Shown: piece after piece, positions 1 through 64,000 of the stretch
How positions within the stretch are numbered: position 1 is the first letter of the stretch
Layout: the number at the start of each line of letters is the position of its first letter
Assembly: GCF_022846255.1 (NCBI RefSeq)
Contig: NZ_AP025682.1
Reading direction: 5' to 3' (one strand)
Length of the DNA: 64,000 nucleotides
From: Escherichia coli
GTDB taxonomy: Bacteria; Pseudomonadota; Gammaproteobacteria; Enterobacterales; Enterobacteriaceae
Notes under the pieces: model-generated
The model's database searches: none
The model's input: the letters and a program-made list of their open reading frames with translations, nothing else
Told to the model about the DNA's origin: nothing
Translations under genes and position numbers: made by a program

Positions 1-727
1 GCTGCGTTTGTGGTGGATACCGTATGGCGAGACGGCAGATCAGGGCGCGTATGTTCACTATCCGGTGGATGATCTGCTCTCGATTCTGGCACTCGAAAGT
101 AAACGTCATCGCTGTATGGTGATTGGTGAAGATCTCGGTACCGTACCGGTAGAGATTGTCGGTAAGCTGCGCAGCAGCGGTGTGTACTCCTACAAAGTGC
201 TCTATTTCGAAAACGACCACGAGAAGACATTCCGCGCACCGAAAGCGTACCCAGAGCAGTCGATGGCGGTTGCGGCGACACACGACCTGCCTACGCTACG
301 CGGCTACTGGGAGAGTGGGGATTTAACGCTGGGCAAAACGCTGGGGCTGTATCCGGATGAAGTGGTACTGCGCGGTCTGTATCAGGATCGCGAACTGGCG
401 AAGCAAGGGCTGCTGGATGCTCTGCATAAATATGGTTGCCTGCCAAAACGTGCCGGGCATAAGGCATCGTTGATGTCGATGACACCGACGCTGAATCGTG
501 GCTTACAGCGCTACATCGCCGATAGCAACAGCGCCCTGTTAGGGCTACAGCCGGAAGACTGGCTGGATATGGCAGATCCGGTAAATATTCCCGGCACCAG
601 TTACCAGTATAAAAACTGGCGACGTAAACTTTCCGCAACGCTTGAGTCGATGTTTGCCGATGATGGTGTGAACAAATTGCTGAAGGATTTGGACAGACGG
701 CGCAGAGCGGCAGCGAAGAAGAAGTAG
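1..727 (+). CDS. malQ: 4-alpha-glucanotransferase (amylomaltase), 3' portion; gene starts upstream of window
   Basis: ORF 8..727 reads in frame from the window edge; C-terminal sequence recognised as MalQ; synteny with gntT. Confidence 0.9.
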   Translation, partial: LRLWWIPYGETADQGAYVHYPVDDLLSILALESKRHRCMVIGEDLGTVPVEIVGKLRSSGVYSYKVLYFENDHEKTFRAPKAYPEQSMAVAATHDLPTLRGYWESGDLTLGKTLGLYPDEVVLRGLYQDRELAKQGLLDALHKYGCLPKRAGHKASLMSMTPTLNRGLQRYIADSNSALLGLQPEDWLDMADPVNIPGTSYQYKNWRRKLSATLESMFADDGVNKLLKDLDRRRRAAAKKK

Positions 728-737
728 AGTGCGGTTG

Positions 738-783
738 ATGCCGGATCGTAGGCCGGATAAGGCGTTCACGCCGCATCCGGCCA
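738..783. repeat. REP (repetitive extragenic palindromic) element
   Basis: gccggataaggcgttcacgccgcatccggc palindrome between convergent malQ and gntT, matching the classic E. coli REP pattern. Confidence 0.7.
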
Positions 784-792
784 TCAGTATTA

Positions 793-2109
793 TCAAATCA
801 CCATATTCAGCAGCAGACAGCCTACCAGACCGCACACCGAGATAATGGTTTCCAGCATCGACCAGGATTTGATGGTCTCGCCGATAGTCAGGTTAAAGTA
901 CTCTTTGAACAGCCAGAAGCCCGGATCGTTCACGTGAGAGAAAATCACACTACCGGAACCAACCGCAATAACCATCAGCTCCGGGCTAACACCCGTCGTT
1001 GCAATCAGCGGTGCCGCGATACCACCCGCAGTGATTGCCGCAACGGTTGCGGAACCCAGCGCGATACGCAGTACGGCAGCAATCGACCAGGCCATCAGCA
1101 GCGGAGAAATGTTGGTTTCGTGCATCATGGAAGCAATGTATTTGTCCACGCCGCTGTCTACCAGCACCTGCTTGAACGCACCGCCACCACCGATGATCAA
1201 CAGCATCATCGCAATGATTTTGATCGAAGAAACCAGCGTGTCGTTAATCTGATCCATTGAACGACCACGGTTCAGACCAAAGGTGAACATCGCAATCAGC
1301 ACGGCAATCAGCGTGGCCATTACCGGGTCACCGAGGAACTCCGCCACCGGCAGGAAAGCGTGACCTTTCGGCAGGATCATTTCGGCAATCGCACGCATCG
1401 CCATCAGAACCACCGGCACCAGAGAGGTCCAGACGCTGACGCCAAAGCTCGGCATCTCTTCTTCGCTGAAGGTTTTCGCGCTGTACAGACCTTCCGGGAT
1501 CGGCTTATCGATACCTTTCAGCACGCGAGCGTAAACCGGACCGGCGAGAATCACGGTCGGGATTGCCAGAATAGTACCGTACAGCAGGGTTTTACCCATA
1601 TCGGCATTGAAAATGGTGGCAATCGCAGTCGGACCCGGATGCGGTGGCAGGAAGCCGTGGGTCACAGACAGTGCAGCCGCCATTGGTACACCAACATACA
1701 GCAGTGGAATATTCGCGGAAGCCGCGATGGTAAACACCAGCGGCAGCATCAGCACAAAGCCCACTTCATAGAACAGGGCAAAACCAACGGTAAAACCGGT
1801 CAGTACCACCGCCCACTGGATGTGTTTTTTACCAAATTTAGCAATCAGCGTGGTGGCGATACGTTGTGCGCCACCGCAGTCTGCCAGCATTTTGCCCAGC
1901 ATTGCGCCAAAACCCATGATCAGGGCAAGGCTACCGAGCGTTCCGCCGACACCTGCTTTGATGGAGCCAATAACTTTATCCAGCGGCATTCCTTGCATTA
2001 ATCCAACAGCAAGCGCCACGAGGACGAGAGCGATGAAGCCGTTCATTTTGAAACGGATCATCAGGAGCAACAACAAGATTACACCGATAGCAACAATGAC
2101 TAATGGCAT
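793..2109 (-). CDS. gntT: high-affinity gluconate:H+ symporter
   Basis: 438-aa ORF, polytopic membrane protein recognised as GntT; ATG start at 2109. Confidence 0.93.
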   Translation of the reverse strand: MPLVIVAIGVILLLLLMIRFKMNGFIALVLVALAVGLMQGMPLDKVIGSIKAGVGGTLGSLALIMGFGAMLGKMLADCGGAQRIATTLIAKFGKKHIQWAVVLTGFTVGFALFYEVGFVLMLPLVFTIAASANIPLLYVGVPMAAALSVTHGFLPPHPGPTAIATIFNADMGKTLLYGTILAIPTVILAGPVYARVLKGIDKPIPEGLYSAKTFSEEEMPSFGVSVWTSLVPVVLMAMRAIAEMILPKGHAFLPVAEFLGDPVMATLIAVLIAMFTFGLNRGRSMDQINDTLVSSIKIIAMMLLIIGGGGAFKQVLVDSGVDKYIASMMHETNISPLLMAWSIAAVLRIALGSATVAAITAGGIAAPLIATTGVSPELMVIAVGSGSVIFSHVNDPGFWLFKEYFNLTIGETIKSWSMLETIISVCGLVGCLLLNMVI

Positions 2110-2256
2110 GATTTACCTGGCCTTTCATTTGTTATGGGTAACGTCAATTTTCTGACGACAAACTCTAATTATCCCAATCGGGAACAGAGATATTGCGGCA
2201 CCACGACTGATACCCACTAAAACTAATTATTGTAGTCAGATGTCAGGAGTATGTTT

Positions 2257-2286
2257 GGTACCCACGTGAATGATACGGGTAACATC
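2257..2286 (-). promoter_or_regulatory. putative GntR operator-like sequence in gntT upstream region
   Basis: ATGTTACCCGTAT-type half sites (reverse complement of ggtacccacgtgaatgatacgggtaacatc) about 150 bp upstream of gntT start; assignment from memory of GntR operator shape. Confidence 0.35.
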
Positions 2287-2413
2287 TGGCGTTTGAGAAT
2301 CACCAGAGCGGGGTAAATTTAAATTATGAGAGGTTGGTCATATTATCGCGGGGAAACGAAGGGAGGGGTTTGCCAAAGCAATGCTGCGCCAACGTCTGGC
2401 TCATGTTCAACGT

Positions 2414-2469
<56 letters not shown>

Positions 2470-3045
2470 TTAGTAGTAGGAGTGCTCGCCGCGCTGGTGT
2501 TCGGTGAGATCGCGCACACCTTTCAGCTCCGGGAATTCGTTCAGCAGCTGCTTCTCGATCCCTTCTTTCAGCGTCACATCTACCATAGAACAACCGTTAC
2601 AGCCGCCGCCAAATTGCAGAATGGCGTAACCGTCTTCGGTGATTTCCATCAGCGAAACGCGACCACCGTGACCAGCAAGCTGTGGGTTGATCTGCGACTG
2701 CAGCATATACTCCACGCGCTCCATCAGCGGTGCATCGTCTGCGACTTTACGCATTTTGGCGTTAGGCGCTTTCAGCGTTAACTGGGAACCCAACTGGTCT
2801 GTAACAAAGTCGATCTCTGCATCTTCCAGGTAAGGAGCGCTTAACTCATCAACATACGCGGTCAGCAGGTCAAATTTCAGGGCAGTGTCGGTGGCTTCTA
2901 CAGCGTCCGGCGGACAATAAGAAACGCCACATTCAGCGTTAGGCGTGCCAGGGTTAATCACAAATACGCGGATTTGTGTCCCTTCTTCCTGATTTGCCAG
3001 CAGTTTGGCAAAGTGCGCTTGTGCAGCATCGGAAATACGGATCAT
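2470..3045 (-). CDS. nfuA: Fe-S cluster carrier protein NfuA
   Basis: 191-aa ORF with CxxC motifs; recognised NfuA sequence. Confidence 0.93.
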
Positions 3046-3103
3046 AGTAATGGCCTAATAGTTGACTATTTTAGTTGGTTATAATACGCCCATCATCGAG
3101 GCT

Positions 3104-4595
<1,492 letters not shown>

Positions 4596-4623
4596 GTGGC
4601 TTTTGAAATGGCGAGACAGAACT

Positions 4624-5502
4624 TTACTGACTCGCCGCAGCCAACTCTTCTTCTGACACCCCGGTAAAACGCATGATGTCCGCAAGAGGGACTCCGGATT
4701 CAAGCATTATTTTTGCTATATGCAAGGCTTTGGATTGTTCCCCCTCTTGCCGCAATCTTTCCGCAATAGTCATTAAGCTCTCCTTGTGTTTCGGTGAATG
4801 TTCGGCAACGCCGTCGATAAAATCGTTAAAACGTACCGCATCGCCGGTTTGCAAGATGTAATTAAACAGCCCTTTGATTTGTCTGTCATTAGCGTATCCA
4901 CTACTTAATAAGCAGGCCATTTGCTCTACCAGTCCCATCAGATCGCGTTGACGAATATGTTTTTGAATTAACTCCAGCAGCGCCATACGTCGGTGCTGCA
5001 TGATTTCATCATCAGGCATGACGGTGACATCAATCAGCGGAAATGCGGAGGCATAAAGCTGCCTTGCCAGGTTGGGATCGGCGAAACAATCCAGCCAACA
5101 CAGTGAATAGGGATAGGGGCTTTCAATGCCGTGGTAAAACAACAATGGCACCACCATCGGCAATGTTTTGTATCCGGCATCCAGGTGATTTTGCATTGCG
5201 GCAATGGCGTAACGCATCATGCGAAATGCGATCAGTTTGTTTGAGGTGCTTTGATGTTCAATCAGACAATAGATGTATCCTGGCCCTTGTTCCGTTTTCA
5301 CCGACCACAGCACGTCGGAATAGCTTTCACGCAGATCGTCATCAATAAAGCTGCTCGACTCCAGCTTGAGGGTTTTCATATCACAGAGCGCGTGAATAGG
5401 TGCCGGTAAATGAAACGCAAGAAAATCGCGCGCCGTCTCCGGTTGGCGTAAAAAGAGTTTGAACAGCGCATCGTGTGGGGTGGAACTCTGCTTTTTGCTC
5501 AT
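4624..5502 (-). CDS. rpnA: recombination-promoting nuclease RpnA (YhgA, transposase-like)
   Basis: 292-aa ORF recognised as YhgA/RpnA family. Confidence 0.85.
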
Positions 5503-5704
5503 GGCGTTCCTTCACCTGTTGTTTGAATGCCGCGACTCTACGCACCACTCCACACCTGTGCATTAGCGAGTTTTCATCCCTGCGAGACGCTTTCAGAGGA
5601 ATTTACGTCGCGCTGCAAGGGTTGCATTTTTATGGAAAGCCGCACGCAAAAAAGCCCGGATGCAAACGCATACCGGGCTTTTCAAAACAGGTGATGGAGT
5701 ATGG

Positions 5705-5941
5705 TTAACGCAGCGCCCACCACTCGCGCAGGCAGGCTTTGCCTTCCGGGCAGCTTTTACAATTGCCAGAGAGGCAGCCGTCAGGTTCTTCCTGAATCCG
5801 CACGGCTTTGCCCATGCTTTCCAGCTGTTGCAGCATGGCGTTAATCATTGGCTGCGGGGTGTTCAATGTCTGGCTTATCTGGGCCGCTTCCATCCGGCCC
5901 CGTAACGCCAGCAAATCACGCACCTGAATAAGTGAAGCCAT
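5705..5941 (-). CDS. feoC: ferrous iron transport protein FeoC
   Basis: 78-aa product from ATG (MASLIQ) at 5939-5941; ORF-track start at 5950 is a TTG extension; Cys-rich C-terminus; start overlaps feoB stop. Confidence 0.85.
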
Positions 5942-8262
5942 TAATGGCAATCACCGGTGGTGCTGGCTGCGCAGCAACTGCTTACCGACTTGCGCGTTGC
6001 CAGCAGTTCGATATCCACCCGGCTACGCGCGCGACGCAGCAAACCGATAACCACGATGTTAAACAGGATAACCGCCAGAATGCACACCAGGCTGTAAGTT
6101 GGATGCTGGCTGTAGCTGGCGACCTGATAGAACAATGTTGCCAGTGAGTAAGCAATATTCAGCCCCCACAGGATGGAGAAGCCCATCCAGCCACGGCTTG
6201 ATTCACGCGCGATAGCCCCCATCACCGAGATGCACGGTACGTACAGCAGGACGAAAATCAGGTAGCTGTATGCGGCAGCTGCGCTACCGAATTTCTGATC
6301 CATCACGCCCATCGCCCCGGTACCCATTTCGCCGTCGCCTTTGCTGGCTTCAATGGGGTTCATCAGTACGCTAAGGCTGAAGGTGTCTTTCAGGCTCTGC
6401 CAGGTTTCATCTACCGCACTGAACAGCTCTTCACCGAGGTTAAATTCCGCCGGATTGAACTCTTCGTCCTGAATATTTTCTGCGGTGTAGAGGGTGTTGA
6501 GCGTACCCACCACCACTTCTTTCGCCATGGCACCTGTAAACAGGCCAACCGTTGCCTGCCAGTTATCTTCATGTACGCCAATCGGCTTGAAGACCGGGGT
6601 GATCACCCGGCTGACGGAAGCCAGCGCCGAGTCGTTGATGTTATCGACGATTTTTCCGCTCAGCGAGAAGCTGTTGAAGGCGCTCAGGAAAATGCTGACA
6701 ATGATAATCACTTTACCAGCACGCAGAACGAAGCCTTTCAGACGCTGCCAGGTCTGGATAACCAGGCTTTTAACGTGTGGTACATGGTAGACCGGCAGCT
6801 CCATGACAAACGGCGTCGCTTCACCGCGCATGATGGTGTACTTGAGCATCAGGCCCGTCAGCACCGCCATTACGATACCCAGCATATACAGCGAGAAGAC
6901 CGCCAGCGCACCGTTCTGCCCGAAGAAGGCAGCCGCGAATACTGCGAAGATAGCCAGACGCGCGCCGCAGGACATAAACGGTGCCATCATGATGGTCATC
7001 AGACGTTCACGCGGTGCATCAAGCGTACGTGCGCCCATTACCGACGGTACGTTACAACCGAAACCAACGATCAGCGGTACAAAGGATTTCCCCGGCAAGC
7101 CCAGCGCCTGCATCAGGCGGTCCATCACAAACGCCGCACGCGCCATATAGCCGGAGTCCTCAAGGAAGGAGAGGAACAGGTACATCATGCCGATCTGCGG
7201 CACCAGTGGCAGCACGGTGTTAATACCGCCACCCAGGCCCTGGGCGAGGAAGATAGTCAGCCAGTCCGGGAAGTGGAGCGTGTAGCCAATCCACTGAATA
7301 CCATGCACAAACAGCGCCACGGAACCGACATCAAACAGCGGCTGTAACGCCCCGCCGATGTTGATAGCCAGCAGGAACATCAGGTACATCACAAAGAGGA
7401 AAATCGGCAGACCGAGGAAACGGTTGAGCACGATTTTATCTACCGCAGTGGTGAAACGGCTGGGTTCTGCCGTCAGGGTGTTGCTTACCACATCACAGAT
7501 GGCAGCAATGCACTGGTAACGCGCATCGGCAATGTGCAGCGCCGGATCGTCCATCTCATTACGCAGACGGGCGAGGGCGGCATCCAGATGCTGCGACGCT
7601 TCACCGGCGTAGGCGCGGCTGTAGATATCGCCTTCCAGCATTTGCAGGCCCAGCCAGCGACGTTGTTTCAGCGGGATGTCGGAAGGCATCACTTTTGCCA
7701 GTGAATCTGCTTCGTTGAGTAGCGGCTGTGCGTAATGCACCAGTTCCACATTCTCGTTAGCTTTATAGCGATCAATCGCCAGCTTGAGCGCTTCAATACC
7801 GCGACCACGGGTTGAAACCAGCGGGATCACCGGGCAGCCAAGACGCGCCGACAGAGCATCAATTTCAATACGAATATTTTGCTTCTCGGCAATGTCGAGC
7901 ATGTTCAGTGCCACGATGCAGGGAATGCCGAGTTCCAACAGTTGCAGCGTCAGGTACAGGTTACGCTCAAGGTTAGACGCATCCACCACGTTAATCAGCA
8001 GGTCTGCGTCGCCACTCAAAATGTAGTGACAGGCGATTTGCTCATCGAGCGAGGTCTGCGATGAGATGGTGGTCAGAGAATAGGTGCCGGGCAGGTCCAC
8101 CAGCGTGACCTGATGATCGGTGGTGGAGAATTGCCCTTCTTTACGTTCGACGGTAACGCCAGCCCAGTTACCTACACGCTGACGTGAGCCAGTGAGCTGG
8201 TTAAATAACGTTGTCTTGCCAGAATTTGGATTACCAATTAAGCCAATGGTTAATTTTTTCAT
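5941..8262 (-). CDS. feoB: ferrous iron transporter FeoB (GTPase plus permease)
   Basis: 773-aa product from [18 protein letters not shown] (G1 GTPase motif) at 8262; ORF-track start extended by 4 codons. Confidence 0.93.
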
Positions 8263-8278
8263 TGTTGTTATCACCGTA

Positions 8279-8506
8279 TTAACAGGAAACCGCTTCCACT
8301 TCTAATAAGGCCAGATCTTTTTTGCGTAATACCAGGCTCACACGACGGGTTTCGATATGAATGGGGTCGCCGAGTGGAGCGACGCGCACCACATTAAAAG
8401 AGGAGCCAGGTAACATGCCAAGAGAAAGCAGTTTTTGGCGATATGCCGGGCTGATTTCACGGGAAAAGCCAGTAATTTTCCACGCAGTATCTGGAGTGTA
8501 TTGCAT
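8279..8506 (-). CDS. feoA: ferrous iron transport protein FeoA
   Basis: 75-aa ORF immediately upstream of feoB. Confidence 0.92.
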
Positions 8507-8613
8507 AGGTGCCTACTTGTTTCTCATTAACTGGATAACTACCTCATGGGGCGTTTGACAGCGACATGAGACCAGATGATTTGCCAACGAAGGAGAGATT
8601 AAATAATCAACAG

Positions 8614-8633
8614 TACAATGATAATGAGAATGG
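8614..8633 (-). promoter_or_regulatory. candidate Fur box in feoA upstream region
   Basis: caATGATAATgAgaATgg resembles the GATAATGATAATCATTATC Fur consensus; feoABC is known to be Fur-repressed. Confidence 0.35.
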
Positions 8634-8695
8634 TTTCTATCAGCAATACTTAAAATGTGTGTGAATGTTGGTTTGAATAATAATCTGACTCAATG

Positions 8696-8709
8696 TTGAT
8701 ATGGCTCAA
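8696..8709 (-). promoter_or_regulatory. candidate FNR site in feoA upstream region
   Basis: TTGAT-atgg-CTCAA, one mismatch from TTGAT-N4-ATCAA; feo is known to be FNR-activated. Confidence 0.3.
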
Positions 8710-8834
8710 GGTTATATCGCAGCGAAAATATAATTCGCATGACGAATTATTAGGGCTGGTTAATGTTTAATTAAGGTTTCAGTTGTTAATGAAGTGATAA
8801 ATATTAATGGGATATATTATGAGTTTGCTTGTGG

Positions 8835-8862
8835 AATAAAAAGGCCGGAGATATTCTCCGGC
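8835..8862 (-). terminator. rho-independent terminator downstream of tex
   Basis: ggccggagatattctccggc hairpin flanked by A-tract on + strand (T-tract on - strand). Confidence 0.6.
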
Positions 8863-8871
8863 ACTTTTATG

Positions 8872-8920
8872 TCAGGCAAGGCGTTCGTTGCCAGATGTGG
8901 CGTGAACGCCTAATCGCGCA
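8872..8920. repeat. REP-like palindromic element
   Basis: ggcgttc...gaacgcc inverted repeat with REP-like flanks just downstream of tex. Confidence 0.4.
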
Positions 8921-8943
8921 GGTTTAGGGGCCAGTCCGGGCGT

Positions 8944-11265
8944 TTAACGTTTTTTGCCCATTGCCGCCGCCAGCGCATCCATCATCGCGCTATTACCGGC
9001 AGGCTGCGCTTCACGCCCACGCGGTTTGGCTGCCGGGCGGTTGTTTTGCGGGCGATCGTTACCGCCACCGCGACGGGCGTTGGTTTCGCCAGGCTGCTCG
9101 TCCAGACGCATGGTCAGGGCGATACGTTTACGCTGAAGATCCACTTCCAGCACTTTCACCTTCACAATGTCGCCCGCTTTCACCACGGTATGCGGATCTT
9201 CCACAAACTTGTTCGACAATGAAGAGATGTGAACCAGGCCGTCCTGATGCACGCCAATATCGACAAACGCGCCAAAGTTGGTGACGTTGGTCACCGCACC
9301 TTCGAGGATCATACCCGGTTGCAGGTCGTTCATTGTCTCGACGCCATCGGCAAACTGAGCGGTTTTAAATTCCGGACGCGGATCGCGACCCGGTTTTTCC
9401 AGCTCTTTGATGATGTCGGTTACCGTCGGCACACCGAATTTTTCATCAGTAAAGTCAGACGCTTTCAGGTTACGCAGCTCGCTGCTGTTACCCATCAGAT
9501 CTTTCAGTGCCTGCTGTGTTGCTGCCAGAATGCGTTCCACCACCGGATAGGCTTCCGGGTGGACGGTAGACGCGTCCAGCGGGTTATCACCATGGTTAAT
9601 GCGCAAGAAGCCCGCGCACTGCTCGAAGGCTTTCGGCCCCAGACGGCTCACTTTTAACAGTTGCTGACGGTTCTGGAACTGGCCGTTCTCATCGCGCCAG
9701 GCCACGATGTTTTGCGCCATCATGCGCGTCAGGCCCGCCACGCGGGTTAACAGAGGAACAGAAGCGGTGTTGAGATCGACGCCAACGGCGTTTACGCAGT
9801 CTTCTACTACTGCATCCAGTTTGCGTGCCAGCTGCGTCTGGCTGACGTCATGCTGATACTGACCTACGCCGATAGATTTCGGATCGATTTTCACCAGCTC
9901 CGCCAGCGGATCCTGCAAACGACGGGCGATAGACACCGCGCCACGCAGCGAAACGTCGAGATCCGGGAATTCCTGTGCTGCCAGCTCGGAAGCCGAGTAA
10001 ACCGACGCGCCAGCTTCGCTGACGATCACTTTCTGCGCGGTCACTTTCGGGAACTGCTTCTGCACGTCGAGATAGAAACGTTCGGTTTCGCGGGAAGCTG
10101 TACCGTTGCCGATCGCCACCAGTTCAACATTATGCTTTTCACACAGGGCGGCAACGGTCATCGCTGCTTTTGCGGCCTGCCCGGTATGCGGGTAAATGGT
10201 ATCGGTCGCCACCAGTTTGCCAGTTGCATCGACTACCGCCACTTTTACCCCGGTACGCAGACCCGGATCGAGGCCCATCGTTGCACGCAGTCCGGCAGGG
10301 GCCGCCATCAGCAGATCGTGCAGGTTACGGGCAAAGACGTTGATTGCTTCATCTTCCGCGCGTTCGCGCACGGTGCCCATCAGTTCAGTTTCCAGATGCA
10401 TCAACACCTTGATGCGCCACGTCCAGCTCACCACACCTTTGCGCCAGCTATCCGCCGGGGCATTGTTCAGGCGCAGGCCAAGGTGATCCATGATGATTTG
10501 CTCGCAATAGCTCTCTTTCGGCGGCTCTTCGAACTGCGGATCGGCATTCAGCGAAAGCTGAAGTATGCCTTCGTTACGACCACGGAACATCGCCAGCGCG
10601 CGGTGAGAAGGCACCGTTGACAGCGGTTCGTGATGATCGAAATAGTCGCGGAATTTCGCCCCTTCCTCTTCTTTACCGCTCACCACCGTAGAAACCAAAT
10701 GCGCGTTCTTCCACAGATAATCACGCACTTTCGCCAGCAGCGCGGCATCTTCGGCAAACCGTTCCATCAGGATATAGCGCGCGCCGTCCAGCGCGGCTTT
10801 GGTATCTGCCACGCCTTTATCGGCATCAATATATTGTGCAGCGGCGACTTCTGGCGTGTGTGACGGATCGCTCCACAGCAGATCGGCCAACGGCTCAAGC
10901 CCTGCTTCAATGGCGATTTGCCCACGGGTGCGGCGTTTAGGTTTGTAGGGCAGGTAGAGGTCTTCGAGTTCGGTTTTGCTTAGGGTGGCGTTGATGGCAT
11001 TCGCCAGATCATCGGTGAGTTTGCCTTGCTCGGAAATGGACTTGAGGATCGCCTGACGTCTCTCTTCCAGCTCGCGCAGATAGCTCAGACGCGTTTCCAG
11101 ATTACGCAGCTGCGTGTCATCCAGACCGCCGGTGATTTCCTTACGATAACGTGCGATAAACGGCACGGTATTCCCTTCGTCAAGCAGGCGAACGGCAGCG
11201 TCAACCTGTTCCGGGCGCGCCTGAATTTCACCCGCAATAATGCGGCAGAACGAATCATTCATCAT
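8944..11265 (-). CDS. tex: transcription accessory protein Tex (YhgF), S1 domain protein
   Basis: 773-aa ORF recognised as Tex/YhgF. Confidence 0.93.
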
Positions 11266-11361
11266 GGTTTGAGTTCATCTTTTCGGATCAAAAATCAGGG
11301 GATAGTTATACGGACTGGCTGGCAAAAATGCCAGCCATCGGCAGGAGGTTAAGACTCTTCC

Positions 11362-11838
11362 TTACGGTTTCACGTACTCGATAGCATTAACATACCAGCT
11401 CGCTTCCCCGGCAGGGGTATTCACCACCGCCAGATCGCCGACTTCTTTTTTCAGCAATGCGCGGGCCATCGGGGAATCGATAGAGATGTAATCTTTACGG
11501 CCAAAAATTTCATCGTAGCCGACAATACGGAAACGGTGAGTCACACCATCGTCGTTTTCAATCTCCACCCACGCACCAAAAAAGACTTTGCCTTCCTGCT
11601 GCGGGGAGTAATCGACGATTTTGAGATTTTCCATGCATTTAGTGAGATAGCGCACGCGACGGTCGATTTCACGCAGGCGCTTTTTATTATACTGATAGTC
11701 AGCATTTTCGCTGCGGTCGCCCAGACTTGCGGCCCAGGTCACTTTCTTTGTGACCTCCGGGCGTTCTTCACGCCAGAGATAATTAAGCTCTTGTTTGAGT
11801 TTTTCATACCCTTCCCGGGTAACCAGGGGCGTTTTCAT
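11362..11838 (-). CDS. greB: transcription elongation factor GreB
   Basis: 158-aa product from ATG (MKTPLVTREGYEKL) at 11838; ORF-track start is a 12-codon extension. Confidence 0.92.
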   Translation of the reverse strand: MKTPLVTREGYEKLKQELNYLWREERPEVTKKVTWAASLGDRSENADYQYNKKRLREIDRRVRYLTKCMENLKIVDYSPQQEGKVFFGAWVEIENDDGVTHRFRIVGYDEIFGRKDYISIDSPMARALLKKEVGDLAVVNTPAGEASWYVNAIEYVKP

Positions 11839-12065
11839 CTCGTTGATTCCCTTTGTCTGTTTGATAATGCGCACATTGGGTATAACGTGATCATATCAAC
11901 AGAATCAATAATGTTTCGCCGAATAAATTGTATACTTAAGCTGCTGTTTAATATGCTTTGTAACAATTTAGGCTGAAATTCATACCAGATTTAGCTGGTG
12001 ACGAACGTGAGCTTTTTTAAGAATACACGCTTACAAATTGTTGCGAACCTTTGGGAGTACAAACA

Positions 12066-14134
<2,069 letters not shown>

Positions 14135-14136
14135 AT

Positions 14137-14167
14137 AAAACGGGAGGTGAAGGTGCCTCCCGTTTTT
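14137..14167. terminator. bidirectional rho-independent terminator (envZ on +, TA cassette on -)
   Basis: cgggaggtgaaggtgcctcccg hairpin followed by TTTTT on + strand and T-rich run on - strand. Confidence 0.7.
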
Positions 14168-14462
14168 AGATTGTTTTCAATTGATTGATAATGAAAGGAT
14201 TCGCTTGCAAAAGCAGGAGCAATTTTCGGGGTGCTCCGGTAGGCTGACGGCGTTTGGTTTCCCAGCTTTTGACCAGGTCATAACTTACCCCTACGGCGAC
14301 AGCAAAATCTTGCTGACGTAAACCCGTTGCTTCACGGATCGCTTTTACATCGATTTCGCTAAAAGTATGGACGTGCTCTGGTTCAGGCGTTTCTTCACCC
14401 TTTTCGATGCGTACCATTTCTTCTGCGCTGGCAAGAAGATCAGCAAATAATTCATCTTTCAT
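14166..14462 (-). CDS. putative antitoxin, XRE-family helix-turn-helix protein
   Basis: 98-aa ORF, ATG at 14462 with GGAGG upstream; HTH-like segment GLRQQDFAVAVGVSYDLVKSWETKRRQP; lies downstream of a RelE/ParE-like ORF. Confidence 0.7.
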   Translation of the reverse strand: MKDELFADLLASAEEMVRIEKGEETPEPEHVHTFSEIDVKAIREATGLRQQDFAVAVGVSYDLVKSWETKRRQPTGAPRKLLLLLQANPFIINQLKTI

Positions 14463-14520
14463 CTGTTTTCAATGCCTCCGTTGACATTTCGGCCATGGTG
14501 GAATTTGTGGAGCTTCAACA

Positions 14521-14838
14521 TTAAAGCAGCTTCTCGGACAATAGTTTCAATGCCTTTCTTTGTTCTTCTGTTAAATCATCCTGTTCATTTTTAGGATAAA
14601 TCAACGCCAGATAAATTCGGCCATTGCGTGTTACGTTGTAATAAATTATCCGAATGCCACCCCGTTTCCCCATTCCAGAACGGTTCCAGCGAATTTTTCT
14701 AAAACTGCCTGTGCCTGCGATAATGTCACCGGCAGTGGGATCTTGAATGAGTAGTTCCTGAAAAGCCCGGAACTCATCATCAGGTAGCAATAACTGGCGG
14801 CGTTTGCTAAATCCTTGTAGTTCAATAAAGGTGAACAT
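14521..14838 (-). CDS. putative type II toxin, RelE/ParE superfamily (HigB-like, toxin-first arrangement)
   Basis: 105-aa ORF, ATG at 14838 with AGGA 7 nt upstream; motif GKRGGIRIIYY...IYLALIYPKNEQDDLT typical of RelE-like mRNA interferases; paired with the downstream HTH ORF. Confidence 0.65.
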   Translation of the reverse strand: MFTFIELQGFSKRRQLLLPDDEFRAFQELLIQDPTAGDIIAGTGSFRKIRWNRSGMGKRGGIRIIYYNVTRNGRIYLALIYPKNEQDDLTEEQRKALKLLSEKLL

Positions 14839-14902
14839 AATGCATCCTGCGGTCTATTGATAATTATAAGTGTACCGTGTACATATTGGTAGCTAATTAG
14901 AT
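14839..14902 (-). promoter_or_regulatory. putative promoter/operator of the TA cassette
   Basis: Perfect TATAAT on minus strand about 24 nt upstream of toxin ATG; tandem GTACAC-g-GTACAC repeat immediately upstream. Confidence 0.4.
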
Positions 14903-14934
14903 AAAAAAACCCCTTATCCGTTTGGATAAGGGGT
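14903..14934 (-). terminator. rho-independent terminator of pck
   Basis: ccccttatcc / ggataagggg perfect hairpin followed by T7 on minus strand, 19 nt after pck stop. Confidence 0.75.
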
Positions 14935-14952
14935 CAATGAGATATCAGCTGA

Positions 14953-16575
14953 TTACAGCTTAGGACCAGCCGCTACCAGCGCGGCACCCGCTGGGGTGTC
15001 GGTGTATTTATCAAAGTTGTCGATAAACAGTTTCGCCAGGGTTTCGGCTTTTTCCTGCCACTGTTCCGGGGAAGCGTAGGTGTTACGCGGATCGAGGATC
15101 TTCGTGTCTACGCCCGGCAGTTCGGTTGGGATCGCCAGGTTAAACATCGGCAGAGTGAAGGTTTCTGCGTTATCCAGCGAACCGTTGAGGATGGCGTCGA
15201 TAATGGCGCGGGTATCTTTAATCGAGATACGTTTGCCAGTGCCGTTCCAGCCGGTGTTAACCAGATACGCCTGCGCGCCTGCCGCCTGCATACGTTTCAC
15301 CAGCACTTCTGCGTACTGAGTTGGGTGCAGCGACAGGAATGCCGCGCCGAAGCAGGCGGAGAAGGTTGGCGTCGGTTCGGTGATGCCGCGCTCTGTACCA
15401 GCCAGTTTGGCGGTGAAGCCAGAGAGGAAGTGGTACTGGGTTTGATCGGCAGTCAGGCGAGAAACCGGCGGCAACACGCCGAAAGCATCAGCAGTCAGGA
15501 AGATAACCTTAGTCGCGTGGCCCGCTTTGGAAACCGGTTTAACGATGTTATCGATGTGATAGATCGGATAAGAAACGCGGGTGTTCTCGGTTTTTGAACC
15601 ATCATCAAAGTCGATAGTGCCATCTTCACGCACGGTGACGTTTTCCAGCAGCGCATCGCGACGGATAGCGTTGTAGATTTCAGGTTCCGCTTCTTTCGAC
15701 AGCTTGATGGTTTTCGCGTAGCAGCCGCCTTCGAAGTTAAACACGCCGTCGTCATCCCAGCCGTGTTCGTCATCGCCAATCAGGCGGCGTTTCGGGTCGG
15801 TGGAAAGGGTGGTTTTACCGGTGCCGGAAAGGCCGAAGAACACCGCAACATCGCCTTTCTCGCCAACGTTGGCGGAGCAGTGCATAGAAGCGATACCTTT
15901 CAGCGGCAGCAGGTAGTTCATCATTGAGAACATCCCTTTCTTCATTTCGCCGCCGTACCAGGTGCCGCCAATCAGCTGCATGCGCTCGGTCAGGTTAAAC
16001 GCCACGAAGTTTTCGGAGTTCAGACCCTGTTCTTTCCACTGCGGGTTAGTGCACTTCGCGCCGTTCATAACGATAAAGTCTGGTTTGAAACCTGCCAGCT
16101 CTTCATCGCTCGGGCGAATAAACATGTTTTTGACAAAATGCGCCTGCCAGGCCACTTCGGTGATGAAACGGACGGAAAGACGAGTATCCGGGTTCGCACC
16201 ACAGAAGGCGTCGACAACGAACAGACGTTTGCCGGAAAGCTGCCTGGTCACCAGGCCTTTCAGATGCTGCCAGGTTTCCGGAGAGAGAGGTTTGTTGTCG
16301 TTCTTACCTTTGCCTTTGTCTGCCCACCAGAAAGTATCGCGAGTGGTATCGTCACGAACGATATACTTATCTTTCGGTGAACGACCGGTGAAGATCCCGG
16401 TATCGACGGCAACGGCACCCAGATTAGTTAACACCCCGCGCTCATAACCGGTCAGGCTCGGGTCCAGCTCTTCCTGATACAGCAGATCGTAGCTTGGGTT
16501 GTAAACGATATCATGTACGTCACTGATACCATAAGCCTCGAGTTCTTGCGGGGTCAAACCATTGTTAACGCGCAT
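14953..16575 (-). CDS. pck: phosphoenolpyruvate carboxykinase (ATP)
   Basis: 540-aa product from ATG ([16 protein letters not shown]) at 16575; ORF-track start is a 23-codon extension; P-loop GLSGTGKTT present. Confidence 0.95.
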
Positions 16576-16953
16576 TTCACTGCTCCTTAGCCAATATGTA
16601 TTGCCTGAATAGTAAAGTCTTTTTGGGGGTGTTAACCGCGACAAGGCTCATAGATTTACGTATCTGGAGAAATTCATATTTGACAAAAAACTCCGTGATT
16701 CCTGTCACGAAACGGTTGCTATTATCGCAGAAATAGCATTTTAGGTGTGGAAAATGTTCTCAAAAGGTTAAATCTTGGTTTATATGGCGAGAATATTGTG
16801 AGTGGAATCGCATTCATGAATGAAATTGATGCAAATTCAATCGGTAAAGTATCGATTCACCACGCTAACTTTTTTTGATTATTTTCTGAAAAAAGCAAAA
16901 TACTACTGCCCGGATGCGATAATTAACCCACCTTTTGATTCTGGATAAACAAC

Positions 16954-18678
16954 ATGGATAACGTTGAACTTTCACCGGCAACACGCTGGGGGATGATTGC
17001 TACCGGATTACTTCAGGGGTTGGTTTGCTACCTGCTGATCGCCTGGCTTGCCGGAAAAAATCTCAGTTGGATTGTTTATGGCGTGCCTGCGACCGTCGCG
17101 TTTTCATCCGTTTTACTCTTCTCCGTGATCTCCTTTAAACAGAATCGCCTTTGGGGATGGCTGGCGCTGGTGTTTATTGCCACGCTGGGAATGAGCGGCT
17201 GGCTGAAGTGGCAAACTGATGGCATGACCCCCTGGAGAGCTGAAAAGGCGCTTTGGGATTTTGGCTGCTATCTGCTGCTGATGGCAATGTTGTTGCTACC
17301 GTGGATACAACAAAGCCTTCGCATCCGCAATGACAGTAGCCGCTATCGCTACTTTTACCAGTCAGTATGGCATAACGTACTTATATTACTGGTGATTTTT
17401 CTCGCCAATGGCCTGACGTGGCTGGTGCTTTTACTGTGGAGTGAGTTGTTTAAACTTGTTGGCATCACGTTTTTCAAAACGCTCTTTTTTGCAACCGACT
17501 GGTTTATTTATCTCACGTTAGGTCTGGTTACCGCGCTGGCGGTGATCCTCGCGCGAACACAGTCACGTTTAATCGACTCTATTCAAAAGTTGTTCACGTT
17601 AATCGCCACGGGGTTGCTGCCGTTAGTATCATTGCTAACCCTGATGTTTATTATCACCCTGCCGTTTACGGGCCTGAGCGCGATTTCTCGCCACATCTCC
17701 GCCGCTGGGTTGCTGTTAACGCTGGCCTTTTTGCAATTGATCTTAATGGCTATTGTCCGCGATCCGCAAAAAGCGTCACTTCCCTGGACGGGGCCATTGC
17801 GTTGCCTGATTAAAACCGCTTTGCTGGTTGCTCCGCTGTATGTGTTCGTCGCCGCCTGGGCGTTATGGCTGCGGGTCGCTCAGTACGGCTGGACTGCCGA
17901 CCGCTTGCAGGGCGCGCTGGCGGTGCTGGTGTTACTGGTATGGTCGCTGGGGTATTTTGTCAGTATCGTCTGGCGTAAAGGGCAAAATCCCCTTGATCTT
18001 CAGGGCAAAGTGAACCTTGTGGTTTCGTTATTGGTGTTGGTAATACTGGTGCTTCTTAATTCGCCGGTGCTGGACAGTATGCGCATTAGTGTGAACAGTC
18101 ATATGGCACGTTATCAGAGCGGCAAGAACACGCCAGATCAGGTAAGTCTCTACATGCTCGAACAGAACGGTCGCTATGGACGTGCGGCGCTTGAGTCGCT
18201 GAAAAGCGATGCCGGGTTTATGAAAGACCCGAAACGCGCGCGGGATCTGCTGATGGCGTTAGATGGAGAGCAACATCTTCAGGAACAGGTATCGGAAAAA
18301 GTATTAGCCGATAATGTGTTAATTGCCCCAGGTTCTGGTAAACCGGATGCGACATTCTGGTCGGCCTTAATCCAGGATCGCTATAACGTGATGACCTGTA
18401 TTGAAAAAGACGCCTGCGTACTGGTCGAGCAAGATCTGAATAGTGATGGCAGCGCAGAGCGGATCCTCTTTGCCTTTGATGATGAAAGATACATTGTCTA
18501 TGGCTTTGATCCTGACAAGAAAGAATGGCAAGAGCTTACGATGAGTTTACTTCCGCGTGATATAACGAAAGAAAAATTACTCACAGCTGCGAAGGATGGA
18601 AAACTGGGAACGAAGCCTAAAGCGTGGCGCGATCTTGTAGTGGATGGTGAACGGCTGGATGTGAATCTGAATGAGTGA
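16954..18678 (+). CDS. yhgE: inner membrane protein YhgE (function unknown)
   Basis: 574-aa polytopic membrane ORF recognised as YhgE. Confidence 0.85.
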
Positions 18679-18740
18679 CAAAGCGCATCAGGTGTATTAG
18701 TCGTAAAATCCGGCAGAGCCCTCTCTGCCGGACATACTCA

Positions 18741-19619
18741 TTAATGAACTTGCGGATCTGCCGGAGACGCGTTGTTGCGGATTTCAGCAATATCCATCGC
18801 ATTGAACAGATAGTGGTTACCGCAGTAATCACAATGCATGTCAATTTCGCCATCTTCCGCCAGGATGCTATCGACTTCTTCATCCGGCAGCGTTTTTAGC
18901 GCGTCGGCGCAACGTTCACGCGAGCAGGTGCATTTGAACTCCACATCCTGCGGATCGTAAACCGTCACCTCTTCTTCGTGATACAAACGCCACAACACTT
19001 CGTTTGCCGGTAAGGTCAGCAGTTCTTCGGTTTTGATGGTTTCGGTTAGCGTCGCCAGGTGGTCAAAGTCGTCCTGCTGGGCATTTTGCGCAGGCATTAC
19101 CTGCAACAACATACCGCCTGCAGCCGGTTTGCCGTCTACGTCGCCGGTGCGAATAAAAAGGCGCGTCGGCAGCTGTTCAGAACGCATAAAGTAATCTTCT
19201 AGGCAGGCCGCCAGAGTATCACCTTCCAGACCCACCACGCCCTGATAGCGTTCACCTTCGCTCGGGGTGATGGTGATCACCACGTAACCATTGCCGACCA
19301 GCGTTTTCAGGTCGGCATTTTCTGGAATTTCGCCCTGCACGCGCGCCACACCGCGCATCTGCTGTTTGTTGTTACCGTTAATAACCGCCAGATTCATCGG
19401 ACCGTCGCCTTGCAGCTGTACGGTGATATCACCATCAAACTTCAGCGTAGCGGTTAACAGGCTGGTCGCAACCAGCAGTTCTGCCAGCACGTTTTTAACG
19501 GGCTGCGGATAATCGTGGTTCTCAAGGATCTGTTGCAGGGTTTCCGAAACGGTTACCAGTTCGCCGCGAACGGCAAAGTTTTCAAACAGATAGCGATGTA
19601 ATTGGTCATGTTGCGGCAT
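18741..19619 (-). CDS. hslO: redox-regulated chaperone Hsp33
   Basis: 292 aa from second ATG (MPQHDQL) at 19619, which has better spacing to the GAGAG RBS; ORF-track start at 19625 is 2 codons longer; C-terminal CxC...CxxC zinc centre. Confidence 0.9.
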
Positions 19620-19643
19620 AATCATCTCTCTTGCAGGTGACAG

Positions 19644-20045
19644 TTATTCACTGTCGCCGTGTTTAAATCGTAACAGGTCGCGGCGCTCTTTTTTGTCCGG
19701 GCGTCGGTCCGGGTGCGGCATGGTTAAGGCATTAAGTTTACGTGCCAGCGCCATTTTTTCGCGTTTCTCTACACTTTCCGCAGTCTCTTCATACAGCAAG
19801 GCTGCCTCGCTGGCGGGGCGACGCTGTTCAGTAATCGCCTTTACAATCACCGTGCGTTCGTCATTTCCCTGGCGCAGAGTGAGCGTGGCATTCAGCTCGA
19901 CGATTTTGCTCGGCTTGCTGCGCTGCCCGTTGTAATGCACCTTACCGCCTTCAATCATTTCACGGGCCAGCGCGCGGGTTTTATAAAAACGGGCAGCCCA
20001 TAGCCATTTATCCAGTCGAACCTCAACAGCAGGTTTTTCTTTCAT
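19644..20045 (-). CDS. hslR: heat shock protein Hsp15 (ribosome-associated)
   Basis: 133-aa basic ORF with S4-like N-terminus, immediately upstream of hslO. Confidence 0.92.
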   Translation of the reverse strand: MKEKPAVEVRLDKWLWAARFYKTRALAREMIEGGKVHYNGQRSKPSKIVELNATLTLRQGNDERTVIVKAITEQRRPASEAALLYEETAESVEKREKMALARKLNALTMPHPDRRPDKKERRDLLRFKHGDSE

Positions 20046-20055
20046 GGCGTCTCCT

Positions 20056-20724
20056 TCACATTAGCGAGGGGATCAGGCGGCGGTAGTCATTCAGTGACGG
20101 ATGGCGTTGATACTGTTTCTCGGCAATCCCGGAGTCAGGATTAGTCACGCCGAGGCAGTAACGAATACCAAATTGCGCGGCAGCATCGAGAATCGCTTCG
20201 CTGTCATCAATAAACAGCGTTCTTTCAGCTTTCAGACCCGTAGCTTCGGCCACCGCATGCCATAACCGCTGATCCTCTTTCGGATAACCAAATGTGTGGG
20301 TGGAAAGTAATAAATCAAGGTGTGCGTCCAGACCGGTATGCTCAAGTTTTACCGCCAGGTTGTGCGGATGCGCATTGGTGAGCAAAATTCGCTGCTTACC
20401 GCTGGCTTTCAGTGCCTCAAGAAACGGAATGGTATCTTCACGCAGTACGGCGCGCGGTCCCATCTCGGTGGTCATCGCACAGATATCCAGACCCAGTTGC
20501 TCACTCCAGTAATCAAGACAGTACCAGTTTAGCGTATGCTGTACGTCGTGATATTGCTGGCGCATATATTCCATCGCTTCCTGTGGCGTAACCCCGTTTT
20601 TCGCGCCCCATGTTTCAGGCACCAGCTTTTGCCAGAAATAGTTATCGAAGGCGAGGTCGAGCAACGTGCCGTCCATATCCAGCAGAACGGTATCTACGTC
20701 CTGCCAGGCAATGTTGATATGCAT
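20056..20724 (-). CDS. yrfG: HAD-family GMP/IMP nucleotidase YrfG
   Basis: 222 aa from ATG (MHINIAWQDVDTVLLDMDGTLLD) at 20724; HAD DxDGT motif; ORF-track start extended by 15 codons. Confidence 0.88.
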   Translation of the reverse strand: MHINIAWQDVDTVLLDMDGTLLDLAFDNYFWQKLVPETWGAKNGVTPQEAMEYMRQQYHDVQHTLNWYCLDYWSEQLGLDICAMTTEMGPRAVLREDTIPFLEALKASGKQRILLTNAHPHNLAVKLEHTGLDAHLDLLLSTHTFGYPKEDQRLWHAVAEATGLKAERTLFIDDSEAILDAAAQFGIRYCLGVTNPDSGIAEKQYQRHPSLNDYRRLIPSLM

Positions 20725-20788
20725 GAGGGAAATCTCCAGAGTGAAGCAATTTGCGCGACAGGGTAGCATAACCTGCCGCGCAAACGTG

Positions 20789-22924
20789 TTATTCGATAAG
20801 GCTTTCTGAAGGGGTGATCAGTTGTGGGTTCAGGCAGCTTTCATAATAGGCCTGAATCTTCATCATGCGAGTACGATGACGCTGGTAACGCCGCCAGGCC
20901 TGTACGCCATTATAAATGGCGCTACCCAGCATTGTCAGTAGCAGCAGCGTGGTGCTGAGATAGCGCCACAGGCCGGAACGATCCGGGATCGGATGAAGGC
21001 CTATATGCTGCGTACCATTGGCGTCAGTGAAGATTTTTGTGACGATACCCTCGGCGTTAAACGGCGTATGCATCAGCATTTGTGCCAGTTTCTGGAAAGC
21101 GTTCCACTGTTCTTGCGGCGGGTAGTCGTAAAGTGATGCCGAAGGCCAGGGCTGATCAACAAAATCGCTGCCTTCGTCGCTGACAATCAGGAATCCGCCG
21201 GGGGCCGGACTGTTTAGTGATTGTGCCGCTCGCGCTGTTTCATGCGTGATAAACGGCGCGGTGGAGGTTGCCACCAGGTTATCCAGCGATTCCGCACTCA
21301 CCGGGCGTAATAACACATTCACGCCATCGAGCTTCCCGGCGTTGGCGCGTTTTACCAGCGCGTCCCAGTCTTTACTATTGCCGAGATTGACCAGCGCATT
21401 TTTCAGTCGCACACAGTCATCTTTAGCAGAACACAGATCCGCTGTCTTCAGTACTATGTCGCCAAAATCATCAAGCAATACCATGCCGGATTTTTGAATT
21501 GCTGAACGTAATGAGGCGCTGACGCGAGATTCATCTTCCGGTTTAGGGTGCAGCTGGCGATTAACTGCTTCGGTCAATGCCGTCGCTTTGTTGACCAATT
21601 CAGATTCTGGTAATGGCAATGAGCGGGCGTCATTCCAGATGATCTGCGAGCAGTCAAACGGTAAAAAAGGTGAGTTGGTTTTCGCGCTCCAGGTACCGGA
21701 AGTGCGAATATTACACATTCCCGTACCGCTAATACGCAATGTATCGCCAACCCGCACGCCAGCGTCAGCCAGTTGTTTCACGCTGGTGGCTTCAATGGTC
21801 TGCGCGCCTTTCATCCACGAGAGGGTGAATTTCAGCGGCATATCCAGCGGGATCCAGAATAACAGCATAAACAGCACCAGTAGCGAGCCCGCAGCGATAA
21901 TCGTATTGCGCAGCCAGTGCTGTAACGGAAAGTTTTTTACTTCATCATGCAGCGAAAGATATCGCCCCTGACGCACTACGTGGCGGTCGAGATAGATATC
22001 GATATCGGTTTGTTGACCGAGATCCTGAGCAATGTATGGCTGCCAGTGTGCGGGGTAGACCAGGTCGATAATACCGAGTGAAATATTGTTGATCTGTTCC
22101 TGATCGTTTTCGCCAAACAATCCCCAACGACGGGGTGTACCGCGCAGACAATGAATTTCCCGCAGGGAGGATTTTGCCGGGGGCGCGAATAGCCCCCACA
22201 GACCTGCGCCCAGCAGCAGTAACGCGCCGCCTGCCAGCCACGGAACAAATACATCCGGGGTAATCAGGCAGAAAAAGAACATCAGGAAGGAGGCGACAAT
22301 CAGCAACGCTTCGCGCAGCCCGCGCGGACGACTTAGCGCATACTCTTCGTGCGTTTCTTTGCGAATATTGAGTAGCTCGATTTGCTCACTCTCTTCCCCG
22401 CGAATCGACGCCTGTGTTGACGGAACAGGTTGCAAGGCATAGCCGCGAGTTTCCTGCATGTACTCCTGCAGCGTATGACCGTTGAGTGAAATAACCAGCG
22501 GCAGCGAATCGGTATGAATCAGTTCAACGGTATTCTCATCGTTGATGTACTGCTCCCAGAAAGGGGGCAGGTGGACTTCTACCGAATCGAGGTAGTAACG
22601 CCATTTATTCGGATCGTCGGTAGAGATGCCGTAACGCGTGATAGCGTGTGTTAGCATCATGACGTTGTTGCTTTCGGCATTCAGCGCCAGAGAGATCGGT
22701 GCCGCGCTGGCTCCCGTTGGGCCAGGCACCTGTAATACCTGCGTCAGGCTCTCAAGATAATTTTCAACGGCGCTACGTTCTTCAGGTGTGAGTTTGCGCG
22801 TTTGCGCGTCTGCGAAAGCGTTGGTCCAGGGCAGTTGACGCCGTCTGGATCGCACTTTTATCAGCCATCCCGCAAGTAGTGAGCAGGCCAGCAAAGCAGC
22901 TAAAAAAATCACAATGGTGCTCAT
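20789..22924 (-). CDS. igaA: Rcs phosphorelay attenuator IgaA (YrfF)
   Basis: 711-aa inner-membrane ORF recognised as IgaA. Confidence 0.9.
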   Translation of the reverse strand: MSTIVIFLAALLACSLLAGWLIKVRSRRRQLPWTNAFADAQTRKLTPEERSAVENYLESLTQVLQVPGPTGASAAPISLALNAESNNVMMLTHAITRYGISTDDPNKWRYYLDSVEVHLPPFWEQYINDENTVELIHTDSLPLVISLNGHTLQEYMQETRGYALQPVPSTQASIRGEESEQIELLNIRKETHEEYALSRPRGLREALLIVASFLMFFFCLITPDVFVPWLAGGALLLLGAGLWGLFAPPAKSSLREIHCLRGTPRRWGLFGENDQEQINNISLGIIDLVYPAHWQPYIAQDLGQQTDIDIYLDRHVVRQGRYLSLHDEVKNFPLQHWLRNTIIAAGSLLVLFMLLFWIPLDMPLKFTLSWMKGAQTIEATSVKQLADAGVRVGDTLRISGTGMCNIRTSGTWSAKTNSPFLPFDCSQIIWNDARSLPLPESELVNKATALTEAVNRQLHPKPEDESRVSASLRSAIQKSGMVLLDDFGDIVLKTADLCSAKDDCVRLKNALVNLGNSKDWDALVKRANAGKLDGVNVLLRPVSAESLDNLVATSTAPFITHETARAAQSLNSPAPGGFLIVSDEGSDFVDQPWPSASLYDYPPQEQWNAFQKLAQMLMHTPFNAEGIVTKIFTDANGTQHIGLHPIPDRSGLWRYLSTTLLLLTMLGSAIYNGVQAWRRYQRHRTRMMKIQAYYESCLNPQLITPSESLIE

Positions 22925-23243
22925 GCTTTCCCCATCTTACTTAGTCTGTCAGGCGTGGTCAGTCGCACCGGACACAAAACATGATTCTGCGGTTGGCTAT
23001 CGGCAAGCGTGGAGTTTAACTTGAGCATCATTAAGCACATCACAGTAACCGCTGATCATAGCAAACCCTCTGAAGGCGGAATATCAGCAAATTCCTAGAG
23101 TTATTTCAACCTATTGACTTTTAATTTGATTTGAGGACGATTATTTATTAAGTTACATAAATGTAAATAACATGCAATTCACATTGCCGAAAGCGTGTCC
23201 TATATCGCACAATAACCGCTGATTTCACAGCATAGATCCCACG

Positions 23244-23804
23244 ATGAGCAAATCATTACAAAAACCCACCATTCTGAATGTTGAAACTGTAGCCCGTTCC
23301 CGACTGTTTACCGTCGAAAGCGTGGATCTGGAGTTCAGCAATGGCGTGCGGCGTGTTTATGAACGAATGCGTCCAACCAACCGGGAAGCAGTGATGATTG
23401 TGCCGATTGTGGACGATCACCTGATCCTGATCCGCGAATACGCAGTGGGAACTGAATCCTACGAATTAGGTTTTTCGAAAGGATTAATTGATCCGGGTGA
23501 AAGCGTCTTTGAAGCCGCTAACCGCGAGCTAAAAGAAGAGGTTGGATTTGGTGCGAACGATCTGACTTTTTTGAAGAAGCTCAGCATGGCACCGTCTTAC
23601 TTTTCCAGCAAAATGAATATCGTGGTAGCGCAAGATCTCTACCCGGAATCACTGGAAGGCGATGAGCCAGAGCCGCTACCACAGGTGCGCTGGCCGCTGG
23701 CGCATATGATGGATTTGCTGGAAGCCCCTGACTTCAATGAAGCGCGTAATGTCAGCGCGCTGTTCCTCGTGCGCGAATGGTTGAAAGGGCAGGGGCGAGT
23801 GTAA
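23244..23804 (+). CDS. nudE: ADP compounds hydrolase NudE (Nudix)
   Basis: 186-aa ORF with Nudix box (GLIDPGESVFEAANRELKEEVG). Confidence 0.92.
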   Translation: MSKSLQKPTILNVETVARSRLFTVESVDLEFSNGVRRVYERMRPTNREAVMIVPIVDDHLILIREYAVGTESYELGFSKGLIDPGESVFEAANRELKEEVGFGANDLTFLKKLSMAPSYFSSKMNIVVAQDLYPESLEGDEPEPLPQVRWPLAHMMDLLEAPDFNEARNVSALFLVREWLKGQGRV

Positions 23805-23815
23805 ATGCGTGAAGT

Positions 23816-23845
23816 TTGCCTGATGCATAATGCTTATCAGGCTTA
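23816..23845. repeat. REP-like palindromic element
   Basis: gcctgatgcataatgcttatcaggc inverted repeat (gcctgat / atcaggc arms). Confidence 0.55.
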
Positions 23846-23883
23846 CGAAGTTCCTGCAATTTATTGAATTTTCAATTTTTGTT

Positions 23884-23912
23884 GGCCGGATAACGCGTTC
23901 ACCCGCATCCGG
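23884..23912. repeat. REP element
   Basis: gccggataacgcgttcacccgcatccggc, classic REP pattern between nudE and mrcA. Confidence 0.65.
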
Positions 23913-23968
23913 CATAAACAAGTGCACTTTGTCAGCAAACTGAAAAAGGCGCCGAAGCGCCTTTTTAA

Positions 23969-26521
23969 TCAGAACAATTCCTGTGCCTCGCCATTATCGA
24001 TAATGGTCGTTCCCACCTCGTGCACCGCCTGTTGTGTCGGCTGCGTACCTTCGATGAAATACTCTTCGCGGCTGTTGCCACCATTAGCTAATTGCCCGGT
24101 GCTGCGATCGATATTCACCGTCACAATACCCGGTGGCGGCGTCAGCGGCTGCTCCGGCACACCTTCAAGAACGGCTTTCATATAAGCGTCCCATGCAGGC
24201 TGGGCACTCTTGGCACCGCCTTCGTAACCTGAGATCTGATCTTTAATCGCTCCGGAAGCCGTTGTATGACCGAGATTACGACGGTGATCATCAAAGCCAA
24301 TCCAGACCGAGGTCACAACGCCCGGACCGTAACCCGAGAACCACGCATCTTTCGAACTGTTAGTGGTACCCGTTTTTCCGCCTATATCATGCCGTTGTAA
24401 ATCACGACCTGCTCGCCAGCCAGTACCCTGCCAGCCTGGTTCACCAAAAATATTGGTGTTCAAGGCACTCTTAATCAGGAATGCCAGCGGAGTGTTGATG
24501 ACGTGCGGTGCGTACTCCTGCGCGCCGGTCTTCGCCACTAACGCCTGATTTGCCTGCTCCAGCTGCGGCATTGGTACAGAAACATTCTGCTGCTCGCGGG
24601 AGATAGCGACATCTTCAACATCGTTATTTTCCAGCACGTTCGATTTCTGCGTATCACCGTAAATCACCGGAATATCGCATTCCGGGCAGGCTACTTTCGG
24701 TTTCGCTTCGAAAATTACGCCGCCCTGATCGTTTTCAATTTTGCTGATAAACCACGGGTCCACCAGGAAGCCGCCGTTCGCCATGACCGCGTAGCCGCGC
24801 GCCACCTGCATTGGGGTGAAGGAAGCTGAACCCAGCGCCAGCGATTCGGTGTGGACAATGTTTTGTGCCGGGAAGCCGAAGCGTTGCAGATATTCTGCAG
24901 CGTAGTCGACGCCCATCGCCCGCATTGCGCGTACCATCACCACGTTTTTCGACTGACCCAGCCCCTGACGTAAGCGAATTGGACCGGCATACTGCGGTGG
25001 TGAGTTCTTCGGCTGCCAGTCAGAACCGGCACCTGCATCCCAGCGGGAAATTGGCACATCGTTCAACATACTTGCCAGCGTTAGACCTTTATCCATCGCC
25101 GCGGTGTAGAGGAACGGTTTGATGTTGGAACCCACCTGACGCAGTGCCTGGGTGGCGCGGTTAAACTTGCTCTGATTGAAATCAAAGCCACCGACCAGCG
25201 CCATAACGGCACCGTTTTGCGGATTGATCGACACCAGCGCCGAGTTCACTTCCGGCACTTGCGCCAGCCACCATGCATCGTCAACTTGACGAACCCAGAT
25301 TTGCTGACCCGTTTGCAGAACATCGGTCACTTTACGCGGCGTCGGTCCCTGCTGAGTATCCGAACGGTAAGGACGAGCCCAGCGAACACCTTCCATACTC
25401 AATACGACGGTCGACCCGTCTGCCAGCATCGCCGTCGCTCCCTGAGGATTGGCGCTGGTGACTGCGGCAGGCAGCAGCGGACCATAGGTCGGCAGCGCCT
25501 TCAGCGTATCGGTAATCTTGTTGTTATCCCACGCCGATTCGCCCACTTTCCACAGCACATTCGCCGGGCCGCGATAACCGTGGCGCATGTCGTAGTCCAG
25601 CACGTTATTACGTACCGCCTGCTGTGCGGCCTGCTGCACTTTTCGGGTGATGGTGGTGTAAATGCGATAACCGTCTTCATAGGCACTTTCGCCATAACGG
25701 TTATACATCTCCTGGCGCACCATTTCGCTCAGGTATGGCGCAGAGAAAGCAATCTCCGGCGCGTGATAGTTAGCGTTAATCGCCTCAGTGCGTGTCTGAT
25801 CGAACTGTTGTTGGGTGATATACCCTTCATCCAGCATCCGCGACAGCACGACGTTACGCCGCGCGACGGCACGATCCATTGAGTAGAGCGGGTTGAAGGT
25901 GGAAGGCGCTTTCGGCAGCCCGGCTATCACCGCCATTTCGTTCAACGTCAGTTGGTCGACCGTTTTACCGAAATAGACTTGTGCCGCAGCACCGACACCA
26001 TAGGCGCGGTAACCGAGGTAAATCTTGTTCAGATAAAGCTCGAGGATCTCGTCTTTCGTCAGCAACTGTTCAATGCGAATCGCGAGGAAGACTTCCTTAA
26101 TCTTGCGCATCAGCGTGCGTTCTGGACTGAGGAAGAAGTTTCTCGCCAGCTGCTGGGTAATGGTACTCGCCCCTTGTGACGCGTGACCGGAGAACAGCGC
26201 CACGCTTGCCGCACGGAAGATCCCCACCGGGTCAACGCCGTGATGCTCGTAGAAGCGGCTGTCTTCCGTCGCGATAAAGGCTTTCACCATCTCCGGCGGG
26301 ATTTGATCCAACGTAACCGGAATACGACGTTTCTCACCGTATTGAGCAATCAGCTCGCCATCGGCGCTGTAAATCTGCATCGGAATTTGCAGGCGAACAT
26401 CTTTTAATGTCGCCACATCCGGCAGTTGTGGCTCGATGTAGCGGTATAGGCCATAAATCGAGCCTGCTCCCAGCAGAATGCAACAGACTGCAAGGATCAA
26501 AAAATACTTTACGAACTTCAC
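23969..26521 (-). CDS. mrcA: penicillin-binding protein 1A (bifunctional transglycosylase/transpeptidase)
   Basis: 850 aa from GTG (MKFVKYFLILAV) at 26521, matching the remembered PBP1a length; an in-frame ATG 8 codons upstream at 26545 is the ORF-track start. Confidence 0.9.
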   Translation of the reverse strand: MKFVKYFLILAVCCILLGAGSIYGLYRYIEPQLPDVATLKDVRLQIPMQIYSADGELIAQYGEKRRIPVTLDQIPPEMVKAFIATEDSRFYEHHGVDPVGIFRAASVALFSGHASQGASTITQQLARNFFLSPERTLMRKIKEVFLAIRIEQLLTKDEILELYLNKIYLGYRAYGVGAAAQVYFGKTVDQLTLNEMAVIAGLPKAPSTFNPLYSMDRAVARRNVVLSRMLDEGYITQQQFDQTRTEAINANYHAPEIAFSAPYLSEMVRQEMYNRYGESAYEDGYRIYTTITRKVQQAAQQAVRNNVLDYDMRHGYRGPANVLWKVGESAWDNNKITDTLKALPTYGPLLPAAVTSANPQGATAMLADGSTVVLSMEGVRWARPYRSDTQQGPTPRKVTDVLQTGQQIWVRQVDDAWWLAQVPEVNSALVSINPQNGAVMALVGGFDFNQSKFNRATQALRQVGSNIKPFLYTAAMDKGLTLASMLNDVPISRWDAGAGSDWQPKNSPPQYAGPIRLRQGLGQSKNVVMVRAMRAMGVDYAAEYLQRFGFPAQNIVHTESLALGSASFTPMQVARGYAVMANGGFLVDPWFISKIENDQGGVIFEAKPKVACPECDIPVIYGDTQKSNVLENNDVEDVAISREQQNVSVPMPQLEQANQALVAKTGAQEYAPHVINTPLAFLIKSALNTNIFGEPGWQGTGWRAGRDLQRHDIGGKTGTTNSSKDAWFSGYGPGVVTSVWIGFDDHRRNLGHTTASGAIKDQISGYEGGAKSAQPAWDAYMKAVLEGVPEQPLTPPPGIVTVNIDRSTGQLANGGNSREEYFIEGTQPTQQAVHEVGTTIIDNGEAQELF

Positions 26522-26640
26522 TGGAAATTTCCCATTTAGTTTCATTTGGGCAGTTTATAAACAAACGCGCGGTAGTATAAAGGCAAGCCAGACGCATTGA
26601 TATACCTGTCAGAGTGACGGGTGATAAGGAGATCATCACA

Positions 26641-27420
26641 ATGGCATTTAAGAACTGGCAAATTGGTTTGCATTTACAACAGCAAGAAGCGGTAGCGGTT
26701 GCTATCGTGCGGAGCGCAAAAGAATGCTTATTGCACCGCTGGTGGCGGTTGCCACTGGAGAACGACATTATCAAAGATGGGCGGATTGTTGATGTGCAGC
26801 GGCTGGCTAACACGTTGTTACCGTGGAGTCGTGAACTGCCGCAGCGTCATCACATTATGTTGGCGTTTCCCGCCAGTCGCACATTACAGCGGTCATTTCC
26901 ACGCCCGTCGATGTCCCTCGGTGAGCGGGAGCAAATGGCCTGGCTGTCCGGGACGATGGCCCGTGAACTGGATATGGATCCGGACTCCCTGCGCTTCGAT
27001 TACAGCGAAGACTCACTCAGTCCCGCCTATAACGTGACTGCCGCGCAAAGCAAAGAGCTGGCAACGCTGCTTACTCTGGCAGAAAGGTTGCGTGTTCATG
27101 TTAGCGCGATCACTCCGGATGCCAGTGCATTACAGCGATTCCTGCCTTTTTTACCTTCTCATCAGCAATGTCTGGCCTGGCGTGATAACGAACAGTGGCT
27201 GTGGGCGACGCGCTATAGCTGGGGGCGCAAACTGGCGGTGGGGATGACTAGCGCGAAGGAGCTGGCGGCAGCGTTATCTGTTGATCCCGAAAGCGTCGCG
27301 CTATGTGGCGAAGGCGGATTTGACCCCTGGGAGGCGGTTTCTGTTCGTCAGCCGCCGCTACCGCCACCAGGTGGAGACTTTGCCATCGCGCTGGGGCTGG
27401 CGCTTGGGAAGGTGTACTGA
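26641..27420 (+). CDS. hofM: PilM-like type IV pilus/DNA-utilisation assembly protein HofM
   Basis: 259 aa from ATG (MAFKNWQIGLHLQ) at 26641; first gene of hofMNOPQ. Confidence 0.85.
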   Translation: MAFKNWQIGLHLQQQEAVAVAIVRSAKECLLHRWWRLPLENDIIKDGRIVDVQRLANTLLPWSRELPQRHHIMLAFPASRTLQRSFPRPSMSLGEREQMAWLSGTMARELDMDPDSLRFDYSEDSLSPAYNVTAAQSKELATLLTLAERLRVHVSAITPDASALQRFLPFLPSHQQCLAWRDNEQWLWATRYSWGRKLAVGMTSAKELAAALSVDPESVALCGEGGFDPWEAVSVRQPPLPPPGGDFAIALGLALGKVY

Positions 27421-27959
27421 TGAACCCGCCAATTAATTTTTTGCCCTGGCGACAGCAACGCCGGACTGCTTTTCTTCGTTTCTGGTTGCTGATGTTCGTT
27501 GCGCCTCTGCTGCTGGCCGTCGGGATAACGCTAATACTGCGTCTGACAAGCAATGCCGAAGCACGCGTAAACGCCGTTTTGCTTCAGGCGGAACAACAAC
27601 TCGCCCGCAGCTTACAGATAACGAAACCACGTTTGCTGGAACGCCAGCAGTTACGCGAACAGCGTTTGCAACGGCAGCGCCAACGACAATTTACCCGCGA
27701 CTGGCAATCTGCGCTGGAAGCACTGGCGGCGCTTTTACCCGAACATGCCTGGCTGACAACGATAAGCTGGCAGCAGGGAACGCTGGAGATCAAGGGGCTG
27801 ACAACAAGCATTGCCGCGTTAAACGCGCTGGAAACGTCACTCCGCCAGGATGCTTCTTTTCATCTCAATCAGCGGGGGGCCACGCAGCAGGATGCGCAGG
27901 GACGCTGGCAATTTGAGTATCAGTTAACAAGGAAGGTTAGCGATGAACATGTTCTTTGA
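27420..27959 (+). CDS. hofN: PilN-like protein HofN
   Basis: 179-aa ORF with N-terminal TM segment; start overlaps hofM stop. Confidence 0.85.
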   Translation: MNPPINFLPWRQQRRTAFLRFWLLMFVAPLLLAVGITLILRLTSNAEARVNAVLLQAEQQLARSLQITKPRLLERQQLREQRLQRQRQRQFTRDWQSALEALAALLPEHAWLTTISWQQGTLEIKGLTTSIAALNALETSLRQDASFHLNQRGATQQDAQGRWQFEYQLTRKVSDEHVL

Positions 27960-28383
27960 CTGGTGGTTCGCCACATCACTCCGCCTCCGCCAGTTTTGCT
28001 GGGCAGTCTGGTTGCTGGTGTTAGTTACGCTCATTTTTCTGTCATTGACACACCATGAAGAGAGCGATGCATTAATTCGACTACGGGCAAATCATCACCA
28101 GCAGTGGGCTGCACTGTATCGCCTGGTAGACACCACTTCCTTCAGCGAAGAAAAAACGCTGCCCTTTTCGCCACTGGATTTTCAGTTATCCGGCGCGCAA
28201 CTGGTTTACTGGCATCCATCCGCGCAGGGAGGTGAGTTGGCGTTGAAAACGCTGTGGGAAGCAGTGCCGTCGGCATTTACACGGCTGGCAGAGCGCAACG
28301 TCAGCGTGAGCCGTTTTTTGTTAAGCGTGGAAGGTGATGACCTTTTGTTCACGCTACAACTGGAGACGCCGCATGAGGGTTAA
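27943..28383 (+). CDS. hofO: PilO-like protein HofO
   Basis: 146-aa ORF with N-terminal TM segment; overlaps hofN end. Confidence 0.82.
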   Translation: MNMFFDWWFATSLRLRQFCWAVWLLVLVTLIFLSLTHHEESDALIRLRANHHQQWAALYRLVDTTSFSEEKTLPFSPLDFQLSGAQLVYWHPSAQGGELALKTLWEAVPSAFTRLAERNVSVSRFLLSVEGDDLLFTLQLETPHEG

Positions 28384-28777
28384 ACGCTGGTTGTTGGCAG
28401 GCATTGCATTGTGCCTTTTAACCGGTATGCGTGACCCTTTTAAACCGCCGGAAGATCTATGCCGGATTAGCGAACTTAGCCAGTGGCGCTATCAGGGGAT
28501 GGTAGGGAGAGGCGAGCGCATCATCGGTGTAATAAAAGATGGGCAAAAAAAATGGCGACGGGTGCAGCAAAACGATGTGCTGGAAAACGGCTGGACGATC
28601 TTACAGCTGACGCCAGACGCACTAACGCTGGGAACCGGGACAAACTGCGAACCGCCACACTGGTTGTGGCAACGGCAAGGAGATACAAATGAAGCAATGG
28701 ATAGCCGCACTACTGTTGATGCTTATACCCGGCGTACAGGCGGCAAAGCCGCAAAAAGTGACGCTGATGGTGGATGA
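28373..28777 (+). CDS. hofP: PilP-like lipoprotein HofP
   Basis: 134 aa from ATG (MRVKRWLLAGIALCLLTGM) at 28373; lipoprotein-like signal; ORF-track start extended by 13 codons. Confidence 0.8.
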   Translation: MRVKRWLLAGIALCLLTGMRDPFKPPEDLCRISELSQWRYQGMVGRGERIIGVIKDGQKKWRRVQQNDVLENGWTILQLTPDALTLGTGTNCEPPHWLWQRQGDTNEAMDSRTTVDAYTRRTGGKAAKSDADGG

Positions 28778-29927
28778 CGTTCCGGTAGCTCAGGTGTTGC
28801 AGGCGCTGGCTGAACAGGAGAAGTTGAACCTGGTGGTTTCGCCAGACGTCAGCGGTACGGTGTCGTTACATTTAACTGACGTTCCCTGGAAGCAGGCACT
28901 ACAAACTGTAGTGAAAAGCGCCGGATTGATAACGCGCCAGGAGGGCAACATTCTCTCGGTGCATTCCGTTGCCTGGCAGAATGACAATATCGCCCGCCAG
29001 GAGGCGGAGCAGACGCGGGCGCAGGCAAATCTGCCGCTGGAAAATCGCAATATTACTCTGCAATACGCCGACGCCGGAGAGCTGGCGAAAGCGGGGGAGA
29101 AGCTACTGAGTGCCAAAGGGAGTATGACCGTCGATAAACGCACCAATCGCCTTTTGCTGCGAGATAACAAAACGGCGTTAAGCACGCTTGAACAGTGGGT
29201 ATCGCAAATGGATCTGCCGGTCGGGCAGGTTGAGCTGTCGGCGCATATTGTCACCATTAATGAAAAAAGTTTGCGTGAGTTAGGTGTGAAATGGACGTTG
29301 GCCGATGCGCAACAAGGTGGTGGCGTTGGGCAAGTCACCACGCTTGGCAGCGACCTCTCCGTAGCGACGGCGACAACGCATATCGGTTTTAACATTGGAC
29401 GCATCAACGGACGTTTACTGGATCTTGAGCTTTCCGCGCTCGAACAAAAACAGCAGCTGGATATTATCGCCAGTCCGCGTCTGCTGGCCTCACATCTTCA
29501 GCCTGCCAGCATTAAACAGGGGAGCGAAATTCCATATCAGGTTTCCAGCGGGGAAAGTGGCGCGACGTCGGTAGAATTTAAAGAGGCCGTCCTGGGGATG
29601 GAAGTCACGCCCACGGTGTTACAAAAAGGTCGCATCCGGCTGAAATTACACATCAGCCAGAACGTTCCGGGGCAGGTGCTACAGCAGGCCGATGGCGAAG
29701 TGTTGGCGATTGATAAGCAGGAGATCGAAACGCAGGTCGAGGTCAAAAGCGGAGAAACGTTGGCGCTGGGCGGCATTTTTACCCGTAAAAATAAATCGGG
29801 TCAGGATAGCGTACCGTTGCTTGGCGACATTCCCTGGTTCGGGCAATTATTTCGTCATGACGGAAAAGAAGATGAACGACGCGAGTTAGTGGTGTTTATC
29901 ACGCCACGACTGGTTTCCAGTGAGTAA
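28689..29927 (+). CDS. hofQ: secretin HofQ (PilQ/ComE-like outer membrane channel)
   Basis: 412-aa ORF with signal peptide and secretin C-domain; 5' end overlaps hofP by 89 nt. Confidence 0.9.
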   Translation: MKQWIAALLLMLIPGVQAAKPQKVTLMVDDVPVAQVLQALAEQEKLNLVVSPDVSGTVSLHLTDVPWKQALQTVVKSAGLITRQEGNILSVHSVAWQNDNIARQEAEQTRAQANLPLENRNITLQYADAGELAKAGEKLLSAKGSMTVDKRTNRLLLRDNKTALSTLEQWVSQMDLPVGQVELSAHIVTINEKSLRELGVKWTLADAQQGGGVGQVTTLGSDLSVATATTHIGFNIGRINGRLLDLELSALEQKQQLDIIASPRLLASHLQPASIKQGSEIPYQVSSGESGATSVEFKEAVLGMEVTPTVLQKGRIRLKLHISQNVPGQVLQQADGEVLAIDKQEIETQVEVKSGETLALGGIFTRKNKSGQDSVPLLGDIPWFGQLFRHDGKEDERRELVVFITPRLVSSE

Positions 29928-30327
29928 ACAGCCGTAAAAGCGGTAATGTTTTTACGCTGAACGTGTTTCATCTATTTGACGCGCGCAGGTATTTAGCATA
30001 CAAGGAGTACCGATTTGAGAGTTGGTGCTCTTCGCTGCCTGCGTTCCATGATGATGATTTATCATTCAGGCGGCATTTTGCTGTCTTTTTTACGCTAATC
30101 TTACCCGGTGATTTATCGCCAGAGCGGTGGTAGCAAGGCAGCGCGCTTGCAGCGACCAGATATGCAGAGGGATGGGTGATTTATTCAGTTGCCAAACCCG
30201 CTGGAGTATTGAGATAATTTTCAGTCTGACTCTCGCAATATCTTATGAGGTTTCAGTTCATGTCCTGCGGCGCTCTCTGAGCGAAGCGGGTTTATCATTA
30301 ACGAATAGTCTTAGTAGTACCGAAAAA

Positions 30328-30849
30328 ATGGCAGAGAAACGCAATATCTTTCTGGTTGGGCCTATGGGTGCCGGAAAAAGCACTATTGGGCGCCAGTTAG
30401 CTCAACAACTCAATATGGAATTTTACGATTCCGATCAAGAGATTGAGAAACGAACCGGAGCTGATGTGGGCTGGGTTTTCGATTTAGAAGGCGAAGAAGG
30501 CTTCCGCGATCGCGAAGAAAAGGTCATCAATGAGTTGACCGAGAAACAGGGTATTGTGCTGGCTACTGGCGGCGGCTCTGTGAAATCCCGTGAAACGCGT
30601 AACCGTCTTTCCGCTCGTGGCGTTGTCGTTTATCTTGAAACGACCATCGAAAAGCAACTTGCACGCACGCAGCGTGATAAAAAACGCCCGTTGCTGCACG
30701 TTGAAACACCGCCGCGTGAAGTTCTGGAAGCGTTGGCCAATGAACGCAATCCGCTGTATGAAGAGATTGCCGACGTGACCATTCGTACTGATGATCAAAG
30801 CGCTAAAGTGGTTGCAAACCAGATTATTCACATGCTGGAAAGCAACTAA
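30328..30849 (+). CDS. aroK: shikimate kinase I
   Basis: 173 aa from ATG ([19 protein letters not shown]) at 30328; Walker A motif; ORF-track start is a 67-codon upstream extension. Confidence 0.95.
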
Positions 30850-30905
30850 TTCTGGCTTTATATACACTCGTCTGCGGGTACAGTAATTAAGGTGGATGTC
30901 GCGTT

Positions 30906-31994
30906 ATGGAGAGGATTGTCGTTACTCTCGGGGAACGTAGTTACCCAATTACCATCGCATCTGGTTTGTTTAATGAACCAGCTTCATTCTTACCGCTGAA
31001 ATCGGGCGAGCAGGTCATGTTGGTCACCAACGAAACCCTGGCTCCTCTGTATCTCGATAAGGTCCGCGGCGTACTTGAACAGGCGGGTGTTAACGTCGAT
31101 AGCGTTATCCTCCCTGACGGCGAGCAGTATAAAAGCCTGGCTGTACTCGATACCGTCTTTACGGCATTGTTACAAAAGCCGCATGGTCGCGATACTACTC
31201 TGGTGGCGCTTGGCGGCGGCGTAGTGGGCGATCTGACCGGCTTCGCGGCGGCGAGTTATCAGCGCGGTGTACGTTTCATTCAAGTCCCGACGACGTTACT
31301 GTCGCAGGTCGATTCCTCCGTTGGCGGCAAAACTGCGGTCAACCATCCCCTCGGTAAAAACATGATTGGCGCGTTCTACCAGCCCGCTTCAGTGGTGGTG
31401 GATCTCGACTGTCTGAAAACGCTTCCCCCGCGTGAGTTAGCGTCGGGGCTGGCAGAAGTCATCAAATACGGCATTATTCTTGACGGTGCGTTTTTTAACT
31501 GGCTGGAAGAGAATCTGGATGCGTTGTTGTGTCTGGACGGTCCGGCAATGGCGTACTGTATTCGCCGTTGTTGTGAGCTGAAAGCAGAAGTTGTCGCCGC
31601 CGACGAGCGCGAAACCGGGTTACGTGCTTTACTGAATCTGGGACACACCTTTGGTCATGCCATTGAAGCTGAAATGGGGTATGGCAATTGGTTACATGGT
31701 GAAGCGGTCGCTGCGGGTATGGTGATGGCGGCGCGGACGTCGGAACGTCTCGGGCAGTTTAGTTCTGCCGAAACGCAGCGTATTATAACCCTGCTCACGC
31801 GGGCTGGGTTACCGGTCAATGGGCCGCGCGAAATGTCCGCGCAGGCGTATTTACCGCATATGCTGCGTGACAAGAAAGTCCTTGCGGGAGAGATGCGCTT
31901 AATTCTTCCGTTGGCAATTGGTAAGAGTGAAGTTCGCAGCGGCGTTTCGCACGAGCTTGTTCTTAACGCCATTGCCGATTGTCAATCAGCGTAA
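30906..31994 (+). CDS. aroB: 3-dehydroquinate synthase
   Basis: 362-aa ORF recognised as AroB. Confidence 0.95.
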
Positions 31995-32085
31995 CAACAA
32001 GAAAGGTCAGGCCGCTTATCAAGCGGTCTATTAGCTTCAGGTTAATTGCAACGTGGTAAGCATTAACCTTTTAGTGGGGTGTTAA

Positions 32086-33372
32086 ATGGATGAATTCAAA
32101 CCAGAAGACGAGCTGAAACCCGATCCCAGCGATCGTCGTACTGGTCGTTCTCGTCAATCTTCTGAACGTTCTGAGCGTACTGAACGTGGCGAACCGCAGA
32201 TCAATTTTGATGATATTGAACTTGATGACACTGACGATCGCCGTCCGACTCGTGCGCAAAAAGCGCGTAATGAGGAACCGGAAATCGAAGAAGAAATTGA
32301 CGAATCCGAAGATGAAACCGTGGATGAAGAGCGCGTAGAGCGTCGTCCGCGTAAGCGCAAAAAAGCAGCCAGTAAACCCGCTTCTCGTCAGTATATGATG
32401 ATGGGTGTCGGCATTCTGGTTCTACTGCTGTTGATCATCGGTATCGGTTCTGCGCTAAAAGCCCCCTCGACCTCTTCCAGCGATCAAACCGCGTCTGGCG
32501 AGAAGAGTATTGATCTTGCAGGCAATGCGACCGATCAGGCCAATGGCGTGCAGCCAGCGCCGGGAACCACGTCTGCGGAAAATACTCAGCAGGATGTTTC
32601 TCTGCCGCCGATCTCTTCTACGCCGACTCAAGGGCAAACCCCGGCGGCAACGGATGGTCAGCAACGTGTTGAAGTGCAGGGTGACCTGAACAATGCGCTG
32701 ACCCAGCCACAAAATCAGCAACAGTTGAACAATGTGGCGGTCAATTCTACATTGCCGACTGAACCCGCAACGGTTGCGCCTGTTCGCAATGGCAATGCAT
32801 CGCGTGACACGGCGAAAACGCAAACCGCTGAACGTCCGGCCACTACGCGCCCAGCTCGTCAGCAGGCGGTGATTGAACCGAAAAAACCGCAAGCAACCGT
32901 GAAAACGGAACCGAAGCCAGTCGCACAGACGCCGAAGCGAACTGAACCAGCTGCCCCTGTGGCGAGCACGAAGGCACCGGCTGCGACTTCTACGCCAGCA
33001 CCAAAAGAGACGGCGACTACGGCTCCAGTACAGACGGCATCCCCGGCGCAAACCACGGCAACACCAGCCGCTGGAGGGAAGACCGCAGGTAATGTTGGTT
33101 CGTTGAAATCGGCACCGTCCAGCCATTACACTCTGCAGCTGAGCAGTTCCTCTAACTACGACAACCTGAACGGTTGGGCGAAGAAAGAGAATCTGAAAAA
33201 CTACGTTGTCTATGAAACGACGCGTAATGGTCAGCCGTGGTATGTCCTGGTTTCTGGCGTGTATGCTTCGAAAGAAGAGGCGAAAAAAGCGGTATCTACA
33301 TTGCCAGCAGATGTCCAGGCCAAAAACCCGTGGGCGAAACCGCTGCGTCAGGTACAGGCCGATCTGAAGTAA
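32086..33372 (+). CDS. damX: cell division protein DamX (SPOR domain)
   Basis: 428-aa ORF; acidic N-terminus, TM segment, long Pro/Thr/Ala/Gln-rich linker, C-terminal SPOR-like domain. Confidence 0.93.
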
Positions 33373-33478
33373 TCAAGGTTATCTCCCGCAATGGTTTATC
33401 ATTGCGGGAGTTGCCTGAAGCGCTGGATGCTGTCGGAGCTTTCTCCACAGCCGGAGAAGGTGTAATTAGTTAGTCAGC

Positions 33479-34315
33479 ATGAAGAAAAATCGCGCTTTTT
33501 TGAAGTGGGCAGGGGGCAAGTATCCCCTGCTTGATGATATTAAACGGCATTTGCCCAAGGGCGAATGTCTGGTTGAGCCTTTTGTAGGTGCCGGGTCGGT
33601 GTTTCTCAACACCGACTTTTCTCGTTATATCCTTGCCGATATCAATAGCGACCTGATCAGTCTCTATAACATTGTGAAGATGCGTACTGATGAGTACGTA
33701 CAGGCCGCACGCGAGCTGTTTGTTCCCGAAACAAATTGCGCCGAGGTTTACTATCAGTTCCGCGAAGAGTTCAACAAAAGCCAGGATCCGTTCCGTCGGG
33801 CGGTACTGTTTTTATATTTGAACCGCTACGGTTACAACGGCCTGTGTCGTTACAATCTGCGCGGTGAGTTTAACGTGCCGTTTGGCCGCTACAAAAAACC
33901 CTATTTCCCGGAAGCAGAGTTGTATCACTTTGCTGAAAAAGCGCAGAATGCTTTTTTCTTTTGTGAATCTTATGCCGCCAGTATGGCACGAGCGGATCAA
34001 TCCTCGGTGGTGTATTGCGATCCACCTTACGCACCGCTTTCTGCAACCGCTAACTTTACGGCATACCATACGGACAGTTTTAGCCTGGAACAGCAGGCTC
34101 ATCTGGCGGAGATCGCCGAAGATCTGGTTAACAGGCAGATCCCGGTGTTGATCTCCAACCATGATACGGCGTTAACGCGCGAGTGGTATCAGCGCGCAAA
34201 ATTGCATGTCGTCAAAGTTCGACGCAGTATAAGCAGCAACGGCGGCACACGTAAAAAGGTGGACGAACTGCTGGCTCTGTACAAACCAGGAGTCGTTTCA
34301 CCCGCGAAAAAATAG
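33479..34315 (+). CDS. dam: DNA adenine methyltransferase (GATC)
   Basis: 278-aa ORF with DPPY catalytic motif (VYCDPPYAP). Confidence 0.96.
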
Positions 34316-34332
34316 TTCTCAAGGAGAAGCGG

Positions 34333-35010
34333 ATGAAACAGTATTTGATTGCCCCCTCAATTCTGTCGGCGGATTTTGCCCGCCTGGGTGAAGATACCGC
34401 AAAAGCCCTGGCGGCGGGTGCAGATGTCGTGCATTTTGACGTCATGGATAACCACTACGTTCCCAATCTGACGATTGGGCCGATGGTGCTGAAATCTCTG
34501 CGTAATTATGGCATTACTGCCCCTATTGATGTGCATCTGATGGTGAAACCGGTCGATCGCATTGTGCCTGATTTCGCTGCCGCTGGTGCCAGCATCATTA
34601 CCTTTCATCCAGAAGCCTCCGAGCATGTTGACCGCACGCTGCAACTGATTAAAGAAAATGGCTGTAAAGCGGGTCTGGTATTTAACCCGGCGACACCGCT
34701 GAGCTATCTGGATTACGTGATGGACAAACTGGATGTGATCCTGCTGATGTCCGTCAATCCTGGTTTCGGCGGTCAGTCTTTCATTCCTCAAACACTGGAT
34801 AAACTGCGCGAAGTACGTCGTCGTATCGACGAGTCTGGCTTTGACATTCGACTGGAAGTGGACGGTGGCGTGAAGGTGAACAACATTGGCGAAATCGCTG
34901 CGGCGGGCGCGGATATGTTTGTTGCTGGTTCGGCAATCTTCGACCAGCCAGACTACAAAAAAGTCATTGATGAAATGCGCAGTGAACTGGCAAAGGTAAG
35001 TCATGAATAA
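34333..35010 (+). CDS. rpe: ribulose-phosphate 3-epimerase
   Basis: 225-aa ORF recognised as Rpe. Confidence 0.95.
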
Positions 35011-35761
35011 GTTTGAAGATATTCGCGGCGTCGCTTTTGATCTCGACGGTACGCTGGTTGACAGTGCACCCGGTCTTGCTGCTGCGGTAGATATGGCGCT
35101 GTATGCGCTGGAGTTGCCTGTCGCAGGTGAAGAACGCGTTATTACCTGGATTGGTAACGGCGCAGATATTCTGATGGAGCGCGCATTGACCTGGGCGCGT
35201 CAGGAACGTGCGACTCTGCGTAAAACAATGGGTAAACCGCCCGTTGATGACGACATTCCGGCAGAAGAACAGGTACGTATTCTGCGTAAACTGTTCGATC
35301 GCTACTATGGCGAGGTTGCCGAAGAGGGGACGTTTTTGTTCCCGCACGTTGCCGATACGTTGGGCGCGTTGCAGGCTAAAGGCCTGCCGCTAGGCCTGGT
35401 CACCAACAAACCGACGCCGTTCGTCGCGCCGCTGCTCGAAGCCTTAGATATCGCCAAATACTTCAGCGTGGTGATTGGTGGTGATGATGTGCAAAATAAA
35501 AAACCGCACCCGGACCCGCTGCTACTGGTGGCTGAGCGGATGGGCATTGCTCCACAACAGATGCTGTTTGTTGGCGACTCACGCAATGATATTCAGGCAG
35601 CAAAAGCGGCAGGTTGCCCATCAGTTGGCTTAACCTACGGATATAACTACGGCGAGGCTATCGATCTCAGCCAGCCTGATGTAATTTATCAGTCTCTAAA
35701 TGACCTTCTGCCCGCATTAGGGCTTCCGCATAGCGAAAATCAGGAATCGAAAAATGACTAA
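35003..35761 (+). CDS. gph: phosphoglycolate phosphatase
   Basis: 252-aa HAD-family ORF ([10 protein letters not shown]); overlaps rpe end by 8 nt. Confidence 0.94.
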
Positions 35762-36758
35762 GCCCATCGTTTTTAGTGGCGCACAGCCCTCAGGTGAATT
35801 GACCATTGGTAACTACATGGGTGCGCTGCGTCAGTGGGTAAACATGCAGGATGACTACCATTGCATTTACTGTATCGTTGACCAACACGCGATCACCGTG
35901 CGCCAGGATGCACAGAAGCTGCGTAAAGCGACGCTGGATACGCTGGCGTTGTATCTGGCTTGTGGTATCGATCCTGAGAAAAGCACCATTTTTGTTCAGT
36001 CCCACGTGCCGGAACATGCGCAGTTAGGCTGGGCATTGAACTGCTATACCTACTTCGGCGAACTGAGCCGCATGACACAGTTTAAAGATAAATCTGCGCG
36101 TTATGCCGAGAACATCAACGCTGGTCTGTTTGACTATCCGGTGCTGATGGCAGCGGACATCCTGCTGTATCAAACTAATCTGGTGCCGGTGGGTGAAGAC
36201 CAGAAACAGCACCTGGAACTGAGCCGCGATATCGCCCAGCGTTTCAACGCGCTGTACGGCGATATCTTTAAGGTGCCAGAGCCGTTTATTCCGAAATCTG
36301 GCGCGCGCGTAATGTCGCTGCTGGAGCCGACCAAGAAGATGTCCAAGTCTGACGATAACCGCAATAACGTTATCGGCCTGCTGGAAGATCCGAAATCGGT
36401 AGTGAAGAAAATCAAACGCGCGGTCACTGACTCCGACGAGCCGCCGGTAGTTCGCTACGATGTGCAGAACAAAGCGGGCGTTTCCAACCTGCTGGATATC
36501 CTTTCTGCGGTAACGGGCCAGAGCATCCCGGAACTGGAAAAACAGTTCGAAGGCAAGATGTATGGTCATCTGAAAGGTGAAGTGGCTGATGCCGTTTCCG
36601 GTATGCTGACTGAATTGCAGGAACGTTACCACCGTTTCCGCAACGATGAAGCCTTCCTGCAACAGGTGATGAAAGACGGCGCAGAAAAAGCCAGCGCACA
36701 CGCTTCCCGTACGCTAAAAGCGGTGTACGAAGCGATTGGTTTTGTGGCGAAGCCGTAA
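35754..36758 (+). CDS. trpS: tryptophan--tRNA ligase
   Basis: 334-aa ORF with class I HIGH-type (TIGNYMG) and KMSKS motifs. Confidence 0.96.
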
Positions 36759-36773
36759 TTTAACATTAATGCC

Positions 36774-36799
36774 AAAAACCGGGGAAACCCGGTTTTTTT
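36774..36799 (+). terminator. rho-independent terminator of the dam-rpe-gph-trpS operon
   Basis: aaccggggaaacccggtt hairpin followed by T7 tract. Confidence 0.8.
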
Positions 36800-36917
36800 A
36801 TCCTCATTTGCAATAATCCGAAAAAATGTGAAGTGCCTCGCCGTTTCCACATCTCGCTGTTGCGCCTTATCTTCAAATTCCTGAAGATATAAACATTCAT
36901 TTTATTGAAAATATATT

Positions 36918-37823
36918 ATGCGTCGAACGTTTATCAAAAAAGAAGGCGTCGTTATCACGACACTGGCCCGTTATTTGTTGGGTGAAAAGTGCGGTAATCG
37001 ACTGAAAACCATAGATGAGCTGGCAACTGAATGCCGTTCATCGGTTGGCCTGACGCAGGCCGCGTTGAAAACGCTGGAATCAAGCGGAGCGATACGGATT
37101 GAACGCCGTGGGCGCAATGGCAGTTATCTGGTTGAGATGGATAACAAAGCATTGCTGACTCATGTGGATATCAACAACGTGGTATGTGCGATGCCCTTGC
37201 CCTATACCCGTTTGTACGAAGGCCTGGCGAGCGGATTGAAAGCCCAGTTTGATGGCATTCCTTTTTACTATGCGCATATGCGCGGCGCGGATATTCGCGT
37301 GGAGTGTTTACTTAACGGCGTGTATGACATGGCGGTGGTTTCGCGACTGGCGGCGGAAAGTTATCTCACGCAAAAAGGATTATGCCTCGCGCTGGAGTTG
37401 GGACCGCATACCTACGTTGGCGAGCACCAGTTGATTTGCCGTAAAGGCGAGTCCGCAAACGTGAAGCGCGTGGGGCTGGATAACCGTTCGGCAGATCAGA
37501 AAATCATGACCGATGTCTTTTTTGGCGATAGTGATGTGGAACGAGTCGATCTCTCTTATCACGAGAGTTTACAACGCATTGTTAAAGGCGATGTTGACGC
37601 GGTTATCTGGAACGTAGTGGCGGAAAACGAACTGACCATGCTGGGATTAGAAGCGACGCCGCTCACAGACGATCCGCGATTTTTACAGGCCACCGAAGCC
37701 GTGATCCTGACGCGAGTCGATGATTACCCAATGCAACAACTGCTGCGTGCAGTTGTTGATAAACATGCCCTGCTTGCTCATCAACAGCGAGTAGTCAGTG
37801 GGGAACAGGAACCCAGTTATTAA
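36918..37823 (+). CDS. yhfZ: putative transcriptional regulator YhfZ
   Basis: 301-aa ORF recognised as YhfZ; first gene of yhfZYXW-php-yhfUTS cluster. Confidence 0.85.
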   Translation: MRRTFIKKEGVVITTLARYLLGEKCGNRLKTIDELATECRSSVGLTQAALKTLESSGAIRIERRGRNGSYLVEMDNKALLTHVDINNVVCAMPLPYTRLYEGLASGLKAQFDGIPFYYAHMRGADIRVECLLNGVYDMAVVSRLAAESYLTQKGLCLALELGPHTYVGEHQLICRKGESANVKRVGLDNRSADQKIMTDVFFGDSDVERVDLSYHESLQRIVKGDVDAVIWNVVAENELTMLGLEATPLTDDPRFLQATEAVILTRVDDYPMQQLLRAVVDKHALLAHQQRVVSGEQEPSY

Positions 37824-37839
37824 ACGAAAGGCATCTGAT

Positions 37840-38202
37840 ATGGAAACCAGACTCAACCTGCTTTGCGATGCAGGCGTTATTGATAAGGACATCTGCAAAG
37901 GCATGATGCAGGTCGTCAATGTACTGGAAACAGAGTGCCATCTACCGGTGCGCAGTGAGCAAGGAACGATGGCGATGACACATATGGCGAGTGCACTGAT
38001 GCGCAGTCGCCGTGGTGAAGAAATAGAGCCGCTGGATGACGAATTGCTGGCGGAACTGGCGCAATCCAGCCACTGGCAAGCCGTTGTGCAATTGCATCAG
38101 GTGTTGTTGAAGGAATTTGCACTGGAAGTTAACCCGTGTGAAGAAGGCTATTTGCTGGCCAACCTTTATGGATTATGGATGGCTGCTAACGAAGAGGTTT
38201 GA
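37840..38202 (+). CDS. yhfY: PRD-domain-like protein YhfY
   Basis: 120 aa from ATG (METRLNLLCDAGVIDKD) at 37840; ORF-track start extended by 14 codons. Confidence 0.8.
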   Translation: METRLNLLCDAGVIDKDICKGMMQVVNVLETECHLPVRSEQGTMAMTHMASALMRSRRGEEIEPLDDELLAELAQSSHWQAVVQLHQVLLKEFALEVNPCEEGYLLANLYGLWMAANEEV

Positions 38203-38285
38203 AGCTCCCGATAAATCCACGTCGCACAACCTAAATATTCAAAAAAATGAATATTTAATTCAAGGAACAGAAACGAGGCAACAAG

Positions 38286-39449
38286 ATGTTTGTAGAAGCA
38301 TTGAAACGCCAGAACCCGGCGCTGATTTCCGCCGCACTAAGTTTGTGGCAGCAGGGCAAGATCGCCCCGGACAGTTGGGTGATCGACGTGGATCAAGTTC
38401 TGGAAAACGGCAAGCGGCTGATTGAGACGGCGCGGCTTTACGGCATTGAACTGTATCTGATGACCAAACAATTCGGTCGTAATCCGTGGCTGGCAGAAAA
38501 ACTGTTGGCTCTGGGCTACAGCGGCATTGTGGCGGTGGATTACAAAGAGGCGCGAGTCATGCGCCGCGCCTGTTTGCCGGTAGCGCATCAGGGGCATTTG
38601 GTACAAATCCCTTGTCATCAGGTGGTTGACGCCGTTGCACAGGGAACCGACGTCATCACCGTGTTTACTCTCGACAAAGCGCGGGAAGTTTCTGCGGCAG
38701 CGGTGGAGGCCGGACGTGTGCAGTCTGTGCTGCTCAAAGTTTATAGCGACGATGATTTTCTTTATCCGGGGCAGGAGAGCGGTTTTGTACAGCATTCGCT
38801 GCACGAGGTGGTTGCTGAAATCCAGAATCTGCCGGGGCTACATTTGGCGGGACTTACCCATTTCCCTTGCCTGCTTTGGGATGAGGCTGCCGGGAAAGTT
38901 TTGCCGACACCGAATCTTCACACGCTGGTACAAGCACGGGATCAACTGGCGAAATCTGGTATTGCGATTGAGCAACTGAACGCACCTTCAGCGACCAGCT
39001 GCACGTCGCTGCCATTGCTGGCGGAATACGGTGTGACTCATACCGAACCCGGTCATGCGCTGACGGGCACTATTCCGGCAAATCAACAGGGCGATCAGCC
39101 TGAACGTATCGCGATGCTCTGGTTAAGTGAAATCTCCCATCATTTCCGTGGCGACAGCTACTGCTACGGCGGCGGTTACTACCGTCGTGGTCACGCGCAA
39201 CATGCGCTGGTGTTTACGCCAGAGAATCAAAGCGTGACTGAAACATATCTCAACGCCGTGGATGACAGCAGTATCGACTACACCCTGCCGCTGGCAGGCG
39301 AGCATCCGGTAAGTAGTGCAGTGGTGCTCTGTTTTCGCACGCAGATTTTTATCACCCGTAGCGATGTGGTGCTGGTGTCCGGTATTCACCATGGCGAACC
39401 AGAAATAGTTGGTCGTTATGACAGCCTCGGCAACCCTCTGGAGGCGTAA
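38286..39449 (+). CDS. yhfX: alanine-racemase-fold PLP-dependent protein YhfX
   Basis: 387-aa ORF recognised as YhfX. Confidence 0.85.
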   Translation: MFVEALKRQNPALISAALSLWQQGKIAPDSWVIDVDQVLENGKRLIETARLYGIELYLMTKQFGRNPWLAEKLLALGYSGIVAVDYKEARVMRRACLPVAHQGHLVQIPCHQVVDAVAQGTDVITVFTLDKAREVSAAAVEAGRVQSVLLKVYSDDDFLYPGQESGFVQHSLHEVVAEIQNLPGLHLAGLTHFPCLLWDEAAGKVLPTPNLHTLVQARDQLAKSGIAIEQLNAPSATSCTSLPLLAEYGVTHTEPGHALTGTIPANQQGDQPERIAMLWLSEISHHFRGDSYCYGGGYYRRGHAQHALVFTPENQSVTETYLNAVDDSSIDYTLPLAGEHPVSSAVVLCFRTQIFITRSDVVLVSGIHHGEPEIVGRYDSLGNPLEA

Positions 39450-40676
39450 ATGGCGCGATTTGTGGTGTTAGTGATTGATAGCTTTGGCGTAGGGGCAATG
39501 AAAGATGTCACGTTGGTGCGTCCGCAGGATGCCGGGGCGAATACCTGTGGTCACATCCTGAGCCAGTTGCCGCATTTGCAGCTACCAACGCTGGAGACGC
39601 TGGGGCTAATCAACGCATTGGGTTATGCGCCTGGCGATATGCAGCCGTCAGACTCCGCAACCTGGGGCGTGGCAGAGCTGCAACATGAAGGTGGCGATAC
39701 CTTTATGGGGCATCAGGAGATTTTAGGTACGCGCCCATTACCGCCGCTGCGGATGCCCTTTCATGATGTGATTGACCGTGTTGAGCAGGCATTAGTTTCC
39801 GCTGGTTGGCAGGTGGAGCGCCGTGGCGATGATCTGCAATTTCTGTGGGTCAATCAGGCGGTTGCGATTGGCGATAATCTCGAGGCGGATTTAGGGCAGG
39901 TCTATAACATCACCGCCAATCTCTCTGTGATCTCTTTTGACGACGCAATCAAAATTGGTCGTATCGTGCGTGAGCAGGTACAGGTCGGTCGGGTCATTAC
40001 ATTTGGCGGCCTGTTAACCGACAGTCAACGCATTCTCGATGCCGCAGAAAGCAAAGAAGGGCGCTTTATTGGCATCAATGCGCCGCGTTCAGGCGCTTAT
40101 GACAACGGCTTCCAGGTCGTGCATATGGGCTACGGCGTCGATGAGAAAGTGCAGGTGCCGCAAAAACTGTATGAAGCGGGCGTGCCAACCGTGCTGGTGG
40201 GTAAGGTGGCGGATATCGTCAGCAATCCTTATGGCGTGAGCTGGCAAAACCTGGTGGATAGCCAGCGGATTATGGATATCACTCTCGACGAATTTAACAC
40301 CCATCCGACGGCGTTTATTTGCACCAATATCCAGGAAACCGACCTCGCTGGTCATGCAGAAGACGTCGCACGTTATGCCGAACGTTTGCAGGTCGTTGAC
40401 CGTAACCTTGCCCGGCTTGTTGAGGTGATGCAGCCAGATGATTGCCTGCTCGTGATGGCGGATCACGGTAACGATCCGACCATTGGTCACAGCCACCATA
40501 CCCGCGAAGTAGTGCCAGTGCTGGTTTATCAGCAAGGGCTGGTCGCTACGCAGCTCGGTGTGCGCACCACGCTTTCTGATGTGGGGGCCACCGTGTGTGA
40601 ATTTTTCCGCGCGCCACCGCCACAAAATGGTCGCTCTTTTCTTTCCTCCCTCCGGTTTGCAGGAGACACCCTATGA
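39450..40676 (+). CDS. yhfW: phosphopentomutase-like metalloenzyme YhfW
   Basis: 408-aa ORF recognised as YhfW; start abuts yhfX stop. Confidence 0.85.
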
Positions 40677-41551
40677 GTTTTGATCCGACGGGCTACACCT
40701 TCGCCCATGAGCATCTGCATATTGATCTTTCCGGCTTTAAAAACAACGTGGACTGCCGCCTTGATCAGTATGCGTTCATTTGCCAGGAGATGAACGACCT
40801 GATGGCCCGGGGCGTGCGTAATGTGATTGAGATGACCAACCGTTACATGGGGCGCAATGCGCAATTTATGCTCGATGTAATGCGCGAAACCGGGATCAAC
40901 GTGGTGGCCTGTACCGGTTATTACCAGGACGCGTTTTTCCCGGAACATGTGGCGACCCGCAGCGTGCAGGAACTGGCGCAGGAGATGGTCGATGAAATTG
41001 AGCAGGGTATCGATGGCACTGACCTGAAAGCCGGGATCATCGCGGAGATTGGCTCCAGCGAAGGGAAGATTACGCCGCTGGAAGAGAAGGTGTTTATTGC
41101 CGCCGCGCTGGCACATAACCAGACCGCACGCCCGATCTCCACGCATACGTCGTTCAGCACGATGGGGCTGGAGCAACTGGCTCTGTTGCAAGCCCACGGA
41201 GTTGATCTTTCGCGCGTCACCGTCGGCCACTGCGATCTGAAAGACAATCTCGACAACATTTTGAAGATGATCGATCTCGGCGCGTATGTGCAGTTCGACA
41301 CCATCGGCAAGAACAGTTACTACCCGGACGAAAAGCGCATTGCGATGCTCCATGCGCTACGTGACCGTGGGTTGCTGAACCGCGTCATGCTGTCGATGGA
41401 TATTACGCGGCGCTCTCATTTAAAAGCCAACGGTGGTTATGGCTATGACTTTTTATTGACCACCTTTATTCCGCAATTGCGCCAGTCAGGATTCAGTCAG
41501 GCCGATGTGGATGTGATGTTACGTGAAAATCCCTCTCAATTTTTCCAATAA
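40673..41551 (+). CDS. php: phosphotriesterase homology protein (amidohydrolase fold)
   Basis: 292-aa ORF with N-terminal HxH metal-ligand motif ([11 protein letters not shown]); ATGA overlap with yhfW. Confidence 0.88.
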
Positions 41552-41561
41552 GGACAGACTC

Positions 41562-41915
41562 ATGAAAAAGATTGGCGTTGCAGGCTTACAGCGTGAGCAG
41601 ATTAAAAAAACCATTGAAGCGACGGCTCCTGGCTGTTTTGAAGTTTTCATTCACAACGACATGGAAGCGGCAATGAAAGTGAAATCCGGGCAACTGGATT
41701 ACTACATCGGCGCGTGTAATACCGGTGCGGGCGCGGCATTGTCGATTGCCATCGCGGTGATTGGCTATAACAAAAGTTGCACCATTGCCAAGCCGGGCAT
41801 TAAAGCGAAAGACGAACATATCGCCAAAATGATCGCTGAAGGAAAAGTGGCGTTTGGCCTTTCCGTTGAGCACGTTGAACACGCGATTCCGATGCTGATT
41901 AACCATCTGAAATAA
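41562..41915 (+). CDS. yhfU: uncharacterised protein YhfU
   Basis: 117 aa from ATG (MKKIGVAGLQRE) at 41562; ORF-track start extended by 13 codons. Confidence 0.8.
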   Translation: MKKIGVAGLQREQIKKTIEATAPGCFEVFIHNDMEAAMKVKSGQLDYYIGACNTGAGAALSIAIAVIGYNKSCTIAKPGIKAKDEHIAKMIAEGKVAFGLSVEHVEHAIPMLINHLK

Positions 41916-41926
41916 AAGGCACGACT

Positions 41927-43231
41927 ATGGATCTGTATATTCAGATTATCGTGGTGGCGTGCCTGACGGGTATGACATCGCTTCTGGCGCATCGCTCGGC
42001 GGCCGTTTTTCATGACGGTATCCGCCCGATCCTGCCACAACTGATTGAAGGCTATATGAACCGTCGCGAGGCGGGGAGTATCGCTTTTGGTCTGAGCATT
42101 GGTTTTGTGGCCTCGGTGGGGATCTCTTTTACCCTGAAAACCGGGCTGCTCAACGCATGGTTACTCTTTCTTCCTACCGATATCCTCGGCGTACTGGCGA
42201 TAAACAGCCTGATGGCGTTTGGTCTTGGTGCTATCTGGGGAATATTGATCCTCACCTGTCTGTTGCCAGTAAACCAGCTGCTGACCGCGCTACCGGTGGA
42301 TGTATTAGGTAGCCTGGGGGAATTAAGCTCGCCGGTGGTTTCAGCTTTTGCACTGTTCCCGTTGGTGGCGATTTTCTACCAGTTTGGCTGGAAGCAAAGT
42401 CTGATCGCCGCCGTGGTGGTACTGATGACTCGTGTGGTGGTAGTGCGCTATTTCCCACATCTTAACCCTGAATCCATCGAAATCTTTATTGGCATGGTGA
42501 TGCTGCTGGGGATCGCAATAACTCATGACCTGCGTCATCGTGATGAAAATGATATCGATGCCAGCGGTATGTCGGTGTTTGAAGAGCGTACATCTCGGAT
42601 TATCAAAAACTTACCGTATATCGCCATCGTGGGTGCATTGATTGCTGCCGTTGCCAGCATGAAGATTTTCGCCGGTAGTGAAGTGTCGATCTTCACACTG
42701 GAGAAAGCGTACTCCGCAGGCGTAACGCCGGAACAATCGCAAACACTAATCAACCAGGCGGCACTGGCAGAATTTATGCGCGGGCTGGGTTTTGTGCCGT
42801 TGATTGCCACCACCGCGTTAGCCACCGGTGTGTATGCAGTTGCGGGCTTTACCTTTGTTTATGCGGTGGGCTATCTCTCGCCGAATCCGATGGTTGCAGC
42901 GGTATTAGGCGCAGTGGTTATTTCGGCGGAAGTCTTGCTGCTTCGTTCGATCGGCAAATGGTTGGGGCGCTACCCGTCGGTACGTAATGCGTCGGATAAC
43001 ATCCGTAACGCCATGAATATGCTGATGGAAGTGGCGTTGCTGGTCGGTTCGATCTTTGCGGCAATCAAAATGGCGGGCTATACCGGATTCTCTATTGCGG
43101 TTGCCATTTACTTCCTCAACGAATCCCTGGGCCGTCCGGTACAGAAAATGGCGGCACCGGTCGTAGCAGTAATGATCACCGGCATCCTGCTGAATGTTCT
43201 TTACTGGCTTGGCCTGTTCGTTCCGGCTTAA
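41927..43231 (+). CDS. yhfT: inner membrane transporter-like protein YhfT
   Basis: 434-aa polytopic membrane ORF. Confidence 0.85.
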   Translation: MDLYIQIIVVACLTGMTSLLAHRSAAVFHDGIRPILPQLIEGYMNRREAGSIAFGLSIGFVASVGISFTLKTGLLNAWLLFLPTDILGVLAINSLMAFGLGAIWGILILTCLLPVNQLLTALPVDVLGSLGELSSPVVSAFALFPLVAIFYQFGWKQSLIAAVVVLMTRVVVVRYFPHLNPESIEIFIGMVMLLGIAITHDLRHRDENDIDASGMSVFEERTSRIIKNLPYIAIVGALIAAVASMKIFAGSEVSIFTLEKAYSAGVTPEQSQTLINQAALAEFMRGLGFVPLIATTALATGVYAVAGFTFVYAVGYLSPNPMVAAVLGAVVISAEVLLLRSIGKWLGRYPSVRNASDNIRNAMNMLMEVALLVGSIFAAIKMAGYTGFSIAVAIYFLNESLGRPVQKMAAPVVAVMITGILLNVLYWLGLFVPA

Positions 43232-43242
43232 GGAAGGCACCT

Positions 43243-44328
43243 ATGAAGACGTTTCCTCTGCAAAGCCTGACGCTTATTGAGGCGCAGCAAAAGCAGTTTG
43301 CGCTGGTGGACACGATTTGCCGTCATTTTCCTGGCAGCGAGTTTCTTACCTGCGGTGATTTGGGCTTAACGCCGGGGCTAAATCAACCGCGCATTACCCA
43401 GCGTGTGGAACAGGTGCTGGCTGATGCATTTCACGCACAGGCCGCGGCGCTGGTACAGGGCGCGGGTACTGGCGCGATCCGTGCGGCACTGGCGGCTTTG
43501 CTCAAATCGGGGCAGCGTCTTCTGGTGCATGACGCGCCTGTTTACCCGACGACACGGGTTATTATTGAGCAGATGGGGCTAACGCTCATTACGGCTGATT
43601 TCAATGATCTGTCGGCACTGAAGCAGGTTGTTGACGAGCAACTACCGGATGCGGCGCTGGTGCAGCATACGCGCCAGCAGCCACAGGACGGCTACATTCT
43701 GGCAGATGTGCTGGCAACGTTGCGCTCGGCTGGCGTTCCTGCATTAACCGATGACAACTATGCGGTGATGAAAGTGGCGCGAATTGGCTGCGAATGCGGG
43801 GCAAATGTCTCGACTTTTTCCTGCTTCAAGCTGTTTGGGCCGGAGGGTGTTGGCGCGGTGGTAGGCGATGCCGATGTTATTAGTCGGATTCGCTCCACGC
43901 TCTATTCCGGCGGCAGCCAGATTCAGGGCGCTCAGGCGCTGGAAGTCTTGCGTGGGCTGGTGTTTGCGCCAGTGATGCACGCGGTGCAGGCGGGGGTATC
44001 TGAACGGTTGCTGGCCTTGCTCAACGGTGGCGCAGTGGCGGAAGTGAAAAGCGCCGTCATTGCCAATGCGCAGTCGAAGGTGTTGATTGTGGAGTTTCAT
44101 CAGCCGATTGCCGCCAGGGTGCTGGAAGAGGCGCAGAAACTCGGCGCGTTGCCTTACCCGGTGGGCGCGGAGTCGAAATATGAAATCCCGCCGCTCTTCT
44201 ATCGACTTTCCGGAACGTTTCGTCAGGCGAATCCACAATCAGAACATTGCACGATTCGCATTAATCCGAATCGCAGCGGTGAAGAGACGGTGTTGCGGAT
44301 TTTGCGTGAGATTATTGCCAGTATTTAA
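43243..44328 (+). CDS. yhfS: PLP-dependent aminotransferase-like protein YhfS
   Basis: 361-aa ORF recognised as YhfS. Confidence 0.85.
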   Translation: MKTFPLQSLTLIEAQQKQFALVDTICRHFPGSEFLTCGDLGLTPGLNQPRITQRVEQVLADAFHAQAAALVQGAGTGAIRAALAALLKSGQRLLVHDAPVYPTTRVIIEQMGLTLITADFNDLSALKQVVDEQLPDAALVQHTRQQPQDGYILADVLATLRSAGVPALTDDNYAVMKVARIGCECGANVSTFSCFKLFGPEGVGAVVGDADVISRIRSTLYSGGSQIQGAQALEVLRGLVFAPVMHAVQAGVSERLLALLNGGAVAEVKSAVIANAQSKVLIVEFHQPIAARVLEEAQKLGALPYPVGAESKYEIPPLFYRLSGTFRQANPQSEHCTIRINPNRSGEETVLRILREIIASI

Positions 44329-44369
44329 TCTTGTGAATGATGTTTTCGAAAAGAATGCAGAAATAAATA

Positions 44370-44393
44370 CGCCCCCGGGTAATCCCGAGGGCG
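44370..44393. terminator. possible bidirectional terminator hairpin between convergent yhfS and yhfL
   Basis: cgcccccggg-taat-cccgagggcg imperfect hairpin (one central mismatch) in the 106-bp spacer. Confidence 0.35.
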
Positions 44394-44434
44394 CCAGGCA
44401 ATTAAACCGACGTTAACCTATTTCTATCAATGGG

Positions 44435-44602
44435 TTACTGTGCAGTAGGACCGCAGCCACCAATGATTTTAGAAATAGAAATTGCCGGGTGTAGCAGGTA
44501 GTCGTAAGAGCAGTTCTTATCACGGTTTTCAATATGACCAGTACATGCAGTTAACGTAGCCAGTACTGCGCCTACCAGTGCAACTTTAATAAATTTGTTC
44601 AT
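44435..44602 (-). CDS. yhfL: small lipoprotein YhfL (55 aa)
   Basis: Manual translation: MNKFIKVALVGAVLATLTACTGHIENRDKNCSYDYLLHPAISISKIIGGCGPTAQ; lipobox LTAC; below ORF-track size cutoff. Confidence 0.85.
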   Translation of the reverse strand: MNKFIKVALVGAVLATLTACTGHIENRDKNCSYDYLLHPAISISKIIGGCGPTAQ

Positions 44603-44814
44603 TAACATTCCCTATGTATTATATAGATTAATATTCATTGATTATATGAATATAAACAGACTGCTCATTAAGAACGATACAGGATTAATTAATTGGTGCC
44701 AGTGACTGAATGACTTAATTTTGTAAGTCGCTGTAACGATAAATATGGCGGGTCAAAAATAAATGATGTTTGTTAATTAGTTGTTTTTTATTTGCTGAAT
44801 ATATAAAGAAAGTT

Positions 44815-44843
44815 GTAAAAGAAAAGGCCAGAATTCTCTGGCC
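44815..44843 (-). terminator. rho-independent terminator downstream of cysG
   Basis: ggccagaattctctggcc hairpin followed by T-rich run on minus strand, just after cysG stop. Confidence 0.55.
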
Positions 44844-44852
44844 CGGGTTAAA

Positions 44853-46226
44853 TTAATGGTTAGAGAACCAGTTCAGTTTATCGCGCAGGCCAACAACCCG
44901 ACCAATAATAATTAGCGATGGACTGTTCATTTGCTGCGCCAGTTCGCCCAGTTGTGTGAGCGTACCGTCAATCACGCGCTGCGTGACTGCCGTTCCGTTT
45001 TCGACAATTGCCACCGGCATTTCGCCAGGCATACCGTATTCAATCAGCTTTTGCTGAATAGTTGCAGCCTGATTCAGCCCCATATAAAACACCAGCGTCT
45101 GTTTTTCTGCCGCCAGGTTTTCCCAGTCCAGCTCGCCACCGGTTTTTAAGTGTCCAGTAATTAAGCGTACGCTCTGGGCATAATCGCGATGCGTGAGCGG
45201 AATACCCGAATAGGCAGAGCAACCAGAAGCTGCGGTAATACCCGGAACCACCGAGAATGGAATACCCGCGTTGCACAGTGTTTCCAGCTCTTCTCCGCCA
45301 CGCCCGAAAATAAACGGATCGCCGCCTTTCAGACGCACCACGCGTTTACCTTTTTGCGCTTCCCGCAGCAGGATCTGGTTAATCTCTTCCTGCGGTACGC
45401 AGTGGTATCCCGCGCGTTTGCCGACGAAAACGCGATCAGCATCGCGGCGTACCAGATTCATAATATCGTCAGAAACCAGACGGTCGTAGACCACCACATC
45501 AGCCTGCTGAATTTGTTGCAGACCTTTCAGTGTCAGCAGTCCGGCATCGCCCGGACCTGCACCAACCAGCACCACTTCACCGCGATGGTCGAGCGGTTCG
45601 TTGATTAACTGTTCGGTGGTTTCAGTAATGGCTTTCTGATCGTTGTTGGCCAGCGACTGCGCCAGGCGGTCGTTAACGAATAATTTCTCCCAGAAACGGC
45701 GACGCTCACCCATCGTGGCGAACTGTTGTTTCACTCGCCCGCGTAATTGCCCGGCGTATTTCGCTACCTGGCCCAGATGTAACGGCAGCAGTGATTCAAG
45801 TTTTTCGCGCAACAGGCGCGCCAGAACCGGAGAGGTGCCGCCAGAGGAGACCGCTACCATGAGCGGCGAGCGGTCAATAATCGACGGCATAATAAAGCTG
45901 GCGGCTTTCGGCGCATCGACCACGTTACAGAAGATGCGACGAGCTTCAGCGGCTTCGCTGACGCGCTGGTTAAGCACGTCATCATCTGTCGCTGCAATCG
46001 CCAGCCAGCAGGTGTCGAGAAGGCTTTCATCAAATGGCCCTTCGACGAGGGTTAACATGCCTGCATCTGCCCATGCGGTGAACTGTGGAATAAACGCTAA
46101 TGCATTCACCGTTAAGCGAGCGCCTGCGTCTAACAGCAACCTTGCTTTGCGTTCCGCGACATCACCACCGCCGACAATCAGACAGTCGCGATCGCGTAAT
46201 TGGCAAAATATAGGCAAATGATCCAC
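44853..46226 (-). CDS. cysG: siroheme synthase (multifunctional)
   Basis: 457-aa ORF recognised as CysG. Confidence 0.95.
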
Positions 46227-46244
46227 GTAAAAACCCCTTAGTAA

Positions 46245-47051
46245 TTAACCGGCAGCCGTTTCAGTTTGATTAAATTTGTCCGCAACCGGACGATTCGCTT
46301 TCGGCGTAGCATACCAATAACCCAATCCCATGAATACGGCACCCGATAAAGTATTACCCAGCGTCACCCACAGCAGGTTATGACCAATACCCGCCAGCGT
46401 GTAGGCTTCGCTGTGGTTGCCGAACCAGGAGAGGGCGAACAGCGTCATGTTAGCGATGGAGTGCTCGTAGCCGGACGCGATAAATGCCAGCAAACACCAC
46501 CAGATAGCGATAAATTTCGCCGCCCCTTCAGTGCGCAGCGCCATCCAGATTGCCAGGCAAACCAGCCAGTTACACAATGCACCTTTGAAGAACAGTACCA
46601 TTGCCGGTGCAGTGGTTTTAGCCAGCGCAACGGAGTGAACGATGCTGGTATCTACCGGCAGCAGGCTACCGCCGCCCCAGCTATAAAGCATGGCAACGAA
46701 GACGGAACCGACCAGGTTACCCAGCCAGGTTTGCGGCAGGATTGCCCACATTTGCCCGTGGCTGATAGTGCCCGCTTTCACCCCAAAGGTGAGGAACATG
46801 GTGTGTCCGGTGAACAATTCAGAACCGGCGATAATCACCAGCGTTAAGGCGATACCAAAGGTCGCGCCCATCACCAGAGGACGTACGGACGGGTCGAGCA
46901 AATTACCGAGCGTGAAAATCAGGATGATCCCAAGACCCACATACGCGCCCGCCATGGCGGAGCTGACCCAAAAGCCGAGCGGGTTATTTGCCGACAGGCG
47001 TGCAATGCGCGCAGCGTTAGCCGCACACTTAGTAATAGTGTCTGTAAACAT
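46245..47051 (-). CDS. nirC: nitrite transporter NirC (FNT family)
   Basis: 268 aa from ATG (MFTDTITKCAANAARIA) at 47051; ORF-track start is a 36-codon extension. Confidence 0.92.
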   Translation of the reverse strand: MFTDTITKCAANAARIARLSANNPLGFWVSSAMAGAYVGLGIILIFTLGNLLDPSVRPLVMGATFGIALTLVIIAGSELFTGHTMFLTFGVKAGTISHGQMWAILPQTWLGNLVGSVFVAMLYSWGGGSLLPVDTSIVHSVALAKTTAPAMVLFFKGALCNWLVCLAIWMALRTEGAAKFIAIWWCLLAFIASGYEHSIANMTLFALSWFGNHSEAYTLAGIGHNLLWVTLGNTLSGAVFMGLGYWYATPKANRPVADKFNQTETAAG

Positions 47052-47178
47052 TTGATTATCCTTTAAAAAAAATAAAAACAAAAAATAAAACAAAAAGTTT
47101 AAAAAATGTCCTGCAATATACCGAAGGTTATTACAGGACCATGCAAAAAGGGGAGGCATTGCGCCTCCCGTTAAAATA

Positions 47179-47505
47179 TTAACCGCGCAGCTGTACCACG
47201 CCGTCTTTCACTCGCGCGTCGTAATGCTTGACGGAAAACTGTTCGTCTTCCATGCACAAGCCGTCGCTTAAGCGAAAACGCTGTTTTTTCAGCGGGCTGG
47301 CGACCCACAGCTCGCCCTGGTGTTCCGCAATCAGCCCGCGTGACAGCACGCTGGACTCGAAGAACGGATCGATGTTGCTGATCGCAAACACCTGGTCGCT
47401 GTGATACGGGCGGAAAATTGCTACCTGCTCGTCACCTAACAGCGCGCAGACGCCGGTTTCAGGCAGGATGTCATCGATTTTGCAGATGTCTTTCCACTGG
47501 CTCAT
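47179..47505 (-). CDS. nirD: nitrite reductase (NADH) small subunit
   Basis: 108-aa ORF; start overlaps nirB stop (ATGA). Confidence 0.94.
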   Translation of the reverse strand: MSQWKDICKIDDILPETGVCALLGDEQVAIFRPYHSDQVFAISNIDPFFESSVLSRGLIAEHQGELWVASPLKKQRFRLSDGLCMEDEQFSVKHYDARVKDGVVQLRG

Positions 47506-50045
47506 GCGTTGTCCTCCACCAGAGTTACCGGGATACGTTCATACGGCGTTGCCGGACGGTGCTGTTCGCGCTCTGGTACCATCTGCACGTTCGGGTCACG
47601 CTTGTCGCTGTTGATGAAGTGTTTGAAGCGAGTCTGCGCAGACGGCGTATTGACCGTTTCAGTCCACTCACACACTACCGCTTCACGCAGGCGCGCCATC
47701 TCTTCTTCCAGATGAGCGTTCAGCCCCAGTTTGTCGTCAATGATCACCGCTTTCAGGTAATCGATGCCGCCTTCGAGGTTTTCTAACCACGGCGCGGTAC
47801 GCGTCAGTTTGTCGGCGGTACGGATGTAGAACATCATGAAGCGGTCGAGATATTTGATCAGCGTTTCGCGATCGATATCCGCTGCCAGCAGATCCGCATG
47901 ACGCGGTTTCATGCCGCCGTTACCGCAAACGTACAGGTTCCAGCCTTTTTCGGTGGCGATAATACCCACGTCTTTACCCTGAGCTTCTGAACATTCACGG
48001 GTACAGCCGGAGACACCGAACTTCATTTTGTGCGGCGTACGGATACCTTTGTAGCGGTTTTCCAGTTCCACGCCGAGGCCGACGCTGTCGCCAACGCCGT
48101 AGCGGCACCAGGTGCTACCCACGCAGGTTTTCGCCATACGCAGTGCTTTCGCATAGGCATGACCGGTTTCGAAACCGGCTTCAATCAGCTGACGCCAGAT
48201 TTCCGGCAGATCGTCTTTCTGTGCGCCAAACATCGCCAGGCGCTGGGAGCCGGTGATTTTGGTGTAGAGATTAAATTCACGCGCGATACGACCCACTGCC
48301 ATCAGCCCTTCCGGGGTGATTTCACCGCCCGGAGAACGCGGGATCACCGAGTAGGTGCCATCTTTCTGGATGTTAGCGAGGAAGTTGTCGTTAGAATCCT
48401 GCAGCGGAGTATGTTCCGGCTTCAGAATGTATTCGTTCCAGCAGGAGGCCAGCAGCGAACCGACGGTCGGTTTACAAACTTCACAACCGTAGCCTTTGCC
48501 GTGTTTCGCCAGCAGCTCTTCGAAGGTTTTAATGCCTTCAACGCGGATCAAATGGAACAGTTCCTGACGCGAATAAGCAAAGTGTTCGCACAGGTTGTTG
48601 TTAACTTCGATGCCCTGTTTCGCCAGTTCCGCGTTCAGTACCTGAGTGACCAGCGGGATACAGCCACCGCAGCCAGTACCCGCTTTGGTTTCAGCTTTCA
48701 GCGCCGCAACGGTGTGGCAGCCTTTGTTGATGGCAGCAATCAGATCACCTTTGGTGACGTCGAAGCAGGAGCAGATTTGCGCGCTGTCCGGCAGTTTATC
48801 AACACCGATAGACGGCTTACCGCTACCCGAGTGCGCCGGCAGAATCAGAGAATCCGGGTTTTCCGGCAGCTCGATAGCATTCAGCACCAGTTGCAGCAGG
48901 TTGCCGTAGTCGCTGGTATCGCCCACCAGTACCGCACCGAGCAGGGTTTTGTTGTCTTCGCTGACAATAAGGCGTTTGTAGATCTCTTTGCTTTCGTCGA
49001 GGTAAACGTAGCTACGTGCGCCAGGCGTGCGACCGTGCGCATCACCAATACCACCTACGTCTACGCCCAGCAGTTTCAACTTGGCGCTAAGGTCAGCACC
49101 TTCAAAGGCGTTTTCGCTACCAAGAATATGGTCAACGGCGACCTGCGCCATTTTGTAGCCAGGTGCTACCAGACCAAATACACGGTTGTTCCAGCTTGCG
49201 CATTCACCGATGGCGTAGATATCCGGATCGGAAGTCTGGCAGGAATCATTGATGACAATACCCCCACGCGGAGCAACGTCCAGACCACACTGGGTTGCCA
49301 GCTTATCGCGCGGACGGATACCGGTTGAGAAGACGATAAAGTCGACTTCCAGCTCGCTGCCGTCGGCAAAACGCATGGTTTTACGCGCTTCGACACCTTC
49401 CTGCACAATCTCAAGGGTGTTTTTGCTGGTGTGAACGCGCACGCCCATACTTTCGATTTTGCGACGCAGCTGCTCGCCACCCATCTGATCAAGCTGTTCC
49501 GCCATCAGCATAGGGGCAAATTCGATAACGTGGGTTTCAATACCTAAGTTTTTCAGCGCGCCAGCGGCTTCCAGACCTAACAGGCCGCCACCAACAACGG
49601 CACCGCGTTTGCTGCGACGGGCACAGGATTCAATGGCGTTGAGGTCTTCAATGGTGCGATAGACAAAGCAGTCCTGAGTATCAGAACCTTTGATTGGCGG
49701 GATCCACGGGTAGGAACCGGTTGCCATGATCAGCTTGTCATAAAAAACGGTACGTCCGGCGCTGGAGTGAATCACCTTCTCCTGACGGTTGATGGTGATA
49801 GCGCGTTCGCCGACCAGAACTTTGATGCCGTGTTTCTCGTAGAAGCCTTCGCGCACCAGCGACAGCTCTTCGGCGGTGTGGTGAGAGAAGTAAGACGAGA
49901 GGTGTACGCGGTCATAAGCGATGCGCGGTTCTTCACAGAAAACGGTAATATCAAAGTTGGCCGCATCAGATTTATCAAGAAGATCTTCGATAAAGCGATG
50001 GCCGACCATACCGTTACCGATAATTGCGAGTCTGACTTTGCTCAT
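47502..50045 (-). CDS. nirB: nitrite reductase (NADH) large subunit
   Basis: 847-aa ORF with N-terminal FAD/NAD Rossmann motif and siroheme/Fe-S Cys clusters. Confidence 0.96.
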   Translation of the reverse strand: MSKVRLAIIGNGMVGHRFIEDLLDKSDAANFDITVFCEEPRIAYDRVHLSSYFSHHTAEELSLVREGFYEKHGIKVLVGERAITINRQEKVIHSSAGRTVFYDKLIMATGSYPWIPPIKGSDTQDCFVYRTIEDLNAIESCARRSKRGAVVGGGLLGLEAAGALKNLGIETHVIEFAPMLMAEQLDQMGGEQLRRKIESMGVRVHTSKNTLEIVQEGVEARKTMRFADGSELEVDFIVFSTGIRPRDKLATQCGLDVAPRGGIVINDSCQTSDPDIYAIGECASWNNRVFGLVAPGYKMAQVAVDHILGSENAFEGADLSAKLKLLGVDVGGIGDAHGRTPGARSYVYLDESKEIYKRLIVSEDNKTLLGAVLVGDTSDYGNLLQLVLNAIELPENPDSLILPAHSGSGKPSIGVDKLPDSAQICSCFDVTKGDLIAAINKGCHTVAALKAETKAGTGCGGCIPLVTQVLNAELAKQGIEVNNNLCEHFAYSRQELFHLIRVEGIKTFEELLAKHGKGYGCEVCKPTVGSLLASCWNEYILKPEHTPLQDSNDNFLANIQKDGTYSVIPRSPGGEITPEGLMAVGRIAREFNLYTKITGSQRLAMFGAQKDDLPEIWRQLIEAGFETGHAYAKALRMAKTCVGSTWCRYGVGDSVGLGVELENRYKGIRTPHKMKFGVSGCTRECSEAQGKDVGIIATEKGWNLYVCGNGGMKPRHADLLAADIDRETLIKYLDRFMMFYIRTADKLTRTAPWLENLEGGIDYLKAVIIDDKLGLNAHLEEEMARLREAVVCEWTETVNTPSAQTRFKHFINSDKRDPNVQMVPEREQHRPATPYERIPVTLVEDNA

Positions 50046-50103
50046 TTTTGCCTCGATTTCTTTTCTATTACCGCCTACCTTAACGATTCAGCAACCCCGC
50101 TTA

Positions 50104-50117
50104 TTGATGTAAATCAA
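50104..50117 (-). promoter_or_regulatory. FNR binding site of the nirB promoter
   Basis: Perfect TTGAT-gtaa-ATCAA palindrome about 60 bp upstream of nirB ATG; position consistent with the known FNR-dependent nir promoter. Confidence 0.8.
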
Positions 50118-50130
50118 ATTCACCTTTATA

Positions 50131-50146
50131 TACTCCTTAAGGGGTA
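50131..50146 (-). promoter_or_regulatory. NarL/NarP 7-2-7 heptamer pair of the nirB promoter
   Basis: TACCCCT-TA-AGGAGTA on minus strand (tactccttaaggggta on +), inverted TACYYMT-type heptamers upstream of the FNR site. Confidence 0.65.
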
Positions 50147-50306
50147 TATTGCTGATTTGTATAAATTTTCTTAAGTCACGGAATTGTCTGACATTTCATG
50201 TTTGTACAAAAAACAGACAAATTGAGCGGGTTTATAGAAATAGATGTACGTAGCGCGGTAAGAGAGGAAAAGGCCGGACGACGATAGTGCCGCCCGGCAT
50301 GAGTAA

Positions 50307-51488
50307 TTAATGAGAGGTCAGGGTGTTATGCTGACGGTGACGGCTGACGAAACCTAACAGGAAGCACATCACAAAGACGACAGCGTACAGACCGTTTGCC
50401 GTCAGCAGCGCCGCCTGCGGACCGCTATGTTCAACAATCGGGCCGGTAACCACAAAGGTCAACATAGTACCGATGGTCCCGCAGGTCAGGACAAAGTTAA
50501 CCAGTTTTGGCGACGGTACTTTGGTCTGCTGTGAACCCAAAGTGATGATGGTGGTATAGATCGCGCTGGAGAAGAAGCCCAGGGCGAGAATTGACCACGC
50601 CATATGTGCCGGTGTTCCGGTGTTAAAGACGTACATCAGAATCGCAGCCAGACCAGCCAGTACGGTCAGAATGCGTTGCAAATCAAAGAAGCGAAGAATA
50701 AAGCTGAACGCCCACATGCCGACCATGTATGACATCCAGAAGTTACTCACCAGCGTGCCAGCGTCGTTCAGGCTCATGCCCAGGCCTTTGGCATACTCCG
50801 GCACCCAGGAGATAAAACCTAACTGACCGAGGATGTAGCACAGTGCCGCAATGGAGAGAAACAGCACGCCGATCCCCCATTTTTCTTTCGCTACCGGAGC
50901 GTCCGTTTTTGGCGCATGTTTACCCAGCGCCGGGAACTCACAGCCGAAGGTCAGAATAAAGATAGCGACGTACACCAGCCCGATGCAGGCATAAACCCAG
51001 TACCACTCAATGCTGCGCGCCAGCAGAAACGCGGCGATCATTGGGAAAATCATCCCGGCCATACTGAAGAAGGAGTCGGTAAATAACAGGCGTGAACCGC
51101 GCTGACGTCCTTCATACATTTGTGTTACCAGGAATGTACCAATCGACATGGTGATGCCGCTGACCACCCCGAGAATGAACATCGCCGCCGAGAACAGTGC
51201 CAGGCTGTGGCTGAACATCAAACCGGCAACCGCCAGCACCATCAGGAGAAAGCCAAAACGTAACTGCGTTTTCAACGGGACGATTTCCATCAGCCAGGCG
51301 TTGAGGAAGATAGAGATTAAAATGCCGGCGTTGAGGAAGGTGAAGGTATTACTCATACTGGAAACAGGCAGATTGAAATAATCGGCGATATTTCCCATCA
51401 CCATCCCGGTGACAATAACCAACGCACCGGTCAGTGCGTAGGAGAGAAAGCTAATCCATGTGAGCTTGATGCGATTGCTGTTAGTCAT
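50307..51488 (-). CDS. tsgA: MFS-type membrane protein TsgA
   Basis: 393-aa polytopic membrane ORF. Confidence 0.9.
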
Positions 51489-51749
51489 GATTGGCCTGCG
51501 TTCAAAAATAAAATGGCATAGCGGAATATGCCGCGAGCGGGCGATTTTAGGTGATTTTGTGATCTGTTTAAATGTTTTATTGCAATCGGTTGCTAAATTG
51601 CATTTTAAGAGGTGATTTTGATCACAGAATAAAAAGTGATCGTCAGGTTACATATATTTCAGATACGTAAAATTAGGTAAAGGGATGGCCTTGTTCTTGA
51701 AGGCTATTTAGAATCTCTTCACTTGCTTTTTTTCTGCTCTGTTTGTTAA

Positions 51750-52331
<582 letters not shown>

Positions 52332-52340
52332 TGATTTCTC

Positions 52341-52368
52341 GCGCGGGCAATCTTGCCCGCGCTTCTGC
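52341..52368 (+). terminator. terminator-like hairpin downstream of ppiA
   Basis: gcgcgggcaa-tc-ttgcccgcgc perfect 10-bp stem followed by a weak T-rich run. Confidence 0.5.
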
Positions 52369-52435
52369 TCTCCCGGCGTAACCCGGATTTGCCGCTTATA
52401 CTTGTGGCAAATGGACACGTTCAGGGAGGCATCAA

Positions 52436-52603
52436 GTGAAGAAACTCACCGATAAGCAAAAGTCCCGTCTCTGGGAGCTTCAGCGTAATCGTAATTTCCA
52501 GGCCAGTCGCCGTCTTGAAGGCGTCGAGATGCCTTTAGTCACTCTTACTGCCGCAGAGGCTTTAGCGCGCCTTGAAGCGCTGAGGAGGCACTATGAGCGA
52601 TAA
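52436..52603 (+). CDS. yhfG: small Fic-associated protein YhfG (putative antitoxin/regulator of Fic)
   Basis: Manual translation from GTG at 52436: (M)[54 protein letters not shown]; 3' end overlaps fic start by 11 nt; below ORF-track cutoff. Confidence 0.75.
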
Positions 52604-53195
52604 ATTCGGCGAAGGGCGCGATCCGTATCTTTATCCAGGCCTTGATATCATGCGTAACCGGCTGAACATCCACCAGCAGCAGCGGCTGGAACAGGCCGCT
52701 TACGAAATGACGGCGCTGCGTGCTGCGACCATTGAGCTTGGTCCGCTGGTGCGCGGTTTACCGCATTTGCGCACTATCCATCGCCAGCTGTATCAGGATA
52801 TTTTCGACTGGGCAGGGCAACTGCGTGAAGTTGATATTTATCAGGGCGATACGCCGTTCTGCCACTTTGCTTATATCGAAAAAGAGGGCAATGCCCTGAT
52901 GCAGGATCTGGAGGAAGAAGGTTATCTGGTTGGCCTGGAGAAAGCGAAGTTCGTCGAGCGGCTGGCGCATTACTATTGTGAAATCAACGTGCTGCATCCC
53001 TTCCGGGTGGGAAGTGGTCTGGCACAGCGGATCTTCTTCGAGCAACTGGCGATTCATGCCGGATATCAACTGAGCTGGCAGGGTATCGAAAAAGAGGCCT
53101 GGAATCAGGCAAATCAGAATGGGGCAATGGGGGATCTCACCGCGCTGCAGATGATATTTAGCAAAGTGGTAAGCGAAGCCGGGGAATCTGAGTAA
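52593..53195 (+). CDS. fic: Fic-domain protein
   Basis: 200-aa ORF; Fic-like motif [12 protein letters not shown] present but deviating from canonical HxFx(D/E)GNGRxxR. Confidence 0.9.
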
Positions 53196-53226
53196 AATAG
53201 CGCGGTTCTTTCGTACCGGAGCCGCC

Positions 53227-53790
53227 ATGATCCTGCTTATTGATAACTACGATTCTTTTACCTGGAACCTCTACCAGTACTTTTGTGAACTGGGGGCGAA
53301 TGTGCTGGTTAAGCGCAACGATGCGTTGACGCTGGCGGATATCGACGCCCTTAAACCACAAAAAATTGTCATCTCACCCGGCCCCTGTACGCCAGATGAA
53401 GCCGGGATCTCCCTTGACGTTATTCGCCACTATGCCGGGTGCTTGCCGATTCTTGGCGTTTGCCTCGGTCATCAGGCAATGGCGCAGGCATTTGGCGGCA
53501 AAGTTGTGCGCGCCGCAAAGGTCATGCACGGCAAAACCTCGCCGATAACACATAACGGTGAGGGCGTATTTCGGGGGCTGGCAAATCCACTTACCGTGAC
53601 ACGCTACCATTCGCTGGTGGTGGAACCTGACTCATTACCAGCGTGCTTTGAAGTGACGGCCTGGAGCGAAACCCGCGAGATTATGGGGATTCGCCATCGC
53701 CAGTGGGATCTGGAAGGTGTGCAGTTCCATCCAGAAAGTATTCTTAGCGAACAAGGACATCAACTGCTGGCTAATTTCCTGCATCGCTGA
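53227..53790 (+). CDS. pabA: aminodeoxychorismate synthase glutamine amidotransferase subunit
   Basis: 187-aa class I glutamine amidotransferase (catalytic Cys in GVCLGHQ). Confidence 0.95.
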
Positions 53791-53860
53791 TTTCTGATTG
53801 CTATTAAGTGATTTTTTATGCATATTTTGTGATTATAATTTCACATTGATTTATGCGTAA

Positions 53861-55099
<1,239 letters not shown>

Positions 55100-55161
55100 G
55101 ACGCATCAGGCAAAAGATGTCGGATGCGGCGTGAACGCTGTATCCGATGGTTTAGCCTGCA

Positions 55162-57252
55162 TTACGCCTTCGAATCCCGCAACTTGCGACTCAGCCAAAT
55201 CCCGTGATGCGGTCGCTGACGCCATGCCATCGACGAAATGGTGTGCATGGTGTTCAGATGACCAATAACCCGCTGTAAATGCTGCTCCAGCGTACCTGCC
55301 GCGCCTTCGTGCGGCTGCATCTCCGGCGCATCCATGATATTGGCATCGCCAGAACTACCCGGTTCGTCATACTCCAGTCGCTGCTGACAACGCTGAATGG
55401 CGATTTCACAAGACTGTAAATATTCTTGCGCCAGTTCAGGTGGCAATGCCCGGTGTTCCCGTGCCAGCGTGGTCATGGCATTGATATGTTCAACTATAAA
55501 CTGACTGTGCGTTACCCACAGTTTCATATCTGCCAGATAATGGCTGTTGAATGCCGGTTCCTGCATCGCCTGATTCAATGAGTTATACAGAGTGTTATGC
55601 GCCTGATTCACCCGCATTCGCTGCCAGGCCAGTGGCGTTGGTTGCGGGTCCTCGCTCAGAATCAAGCGAATCGCGTCCTGATAGGCTTCTAAAGCGTCAT
55701 GGGCGTTCTTACGCAATAACCCGCTCTGCCACTGCGGCCACAGCCAGACAGTACCGCCGAAAGCAATTAAACAACCAATAATGGTATCGATAAGACGTGG
55801 AAGGATGTACTGCTCACCGTTCAGCCACAACAGTTGCAGGGTATACACTGCGGTAATGGTAAAACCGACCGTCGCCCAGCCGTAGTTTTTGCGCAATATC
55901 AGGTAGCTGGCGAGGGTGGTAATCAGCATCAAGGTCAGGGTGTAACCTTCGGGAATTTTAAAGTGCAGCGCCACGCCCGCAATGATTAACCCGACCACGG
56001 TTCCCACGGAGCGATTCACAATCCTCAGACGGGTTGCGCCATAGCCATTTTGCGTCACCAGCAATACCGTCATCAGGATCCAGTACGACTTCGGCAGATG
56101 CAGTGCGGTGCCCATCAGGCTGGCAACGCTTAACATCACACTGAGTCGTCCGGCATTGCGTAGCGCCGGAGACTTTAGTGACAGATAACTTTTCAGCGCC
56201 GGAAGTAACGGCATTCGCCGCTGTTTATCGGCCAGTAAGTCACGGGCATAGAGCGGTTTTTGGGTGCGCAGCACGCGGGCAATGCGGCTGAAATGCCAGT
56301 AGCAGAATTGCCCAACCGGATTATCCGGGTGTTGGCGGGCGATTTTTTCCAGTGCGCCAATTTGCTTTTCCATCGTAAAACGCGTTGGCAGGCGATGGTA
56401 AAGAATGTCATCAGCCAGCACGCGCAGGCGAGCGGCGACGGTTTGCGCATTCCAGCGGATAACTTCTTCCGCATGGCTACGCTCGACCAGCTTTTGCACC
56501 TCTTCCGGCTGATGCAAACTGACCGAAATATGTTCCTGCAAATCCAGCGCCTCCTGGAAAATACGCAGCATCCGCTTGTAATCGGTATTATTTTGCGCGG
56601 AAAGCATATGCATTTGCTGATAGCACTGGGTAATTAAATCGACCGCTTTTTGCTGGCGCACCAGCAGCGGCGGCAGCGCTTTTTCAGGGTCGGTGTGCTG
56701 GGTAAGCAGGCTGTATTTGGCTTCACAGTAATCTGCCAGTTCACGGTACAGCAGACTTAGTGACTCGCGTAGCGGTTGTTCGCGCCAGATCCAGAACCAA
56801 AACCAGTTAAACAATCCGTACCACAAAGTGCCCAGCGCATAGATGAGCAACGGTTCCCAGACCGGCATGTATCCCGCCAGACTGAGGGTAAAAATGGCGG
56901 CGAGCAGCGATGCGGGAAGCAATTTTGCGTGCAATGGCCCCAGCTCAGCAGTGACGCCAAGTACCAGCGTTAATCCGGTCAGCAAAAAGGGCAGAGGAAC
57001 ATCTTTTGCCAGTAGTAGCTGTGTCAGCAAGCTACAGGTGGCAAACAGCGACGCACCAATGATTAAGCGTTTGAAAAAACGTTTATGAGGCGTATCAAGG
57101 CCCGCAATATTGCAACAGGCAGGAACGAGGGAGAAGAGCAGGCCGAATCGTAATTCGCCAAGCATTAACCCAACGGCCACGGGCAAACATAGCACCAGCG
57201 TTTGTCGAAGTGCATAGTTGATATCGGGGTGATAAATCAGTCTGCGCCACAT
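55162..57252 (-). CDS. yhfK: inner membrane protein YhfK (function unknown)
   Basis: 696 aa from ATG (MWRRLIYHPD) at 57252; large polytopic membrane protein. Confidence 0.85.
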   Translation of the reverse strand: MWRRLIYHPDINYALRQTLVLCLPVAVGLMLGELRFGLLFSLVPACCNIAGLDTPHKRFFKRLIIGASLFATCSLLTQLLLAKDVPLPFLLTGLTLVLGVTAELGPLHAKLLPASLLAAIFTLSLAGYMPVWEPLLIYALGTLWYGLFNWFWFWIWREQPLRESLSLLYRELADYCEAKYSLLTQHTDPEKALPPLLVRQQKAVDLITQCYQQMHMLSAQNNTDYKRMLRIFQEALDLQEHISVSLHQPEEVQKLVERSHAEEVIRWNAQTVAARLRVLADDILYHRLPTRFTMEKQIGALEKIARQHPDNPVGQFCYWHFSRIARVLRTQKPLYARDLLADKQRRMPLLPALKSYLSLKSPALRNAGRLSVMLSVASLMGTALHLPKSYWILMTVLLVTQNGYGATRLRIVNRSVGTVVGLIIAGVALHFKIPEGYTLTLMLITTLASYLILRKNYGWATVGFTITAVYTLQLLWLNGEQYILPRLIDTIIGCLIAFGGTVWLWPQWQSGLLRKNAHDALEAYQDAIRLILSEDPQPTPLAWQRMRVNQAHNTLYNSLNQAMQEPAFNSHYLADMKLWVTHSQFIVEHINAMTTLAREHRALPPELAQEYLQSCEIAIQRCQQRLEYDEPGSSGDANIMDAPEMQPHEGAAGTLEQHLQRVIGHLNTMHTISSMAWRQRPHHGIWLSRKLRDSKA

Positions 57253-57302
57253 CGGGGGAAACAAAATGGCGCGCTACTCAGTAACGCGCCACTCTGACAG
57301 GA

Positions 57303-57935
57303 TTAACGAGTGCCGTAAACGACGATGGTTTTACCGTGTGCGGAGATCAGGTTCTGATCTTCCAGCATCTTCAGAATGCGCCCCACTGTTTCACGAGAAC
57401 AGCCGACAATCTGACCGATTTCCTGACGGGTAATTTTGATTTGCATACCGTCCGGGTGAGTCATAGCATCCGGTTGTTTTGCCAGATTCAGCAGAGTCTG
57501 TGCAATGCGGCCCGTCACGTCGAGGAACGCCAGGTTGCCCACTTTCTCTGAAGTGACTTGCAGACGACGCGCCATCTGTGCAGACAGACGCATCAGAATG
57601 TCCGGGTTTACCTGAATCAATTGGCGAAATTTTTTGTACGAAATTTCAGCCACTTCACAGGCGGTTTTCGCACGTACCCATGCGCTACGTTCCTGGCCCT
57701 CTTCAAACAGGCCCAGTTCGCCAATAAAATCACCCTGATTCAGATAGGAGAGGATCATTTCTTTACCCTCTTCGTCTTTGATCAGCACTGCCACAGAGCC
57801 TTTAACGATGTAGTACAGCGTTTCCGCTTTTTCACCCTGGTGAATAAGCGTGCTCTTGGATGGGTACTTATGAATGTGGCAATGAGACAAGAACCATTCG
57901 AGAGTCGGGTCTGTTTGCGGTTTGCCAAGCACCAT
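57303..57935 (-). CDS. crp: cAMP receptor protein
   Basis: 210-aa ORF; cNMP-binding domain plus C-terminal HTH ([20 protein letters not shown]). Confidence 0.97.
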
Positions 57936-58236
57936 GCGCGGTTATCCTCTGTTATAAGCTTTCTCCAGAGCCAGATAACGCCGCTGTCTCTGGATTGCCG
58001 AAATATGCTTCCCGCTACCTGGGAAGGGGCTATCAACTGTACTGCACGGTAATGTGACGTCCTTTGCATACATGCAGTACATCAATGTATTACTGTAGCA
58101 TCCTGACTGTTTTAGCATAGCTTTCGCTTTGTGTCTCCTGGTGTCTCGCTTCAGCATGACCCAGGTCGCCTTCCGTTGCGCGATTTGGTTAGTACGCGTA
58201 CTCTGTCAGGAAAATTGACGCAGTGGAGTAGCAAAA

Positions 58237-58641
58237 ATGCAAGCGCGAGTGAAGTGGGTCGAAGGGTTAACTTTTCTGGGCGAATCCGCCTCTGGTCACC
58301 AGATTTTAATGGACGGCAACTCAGGCGATAAAGCACCAAGTCCGATGGAAATGGTGTTGATGGCGGCGGGTGGTTGCAGTGCCATCGATGTGGTTTCTAT
58401 TCTGCAAAAAGGGCGTCAGGATGTGGTCGATTGTGAAGTAAAATTGACCTCTGAACGCCGCGAAGAGGCACCACGCCTGTTTACGCACATTAATCTGCAT
58501 TTTATCGTCACCGGTCGCGACCTGAAAGACGCAGCGGTTGCGCGTGCGGTTGATCTCTCTGCCGAGAAATATTGTTCAGTGGCGCTGATGCTGGAAAAAG
58601 CGGTGAATATTACTCACTCGTATGAAGTGGTTGCCGCGTGA
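58237..58641 (+). CDS. yhfA: OsmC-family protein YhfA
   Basis: 134-aa ORF divergent from crp. Confidence 0.88.
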   Translation: MQARVKWVEGLTFLGESASGHQILMDGNSGDKAPSPMEMVLMAAGGCSAIDVVSILQKGRQDVVDCEVKLTSERREEAPRLFTHINLHFIVTGRDLKDAAVARAVDLSAEKYCSVALMLEKAVNITHSYEVVAA

Positions 58642-58695
58642 TTTAACTATCCCGTTGTGAAGCCGGATAGTATTTTATCCGGCGTAATAGCAGCG

Positions 58696-59565
58696 TTACT
58701 CGATTTTCTTTCCTTCCATCAATCGTTGCACCAGCGGCAGCATAATTAATTCCATTGCCAGACCCATTTTGCCGCCAGGCACCACTAACGTATTGATGTG
58801 GGAAATGAATGAGCCCTGCAACATTGCCAGCAGCCAGGGGAAATCGATCCCTTCCAGATTACGAAAATGGATCACCACAAAGCTTTCATCCAGCGACGGG
58901 ATACCTTTTGCCGCGAACGGGTTTGAAGTGTCGACGGTGGGAACGCGCTGGAAGTTAAGATGGGTGCGGGAAAACTGCGGTGTGATGTAGTTGATATAGT
59001 CTTCCATTGAGCGCACTACCGAGTCCATCACTGCTTCTCGTGAGTGCCCGCGCTCGCTGGTGTCGCGGATCAGTTTTTGAATCCACTCAAGGTTAACGAT
59101 AGGCACCACGCCGACCAGTAAGTCCACATGCTGCGCAACGTTATGCTGTGGCGTGACGACGCCGCCGTGTAAACCTTCATAAAACAGTACATCAGTGGGT
59201 TCCGGTAAAGGTTGCCATGGGGTGAATGTCCCCGGTACCTGATTCCACGGTACGGCTTCGTCGTAGGTATGCAGATATTTGCGAGATTTCCCTTTGCCGC
59301 TCTGACCATATTCAATGAAGGTTTGTTCCAGCAGGCCAAAGTCGTTCGCTTCGGGGCCGAAGTAGCTGATATGCCGCCCGGCGTCGCGCGCTTTGCGGAT
59401 CGCCATGTCCATTTCCGGGCGGGTATAACGGTGAAAACTGTCGCCTTCCACCTCGGCTGCATGCAGATTTAACTGCGCGAATATTTTACGAAACGCGAGG
59501 CTGGTGGTGGTGGTCCCCGCGCCGCTGGATCCTGTTACCGCAATGACCGGATGTTTGGCAGACAT
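58696..59565 (-). CDS. prkB: phosphoribulokinase homologue
   Basis: 289-aa ORF with P-loop (AVTGSSGAGTTT). Confidence 0.9.
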   Translation of the reverse strand: MSAKHPVIAVTGSSGAGTTTTSLAFRKIFAQLNLHAAEVEGDSFHRYTRPEMDMAIRKARDAGRHISYFGPEANDFGLLEQTFIEYGQSGKGKSRKYLHTYDEAVPWNQVPGTFTPWQPLPEPTDVLFYEGLHGGVVTPQHNVAQHVDLLVGVVPIVNLEWIQKLIRDTSERGHSREAVMDSVVRSMEDYINYITPQFSRTHLNFQRVPTVDTSNPFAAKGIPSLDESFVVIHFRNLEGIDFPWLLAMLQGSFISHINTLVVPGGKMGLAMELIMLPLVQRLMEGKKIE

Positions 59566-59618
59566 AGTAACTCCATGACTTAGCTATCATTATTATCTCG
59601 TCCGCCGACGGTTGCAGG

Positions 59619-59837
59619 TTATTCGCGAAACTGACTGCGCGGCATGATATTGACCGTTTCGTGCAGCTCCGACCATACCAGCACCGCTTCTCCGCACTGT
59701 AGCTGGCGTTTGACGTCGGCGACTTTCTGTTCAAGTGTACGCTCATGTTCACCATAATCGGTGCCTTCACGTAACACAAAGCTTTCAATTAAATTTTCCA
59801 GCGTTTCGGGGGAGAGGTCTTGCCACGGAATCAACAT
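59619..59837 (-). CDS. yheU: UPF0270-type small protein YheU
   Basis: 72-aa ORF; start overlaps yheT stop. Confidence 0.85.
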
Positions 59838-60853
59838 GATTTCGCCTCCAGATACGTTGTTAACCAGTCAGGAATGCGTGACTCCAGCCACATTTGCGGA
59901 TGAAGTAATGTACCGCCAATAAAGCCAACATGACCGCCATGTTCAGTCAGCTGATACTCCACCTGCGGGGGGAGACTTTCCGGTTTCGGGATCACCTGAT
60001 GATCCATAAACGGATCGTCTTTGGCGTGAATAATCAGTGTCGGTTTGGCTATCCGATTGAGCATCGGCATGGCGCTACACTGACGATAATAGTCAATAGC
60101 GTCAGCGTAGCCGTGAATTCTGGCGGTGATGAGATCGTCAAATTCACGGATGCGACGTACCGATTTTAACTGCGCGAGATTAATCGGCAGTGTGCCGGGG
60201 TAGGCTGCCAGCTTGCGCGCGGCATTGGCTTTTAACAGGTTCAGCAAGTAACGCTGATAAACGCGGGAAAAGCCCTTTTCCATATGGTAACTACAGGCCT
60301 CCAGCATAAACGGCGCAGAGACAATCACTGCCGCATCAATCGGGAGATCATTGCCTTCTTTTGCCAGCAAACAGGCCAGCATATTACCGCCGAGCGAATA
60401 GCCGACGGCAGCCGTTGGCGCATGACCAAACTCGCGTTGCAGCCAGCGTAAAAACCAACTGGCGTCTTCGGTTTCGCCCGAATGGTAAATGCGGTGCATA
60501 CGGTTTGGTTCACCGCTGCATCCGCGAAAATGCATCACCACGCCCAGCCAGCCGCGCTTTTGCGCCGCCTCAACCAGACCGTGAGCGTAAGGGCTATTGA
60601 GACTGCCTTCCAGCCCGTGAAATACCACTAAACGCGGTTTATGCCGCGCCTGTGCAGGATCTTCACTCCACGCGAGATCGACAAAATCGCCGTCGGGCAA
60701 CTCCAGCCGCTGCCAGTACGGGGTGAATTTCACCTTGCGACGGAACAGACGCGGCAGCATGGTTTGTAGATGACAATTGCTAAAGCCGCGCATGGGGGTG
60801 AATTCAGCACTGCTGCTGAATTCATTGGCATCGGTCGTTGTTATCTGCGCCAT
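59831..60853 (-). CDS. yheT: alpha/beta hydrolase YheT
   Basis: 340-aa ORF with GxSxG nucleophile (GYSLGG). Confidence 0.88.
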
Positions 60854-62766
60854 CAGTTGCTTTGGCCTTCCAGCAGCATCTGCTCAAGCTGCTCCTGGGC
60901 TTCCAGCCATGCCATTTCGCACTCTTCCAGGCCGGATTTGGCGCTGGCTTGCTGTTGCAGGCAGGCGGTCAACTCCGCTTTACGGCTTTGATCGTACAGT
61001 TCGCTGTCGCCGAGTTTCTCTTCCGCCTGCGCCAGTTGCGCGTTCAGCTTCTCCATCTCTTTTTCCAGACGGGCAATCTCTTTACGCAGTGGCTGGGTTT
61101 GCGCACGCAGCTCCGCTTCCCGACGCTTCTGATCTTTACGTGCCTGGGCGCTGTTCGCGTTCTCTTTTGGCGCTTCGTCGGTCTGGTTTTCCTGCTTTTG
61201 TACGTCGCTCAACCACTGTTGATAATCTTCCAGATCGCCGTCGAACGGTTCGACTTTACGATCGTGAACCAGGTAGAGATCGTCAGTGGTGGAACGCAGC
61301 AAATGACGGTCGTGCGAGACGACAACCAGCGCGCCTTCGAACTCGATTAATGCTTCGGTGAGTGCCTGACGCATGTCGAGGTCAAGGTGGTTGGTCGGTT
61401 CGTCGAGCAGCAGCAGATTCGGACGCTGCCAGACAATTAATGCCAGCACCAGGCGGGCTTTTTCCCCACCGGAGAAGCGGCGCGTTTCTTCGGTTACTTT
61501 ATCGCCCTGGAAACCAAAGCCGCCGAGGTAGTCACGCAGTTTTTGTTCCAGCTCCTGCGGCGCTAAACGTGCCAGATGTTGAATAGGCGATTCGTCGGCG
61601 CGCAGGTATTCCAGTTGATGCTGGGCGAAGTAGCCGAGCTTGATCCCTTTCGCCAGACCAATTTCACCGCTGACTGGCGCAAGTTCCCCGGCTAACAGTT
61701 TGATTAATGTCGATTTACCCGCGCCGTTGCGGCCTAGCAGACCAATGCGCGAGCCGGGGACCAGATTCAGTTTAATCGAGTCGAGAATAATGCGATCGCC
61801 ATAGCCTGCGCTGACTTTTTCCATCTTCAGTAACGGATTTGGCAGGCTTTCCGGCGCGCGGAAGCTAAAGCGGAACGGGTTGTCGACGTGCGCGGGGGCA
61901 ATCAGCTCCATACGCTCAAGCATCTTAATGCGGCTCTGGGCCTGCTTCGCTTTGGTGGCTTTGGCACGGAAACGGTCGATATAACTTTGCAGATGCGCCA
62001 CGCGTTCCTGCTGGCTTTCATACATCGCTTGTTGCTGCGCCAGACGGGTGGCGCGCTGCACTTCAAACGAACTGTAGTTGCCGGTGTACTCGAACATGCT
62101 TTGTTGTTCGATATGAATAATTTTATCAACGATCGGATCGAGGAAGTCGCGGTCGTGAGAGATCAGGATCAGCGTGCCCTGATAGCTCTTCAGCCATTTT
62201 TCCAGCCAGATAACGGCATCGAGATCGAGGTGGTTAGTCGGTTCGTCGAGCAGCAGCAAGTCTGAACGGCAAATCAGCGCCTGGGCAAGGTTAAGACGCA
62301 TACGCCAGCCACCGGAGAAATCACTCACCGGGCGCTCCAGTTGTTCATTGCTGAAACCGAGGCCGTGCAGCAGGCTGGCGGCGCGGGAGCGAATGCTCCA
62401 TGCGTCAATAGCATCCAGCTTGCCATGAATGGTCGCAATGGCGTGCCCGTCGTTACGTTCGTTGGCGTCGTGTAGCTGCGCTTCCAGTTGACGATATTCA
62501 CGGTCGCCGTCAATGACATATTCCAGCGCCGCTTGCGGTAGCGCTGGTGTTTCCTGATTCACCCACGCCAGTTGCCAGCTTCCTGGAAAGGTGTAGCTGC
62601 CGCCGTCGGCACTGATTTCATTTTTCAGCAATGCCAGCAGGGTAGATTTACCACAGCCGTTTTTACCCACCAGGCCGACTTTCTGCCCGGGGTTGATGGT
62701 GGCGGTGGCATTATCCAGCAGGACGCGCACGCCGCGACGAATTTGTAACGAGGAGAAAACAATCAT
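60853..62766 (-). CDS. yheS: ABC-F family ATPase YheS
   Basis: 637-aa ORF with two Walker A motifs (GKNGCGKST, GRNGAGKST), two LSGG signatures and a C-terminal coiled-coil. Confidence 0.92.
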   Translation of the reverse strand: MIVFSSLQIRRGVRVLLDNATATINPGQKVGLVGKNGCGKSTLLALLKNEISADGGSYTFPGSWQLAWVNQETPALPQAALEYVIDGDREYRQLEAQLHDANERNDGHAIATIHGKLDAIDAWSIRSRAASLLHGLGFSNEQLERPVSDFSGGWRMRLNLAQALICRSDLLLLDEPTNHLDLDAVIWLEKWLKSYQGTLILISHDRDFLDPIVDKIIHIEQQSMFEYTGNYSSFEVQRATRLAQQQAMYESQQERVAHLQSYIDRFRAKATKAKQAQSRIKMLERMELIAPAHVDNPFRFSFRAPESLPNPLLKMEKVSAGYGDRIILDSIKLNLVPGSRIGLLGRNGAGKSTLIKLLAGELAPVSGEIGLAKGIKLGYFAQHQLEYLRADESPIQHLARLAPQELEQKLRDYLGGFGFQGDKVTEETRRFSGGEKARLVLALIVWQRPNLLLLDEPTNHLDLDMRQALTEALIEFEGALVVVSHDRHLLRSTTDDLYLVHDRKVEPFDGDLEDYQQWLSDVQKQENQTDEAPKENANSAQARKDQKRREAELRAQTQPLRKEIARLEKEMEKLNAQLAQAEEKLGDSELYDQSRKAELTACLQQQASAKSGLEECEMAWLEAQEQLEQMLLEGQSN

Positions 62767-62893
62767 AAGGCGCCGTATGTTCAGACTATGTTAACTTATC
62801 ATTATGATAATGTAATGTATGGGCGAGCTGCCGCACCGGGCGCAATGGTAGCCCAAAACAGCGACTATACACAAAAACCATACCGGGAGGGGG

Positions 62894-63448
62894 ATGATGT
62901 CTCAGCCAGCGAAAGTTTTGCTGCTGTATGCCCATCCGGAATCTCAGGACTCGGTGGCAAACCGGGTGCTGCTTAAACCGGCCACGCAGCTCAGCAATGT
63001 TACCGTGCACGACCTTTACGCGCACTATCCCGATTTTTTTATTGATATCCCCCGTGAGCAGGCATTACTGCGCGAGCACGAGGTGATTGTCTTTCAGCAT
63101 CCTCTTTATACCTATAGCTGCCCGGCGCTACTGAAAGAGTGGCTGGACCGGGTATTAAGCCGTGGTTTTGCCAGCGGGCCGGGAGGAAACCAACTGGCGG
63201 GAAAGTACTGGCGTAGCGTGATTACCACCGGCGAGCCGGAAAGTGCTTACCGTTATGACGCCTTGAATCGCTACCCCATGAGCGATGTTCTGCGCCCCTT
63301 TGAACTGGCGGCGGGCATGTGCCGGATGCATTGGTTGAGTCCCATCATTATTTACTGGGCGAGACGGCAAAGCGCACAGGAGCTGGCGAGTCACGCCAGA
63401 GCCTACGGTGACTGGCTGGCAAATCCGCTGTCTCCAGGAGGCCGCTGA
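62894..63448 (+). CDS. kefG: KefB ancillary protein KefG (flavodoxin-like)
   Basis: 184-aa ORF; ATGA overlap with kefB start. Confidence 0.92.
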
Positions 63449-64000
63449 TGGAAGGTTCCGATTTTTTACTCGCAGGAGTGCTGTTTCTCTTCGCGGCGGT
63501 GGCTGCGGTGCCGCTGGCATCGCGGCTGGGGATTGGCGCTGTGTTGGGATATTTGCTGGCAGGGATTGCAATTGGCCCGTGGGGGCTGGGGTTTATTAGC
63601 GACGTCGATGAGATCCTCCACTTTTCGGAACTCGGCGTGGTGTTCCTGATGTTTATCATCGGCCTTGAGTTGAATCCCTCCAAGCTTTGGCAACTGCGGC
63701 GTTCGATTTTTGGCGTAGGCGCGGCACAGGTGCTGTTAAGCGCGGCGTTGCTGGCGGGATTATTGATGCTGACCCATTTCTCATGGCAGGCGGCGGTGGT
63801 CGGTGGCATTGGCCTTGCGATGTCTTCAACTGCAATGGCGTTGCAATTGATGCGTGATAAAGGGATGAATCGCAGCGAATCCGGCCAGTTAGGTTTCTCG
63901 GTACTGCTGTTTCAGGATCTGGCGGTGATCCCGGCACTGGCGTTAGTGCCGTTGTTGGCGGGTTCGGCAGACGAACATTTCGACTGGATGAAGATCGGCA
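63448..64000 (+). CDS. kefB: glutathione-regulated K+ efflux antiporter KefB, 5' portion (continues beyond window)
   Basis: ATG at 63448; hydrophobic N-terminal region of a CPA2 antiporter; open to window end. Confidence 0.9.

Follow-up and report, generated by a model that had tools for sequence, protein, structure and literature searches.

yhfL of Escherichia coli: very probably a free-standing gene between cysG and yhfS for a predicted small lipoprotein

Identity of the gene and its absence from the ORF list

The minus-strand frame at 44435..44602 of the 64,000-nucleotide stretch of Escherichia coli DNA analyzed here (the window) is, with high confidence, yhfL, a known gene that stands as a unit of its own between cysG and yhfS. 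The frame comprises 55 codons, starting with the ATG at 44602, and a TAA stop; its 55-aa translation, MNKFIKVALVGAVLATLTACTGHIENRDKNCSYDYLLHPAISISKIIGGCGPTAQ, is 100% identical to YhfL of E. coli K-12 (b3369, NP_417828.1), and the two genes differ at 4 nucleotides, every one a synonymous third-position change. The product matches Pfam PF13978 (DUF4223) with 129.2 bits against a gathering cut-off of 27 (E = 5e-38), covering profile positions 1-54 of 54. Orthology to b3369 is established by this identity, by the position downstream of cysG and by a common Shine-Dalgarno sequence, promoter with its proximal sequence and terminator hairpin, whereas the locus differs from that of K-12 in (i) an in-frame ATG upstream of the gene, open (TTA) in the window and closed (TAA) in K-12, (ii) the downstream neighbor, which is yhfS in the window and frlA in K-12, and (iii) the haplotype of the distal spacer. 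A 651-bp query around yhfL found a match in 5,425 of 5,426 complete E. coli genomes; RefSeq labels the gene "yhfL: YhfL family protein" (168 nt) in all matches listed and in the three regions that were opened, and the K-12 annotation of b3369 reads "DUF4223 domain-containing lipoprotein YhfL". The yhfL of the window is an already known, long-annotated gene. The window cysG is 99.5% identical to cysG of B2 strains, e.g., Nissle 1917.

A sequence-only reading of the same DNA had named yhfL, placed it on the minus strand at 44435..44602 with a 55-aa product, suggested K-12 yhfL for comparison and blamed length-thresholded ORF calling for the omission of the gene from the ORF track; translation, the Pfam match and the identity to K-12 bear out the name, the coordinates, the strand and the product. 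The explanation of the omission also stands. To a mechanical ORF finder the yhfL frame is an ORF of 57 aa (44435..44608) that begins at the in-frame ATG two codons upstream, and with the default threshold of 60 aa it goes unlisted; the sole ORF reported over the region is then a spurious 109-aa frame that overlaps the 3' end of yhfS. An ORF of 57 aa, falling below the 60-aa cut-off, would explain the absence from the track. ORFs of 55 aa or longer number 291 in the window (39 fall in the 55-59 aa range), and the length of the yhfL ORF alone is not beyond chance; what sets it apart is the Pfam E value, the exclusively synonymous changes relative to K-12 and the signature of purifying selection across genera. 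A 60-aa threshold loses a genuine, conserved and annotated gene, which argues for a lower threshold or for homology-aware calling of small proteins. This point is practical rather than biological, and the presence of yhfL in the window adds nothing to the question of what YhfL does.

Conservation of the reading frame and choice of the start codon

A word-indexed search recovered 269 YhfL homologues, in genera that include Salmonella, Citrobacter, Cronobacter, Leclercia, Buttiauxella, Trabulsiella, Erwinia, Mixta, Serratia, Hafnia, Edwardsiella and Xenorhabdus. In codon-level comparisons with Salmonella, Xenorhabdus, Serratia and Edwardsiella, dN/dS is about 0.04-0.19 with synonymous sites near saturation, and within E. 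coli yhfL has 0 non-synonymous and 3-5 synonymous differences. The annotated frame alone is free of stops in all 11 orthologues and paralogues compared, the other five frames carrying stops in most orthologues. Loss of the frame in related genomes, which had been named as the finding that would speak against the gene, is not what these comparisons return: the frame is open in 11 of 11. Judged by its pattern of substitutions, the yhfL frame is under purifying selection across Enterobacterales.

The same data decide whether the frame could be a chance opening in AT-rich intergenic DNA that is never translated. ORFs of such length are common in the window, as the count of 291 attests, and direct translation data for yhfL were not found; against this stand the Pfam E value of 5e-38, the 269 homologues across Enterobacterales, a dN/dS well under 1 at saturated synonymous sites, the stops in the other five frames of most orthologues and a conserved Shine-Dalgarno sequence. 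We assign a vanishingly small probability to a chance ORF, a reading that the conservation pattern effectively refutes, and treat yhfL as a coding gene.

Its start is best placed at 44602. A Shine-Dalgarno sequence, AGGGA (44609..44613, minus strand), lies 6 nt upstream of this ATG, and its purine-rich GGA core, at equal spacing, is the sole element upstream of yhfL that is conserved across six genera. The in-frame ATG at 44606..44608 (minus strand) overlaps the Shine-Dalgarno sequence and is probably not the yhfL start. A product of 57 aa (MLMNKF...) started at 44608 would agree with the extent of the mechanical ORF, which begins there, and both the window and strain LHM10-1 keep that ATG open and in phase with yhfL (ATG-TTA-ATG). 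We nevertheless regard this longer form as highly improbable: K-12 and Nissle have ATG-TAA-ATG at this place, which rules out the upstream ATG as the conserved start; its overlap with AGGGA would leave a zero spacer; family members align from an MNK/MxK start; and RefSeq annotates 168 nt. From the ATG-TAA-ATG of K-12 and Nissle it follows that the conserved start is 44602 and that the 57-aa ORF is an accident of the haplotype in the window. Mature YhfL would be identical with either start.

A predicted signal peptide, a lipobox and three conserved cysteines

The first 19 codons of yhfL (44546..44602, minus strand) encode a predicted signal peptide, assigned by a rule match and by hydrophobicity. 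Its n-region, MNKFIK, contains two lysines (Lys3 and Lys6), and its h-region, VALVGAVLATL, has a mean Kyte-Doolittle value of 2.26. The lipobox is formed by L17, T18 and A19 with C20 following, and the segment VGAVLATLTAC at residues 10-20 matches a rule of the PROSITE PS51257 type, which asks for a positively charged n-region, an uncharged hydrophobic h-region and a lipobox of the form [LVI][ASTVI][GAS]C with the cysteine between residues 15 and 35. All but one of 120 YhfL relatives carry an L[TSA][AG]C lipobox. Cys20, encoded by the TGT at 44543..44545 (minus strand), is invariant and is the predicted lipid-modified residue 1 of a mature protein of 36 aa. Residues +2 and +3 of the mature protein are Thr-Gly; the pair is found in 115 of 119 relatives, and Asp is found at +2 in none, so that YhfL, with Thr, shares the lack of Asp at +2 that characterizes Lol-exported outer-membrane lipoproteins. 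The residues of the signal peptide vary between genera and the mature part is nearly invariant; a signal peptide that drifts next to a conserved mature part is the pattern to be expected if the protein is exported.

The 36 residues of the mature part begin, after Cys20, with a variable stretch, TGHIENRDKN, followed by a conserved core, C-SYDYLLHPAISISKIIGG-C-GP. The core opens with Cys31 (codon 44510..44512, minus strand), the first conserved cysteine of the mature domain and invariant in two alignments, and the second conserved cysteine is Cys50 (codon 44453..44455, minus strand). Cysteines at mature positions 1, 12 and 31 are exactly placed in 96 of 119 relatives, and most of the others have the same pattern of three cysteines. 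The family core can be written as C-x-Y-D-Y-[LF]-[LF]-H-P-x-[IV]-S-x-S-K-x-I-G-G-C-G, and YhfL of the window carries every invariant residue. The signal peptide and its LTAC lipobox, both proposed in the sequence-only reading, are thus backed by the rule match and by 119 of 120 relatives; of the "C-terminal Cys pair" described there, the two additional cysteines prove to be near-invariant, and adjacency does not hold, since Cys31 and Cys50 are 19 residues apart.

Proposed biogenesis and location

We posit, by analogy with established lipoprotein biology, that the YhfL precursor would be exported by Sec, that Lgt would transfer diacylglycerol onto Cys20, that signal peptidase II (LspA) would then cut between Ala19 and Cys20 and Lnt would N-acylate the new N-terminus, and that LolCDE, LolA and LolB would place the lipopeptide of 36 residues in the inner leaflet of the outer membrane; sorting to the outer membrane is predicted from the Thr, in place of an Asp, at +2. 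The variable stretch of ~10 residues, TGHIENRDKN, that follows the lipid anchor may serve as a tether. Since Cys31 and Cys50 are invariant in what would be a periplasmic protein, they could be oxidized there by DsbA to a disulfide that closes a conserved 20-residue loop, and this loop could be the part that carries the function, most likely by binding a partner in the envelope. An AlphaFold2 prediction from an 86-sequence alignment is confident for the signal-peptide helix alone and gives mature YhfL a pLDDT of 44-52; the predicted model leaves the disulfide-closed loop unsupported. A search of full texts for protein-level evidence on YhfL, namely, lipidation, localization, the disulfide, mass spectrometry or ribosome profiling, returned none. 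On the evidence of its N-terminus, YhfL is probably a small lipoprotein located in the outer membrane.

Two other fates of the protein have to be weighed. YhfL could be a soluble secreted or periplasmic peptide cut by signal peptidase I rather than a lipoprotein. An older K-12 label, "conserved secreted peptide", is used for yhfL in PMC5493296, and no lipidation experiment on YhfL was found in the searchable literature, yet 119 of 120 relatives keep the lipobox with its invariant cysteine even as the remaining signal-peptide residues change, the precursor matches the PS51257-type rule, and the K-12 and Salmonella annotations now say lipoprotein. A soluble peptide is very unlikely on these grounds, and a lipoprotein is the reading that we retain. 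Such a lipoprotein might, alternatively, stay behind in the inner membrane or reach the cell surface instead of facing the periplasm from the outer membrane. Several small E. coli lipoproteins are partly exposed on the surface, and the sorting rules, through which the location of YhfL is predicted from sequence, have exceptions. In a Salmonella CRISPRi screen under selection by an anti-O-antigen IgA, two yhfL spacers were enriched, but a clean delta-yhfL mutant failed to reproduce the CRISPRi effect and had no phenotype in the single assay described (PMC12070745). At +2/+3, 115 of 119 relatives have Thr-Gly and none has Asp at +2, which is the default signal for Lol export in Enterobacteriaceae. 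We consider inner-membrane retention or surface exposure unlikely and favor a periplasm-facing lipoprotein of the outer membrane.

An AT-rich, probable promoter region between two terminator-like hairpins

The spacer between cysG and yhfL (44603..44814) has 26.9% GC, compared with a mean of 52.6% over the window. By GC content it ranks in the bottom 0.06% of 212-bp segments, and it overlaps the segment of that length with the highest AT content in the 64 kb. The AT-rich character extends beyond E. coli: the 250 bp upstream of yhfL have 25-32% GC in Salmonella, Xenorhabdus, Serratia and Edwardsiella, although the upstream neighbors differ. The spacer is a probable promoter region. A -10 hexamer with the perfect consensus, TATAAT (44641..44646, minus strand), does not vary among the window, LHM10-1, Nissle and K-12, and it stands 19 nt after a -35-like hexamer, TTAATG (44666..44671, minus strand; TTAACG in K-12), in agreement with the sequence-based assignment in PMC3946193. 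In the K-12 spacer, genomic SELEX located an RpoD promoter to which "TTAACG-19-TATAAT" was assigned and which was marked for H-NS (Shimada et al., PMC3946193), and an RpoS SELEX peak falls in the same spacer (PMC5493296). Transcription of yhfL would most likely start from TTAATG-19-TATAAT within an H-NS-bound AT-rich spacer; this most likely promoter is deduced from sequence and from the published SELEX peaks rather than from a mapped start site, and its 19-nt spacer is longer than optimal. A promoter scanner left TTAATG-19-TATAAT unreported because its spacers were limited to 16-18 nt; its one match (44602-44629), on the plus strand, is below chance expectation. An alignment of promoter regions across six genera contained nothing alignable upstream of yhfL beyond the Shine-Dalgarno sequence and the ATG. 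The strongly AT-rich region of ~200 bp noted earlier from the sequence is fully apparent in these figures, and its role as the probable carrier of the promoter agrees with the published SELEX data (PMC3946193, PMC5493296) and with the corresponding element at 44671..44641.

Terminator-like structures flank the unit. Directly after the stop of cysG (CDS 44853..46226), a hairpin at 44825..44844 (minus strand) with an 8-bp stem containing 5 GC pairs is followed by TTTCTTTTAC, a T-run. K-12, Nissle and LHM10-1 all retain this hairpin, which is probably where transcription of nirBDC-cysG stops and which probably insulates yhfL from that transcript. On the far side of the gene, a stronger, intrinsic-terminator-like hairpin (44359..44394, minus strand) combines an 11-bp stem (9 GC pairs), the loop ATTA and a T-rich tail; it is conserved in strains with the frl genes (K-12) and in those that lack them. 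The RNA of 44355-44434 folds at -33 kcal/mol (z = -4.0), and 0 of 200 shuffles fold as well. An Rfam scan of 44200-45000 at E <= 1 found no known RNA; the two matches, at 22.9 and 19.4 bits against gathering scores of 111 and 50, are at chance level.

Genomic neighborhood

Within Enterobacteriaceae, yhfL belongs to the fixed backbone, its place being between cysG and trpS, with differing islands inserted on either side of it. The order in Buttiauxella is cysG-yhfL-trpS; Cronobacter has frl genes upstream of yhfL, and Salmonella and Citrobacter have bigA there; E. coli K-12 carries frlABCDR and yhfS-Z downstream; and in the window and in Nissle 1917 yhfS-Z follows directly. Across eight further genera we found no operon partner for yhfL: the neighbors vary, and yhfL is always alone. 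With neighbors that change by genus and an AT-rich upstream region of its own that is kept, yhfL is a single-gene unit. YhfL of Salmonella enterica ("putative outer membrane lipoprotein", STM14_RS18465 / SL3447) illustrates how much of the locus is retained: 78% identical to the protein of the window, it shares the lipobox, the three cysteines, the conserved core and the AT-rich upstream region, but it has 56 aa, its gene has bigA and trpS as neighbors where that of the window has cysG and yhfS, and its promoter region cannot be aligned.

The family also has members on plasmids. A paralogue encoded on the E. marmotae IncI-gamma/K1 plasmid pRHBSTW-00814_2 (WP_072016859.1) is 56% identical to YhfL. 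The plasmid paralogues share with YhfL its length, a lipobox, the cysteine spacing and the core ...CxYDYLLHPAISxSKIIGGCG..., and differ in setting: they reside on conjugative Escherichia plasmids, directly downstream of a gene for an inverse autotransporter.

Relatives and possible function

YhfL is a tightly conserved predicted lipopeptide of 36 residues that is confined to Enterobacterales and is still a "y-gene" product. A profile search of PDB sequences gave 0 structural relatives at E <= 10. A profile of the mature domain, run against 1.84 billion representatives, retrieved 63 proteins, nearly all of them short; the three long matches consisted of multiple short repetitive stretches and were judged spurious, and no informative domain fusions occur among the 63 cluster representatives. 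A literature search for "DUF4223" found no papers on the family, and mentions of yhfL mostly concern an unrelated Bacillus gene of equal name or are entries in lists. The reports on the enterobacterial gene are high-throughput ones; at the transcript level, yhfL was the most repressed gene on Nac induction (PMC5217608), was up-regulated by FeSO4 in O157:H7 (PMC11061345) and has been proposed to have an expression linked to acquired antibiotic resistance (PMC4351646).

Several candidate identities were tried and rejected. The sole NCBIfam match, to the LptM family (NF047847), scores 12.6 bits against a cut-off of 27.7 and covers residues 1-20 only. LptM (YifL), a small lipoprotein of the outer membrane, helps the LPS translocon to mature. 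YhfL and LptM are alike as very small enterobacterial lipoproteins with an N-terminus of the Lol-export type, but their mature parts are unrelated and the similarity is confined to the signal peptide and the lipobox. As a phage o-spanin of the Rz1 type YhfL fares no better: its neighbors are cysG and yhfS, with no lysis cassette, and a Pfam scan shows DUF4223 only. Carriage by phages was likewise discarded, the four matches in a phage collection being chromosomal Salmonella contigs or unannotated fragments. Among PADLOC-DB families of known anti-phage defense, 0 matched YhfL at E <= 1.

One speculative role can be drawn by analogy. A cysteine-closed loop might act as a dedicated binding module, and YhfL would then assist an outer-membrane machine or large beta-barrel adhesins as a small accessory lipoprotein, much as LptM serves LptD; we regard this as a long shot. 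The one hint is positional: in two settings a gene of the YhfL family follows a giant adhesin gene at a distance of ~200 bp, both being on one strand. The adhesin gene is bigA in Salmonella and Citrobacter chromosomes, and it encodes an inverse autotransporter on IncI-type plasmids of E. marmotae and E. coli, where a DsbA-family gene also lies close by. Most yhfL contexts, that of the window included, have no adhesin neighbor, and insertion into a variable site also accounts for the adjacency of bigA and yhfL. A partner or a phenotype of YhfL, if found, would be a modest advance in envelope biology.

Haplotypes flanking yhfL in the window

The frlABCDR operon, downstream of yhfL in K-12, is absent from the window, as it is from Nissle 1917. 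Alignment of the junction equates 44359..44480 of the window with K-12 3499570..3499691, and 44151..44329 with K-12 3504934..3505112; between the two blocks, immediately before the 3' end of yhfS, the window has 29 nt (44330..44358) and K-12 has 5,242 bp. Of 5,426 complete E. coli genomes, at least 854 have this frl-less junction. In its distal half, the spacer between cysG and yhfL differs from K-12 and is a rare haplotype: identity of at least 95% over the 651-bp region is reached in only 4 of 5,427 matching records, and cysG is at least 99% identical in 202.

The yhfL locus in E. coli

The fructoselysine operon frlABCDR, which in K-12 lies between yhfL and yhfS (5,242 bp, K-12 positions 3499692-3504933), is missing from the window, where the yhfL terminator is followed by 29 nt and then by the 3′ end of yhfS (junction at 44330-44358, within the context 43243-44434). 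Nissle 1917 and LHM10-1 share this frl-less arrangement; among 5,426 complete E. coli genomes, the junction recurs in at least 854. In Cronobacter, unlike in K-12, the frl genes are found upstream of yhfL; the side of yhfL on which the operon was inserted therefore differs between lineages.

The distal half of the spacer between cysG and yhfL (window ~44700-44800) is a divergent haplotype: the window carries ATTTATTTTTGACCCGCCATATTTATCG where K-12 and Nissle have ATCTGCTAATGG and GTTATATTCACCG, separated by a three-position alignment gap. Of the 5,427 records that match a 651-bp region around yhfL, just 4 reach at least 95% identity over it, the best at 97.2%, in contrast to the adjacent cysG, for which 202 records show at least 99% identity; the ~130 nt of the spacer nearest the promoter are conserved. 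The divergence suggests local recombination or, alternatively, fast turnover within an AT-rich spacer of the H-NS type. At the gene-proximal end (44603-44608), a one-base difference, TTA in the window versus TAA in K-12 and Nissle, opens an upstream in-frame ATG, and ORF callers therefore yield a 57-aa product in the window strain that is impossible in K-12, a minor trap for automatic start-codon assignment.

YhfL-family genes in other genomic settings

At three loci, a YhfL-family gene lies ~200 bp downstream of, and on the same strand as, a gene for a giant outer-membrane adhesin. The adhesin is BigA on the chromosomes of Salmonella (locus L004, 1-4171) and Citrobacter (L013, 1-5171) and an inverse-autotransporter beta-domain protein on the E. 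marmotae plasmid pRHBSTW-00814_2 (L011, 1556-5168), an IncI-gamma/K1 conjugative plasmid; the YhfL-family member there is a paralogue with 56% identity, and a DsbA-family gene is found 2 kb away. This adjacency could reflect either coincident insertion sites or a functional link.

In the plasmid collection (matches H37-H43 and 19 more), genuine plasmids with YhfL-family genes come from Rahnella (11 records), Erwinia (5) and Escherichia; on Erwinia sorbitola pla1 the gene adjoins a Qnr-family gene, an integrase gene and an H-NS-family gene. Several multi-megabase “plasmid” or “phage” records with yhfL proved to be mislabelled chromosomes.

Beyond Enterobacteriaceae, the surroundings of yhfL are wholly different. 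The Serratia silvae orthologue (L008, 4001-4168), the start codon of which is called as TTG, is separated by ~750 bp from the downstream speFL leader peptide and speF.

A second AT-rich stretch

At ~8590-8840 lies the window's second most AT-rich stretch (~30% GC). On one side it is bordered by a minus-strand 75-aa ORF (8279-8506) and, further along that strand, a 777-aa ORF (5941-8274), and on the other by a 773-aa ORF (8944-11265). The sizes of the 75-aa and 777-aa ORFs are typical of feoA and feoB. The ~8590-8840 stretch is probably the counterpart of the K-12 yhgF-feoA spacer, which is listed as carrying an H-NS mark (PMC3946193).

Follow-up and report, generated by a model that had tools for sequence, protein, structure and literature searches.

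Within a 64,000-nucleotide stretch of Escherichia coli DNA (hereafter, the window), the region at positions 50046-50306 is, with high confidence, the native promoter of the nir operon (pnir), and it belongs to the class II FNR-dependent promoters. It carries an FNR site and a 7-2-7 site for NarL/NarP, and both sites are kept in orthologous nirB promoters of other genera. In one base of the 7-2-7 site and at nine upstream positions, the region differs from pnir of E. coli K-12.

Positions 50046-50306 (261 bp) make up the entire tsgA-nirB spacer, a non-coding gap between two minus-strand genes, as defined by the positions of open reading frames and by alignment to K-12 MG1655 (NC_000913.3) and strain SMS-3-5. 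The upstream gene, tsgA (50307..51488, minus strand, 393 aa), has the same orientation as nirB; its DNA is 97.6% identical to that of K-12 tsgA, with 2 amino-acid differences. Directly downstream of the promoter is the nirB-nirD-nirC-cysG operon (44853..50045, minus strand), which is intact and consists of nirB (47502-50045, 847 aa, with the ATG at 50045), nirD (47179-47505), nirC (46245-47051), and cysG (44853-46226). Each of these four genes matches its K-12 counterpart over the full length, without internal stops and with 1-2 amino-acid differences. Gene identities were taken from the alignments to MG1655 and SMS-3-5 (annotated order tsgA, nirB, nirD, nirC, cysG), and the operon annotation from K-12 and FDAARGOS_1254. 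With a textbook nir regulatory region and an intact operon, the chromosome here is ordinary E. coli.

Immediately after tsgA, a terminator scan found a terminator-like hairpin (50273..50298, minus strand) with 10 stem pairs (8 G-C), a 6-nt loop, and the T-rich tail CTTTTCCTCT. This hairpin likely insulates pnir from tsgA read-through. A search of the whole 64-kb window with Rfam at the gathering threshold gave no matches, so that no known RNA element was detected in the intergenic region.

The FNR site, TTGATTTACATCAA, is located at 50117..50104 on the minus strand (plus-strand form TTGATGTAAATCAA, 50104-50117). All 10 consensus bases of TTGAT-N4-ATCAA, the FNR consensus as given in PMC4886647, are matched. 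The site is the sole TTGATNNNNATCAA match in the window, where 0.07 matches would be expected by chance, and at least one consensus match was present in 6 of 100 shuffles of the window. Its bases are the same as in MG1655. The centre of the site, 50110.5, corresponds to -41.5 from the inferred transcription start discussed below; this is a class II position and the one given for FNR at the nirBDC-cysG promoter in the FNR regulon table (PMC3688515). Weaker FNR-like words, with 2 mismatches, also occur nearby, e.g., TTTATACAAATCAG at -120 from the ATG.

The second site, TACCCCT-TA-AGGAGTA, lies at 50146..50131 on the minus strand (plus-strand form TACTCCTTAAGGGGTA), with 13 bp between it and the FNR site and 28 bp from centre to centre. 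It is a 7-2-7 arrangement as defined in PMC10853779, built from heptamers of the consensus TACYYMT, in which M is A or C (PMC4886647). There are no mismatches to inverted TACYYMT heptamers 2 bp apart, and the site is the sole TACYYMT-NN-AKRRGTA match in the window (0.00 expected; none in 100 shuffles). Its centre, 50138.5, is at -69.5 from the inferred start, where NarL is centred at pnir (PMC10853779). A full-text literature search for the 16-mers TACCCATTAAGGAGTA, TACCCCTTAAGGAGTA, and TACCCCTATAGGGGTA returned only irrelevant matches, to 7-mers.

A preliminary description of this region had reported a perfect FNR palindrome and an adjacent, intact NarL heptamer pair in the nirB promoter. 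The promoter assignment is supported by the tsgA and nirB flanks and by identity to K-12 from -71 past the ATG. The FNR half-sites do match the consensus exactly, but the spacer, TTAC, is not self-complementary, and the palindrome is therefore made up of the two 5-bp half-sites alone. The 7-2-7 site is intact, an exact match and unique in the window, and would be labelled more accurately as a NarL/NarP site; it is adjacent to the FNR site in the sense of the distances given above. Both motifs are present with the sequences reported, although the FNR site had been quoted from the plus strand and the 7-2-7 from the minus strand. The coordinates 50046-50306 hold both motifs but span the whole intergenic region.

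We infer that transcription starts at an A at 50069 on the minus strand (+1), since this one choice gives both published centres, -41.5 for FNR and -69.5 for NarL; the leader would then be 24 nt long. A weak -10 hexamer, TAAGGT (50082..50077, minus strand; -13 to -8), was assigned from the published FNR position, and a Shine-Dalgarno sequence, GAGG (50051-50054, minus strand), is found upstream of the nirB ATG. A conserved sequence that overlaps the -10 region, GCTGAATCG (50092..50084), presumably resembles the Cra half-site of pnir; such a half-site was reportedly observed at this promoter by Tyson et al. in 1997. A scan for sigma-70 consensus promoters over 49900-50450 found no promoter-like sites, and pnir has no -35 consensus. 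The lack of a consensus sigma-70 promoter or -35 is expected where a promoter depends on an activator, and does not count against pnir.

Two candidate sites for nucleoid proteins lie farther upstream. A Fis-like 15-mer, GTCTGTTTTTTGTAC (50204..50218, minus strand), is centred at -142, and we take it to be the 'Fis I' site of Browning et al. (2000/2004). The block AAATCA (50158..50153, minus strand; -89 to -84) is located inside AATCAGCAATATA, an IHF-like core whose position agrees with that of the published IHF I site (-88), and this core is a predicted IHF site. An IHF site at -88 clashes with NarL at -69.5 (PMC10853779).

By analogy with published work on K-12, these elements may act together as follows. 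In the absence of oxygen, an FNR dimer would bind TTGATTTACATCAA at -41.5 and recruit RNA polymerase as a class II activator (PMC4886647, PMC3688515), and the recruited polymerase would work on a promoter that has the weak -10 TAAGGT and no -35. Upstream nucleoid proteins (IHF near -88, and Fis) would keep this FNR activation in check. With nitrate or nitrite available, the phosphorylated form of NarL or NarP would bind TACCCCT-TA-AGGAGTA at -69.5; bound phosphorylated NarL would clash with IHF at -88, displace it, and lift the repression (PMC10853779, PMC3688515). The outcome would be full nirB-nirD-nirC-cysG transcription. What is carried over from K-12 in this way is where transcription starts, which proteins bind, and how repression is lifted, and the anaerobic and nitrate/nitrite control of the operon in this strain is a prediction from its DNA.

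Conservation of the promoter was examined within and beyond the species. Of 5427 E. coli records, 5336 share the 91-bp core (-61 to +30) without a single change. For the wider set, one genome per GTDB species was scanned with a degenerate coding pattern of the NirB N-terminus, MSKVRLAIIGNGMV, and this requirement leaves more divergent nirB genes outside the sample. The scan yielded 106 loci from about 100 species, spanning Escherichia, Salmonella, Citrobacter, Enterobacter, Klebsiella, Kluyvera, Pluralibacter, Rahnella, Hafnia, Ewingella, Pectobacterium, and Photobacterium. In nearly all loci, the distance from the start of the FNR site to the ATG is 72 or 71 nt, and in Photobacterium it is 77-79 nt. 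The register of the 7-2-7 site (start 29 nt upstream of the FNR start; centres 28 bp apart) is kept in 104 of 105 usable loci.

Base conservation within the two sites was followed in 82 unique orthologous loci from outside Escherichia. The FNR half-sites hardly vary (G3, A4, T11, and C12, for instance, are each found in 82/82), and the four spacer positions are variable. Likewise, the ends of the 7-2-7 are nearly invariant (T1 81/82, A2 81/82, C3 80/82, T15 82/82, A16 81/82) and the interior varies. Contact bases that are fixed, together with spacers that are free, are the signature of functional protein-binding sites. When scored with a matrix derived from these 82 orthologous sites, the 16-mer of the window reached 26.69 bits, the maximum observed. 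In an ungapped profile of 75 unique enterobacterial sequences, both the block from -22 to about +24, which includes the -10 hexamer, and AAATCA (-89..-84) are at least 95% conserved. Overall, the orthologous nirB promoters of other Enterobacterales and Photobacterium share the FNR-ATG distance and the 28-bp 7-2-7 spacing with the promoter described here, but differ in the heptamer interiors and the FNR spacer, and upstream of about -100 conservation is patchy.

Two records in the comparative set had unusual features. In Photobacterium sanguinicancri, the regions upstream of nirB on two contigs of one genome are identical, including their FNR-like and 7-2-7 sites; this pair could be a duplicated nirB locus or reflect assembly redundancy. 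A record titled Chryseobacterium sp. 18061 has a nirB promoter of the enterobacterial type, and its FNR and NarL sites agree with those of Citrobacter sp. 18056 from the same study, which suggests that the assembly is mislabelled or contaminated.

The conservation data bear on whether the FNR and 7-2-7 motifs are simply chance matches in AT-rich intergenic DNA, with no regulatory role in this strain. AT-rich spacers do yield TTGAT-like and TAC-like words, and FNR-like words with 2 mismatches are indeed present nearby. However, the chance expectation per 64 kb is as low as stated above for both motifs, they are placed and spaced exactly as in the characterised K-12 promoter, and both hold their register across genera as the bases around them drift. 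We consider a chance origin exceedingly improbable, and none of the findings speaks against the pnir assignment. The identity of the regulator at the 7-2-7 site is a separate matter. The site may serve NarP rather than NarL, or the reverse, in which case the label 'NarL heptamer pair' is too narrow, and we judge this to be somewhat probable. According to Darwin et al. in 1997, the 7-2-7 arrangement is reportedly the form that NarP can bind. In addition, NarL and NarP share heptamers of the TACYYMT type as targets (PMC4886647, citing Tyson et al. 1993, 1994). This reading is nevertheless compatible with a functional pnir and merely refines the label to 'NarL/NarP site', and the share of NarL versus NarP use cannot be read from the sequence.

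The functional pnir assigned here is closely similar to that of K-12. In both, the promoter is flanked by tsgA upstream and nirBDC-cysG downstream, and from -71 past the ATG the identity to MG1655 is 100%, a stretch that takes in the FNR site, the -10 TAAGGT, the leader, and the Shine-Dalgarno sequence. This base identity places the sites at their published positions by homology. Farther upstream, the two promoters are alike in having a 7-2-7 site at -69.5, an IHF-like core near -88, and a Fis-like 15-mer at -142. They differ by 10 substitutions in 261 bp, none of which falls between -71 and the start codon. One substitution affects the left NarL heptamer at -72 (50141), which reads TACCCCT here (C) and TACCCAT in K-12 (A); thus, the 7-2-7 is not identical to the characterised K-12 site, although both alleles fit TACYYMT. 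The nine others are upstream of -120, and two of them, at -145 and -137, are inside the Fis I-like site, which is GTCTGTTTTTTGTAC here and GTCTATTTTTTGCAC in K-12 (in notation, GTCT[A>G]TTTTTTG[C>T]AC, with the terminal G and C retained). The remaining seven are at -123, -153, -178, -187, -190, -224, and -235. The changes at -72, in the Fis I-like site, and at these seven positions could make the strength of induction or repression somewhat different from that in K-12.

The statement that the regulatory architecture is as in well-studied strains is correct for the architecture but not for every base, in view of the K-12 heptamer and the nine differences upstream of -120.

The pnir of SMS-3-5 and of 19 other genomes, which together form the best 20 matches, is 99.6% identical to that of the window (1 difference in 261 bases) and also has TACCCCT. 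At 50304 (-235), 3 nt after the tsgA stop, the window has A, and K-12, SMS-3-5, and all of the best 20 matches have G. This private A is located just before the hairpin (50298..50273) and outside any known site.

The distribution of the -72 alleles was analyzed with a 57-mer around 50141. The form found in the window has exact matches in 3806 of 5422 complete E. coli genomes (~70%), including O157:H7 and the BL21 derivative C43(DE3), and the K-12 form in 1204 of 5422 (22%), these counts being bands of identity over the whole 57-mer, not of the base at -72 itself, with other variants in 412 genomes. C at -72 is the commoner E. coli allele and the A of K-12 the minority allele. With C, the two heptamers are also more symmetrical: TACCCCT and TACTCCT differ by 1 mismatch, compared with 2 for the K-12 version. 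The left heptamer reads TACCACT in E. whittamii and three further Escherichia lineages, and CACCACT in E. albertii. Because these other Escherichia carry C at heptamer position 6, this base looks ancestral and the A of K-12 derived.

The only live alternative to the view that this is an ordinary pnir is a quantitative effect of the -72 allele. The promoter would then be K-12-like in kind and not in degree, with C at -72 shifting NarL/NarP occupancy and, together with the changes in the Fis I-like site, altering the magnitude of nitrate/nitrite induction. The base change is genuine and falls inside a binding site, both alleles occur at high frequency (57-mers in 3806 and 1204 of 5422 genomes), C makes the heptamers more symmetrical, and the 16-mer scores slightly above that of K-12 (26.69 vs 26.05 bits with the matrix of 82 orthologous sites). 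However, both alleles satisfy TACYYMT (PMC4886647), orthologous sites freely use C (50) and A (32) at heptamer position 6, and the score gap is just 0.6 bit. The free use of C and A and the small gap suggest near-neutrality, and any effect on induction would be small. We therefore regard a difference in degree as unlikely, and it is more doubtful still that A/C at -72 is a functional regulatory polymorphism. If it were, nitrate/nitrite induction of nir in K-12 would be unrepresentative of most of the species, and the Fis I-like site, with its linked changes, could contribute further.

Several observations concern the window as a whole. We considered that it might not be E. coli sensu stricto, since no complete genome was at least 99% identical over 24 kb. 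Its identity is 97.5% to K-12 and 99.2% to SMS-3-5, compared with 91-95.5% to E. albertii, E. whittamii, and other Escherichia, and almost all differences from K-12 in the genes checked, from tsgA to yhfL, are synonymous. Because identity is higher to K-12 and SMS-3-5 than to other Escherichia and the differences are mostly synonymous, this reading was rejected. Among 5,426 complete E. coli genomes there is no close match over long stretches: the best over 38000-62000 is 98.3%, and for 1-25000 the best among the matches listed is 98.6%, with one record at 99% or higher in the identity bands. Short segments match different strains better, e.g., SMS-3-5 with 99.2% over 6.3 kb around nirB and FDAARGOS_1254 with 99.95% at 30000-32000. 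The pattern resembles that of a recombination mosaic whose lineage is poorly sampled.

Downstream of the nir operon, the fructoselysine operon frlABCDR, which in K-12 sits between yhfL and yhfS, is absent at 44330-44435. Homology to K-12 ends at 44359, and yhfS follows directly after yhfL, as in FDAARGOS_1254. The cysG-yhfL spacer (44603-44852) is AT-rich and unusually variable, with a cluster of small indels when compared with the genome that matches best (gaps at 44627-44822); the bin 44000-46000 has 95.75% identity, compared with 98-99.9% in most other bins. Finally, 1-25000 holds an element that is repeated around E. coli chromosomes, with a median of 8 matching places per genome and a maximum of 21; a short repeat, of the REP/BIME type or similar, seems probable.

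The pnir described here is already known and ordinary, with nothing novel in it, and its value is mainly in quality control, as an internal sanity check. The analysis had two by-products. One is that the NarL/NarP heptamer of K-12 at pnir is a minority allele among complete E. coli genomes. The other is that FNR and 7-2-7 sites with a 28-bp spacing are kept from Escherichia to Photobacterium, which provides comparative support for the architecture that was defined by experiment in K-12.

Follow-up and report, generated by a model that had tools for sequence, protein, structure and literature searches.

[quoted passage not shown] VbhT and Fic-1 are toxic enzymes with the canonical motif HPFREGNGRxxR, and their AMPylation targets are GyrB and ParE. 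In EcFicT, the D/E, N and R1 of this motif are changed to Val, Ser and Leu, and an activity of this kind has not been detected. In the crystal, EcFicT and EcFicA are tightly bound to each other at 1:1, and the SRRLEG motif of YhfG clamps Arg146 of Fic: the first helix puts S24 and E28, both of which make contacts, into the Fic active site, where Arg146 (the last motif arginine) is engaged in a salt bridge (PMC5033356). This complex is very stable (Tm of 63 °C), and the E28G substitution lowers the Tm by 10 °C (PMC5033356). Vertical inheritance of EcFicTA between ppiA and pabA was also reported (Stanger, Harms, Dehio, Schirmer 2016, PMC5033356). Altered FIC motifs are known to re-purpose the fold, as in the kinase Doc and in AnkX, which transfers phosphocholine from CDP-choline (PMC5033356).

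Identity of the yhfG–fic locus

The window analysed in this study is a stretch of 64,000 nucleotides of E. coli DNA, and its yhfG–fic locus is the core-genome EcFicA–EcFicT (YhfG–Fic) pair of this species. Both proteins are near-identical (at least 96% each) to the chains of the EcFicT/EcFicA complex in PDB 5JFF and 5JFZ; in the comparison with 5JFF, 198/200 residues of Fic and 53/55 residues of YhfG are the same. The sole differences between the window Fic and 5JFZ_A are at residue 175 (Asn in the window, Ser in the crystal) and residue 2 (Ser in the window, Gly in both crystal constructs), and 5JFF_A carries the engineered G55R on top of the other differences; residue 55 of the window protein is the wild-type Gly, i.e. 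this is not the fic-1 allele. YhfG differs from the crystallized chain at two C-terminal positions, where Ala49 and Arg52 stand in place of Glu and Ser. The best DNA matches of the locus (99.8%) include strains IAI39 and CE10, and the locus was found in 5425/5426 complete E. coli genomes, at a single chromosomal site. In RefSeq annotations of E. coli the genes are named fic and yhfG or ficA, with the Fic product given as “putative adenosine monophosphate-protein transferase”. The motif, the overlap, the synteny and the inhibition motif are identical to those of EcFicT/EcFicA of E. coli K-12, from which nothing substantive differs; the window pair is an allelic variant of another E. coli lineage. 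What was noticed in this DNA, namely an overlapping antitoxin-like gene, a degenerate Fic motif and (as its expected consequence) no AMPylation, is thus correct but already known, since all of it was published together with the crystal structures in 2016.

The fic gene (ecficT; positions 52593–53195, + strand) starts with ATG at 52593, ends with TAA at 53193–53195 and encodes a 200-aa class I FIC-domain protein. The FIC/Fido assignment is based on both profile and fold: Fic matches Pfam PF02661 (E = 8.5e-14; 52.6 bits, the cutoff being 24), the NCBIfam equivalog NF007672 (E = 9e-130) and PDB chains 5JFZ_A and 5JFF_A (E of about 1e-134). Upstream lies yhfG (ecficA; 52436–52603, + strand; 168 nt), present in the ORF list, which starts with GTG at 52436 and ends with TAA at 52601–52603. 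Its 55-aa class I FicA antitoxin-like product matches Pfam YhfG PF10832 (E = 1.3e-24), the NCBIfam equivalog NF007573 (E = 2.7e-37) and PDB chains 5JFF_B and 5JFZ_B, and its dN/dS is 0.07–0.11. A Shine-Dalgarno sequence, GGGAGG, is located at 52424–52429 (+ strand), 6 nt upstream of the GTG, and the heptamer AGGGAGG is invariant across the genera compared. This small ORF is a genuine gene and not a chance ORF, and the first-pass annotation, in which it was described as a 55-aa, GTG-started frame ending 11 nt inside fic, is borne out by the coordinates as well as by Pfam, NCBIfam and PDB.

The resemblance to an antitoxin–toxin pair, which the same annotation had proposed, also holds. Codons 52505–52522 (+ strand) encode S24-R-R-L-E28-G29, which fits the class I inhibition motif (S/T)xxxE(G/N) in the translation, and SR(R/L)LEG is kept in YhfG of Salmonella, Leclercia and Enterobacter. 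YhfG is therefore what class I FicTA systems contain, a small, separate, upstream-encoded protein with the (S/T)xxxE(G/N) helix motif, and near-identical proteins crystallize as a 1:1 complex. The class I complex with its Glu–R2 salt bridge is assigned to the window proteins through their sequence identity to 5JFF/5JFZ, the structures being those of the other allele.

The FIC motif and its conservation

The only FIC signature motif of the protein comprises Fic residues 135–146 (52995–53030, + strand) and, as revealed by the translation, the alignment to Fic-1 and a census of 186 homologues, it is degenerate. Val139 replaces the Mg2+-binding D/E, Ser141 the central Asn and Leu143 the beta-phosphate-binding R1, while the general-base His135, Phe137, the anion nest Gly140/Gly142, Asn132 and the R2 Arg146 are retained. 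The active-site loop residues of HxFxxGxG are hence all present (H135, F137, G140, G142), but the canonical AMP-transferase signature HxFx(D/E)GNGRxxR is not, and of the acid, Asn, R1 and R2 it is R2 alone that has been kept. The motif had been read from the start as non-canonical, with the Asn and the first Arg replaced, and Ser141 and Leu143 agree with that reading, which omitted the replacement of the Mg2+-binding D/E position by Val. Searching the whole protein for a second or canonical motif gave none: there is a single HxF..G.G...R-type site, and all its columns line up with those of HPFREGNGRAQR in Pseudomonas Fic-1 (PDB 8WT0).

The proposal that such a motif argues against standard AMPylation and points to altered or lost transfer is matched by published negative results. 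Neither auto- nor target-adenylylation by EcFicT was observed, even with the E28G mutant of the antitoxin, and this was ascribed to the R1-to-Leu and D/E-to-hydrophobic changes (PMC5033356). In the work of Lu (2020), EcFic (b3361) is named among the nine Fic proteins examined; GyrB AMPylation was detectable with Fic-1 alone of the tested Fic proteins, and EcFic is absent from the listed ParE-modifying enzymes (PMC7479194). A remodelled hydrophobic pocket was described in EcFicT and proposed to serve an unknown substrate (Stanger 2016, PMC5033356). EcFicT, with both Gly residues kept and the acid and R1 lost, fits neither of the re-purposed variants Doc/Phd (phage P1) and AnkX (Legionella), in which the acid, Asn and R1 are kept. 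What distinguishes Doc is that a Lys occupies the position of the second Gly (HxFx(D/N)(A/G)NKRxxR). The window Fic is not a kinase of this type: G142 is retained, there is no Asn-Lys-Arg, and the partner belongs to the YhfG family and not to Phd.

The motif census covered 186 unfused enterobacterial cluster representatives and 40 fused homologues (226 in the clade). H135, F137, G140 and G142 are invariant across all 226, and these four together with Arg146 are 100% invariant in the 186/186 unfused enterobacterial homologues, of which 185 also have Asn132. Position 139 is acidic in none of the 186, and R1 is replaced in 177 of them. Conversely, among 120 representatives in which a motif could be recognised, most of them less than about 48% identical, 113 have the complete canonical form; one sequence (P0129, 48% identity, without a recognisable motif) was left out, as it resembles an error-ridden assembly product. 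The motif degeneracy is derived and limited to the enterobacterial clade. Pocket positions co-vary with the motif change, with A36/Y67/F71 in the clade versus E/F/Y in the canonical relatives.

The dN/dS of fic is 0.06–0.10, and both this value and that of yhfG are comparable to that of pabA (0.06–0.08), which means that fic is maintained and not decaying. With such values and an invariant catalytic His, a decaying pseudogene or a toxin–antitoxin remnant was ruled out.

Gene overlap and flanking elements

The yhfG and fic genes overlap by 11 nt (52593–52603) and are read in different frames. The Shine-Dalgarno sequence of fic, GAGGAGG (52582–52588, + strand), is located inside the 3' end of yhfG, and GGAGGCACTATGAGCGATAA at this site is kept in three genera. 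The GTG start of yhfG, its 168-nt length, the 11-nt overlap and GGAGG ahead of the fic ATG are all kept in Salmonella, Leclercia and Enterobacter. The conserved overlap and the internal Shine-Dalgarno sequence suggest that translation of the two genes may be coupled.

Upstream, the stop codon of ppiA is followed by a GC-rich hairpin (GCGCGGGCA-ATCT-TGCCCGCGC; 52341–52362, + strand). RNA folding gave an energy of -21.6 kcal/mol (z = -2.95; 0/200 shuffled sequences fold as well), and Salmonella, Leclercia, Enterobacter and Buttiauxella preserve the stem by compensatory changes. The hairpin is probably the ppiA terminator and the upstream boundary of the yhfG–fic unit; a simple terminator scan missed this hairpin, which has a poor T-tail. 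Between it and yhfG there is a conserved block, TTGC(C/T)GCTTATACTTGTGG (52389–52407, + strand), with one variable position: in six loci of five genera 18/19 positions are identical, and the flanking intergenic sequence varies. The block contains a -10-like TATACT (52397–52402) and is probably the yhfG–fic promoter. It was detected solely by cross-genus alignment and not by promoter scanning; the sigma-70 scan upstream of yhfG gave no match there (the -35 is poor), and matches were no commoner than in shuffled sequence. In the literature of 1993 the fic promoter is reportedly RpoS-dependent.

Downstream, pabA (53227–53790, + strand; Pfam GATase, E = 2e-63) begins 31 nt after fic and has its own GGAG. 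A scan of the + strand between fic and pabA found no terminator-like site, and pabA is probably co-transcribed with yhfG–fic. The order ppiA-yhfG-fic-pabA-argD is constant in all loci compared, and the locus keeps its syntenic place, flanked by ppiA and pabA, in Salmonella, Leclercia, Enterobacter, Buttiauxella and Dryocola. For structured RNA, there was no Rfam match at E ≤ 1 in 51400–54000. A link of fic to PABA or folate is said to have been reported in 1991; a literature search for such a link, prompted by the constant position of fic beside pabA, returned nothing usable, as “FIC” in the sense of fractional inhibitory concentration swamped the results.

Single-chain fusions and the function of the pair

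In Buttiauxella, Dryocola, Scandinavium and some Enterobacter, one in-frame yhfG::fic fusion replaces both genes and sits in the same ppiA–pabA slot as the two-gene loci; examples come from Buttiauxella CP110080.1 (355999–361601) and Enterobacter GCA_029676565.1. The junction, which was set from the protein alignment and NCBIfam model coordinates (the MAFFT DNA alignment misplaced the deletion gap), is at YhfG residue 28, and the first ~33 residues of Fic (the N-terminal “lock”) are lost. At least two fusion lineages exist, namely Buttiauxella/Dryocola/Scandinavium and Enterobacter huaxiensis/hormaechei. Purifying selection acts on the fused proteins (omega of 0.06–0.10), which have kept Ser24, an acidic residue 28, His135, both Gly residues of the nest and Arg146; for the AlphaFold model of a fused protein (pLDDT of 92), the best Foldseek match was EcFicT. 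Such proteins described as fusions were not found in the literature searched, and the single-chain form may be new as an observation. In the 2016 work, Enterobacter “subgroup 2” is listed merely as a “distinctive N-terminal sequence variant” (PMC5033356).

The order of elements in the fusions (an inhibitory Sxxx(E/D) helix, a turn and the FIC domain) is shared with class II Fic proteins (FICD/HYPE, EfFic, SoFic), from which the E. coli window locus differs in being unfused. Unlike class II proteins, the fusions are recent derivatives of a syntenic class I pair, with degenerate motifs and the loss of ~33 N-terminal Fic residues. Several pocket and flap residues typical of the E. coli subgroup (T40, E79, Y83 and R138) are not kept in the fusions and therefore they may be somewhat different in function, in which case conclusions drawn from them may not be transferable to E. 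coli.

Taken as a whole, it seems fairly probable that the chromosomal, vertically inherited EcFicA–EcFicT module is a domesticated class I FicTA pair that has lost its AMP-transferase chemistry. Under this explanation, yhfG and fic would be transcribed from the conserved promoter after the ppiA terminator, probably on into pabA, and the 11-nt overlap would couple their translation, keeping YhfG at least equimolar with Fic. Fic would still be an enzyme, a proposal which is based on conservation only. His135 and the phosphate nest could act not on Mg-ATP but on a phospho-linked ligand with less charge and some hydrophobic character, so that Fic would add a group to, or remove one from, a target protein docked on its flap. 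In this scheme YhfG would not be a labile antitoxin but would stay with Fic permanently, as a subunit with a regulatory or co-catalytic role. The yhfG::fic fusions suggest likewise that the complex, and not a releasable toxin, is the functional unit. We put forward, tentatively, the further possibility that YhfG-Fic is an obligate two-subunit enzyme with the “antitoxin” acid at position 28 in its working active site, since at least two lineages have welded the genes at YhfG residue 28 and kept the catalytic and clamp residues under purifying selection.

The loss of both R1 and the acid that binds the metal would be compatible, too, with a protein that binds but does not catalyse. EcFicT as a pseudoenzyme, with catalysis lost and YhfG-Fic serving for binding or as a scaffold (e.g. 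sequestering a partner through the flap), would be in line with the three replaced ATP-/Mg-binding motif positions, with the viability of the fic deletion, with the missing adenylylation in one published test (PMC5033356) and with the fact that EcFic was not reported active on GyrB or ParE (PMC7479194). We regard it as rather doubtful: His135, both nest Gly residues, Arg146 and Asn132 are invariant or nearly so in the 186 unfused and 40 fused homologues, which would be unexpected without chemistry, the clamping Ser24 and Glu28 of YhfG are conserved too, and a clade-specific pocket with conserved lining residues adjoins the motif. A catalytic role of the antitoxin acid 28, as in the deAMPylases FICD, EfFic and Fic-1–AntF, would make YhfG-Fic a hydrolase that strips a phospho-linked group off its target. 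The high stability of EcFicTA (Tm of 63 °C, 10 °C lower with E28G) speaks for this, as do the natural fusions, which hold Ser24 and the acid 28 permanently in cis. However, the motif of known Fic deAMPylases, FICD and EfFic among them, is canonical down to the metal-binding acid that is lost in EcFicT, and no AMPylating partner enzyme is known in E. coli K-12; such a hydrolase is, in our opinion, quite unlikely.

A conventional type II toxin–antitoxin system, in which free Fic would AMPylate GyrB/ParE like VbhT or Fic-1 and arrest growth and YhfG would be labile, is suggested by the class I architecture, with its upstream overlapping antitoxin gene and SxxxEG motif, by a fold very close to those of VbhT and Fic-1, and by the RefSeq product name still in use. 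Reports on growth arrest by EcFicT are inconsistent, Harms et al. 2015 (Cell Reports) reportedly being the primary source for both its toxicity and the adenylylation tests. In one review, expression of EcFicT is stated to inhibit growth strongly (PMC10886550, citing Harms 2015), while according to the structural paper there is no activity, a fic deletion is tolerated, no phenotype of it having been reported, and filamentation results from the G55R allele only (PMC5033356). The growth inhibition given in the review would be a better fit to a classical toxin. Nevertheless, the residues by which AMP transferases are defined (D/E, Asn and R1) are missing from the motif, and the published negative assays (no adenylylation even with YhfG E28G, PMC5033356; the GyrB/ParE results of Lu 2020, PMC7479194) have already largely refuted this explanation. 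Moreover, in place of the mobility, patchy distribution and links to mobile elements of type II modules, a vertically inherited core gene is found here at a fixed site in E. coli, syntenic across genera, and several genera have “antitoxin” and “toxin” joined covalently in one chain that is under purifying selection. A conventional toxin–antitoxin function is, thus, highly improbable.

E. coli Fic is the namesake of a protein superfamily spanning bacteria to humans, yet what the protein itself does has gone unexplained for more than 40 years. The first-pass annotation rightly pointed to the reason, i.e. a degenerate active-site motif combined with an inhibitory partner, which has been in print with structures since 2016. 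The fusions could serve, as proteins stabilised by nature, to screen for ligands and to identify targets, and if YhfG-Fic is truly an obligate two-subunit enzyme, these single-chain proteins would provide a stable reagent in the long search for the substrate of the founding Fic protein.

Organization and expression signals of the yhfG-fic locus

On the + strand of the window, yhfG (52436-52603) starts with GTG and comprises 55 codons, as described in the first-pass annotation; its stop is TAA (52601-52603). The 11-nt overlap with fic given in that annotation is likewise present (52593-52603, in different frames). The fic gene (52593-53195, + strand) starts with ATG and has 200 codons. GGGAGG lies 6 nt upstream of the yhfG GTG, and GAGGAGG (52582-52588, + strand) precedes fic inside yhfG. 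The gene pabA starts 31 nt downstream of fic, and the neighbours found in the window (tsgA, ppiA, pabA, argD and yhfK) are those of the classical enterobacterial locus, for which vertical inheritance between ppiA and pabA has been reported (PMC5033356).

Profile searches assign YhfG to Pfam YhfG (E = 1.3e-24 for PF10832) and to NCBIfam equivalog NF007573 (E = 2.7e-37); Fic is assigned to Pfam Fic (E = 8.5e-14 for PF02661) and to NCBIfam equivalog NF007672 (E = 9e-130). The pair is nearly identical in sequence to the two chains of PDB 5JFF and 5JFZ ('E. coli EcFicT in complex with EcFicA'). Relative to 5JFZ_A, Fic has changes at residue 175 and at position 2, where the window has Ser and both crystal constructs have Gly; 5JFF_A also bears an engineered G55R, and YhfG departs from the crystal chains in two C-terminal residues. 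Of 5426 complete E. coli genomes, 5425 carry the 901-bp yhfG-fic region, on the chromosome and annotated as fic and yhfG or ficA; its closest DNA matches (99.8%) include IAI39 and CE10. In the same survey, one genome had no match to the region, two had matches covering <80% of it, and one extra copy was located on a plasmid.

A GC-rich hairpin (52341-52362; -21.6 kcal/mol, z = -2.95) directly follows the ppiA stop, and five further loci (four other genera) preserve its stem through compensatory base changes. This hairpin is the probable ppiA terminator, with a T-tail too poor for a simple scan to flag. A 19-nt block, TTGC(C/T)GCTTATACTTGTGG (52389-52407), differs at a single position among all six aligned loci (five genera), while the remainder of the intergenic region around it varies. 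Within this block lies a -10-like TATACT, and the block probably serves as the yhfG-fic promoter, a reportedly RpoS-dependent one. The terminator scan revealed no terminator-like site between fic and pabA, and no Rfam family matched the yhfG-fic region. The GTG start and 168-nt length of yhfG, the 11-nt overlap and GGAGGCACTATGAGCGATAA are kept across genera. An overlap with an internal Shine-Dalgarno is the usual architecture of coupled translation, and we infer from the sequence that yhfG and fic are coupled in this way, which would ensure at least one YhfG per Fic.

The degenerate FIC motif and its conservation

Fic contains a single HxF..G.G...R-type site (residues 135-146, codons 52995-53030, + strand), and a search for a canonical motif elsewhere in the protein yielded none. 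Relative to HxFx(D/E)GNGRxxR, two changes had been listed in the first-pass annotation, in the Asn and the first Arg (R1); both are real (Ser141 and Leu143), but the changes number three, as the Mg2+-binding acid is replaced by Val139. The published hallmarks of the EcFicT-like subgroup are a hydrophobic residue at R1, Leu/Ile/Val in place of D/E and, in about half of the members, Ser in place of Asn (PMC5033356). The degenerate motif, in the form HPFR[VLIF]G[SN]G[LMI]AQR, is present in 120/120 closest database clusters (78-99% identity). When one representative per 50%-identity cluster was searched, 113 of the 120 matches with a recognisable motif were fully canonical, and the non-canonical matches were nearly always either fragments or enterobacterial-clade proteins.

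A column census was performed on 186 unfused enterobacterial representatives and 106 canonical relatives. H135, F137, G140, G142 and R146 (the last Arg, R2) are invariant in both (186/186 in the clade), as is N132 save for one clade member (185/186). Position 139, E or D in the canonical relatives, is never acidic in the clade (I in 96, L in 74, V in 10, F in 5, T in 1); position 141, canonically N, is N in 106, S in 75 and T in 4; and position 143 (R1), canonically R, is L in 72, I in 72, M in 33 and R in 9. Positions 36, 67 and 71 are A, Y and F in the clade versus E, F and Y in the canonical relatives. P0296, P0367 and their relatives (unfused homologues from Enterobacter sp. R1(2018) and Cronobacter) carry an intermediate motif, HPFRIG(S/T)GRAQR, with the acid and Asn gone and R1 kept. 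Such motifs suggest a stepwise degeneration, in which the acid was lost before R1.

Gly55 (codon GGT, 52755-52757) is wild type in the window, not the fic-1 (G55R) allele. It is present in all clade members of the census and invariant in 226/226 enterobacterial homologues examined, and the canonical relatives mostly have Asp (84/106), so the fic-1 mutation, the historical filamentation allele, strikes a clade-specific invariant residue. Among E. coli, Salmonella and Leclercia, dN/dS (Nei-Gojobori) was 0.06-0.10 for fic, 0.07-0.11 for yhfG, 0.06-0.08 for pabA and 0.01-0.03 for ppiA; with dS saturated these ratios are approximate, but their direction is unambiguous and the yhfG-fic pair is maintained by selection.

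Natural yhfG::fic fusions

The N-terminus of P0122, one of the 50%-cluster representatives, is YhfG-like, and 40 cluster representatives (194-200 aa) match both the YhfG and the Fic Pfam models. In NCBI genomes, the fused gene fills the slot between ppiA and pabA alone, with no separate yhfG. Fused loci syntenic to window positions 52436-53195 were located in Enterobacter hormaechei and huaxiensis (L007 and L008, 2501-3085; L012, 1501-2085), the complete chromosome of Buttiauxella sp. WJP83 (L009, 2501-3103), Dryocola (L011, 1501-2103) and a further locus (L004, 1011-1613); a single-gene fusion occurs in Scandinavium too, and other Enterobacter (L010) retain the two-gene arrangement.

The two parts are joined in frame: YhfG model positions 1-28, which comprise the inhibitory helix with its Sxxx(E/D), lead through a Pro- or Gly-containing turn into Fic from about residue 34-45 (NCBIfam coordinates). 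P0306 (195 aa) joins YhfG 1-28 to Fic 34-200 at an 'RLE' tripeptide common to both parents (YhfG R26-L27-E28, Fic R31-L32-E33). The fusions lack the N-terminal 33 residues of Fic, including the DPY 'N-terminal lock', and R0 is lost too (Arg138 to F, M or L). They retain H135, G140, G142, R146, Ser24 and the position-28 acid, which is Asp in fusions of the Buttiauxella group and Glu in those of the Enterobacter group. Purifying selection acts on them, with an overall omega of 0.06-0.10 and values of 0-0.13 for the portion derived from YhfG. The AlphaFold model of the Buttiauxella fusion is confident (pLDDT 92, pTM 0.90); it has a helix at 7-26, a loop and a helix at 37-44, and its best structural match is EcFicT (TM 0.78-0.84).

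Neighbour-joining of FIC-core sequences placed the Buttiauxella group as sister (88% bootstrap) to an unfused protein from Enterobacter sp., with the Enterobacter fusions on a separate branch. This topology, whose deep nodes are weak, suggests that fusion arose at least twice. Compared with class I and class II Fic proteins (inhibitory helix on a separate small protein or N-terminal in cis, respectively), the fusions amount to a class-I-to-class-II-like conversion. An Enterobacter 'subgroup 2' has been described as a 'distinctive N-terminal variant' marked by the loss of five residues, the absence of DPY and an R0 other than Arg, and never termed a fusion (PMC5033356); descriptions of yhfG::fic fusions as such were not found in the searchable literature. 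Rare E. coli-type single-protein readings were seen in E. coli-like Logan assemblies: in P0002 (252 aa) a frameshift at the overlap lets the reading run through, and in P0005 (233 aa) an internal deletion links YhfG at residue 46 with Fic at residue 14. Each comes from one contig, so assembly error or sporadic mutation may account for them, and the residue-28 junction typical of the conserved fusions is absent from both.

Function of the YhfG-Fic complex

YhfG-Fic was predicted as an enterobacterial toxin-antitoxin pair by Makarova et al. 2009 (PMC2701414), and its biochemical mechanism was still called elusive in a 2026 paper (PMC13327609). The antitoxin-toxin-like pairing proposed in the first-pass annotation agrees with published work: YhfG SRRLEG fits the inhibition motif (S/T)xxxE(G/N), and Stanger, Harms, Dehio and Schirmer 2016, using essentially the sequence of the window, reported a tight, stable 1:1 EcFicT-EcFicA complex (Tm 63 °C) and two crystal structures, with S24 and E28 of YhfG bound to Arg146 of Fic, clamping the active site (PMC5033356). 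AMP transfer was undetectable, with no auto- or target-adenylylation shown even with YhfG E28G (PMC5033356); this agrees with the first-pass view that the motif speaks against standard AMPylation. Observation and interpretation are thus both correct and had both been published before. EcFic (b3361) is also named among nine Fic proteins examined by Lu et al. 2020, in which GyrB AMPylation was detectable for no tested Fic protein except Fic-1 (the Pseudomonas AMPylating Fic) and EcFic is absent from the list of ParE-modifying enzymes (PMC7479194).

The best-supported reading, sub-variants included, which we consider reasonably probable from sequence comparison, is that Fic would still be catalytic, acting through its retained general base and phosphate nest on a partly hydrophobic phospho-ligand of lower charge. 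It is based on the invariance of the general base, phosphate nest and R2, the loss of the acid and R1, the co-changed pocket and strong purifying selection; a conserved hydrophobic pocket (A36, F71, V139, Y67, T40) had earlier been taken to suggest a different substrate (PMC5033356). The lost acid and R1 might also mark a pseudoenzyme or scaffold, which we find unlikely beside the invariant catalytic residues. Slightly less likely again is a complex acting as a hydrolase, in which the position-28 acid would be catalytic by analogy with the Fic-1-AntF and FICD deAMPylases. A conventional AMPylating toxin is essentially refuted by the negative adenylylation results. One review states that EcFicT expression inhibits growth (PMC10886550).

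Beside the still-catalytic reading, we tentatively entertain that the natural fusions reveal YhfG-Fic as an obligate holoenzyme. Since the 'antitoxin' can be tethered covalently and this tethering is conserved, selection appears to act on the complex as a unit, and the conserved fusions argue against classical toxin release in the enterobacterial clade.

Follow-up and report, generated by a model that had tools for sequence, protein, structure and literature searches.

The prkB gene of Escherichia coli, carried on a 64,000-nucleotide stretch of DNA (the window), probably encodes a working ribulose-5-phosphate 1-kinase of the CbbP lineage that has been kept without RuBisCO, with its chemistry conserved and its control altered. 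We place the probability of this reading at about 0.6. PrkB would use ATP to phosphorylate C1 of D-ribulose 5-phosphate (Ru5P) to yield ribulose 1,5-bisphosphate (RuBP), both substrate and product being predictions, and would descend from the same ancestor as the CbbP enzymes encoded in Calvin-cycle operons. The gene has been passed down vertically, without RuBisCO, since the ancestor of the Enterobacterales, Aeromonadales, and Vibrionales and would be expressed as the last gene of a yheS-yheT-yheU-prkB transcript, with co-transcription also a prediction. The sugar-phosphate site and catalytic machinery are unchanged; what differs is the lid on the ATP side (R187S, H167 to I/V/T, Y175H), joined in Enterobacterales by the arginines of the presumed NADH site. 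Because of these lid and C-terminal arginine changes, PrkB regulation is probably unlike that of phosphoribulokinases (PRKs) from autotrophs. What our analysis shows directly is the family and fold of the protein, the conservation of its residues, the purifying selection and vertical inheritance of the gene, its synteny, and that cbb partners are absent. As prkB is a long-annotated E. coli gene, and so is already known as a discovery, what is new here is the picture of vertical inheritance, the selection figures, and the map of lid and C-terminal divergence.

Locus, family, and active site of PrkB

An earlier note on this DNA had assigned the open reading frame (ORF) at 58696-59565 to the P-loop kinases of the PRK/uridine kinase family and had placed it beside OsmC-like yhfA and the yheU-yheT-yheS group, near crp. 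Both assignments held, the first by a match to PF00485 across residues 7-214 and the second by the agreement of ORFs with family matches. The features of the locus are as follows.

57303-57935, minus strand: crp (Pfam cNMP_binding and HTH_Crp_2), downstream of prkB and yhfA
58237-58641, plus strand: yhfA, OsmC family (PF02566 and NF008009), convergent with prkB
58662-58683, no strand: perfect 8-bp hairpin, GCCGGATA-N6-TATCCGGC, in the gap separating prkB from the convergent yhfA
58696-59565, minus strand: prkB coding sequence, 289 aa, ATG start and TAA stop, the sole long ORF there in the ORF listing; its product is classed as a type I (bacterial, CbbP-like) PRK homolog from PF00485, NF011997, the match to 1A7J, and an AlphaFold2 model
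59566-59618, minus strand: yheU-prkB spacer, 53 nt, without a conserved promoter or operator
59571-59574, minus strand: GGAG, Shine-Dalgarno element of prkB read from the sequence, 5 nt 5' of the ATG
59619-59837, minus strand: yheU (UPF0270, 72 aa; PF06794 and NF003438), directly upstream of prkB
59831-60853, minus strand: yheT (alpha/beta hydrolase, 340 aa; PF00561 and NF008218)
60853-62766, minus strand: yheS (ABC-F ATPase; ORF), first gene of the presumed yheS-yheT-yheU-prkB transcript

In the ORF listing, 7 nt at the start of yheU are shared with yheT, which in turn abuts yheS. Of 5426 complete E. coli genomes, 5425 carry a megablast match to the segment 58000-60000, with the RefSeq gene labels prkB, yhfA, yheU, and yheT.

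PrkB scored 257 bits against PF00485, the 'Phosphoribulokinase / Uridine kinase family' (cut-off 22; E=1.3e-76). Against the NCBIfam PRK equivalog NF011997, the score was 524.7 bits over residues 1-288 (cut-off 362), whereas the udk equivalogs NF004018 (27.5 bits versus 180) and TIGR00235 (22.7 versus 220.3) fell below their cut-offs. With the PRK model matched above its cut-off and the udk models far below theirs, the sequence classes PrkB within PF00485 as a type I bacterial PRK (EC 2.7.1.19), not a uridine kinase.

The sole close solved structure was 1A7J, the type I PRK of Rhodobacter (Cereibacter) sphaeroides (phmmer E=7.8e-94, residues 1-288), to which PrkB is 50% identical in a global alignment with one single-residue gap. 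An AlphaFold2 monomer model built from a 26-sequence alignment (pLDDT 92.3, pTM 0.90) superposed on 1A7J in Foldseek with TM 0.89/0.93 and an rmsd of 2.2 Å over 283 columns, the C-terminal domain included. By the same program, TM values were 0.5-0.64 against cyanobacterial, plant, and archaeal PRKs and ~0.5 against uridine kinases. The conserved C-terminal domain, which provides dimer and octamer contacts in the type I enzyme, makes the model compatible with a PrkB homo-octamer. Type I PRKs are NADH-activated, AMP-inhibited octamers, and putative PRKs have been noted in heterotrophic prokaryotes (10.1101/422709).

Residue numbers in our comparisons follow the R. sphaeroides enzyme, so that positions 221, 234, and 257 correspond to K220, H233, and H256 of E. 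coli PrkB. In the alignment to 1A7J, PrkB has S14, G15, G17, T18, D42, H45, R49, H100, E131, K165, R168, D169, R173, and R186. All of these residues except T18, which was unaligned in one sequence, were invariant in 81 of 81 orthologs, and the invariant columns numbered 126 of 289, with every catalytic residue among them. Apart from the roles cited next, we take the functions of the active-site residues to be those assigned by mutagenesis in the Miziorko laboratory. His45 and Lys165 bind Ru5P, Arg168 binds ATP, and the phosphate-binding Arg and His residues are conserved (PMC5241800); in plant PRK, the lid loop carries a catalytic Asp and two Ru5P-binding Arg residues, the equivalents of D169, R168, and R173 (10.1101/422709).

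Descent, selection, and expression

A scan taking one genome per species returned at least 598 relatives, the best 80 of which were analyzed. This set spanned many Enterobacterales families (79-99% identity), Aeromonas and Zobellella (75-77%), and Vibrio, Photobacterium, and Grimontia (74-75%). In nearly all 80 loci, yheT-yheU-prkB were ordered on one strand and followed by convergent yhfA and then crp; yheU was the immediate same-strand neighbor of prkB at most loci, across three orders, and linkage to yheS was less conserved than linkage to yheT and yheU. The distance from prkB to crp was 0.2-1.7 kb (~2 kb in Zobellella) in nearly all loci reaching that far and ~4.3 kb in three loci with an insertion.

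In a neighbor-joining tree, the orphan PrkB clade, comprising Enterobacterales, Aeromonadales, and Vibrionales, was monophyletic (bootstrap 86), and within it Enterobacterales (87) split from Aeromonadales plus Vibrionales (96), a topology that fits the species tree. Monophyly matching the species tree, taken with synteny, therefore argues against recent transfer and decay and indicates that prkB was inherited vertically from the common ancestor of the three orders.

The gene is under strong constraint. First, internal stops were found in none of the 80 orthologs, and all of the ORFs were intact. Second, Nei-Gojobori dN/dS values for prkB against 12 Enterobacteriaceae were 0.010-0.042, two to four times lower than those for yheT (0.05-0.10) and yheU (0.03-0.11) and comparable to those for yhfA and yheS, with only crp under tighter constraint. 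Third, PrkB of E. coli and Vibrio shared ~75% identity, better conservation than for four of its five neighbors (YheT, 49-51%; YheU, 55-63%; YhfA, 62-64%; YheS, 66-67%; CRP, 94-95%). These results bear on the idea that PrkB is a leftover of an ancestral Calvin cycle, drifting to loss and lacking a present function, which would suit both the missing RuBisCO and other cbb genes and the variation of presumed NADH-site positions within Enterobacterales. dN/dS values of 0.01-0.04, 80 of 80 intact ORFs over three orders, the invariance of 126 columns, conservation beyond that of most neighbors, and presence in all but one of the E. coli genomes speak against this idea, and we give it almost no credence. 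From the dN/dS values and residue invariance, prkB is therefore neither a relic nor a pseudokinase; these two results ruled out a relic or pseudogene reading, and relic status is effectively excluded by the selection data.

How prkB is expressed can be judged from its surroundings. In the 53-nt yheU-prkB spacer, a simple scan found no sigma-70 consensus, and a search allowing ≤2 mismatches to TGTGA-N6-TCACA found no CRP box. Across the 12 Enterobacteriaceae, the spacer varied from ~27 to ~100 nt, and the GGAG element alone was conserved. A preprint devoted to ABC-F proteins of E. coli takes yheT, yheU, and prkB to be co-cistronic, following yheS (10.1101/2023.06.11.543863). Because the spacer carries no promoter signals, the genes are tightly packed, and the preprint treats them as one unit, we infer that prkB forms the tail of a yheS-yheT-yheU-prkB transcript, although prkB may also have a promoter inside yheU.

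prkB has been described as CRP-regulated. Of the two nearest CRP-like sites, one falls within prkB (58981) and the other within yheT (59877), and such sites occur in the window at chance frequency (26 observed versus 25.7 expected). With no site upstream, a count at chance level, and a spacer that is not conserved, a dedicated CRP-dependent promoter for prkB was unsupported. The same results bear on whether PrkB might be mainly a non-catalytic or moonlighting protein, for instance a partner of cAMP-CRP signaling or of the YheS translation factor, for which kinase chemistry would be secondary. Linkage to crp and yheS/T/U has persisted over three orders and prkB has no obvious metabolic partner, as such a role might lead one to expect, but gene order by itself is weak evidence in highly syntenic genomes, no CRP box lies near prkB, and the P-loop, the Walker-B glutamate, and the catalytic aspartates are strictly invariant, which points to selection for catalysis itself. 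We regard a mainly non-catalytic role as improbable.

The hairpin at 58662-58683 is stable on either strand, with folding energies of −15 kcal/mol (z −2.5) in the prkB orientation and −21.4 kcal/mol (z −3.0) in the yhfA orientation. It has no U-tract, which is why the terminator scan passed over it, and is a probable bidirectional transcript end or stabilizer. A search of 57000-61000 for structured RNAs and riboswitches gave no Rfam match at E≤1, and PADLOC gave no anti-phage defense match for prkB, yheU, yheT, or yhfA.

Divergence from Calvin-cycle enzymes

We compared alignment columns between 78 orphan-clade sequences and 11 cbb-type sequences. Eighty columns were invariant and identical across both sets, and only four were fixed but different (H69Y, Y175H, L185V, and R187S), three of which fall in the 165-187 lid. 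Within the lid, H167 is also invariant in the 11 cbb enzymes and is I, V, or T in the orphan clade. Position 187, presumably an ATP-binding lid residue as Arg, is Ser in 81 of 81 orphan-clade members and Arg in 11 of 11 cbb-type sequences; among the other outside representatives, it is Arg in all but one (P0138), which has Gln.

Where cbb enzymes are invariant and the orphan clade varies, most of the remaining columns belong to the C-terminal domain. Positions 221, 234, and 257, which we take to be the NADH allosteric site of PRK, are Arg-Arg-Arg in 11 of 11 cbb-type sequences and K220, H233, and H256 in E. coli. Kung et al. in 1999 are said to be the source for assigning these arginines to the NADH site. 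In the orphan clade, R221 is mostly Lys, R234 is His in 56 sequences and Arg in 22, and R257 is replaced by His, Asn, Gln, or others or kept as Arg; in the tree sample, R234 and R257 were kept in Vibrio and Aeromonas and lost in Enterobacterales. Loss of the three arginines was considered as a signature of orphan PRKs and was weakened on two counts. One representative (P0149) lacks them yet sits in a TKT-RPE-PGK-PRK-GAPDH-FBA cluster, and arginine loss is therefore not diagnostic of orphan status; moreover, the Vibrio and Aeromonas orphans keep two of the three.

Read conservatively, these comparisons leave the sugar-phosphate pocket and the catalytic residues untouched, whereas the nucleotide-side lid and the regulatory surfaces have changed. 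The divergence in the lid and C-terminal domain thus suggests conserved chemistry and changed regulation. The same lid changes could instead mark a shift in substrate. PrkB might keep the PRK fold and phosphoryl transfer but act on another acceptor (a ketose or aldose phosphate, or a nucleoside-like molecule) or use another donor, the PRK label having been transferred mistakenly. Apart from the clade-fixed changes R187S, Y175H, and L185V and the loss of H167, this alternative draws on the non-cbb context of prkB in every genome sampled, on a literature that implies little native PRK flux, and on a Pfam family that also holds uridine and pantothenate kinases. Several observations reduce its appeal. 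The reported binders of Ru5P and phosphate (H45, R49, H100, K165, R168, and R173) are all invariant, the fixed changes lie on the nucleotide and lid side and not in the sugar-phosphate pocket, PrkB is 50-60% identical over its full length to authentic PRKs of cbb operons, and the udk models score far under their cut-offs. We consider a change of acceptor or donor somewhat unlikely, though it is the main rival to a Ru5P 1-kinase.

Some of our results weigh against a working Ru5P 1-kinase. A lid arginine invariant in the sampled cbb-type PRKs is Ser throughout the orphan clade (81 of 81), and activity could be reduced or redirected. In addition, no RuBP-consuming enzyme turned up near prkB, whether in the window or within the 1.52 Mb that flank 80 orthologs, and we know of none for the PrkB product.

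Product fate and relation to known kinases

The earlier note had remarked that E. coli has no Calvin cycle for such a kinase to serve and that its role was unclear. Consistent with the first remark, neither the window nor the 1.52 Mb flanking the 80 orthologs yielded a tblastn match to cbbL, cbbM, FBPase, or transketolase. A blastn search of 5426 E. coli genomes likewise gave no match to form I or form II RuBisCO (cbbL, cbbM); working at the DNA level, it would miss a very divergent homolog. Strong selection on PrkB implies that its product matters, and PrkB might conceivably feed an unrecognized RuBisCO-like or other RuBP-using enzyme in a cryptic carboxylation or pentose-bisphosphate route of enteric bacteria; archaea do have PRK-RuBisCO pathways outside autotrophy (PMC5241800). 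Against such a route, however, stand both searches, tblastn having found no RuBisCO large-subunit homolog in the window or around the orthologs, and we judge it very unlikely, although a very divergent RuBP-using enzyme elsewhere in the genome would escape them.

As to the second remark, full-text literature searches returned no assay, structure, or phenotype of E. coli PrkB and, in the literature searched, no enzymatic assay of any member of the PrkB clade. Mentions of prkB concerned mostly the R. sphaeroides cbb II genes, genome annotation lists, and metagenomic markers; false matches included plasmid names such as pRKbarA. Work on synthetic autotrophy treats PRK as non-native to E. coli, with Synechococcus prkA supplied, and RuBP as usually dispensable for native metabolism, which suggests that in the laboratory E. 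coli has a negligible PRK flux of its own, or that such flux has simply been overlooked. Heterologous PRK is toxic in E. coli because RuBP is a dead end there, and PRK activity was reportedly missing from E. coli extracts in early work. These points, too, count against a working Ru5P 1-kinase.

These circumstances leave room for a more speculative proposal, unlikely as it stands, in which PrkB makes RuBP or a close analog for purposes unrelated to carbon fixation. The product might act as a signal or a brake on growth that conveys pentose-phosphate and ATP status, or might enter an undiscovered RuBP-consuming route; the remodeled lid (R187S) and lost NADH site would represent new control, and yheT-yheU-prkB would form a functional module.

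Synthetic Calvin-cycle work relies mainly on E. coli as its chassis, and the field regards PRK as foreign and RuBP as a toxic dead end, yet E. coli and its relatives have retained, from before the split of the three orders, an intact PRK under strong purifying selection similar to or tighter than that on most neighboring genes. If PrkB makes RuBP in vivo, then the cell contains an unrecognized metabolite that would have a sink or target, engineering would be affected by background PRK flux and by false positives in RuBisCO selections, and metagenomic surveys that use prk or prkB as a marker of autotrophy would be affected as well. If it does not, a widely propagated equivalog-level annotation is wrong. 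Why enterics and vibrios conserve a Calvin-cycle kinase so tightly is a genuine question.

The family to which PrkB belongs is compact: an exhaustive search of 1.84 billion representatives gave 183 at E<1e-30, and the full-length representatives outside the enteric cluster were 39-54% identical to PrkB. The closest labeled outside relatives (50-60% identity) come from autotrophs or facultative autotrophs, whose megaplasmids and chromids carry them, and all of the annotated ones sit in cbb clusters, including the following.

Afipia carboxidovorans: LysR, FBPase-PRK-TKT-GAPDH-PGK-FBA-RuBisCO L/S
Eleftheria terrae: LysR, RuBisCO L/S-RPE-CbbX-FBPase-PRK-TKT
Mycobacterium plasmid, S. meliloti pSymB, Paracoccus (annotated CbbR), and Cereibacter: further PRKs of cbb clusters
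P0129: adjoins the RuBisCO large subunit

Outside the PrkB clade, the closest labeled relatives are the CbbP enzymes of beta- and alphaproteobacterial chemolithoautotrophs (for example, Paraburkholderia, Eleftheria terrae, and Afipia carboxidovorans pHCG3B), which are 55-60% identical to PrkB over the full length. Unlike prkB, their genes lie in LysR(CbbR)-controlled FBPase-PRK-TKT-GAPDH-PGK-FBA-RuBisCO clusters, and unlike E. coli PrkB, all of these enzymes keep R187, R221, R234, and R257.

Orphan PRKs are not unique to the enteric/Aeromonas/Vibrio clade. Two separate lineages, 50-53% identical to PrkB, are represented by P0126 (from marine metagenome contigs) and P0133; like PrkB, both are type I PRK homologs with intact catalytic residues and no RuBisCO nearby. 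Their genes sit among housekeeping genes with neighbors different from those of prkB (leuS/uvrD for P0126 and ykuD/truA for P0133), and P0126, unlike E. coli PrkB, keeps R187, R234, and R257.

Uridine kinase (Udk) has in common with PrkB a P-loop NMP-kinase-like core and membership in PF00485 (TM ~0.5 over ~205 residues), but is ~210 aa long, lacks the PRK C-terminal domain present in the 289-aa PrkB, and has other substrate residues. PrkA/CbbP of R. sphaeroides (1A7J) resembles PrkB in length (290 versus 289 aa), in fold, in an identical GSSGAGT P-loop, and in carrying D42, H45, R49, H100, E131, K165, R168, D169, R173, and R186. The two differ at R187 (Ser in PrkB), H167 (I/V/T in the orphan clade), Y175 (His), and arginines 221, 234, and 257 (K, H, and H in E. 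coli PrkB), and in setting, as 1A7J-type genes lie in cbb operons with RuBisCO, whereas prkB follows yheT-yheU near crp.

Lineage of the window and transcription and translation around prkB

Among 5426 complete RefSeq E. coli genomes, the highest nucleotide identity to window positions 58000-60000 was 99.5%, not 100%, and the E. coli lineage of the window thus has no exact representative in that set. PrkB itself matched one E. coli record (H9) at 100% protein identity, and dS between the window and the GTDB representative of E. coli (L002) was ~0.2-0.4. An antisense transcript of the gene, prkB-as, has been described in E. coli, where it carries a TadA-dependent A-to-I RNA editing event (PMC13170351, mBio 2026).

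Antisense feature at prkB
Window 58696-59565, + strand (antisense to prkB): region of prkB-as (name from PMC13170351)

This RNA could originate by read-through from the convergent yhfA gene past the hairpin at 58662-58683, which lacks a U-tract. On the upstream side of prkB, the end of yheT and the beginning of yheU share 7 nt (window 59831-59837), and the yheS stop codon and yheT start have one base in common (window 60853); these overlaps suggest translational coupling along yheS-yheT-yheU.

prkB loci of relatives

In the symbiont Candidatus Pantoea persica (locus L032), prkB is intact, with 90% identity, and crp and yheU are also present. At the thresholds applied, yhfA, yheT, and yheS were not detected at this locus, a hint that prkB was retained as neighboring genes were lost. 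Additional DNA separates prkB from yhfA in two other sets of relatives, amounting to ~3.5 kb, with a LysR-type gene inside, in Serratia and Rahnella (L039, L041, L047) and to ~0.9-1.4 kb in Aeromonadales (L067-L075; Aeromonas and Zobellella).

Solved structures and other branches of the type I phosphoribulokinase (PRK) family

After the R. sphaeroides enzyme (1A7J), the solved relatives ranking next for PrkB were PDB 9QKO, 9QKP, and 9QKN, described as 'cyanobacteria-specific PRK' (E ~6e-9 by sequence; TM ~0.64 by structure comparison). The three entries were released in April 2026, and one of them was deposited as a uridine kinase.

In the type I family, two branches with full-length sequences carry substitutions at catalytic residues (1A7J numbering): P0132 (312 aa) has G15D and G17S in the P-loop together with D42G, E131R, and R173Q, and P0138 (311 aa) has H45L, R49D, H100N, and R168G. 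The catalytic motifs of both proteins are thus broken, and each protein may be either a pseudokinase or an enzyme that has acquired a new function.

Two further type I representatives are encoded outside cbb operons. The P0126 gene (L082-L084, marine TARA contigs) is flanked by leuS and uvrD; the P0133 gene (L092/L093) is flanked by truA and a gene for a YkuD-domain protein, with genes for a LysR regulator and triose-phosphate isomerase nearby. Because these are additional type I lineages outside cbb operons, orphan PRKs appear to have had more than one origin.
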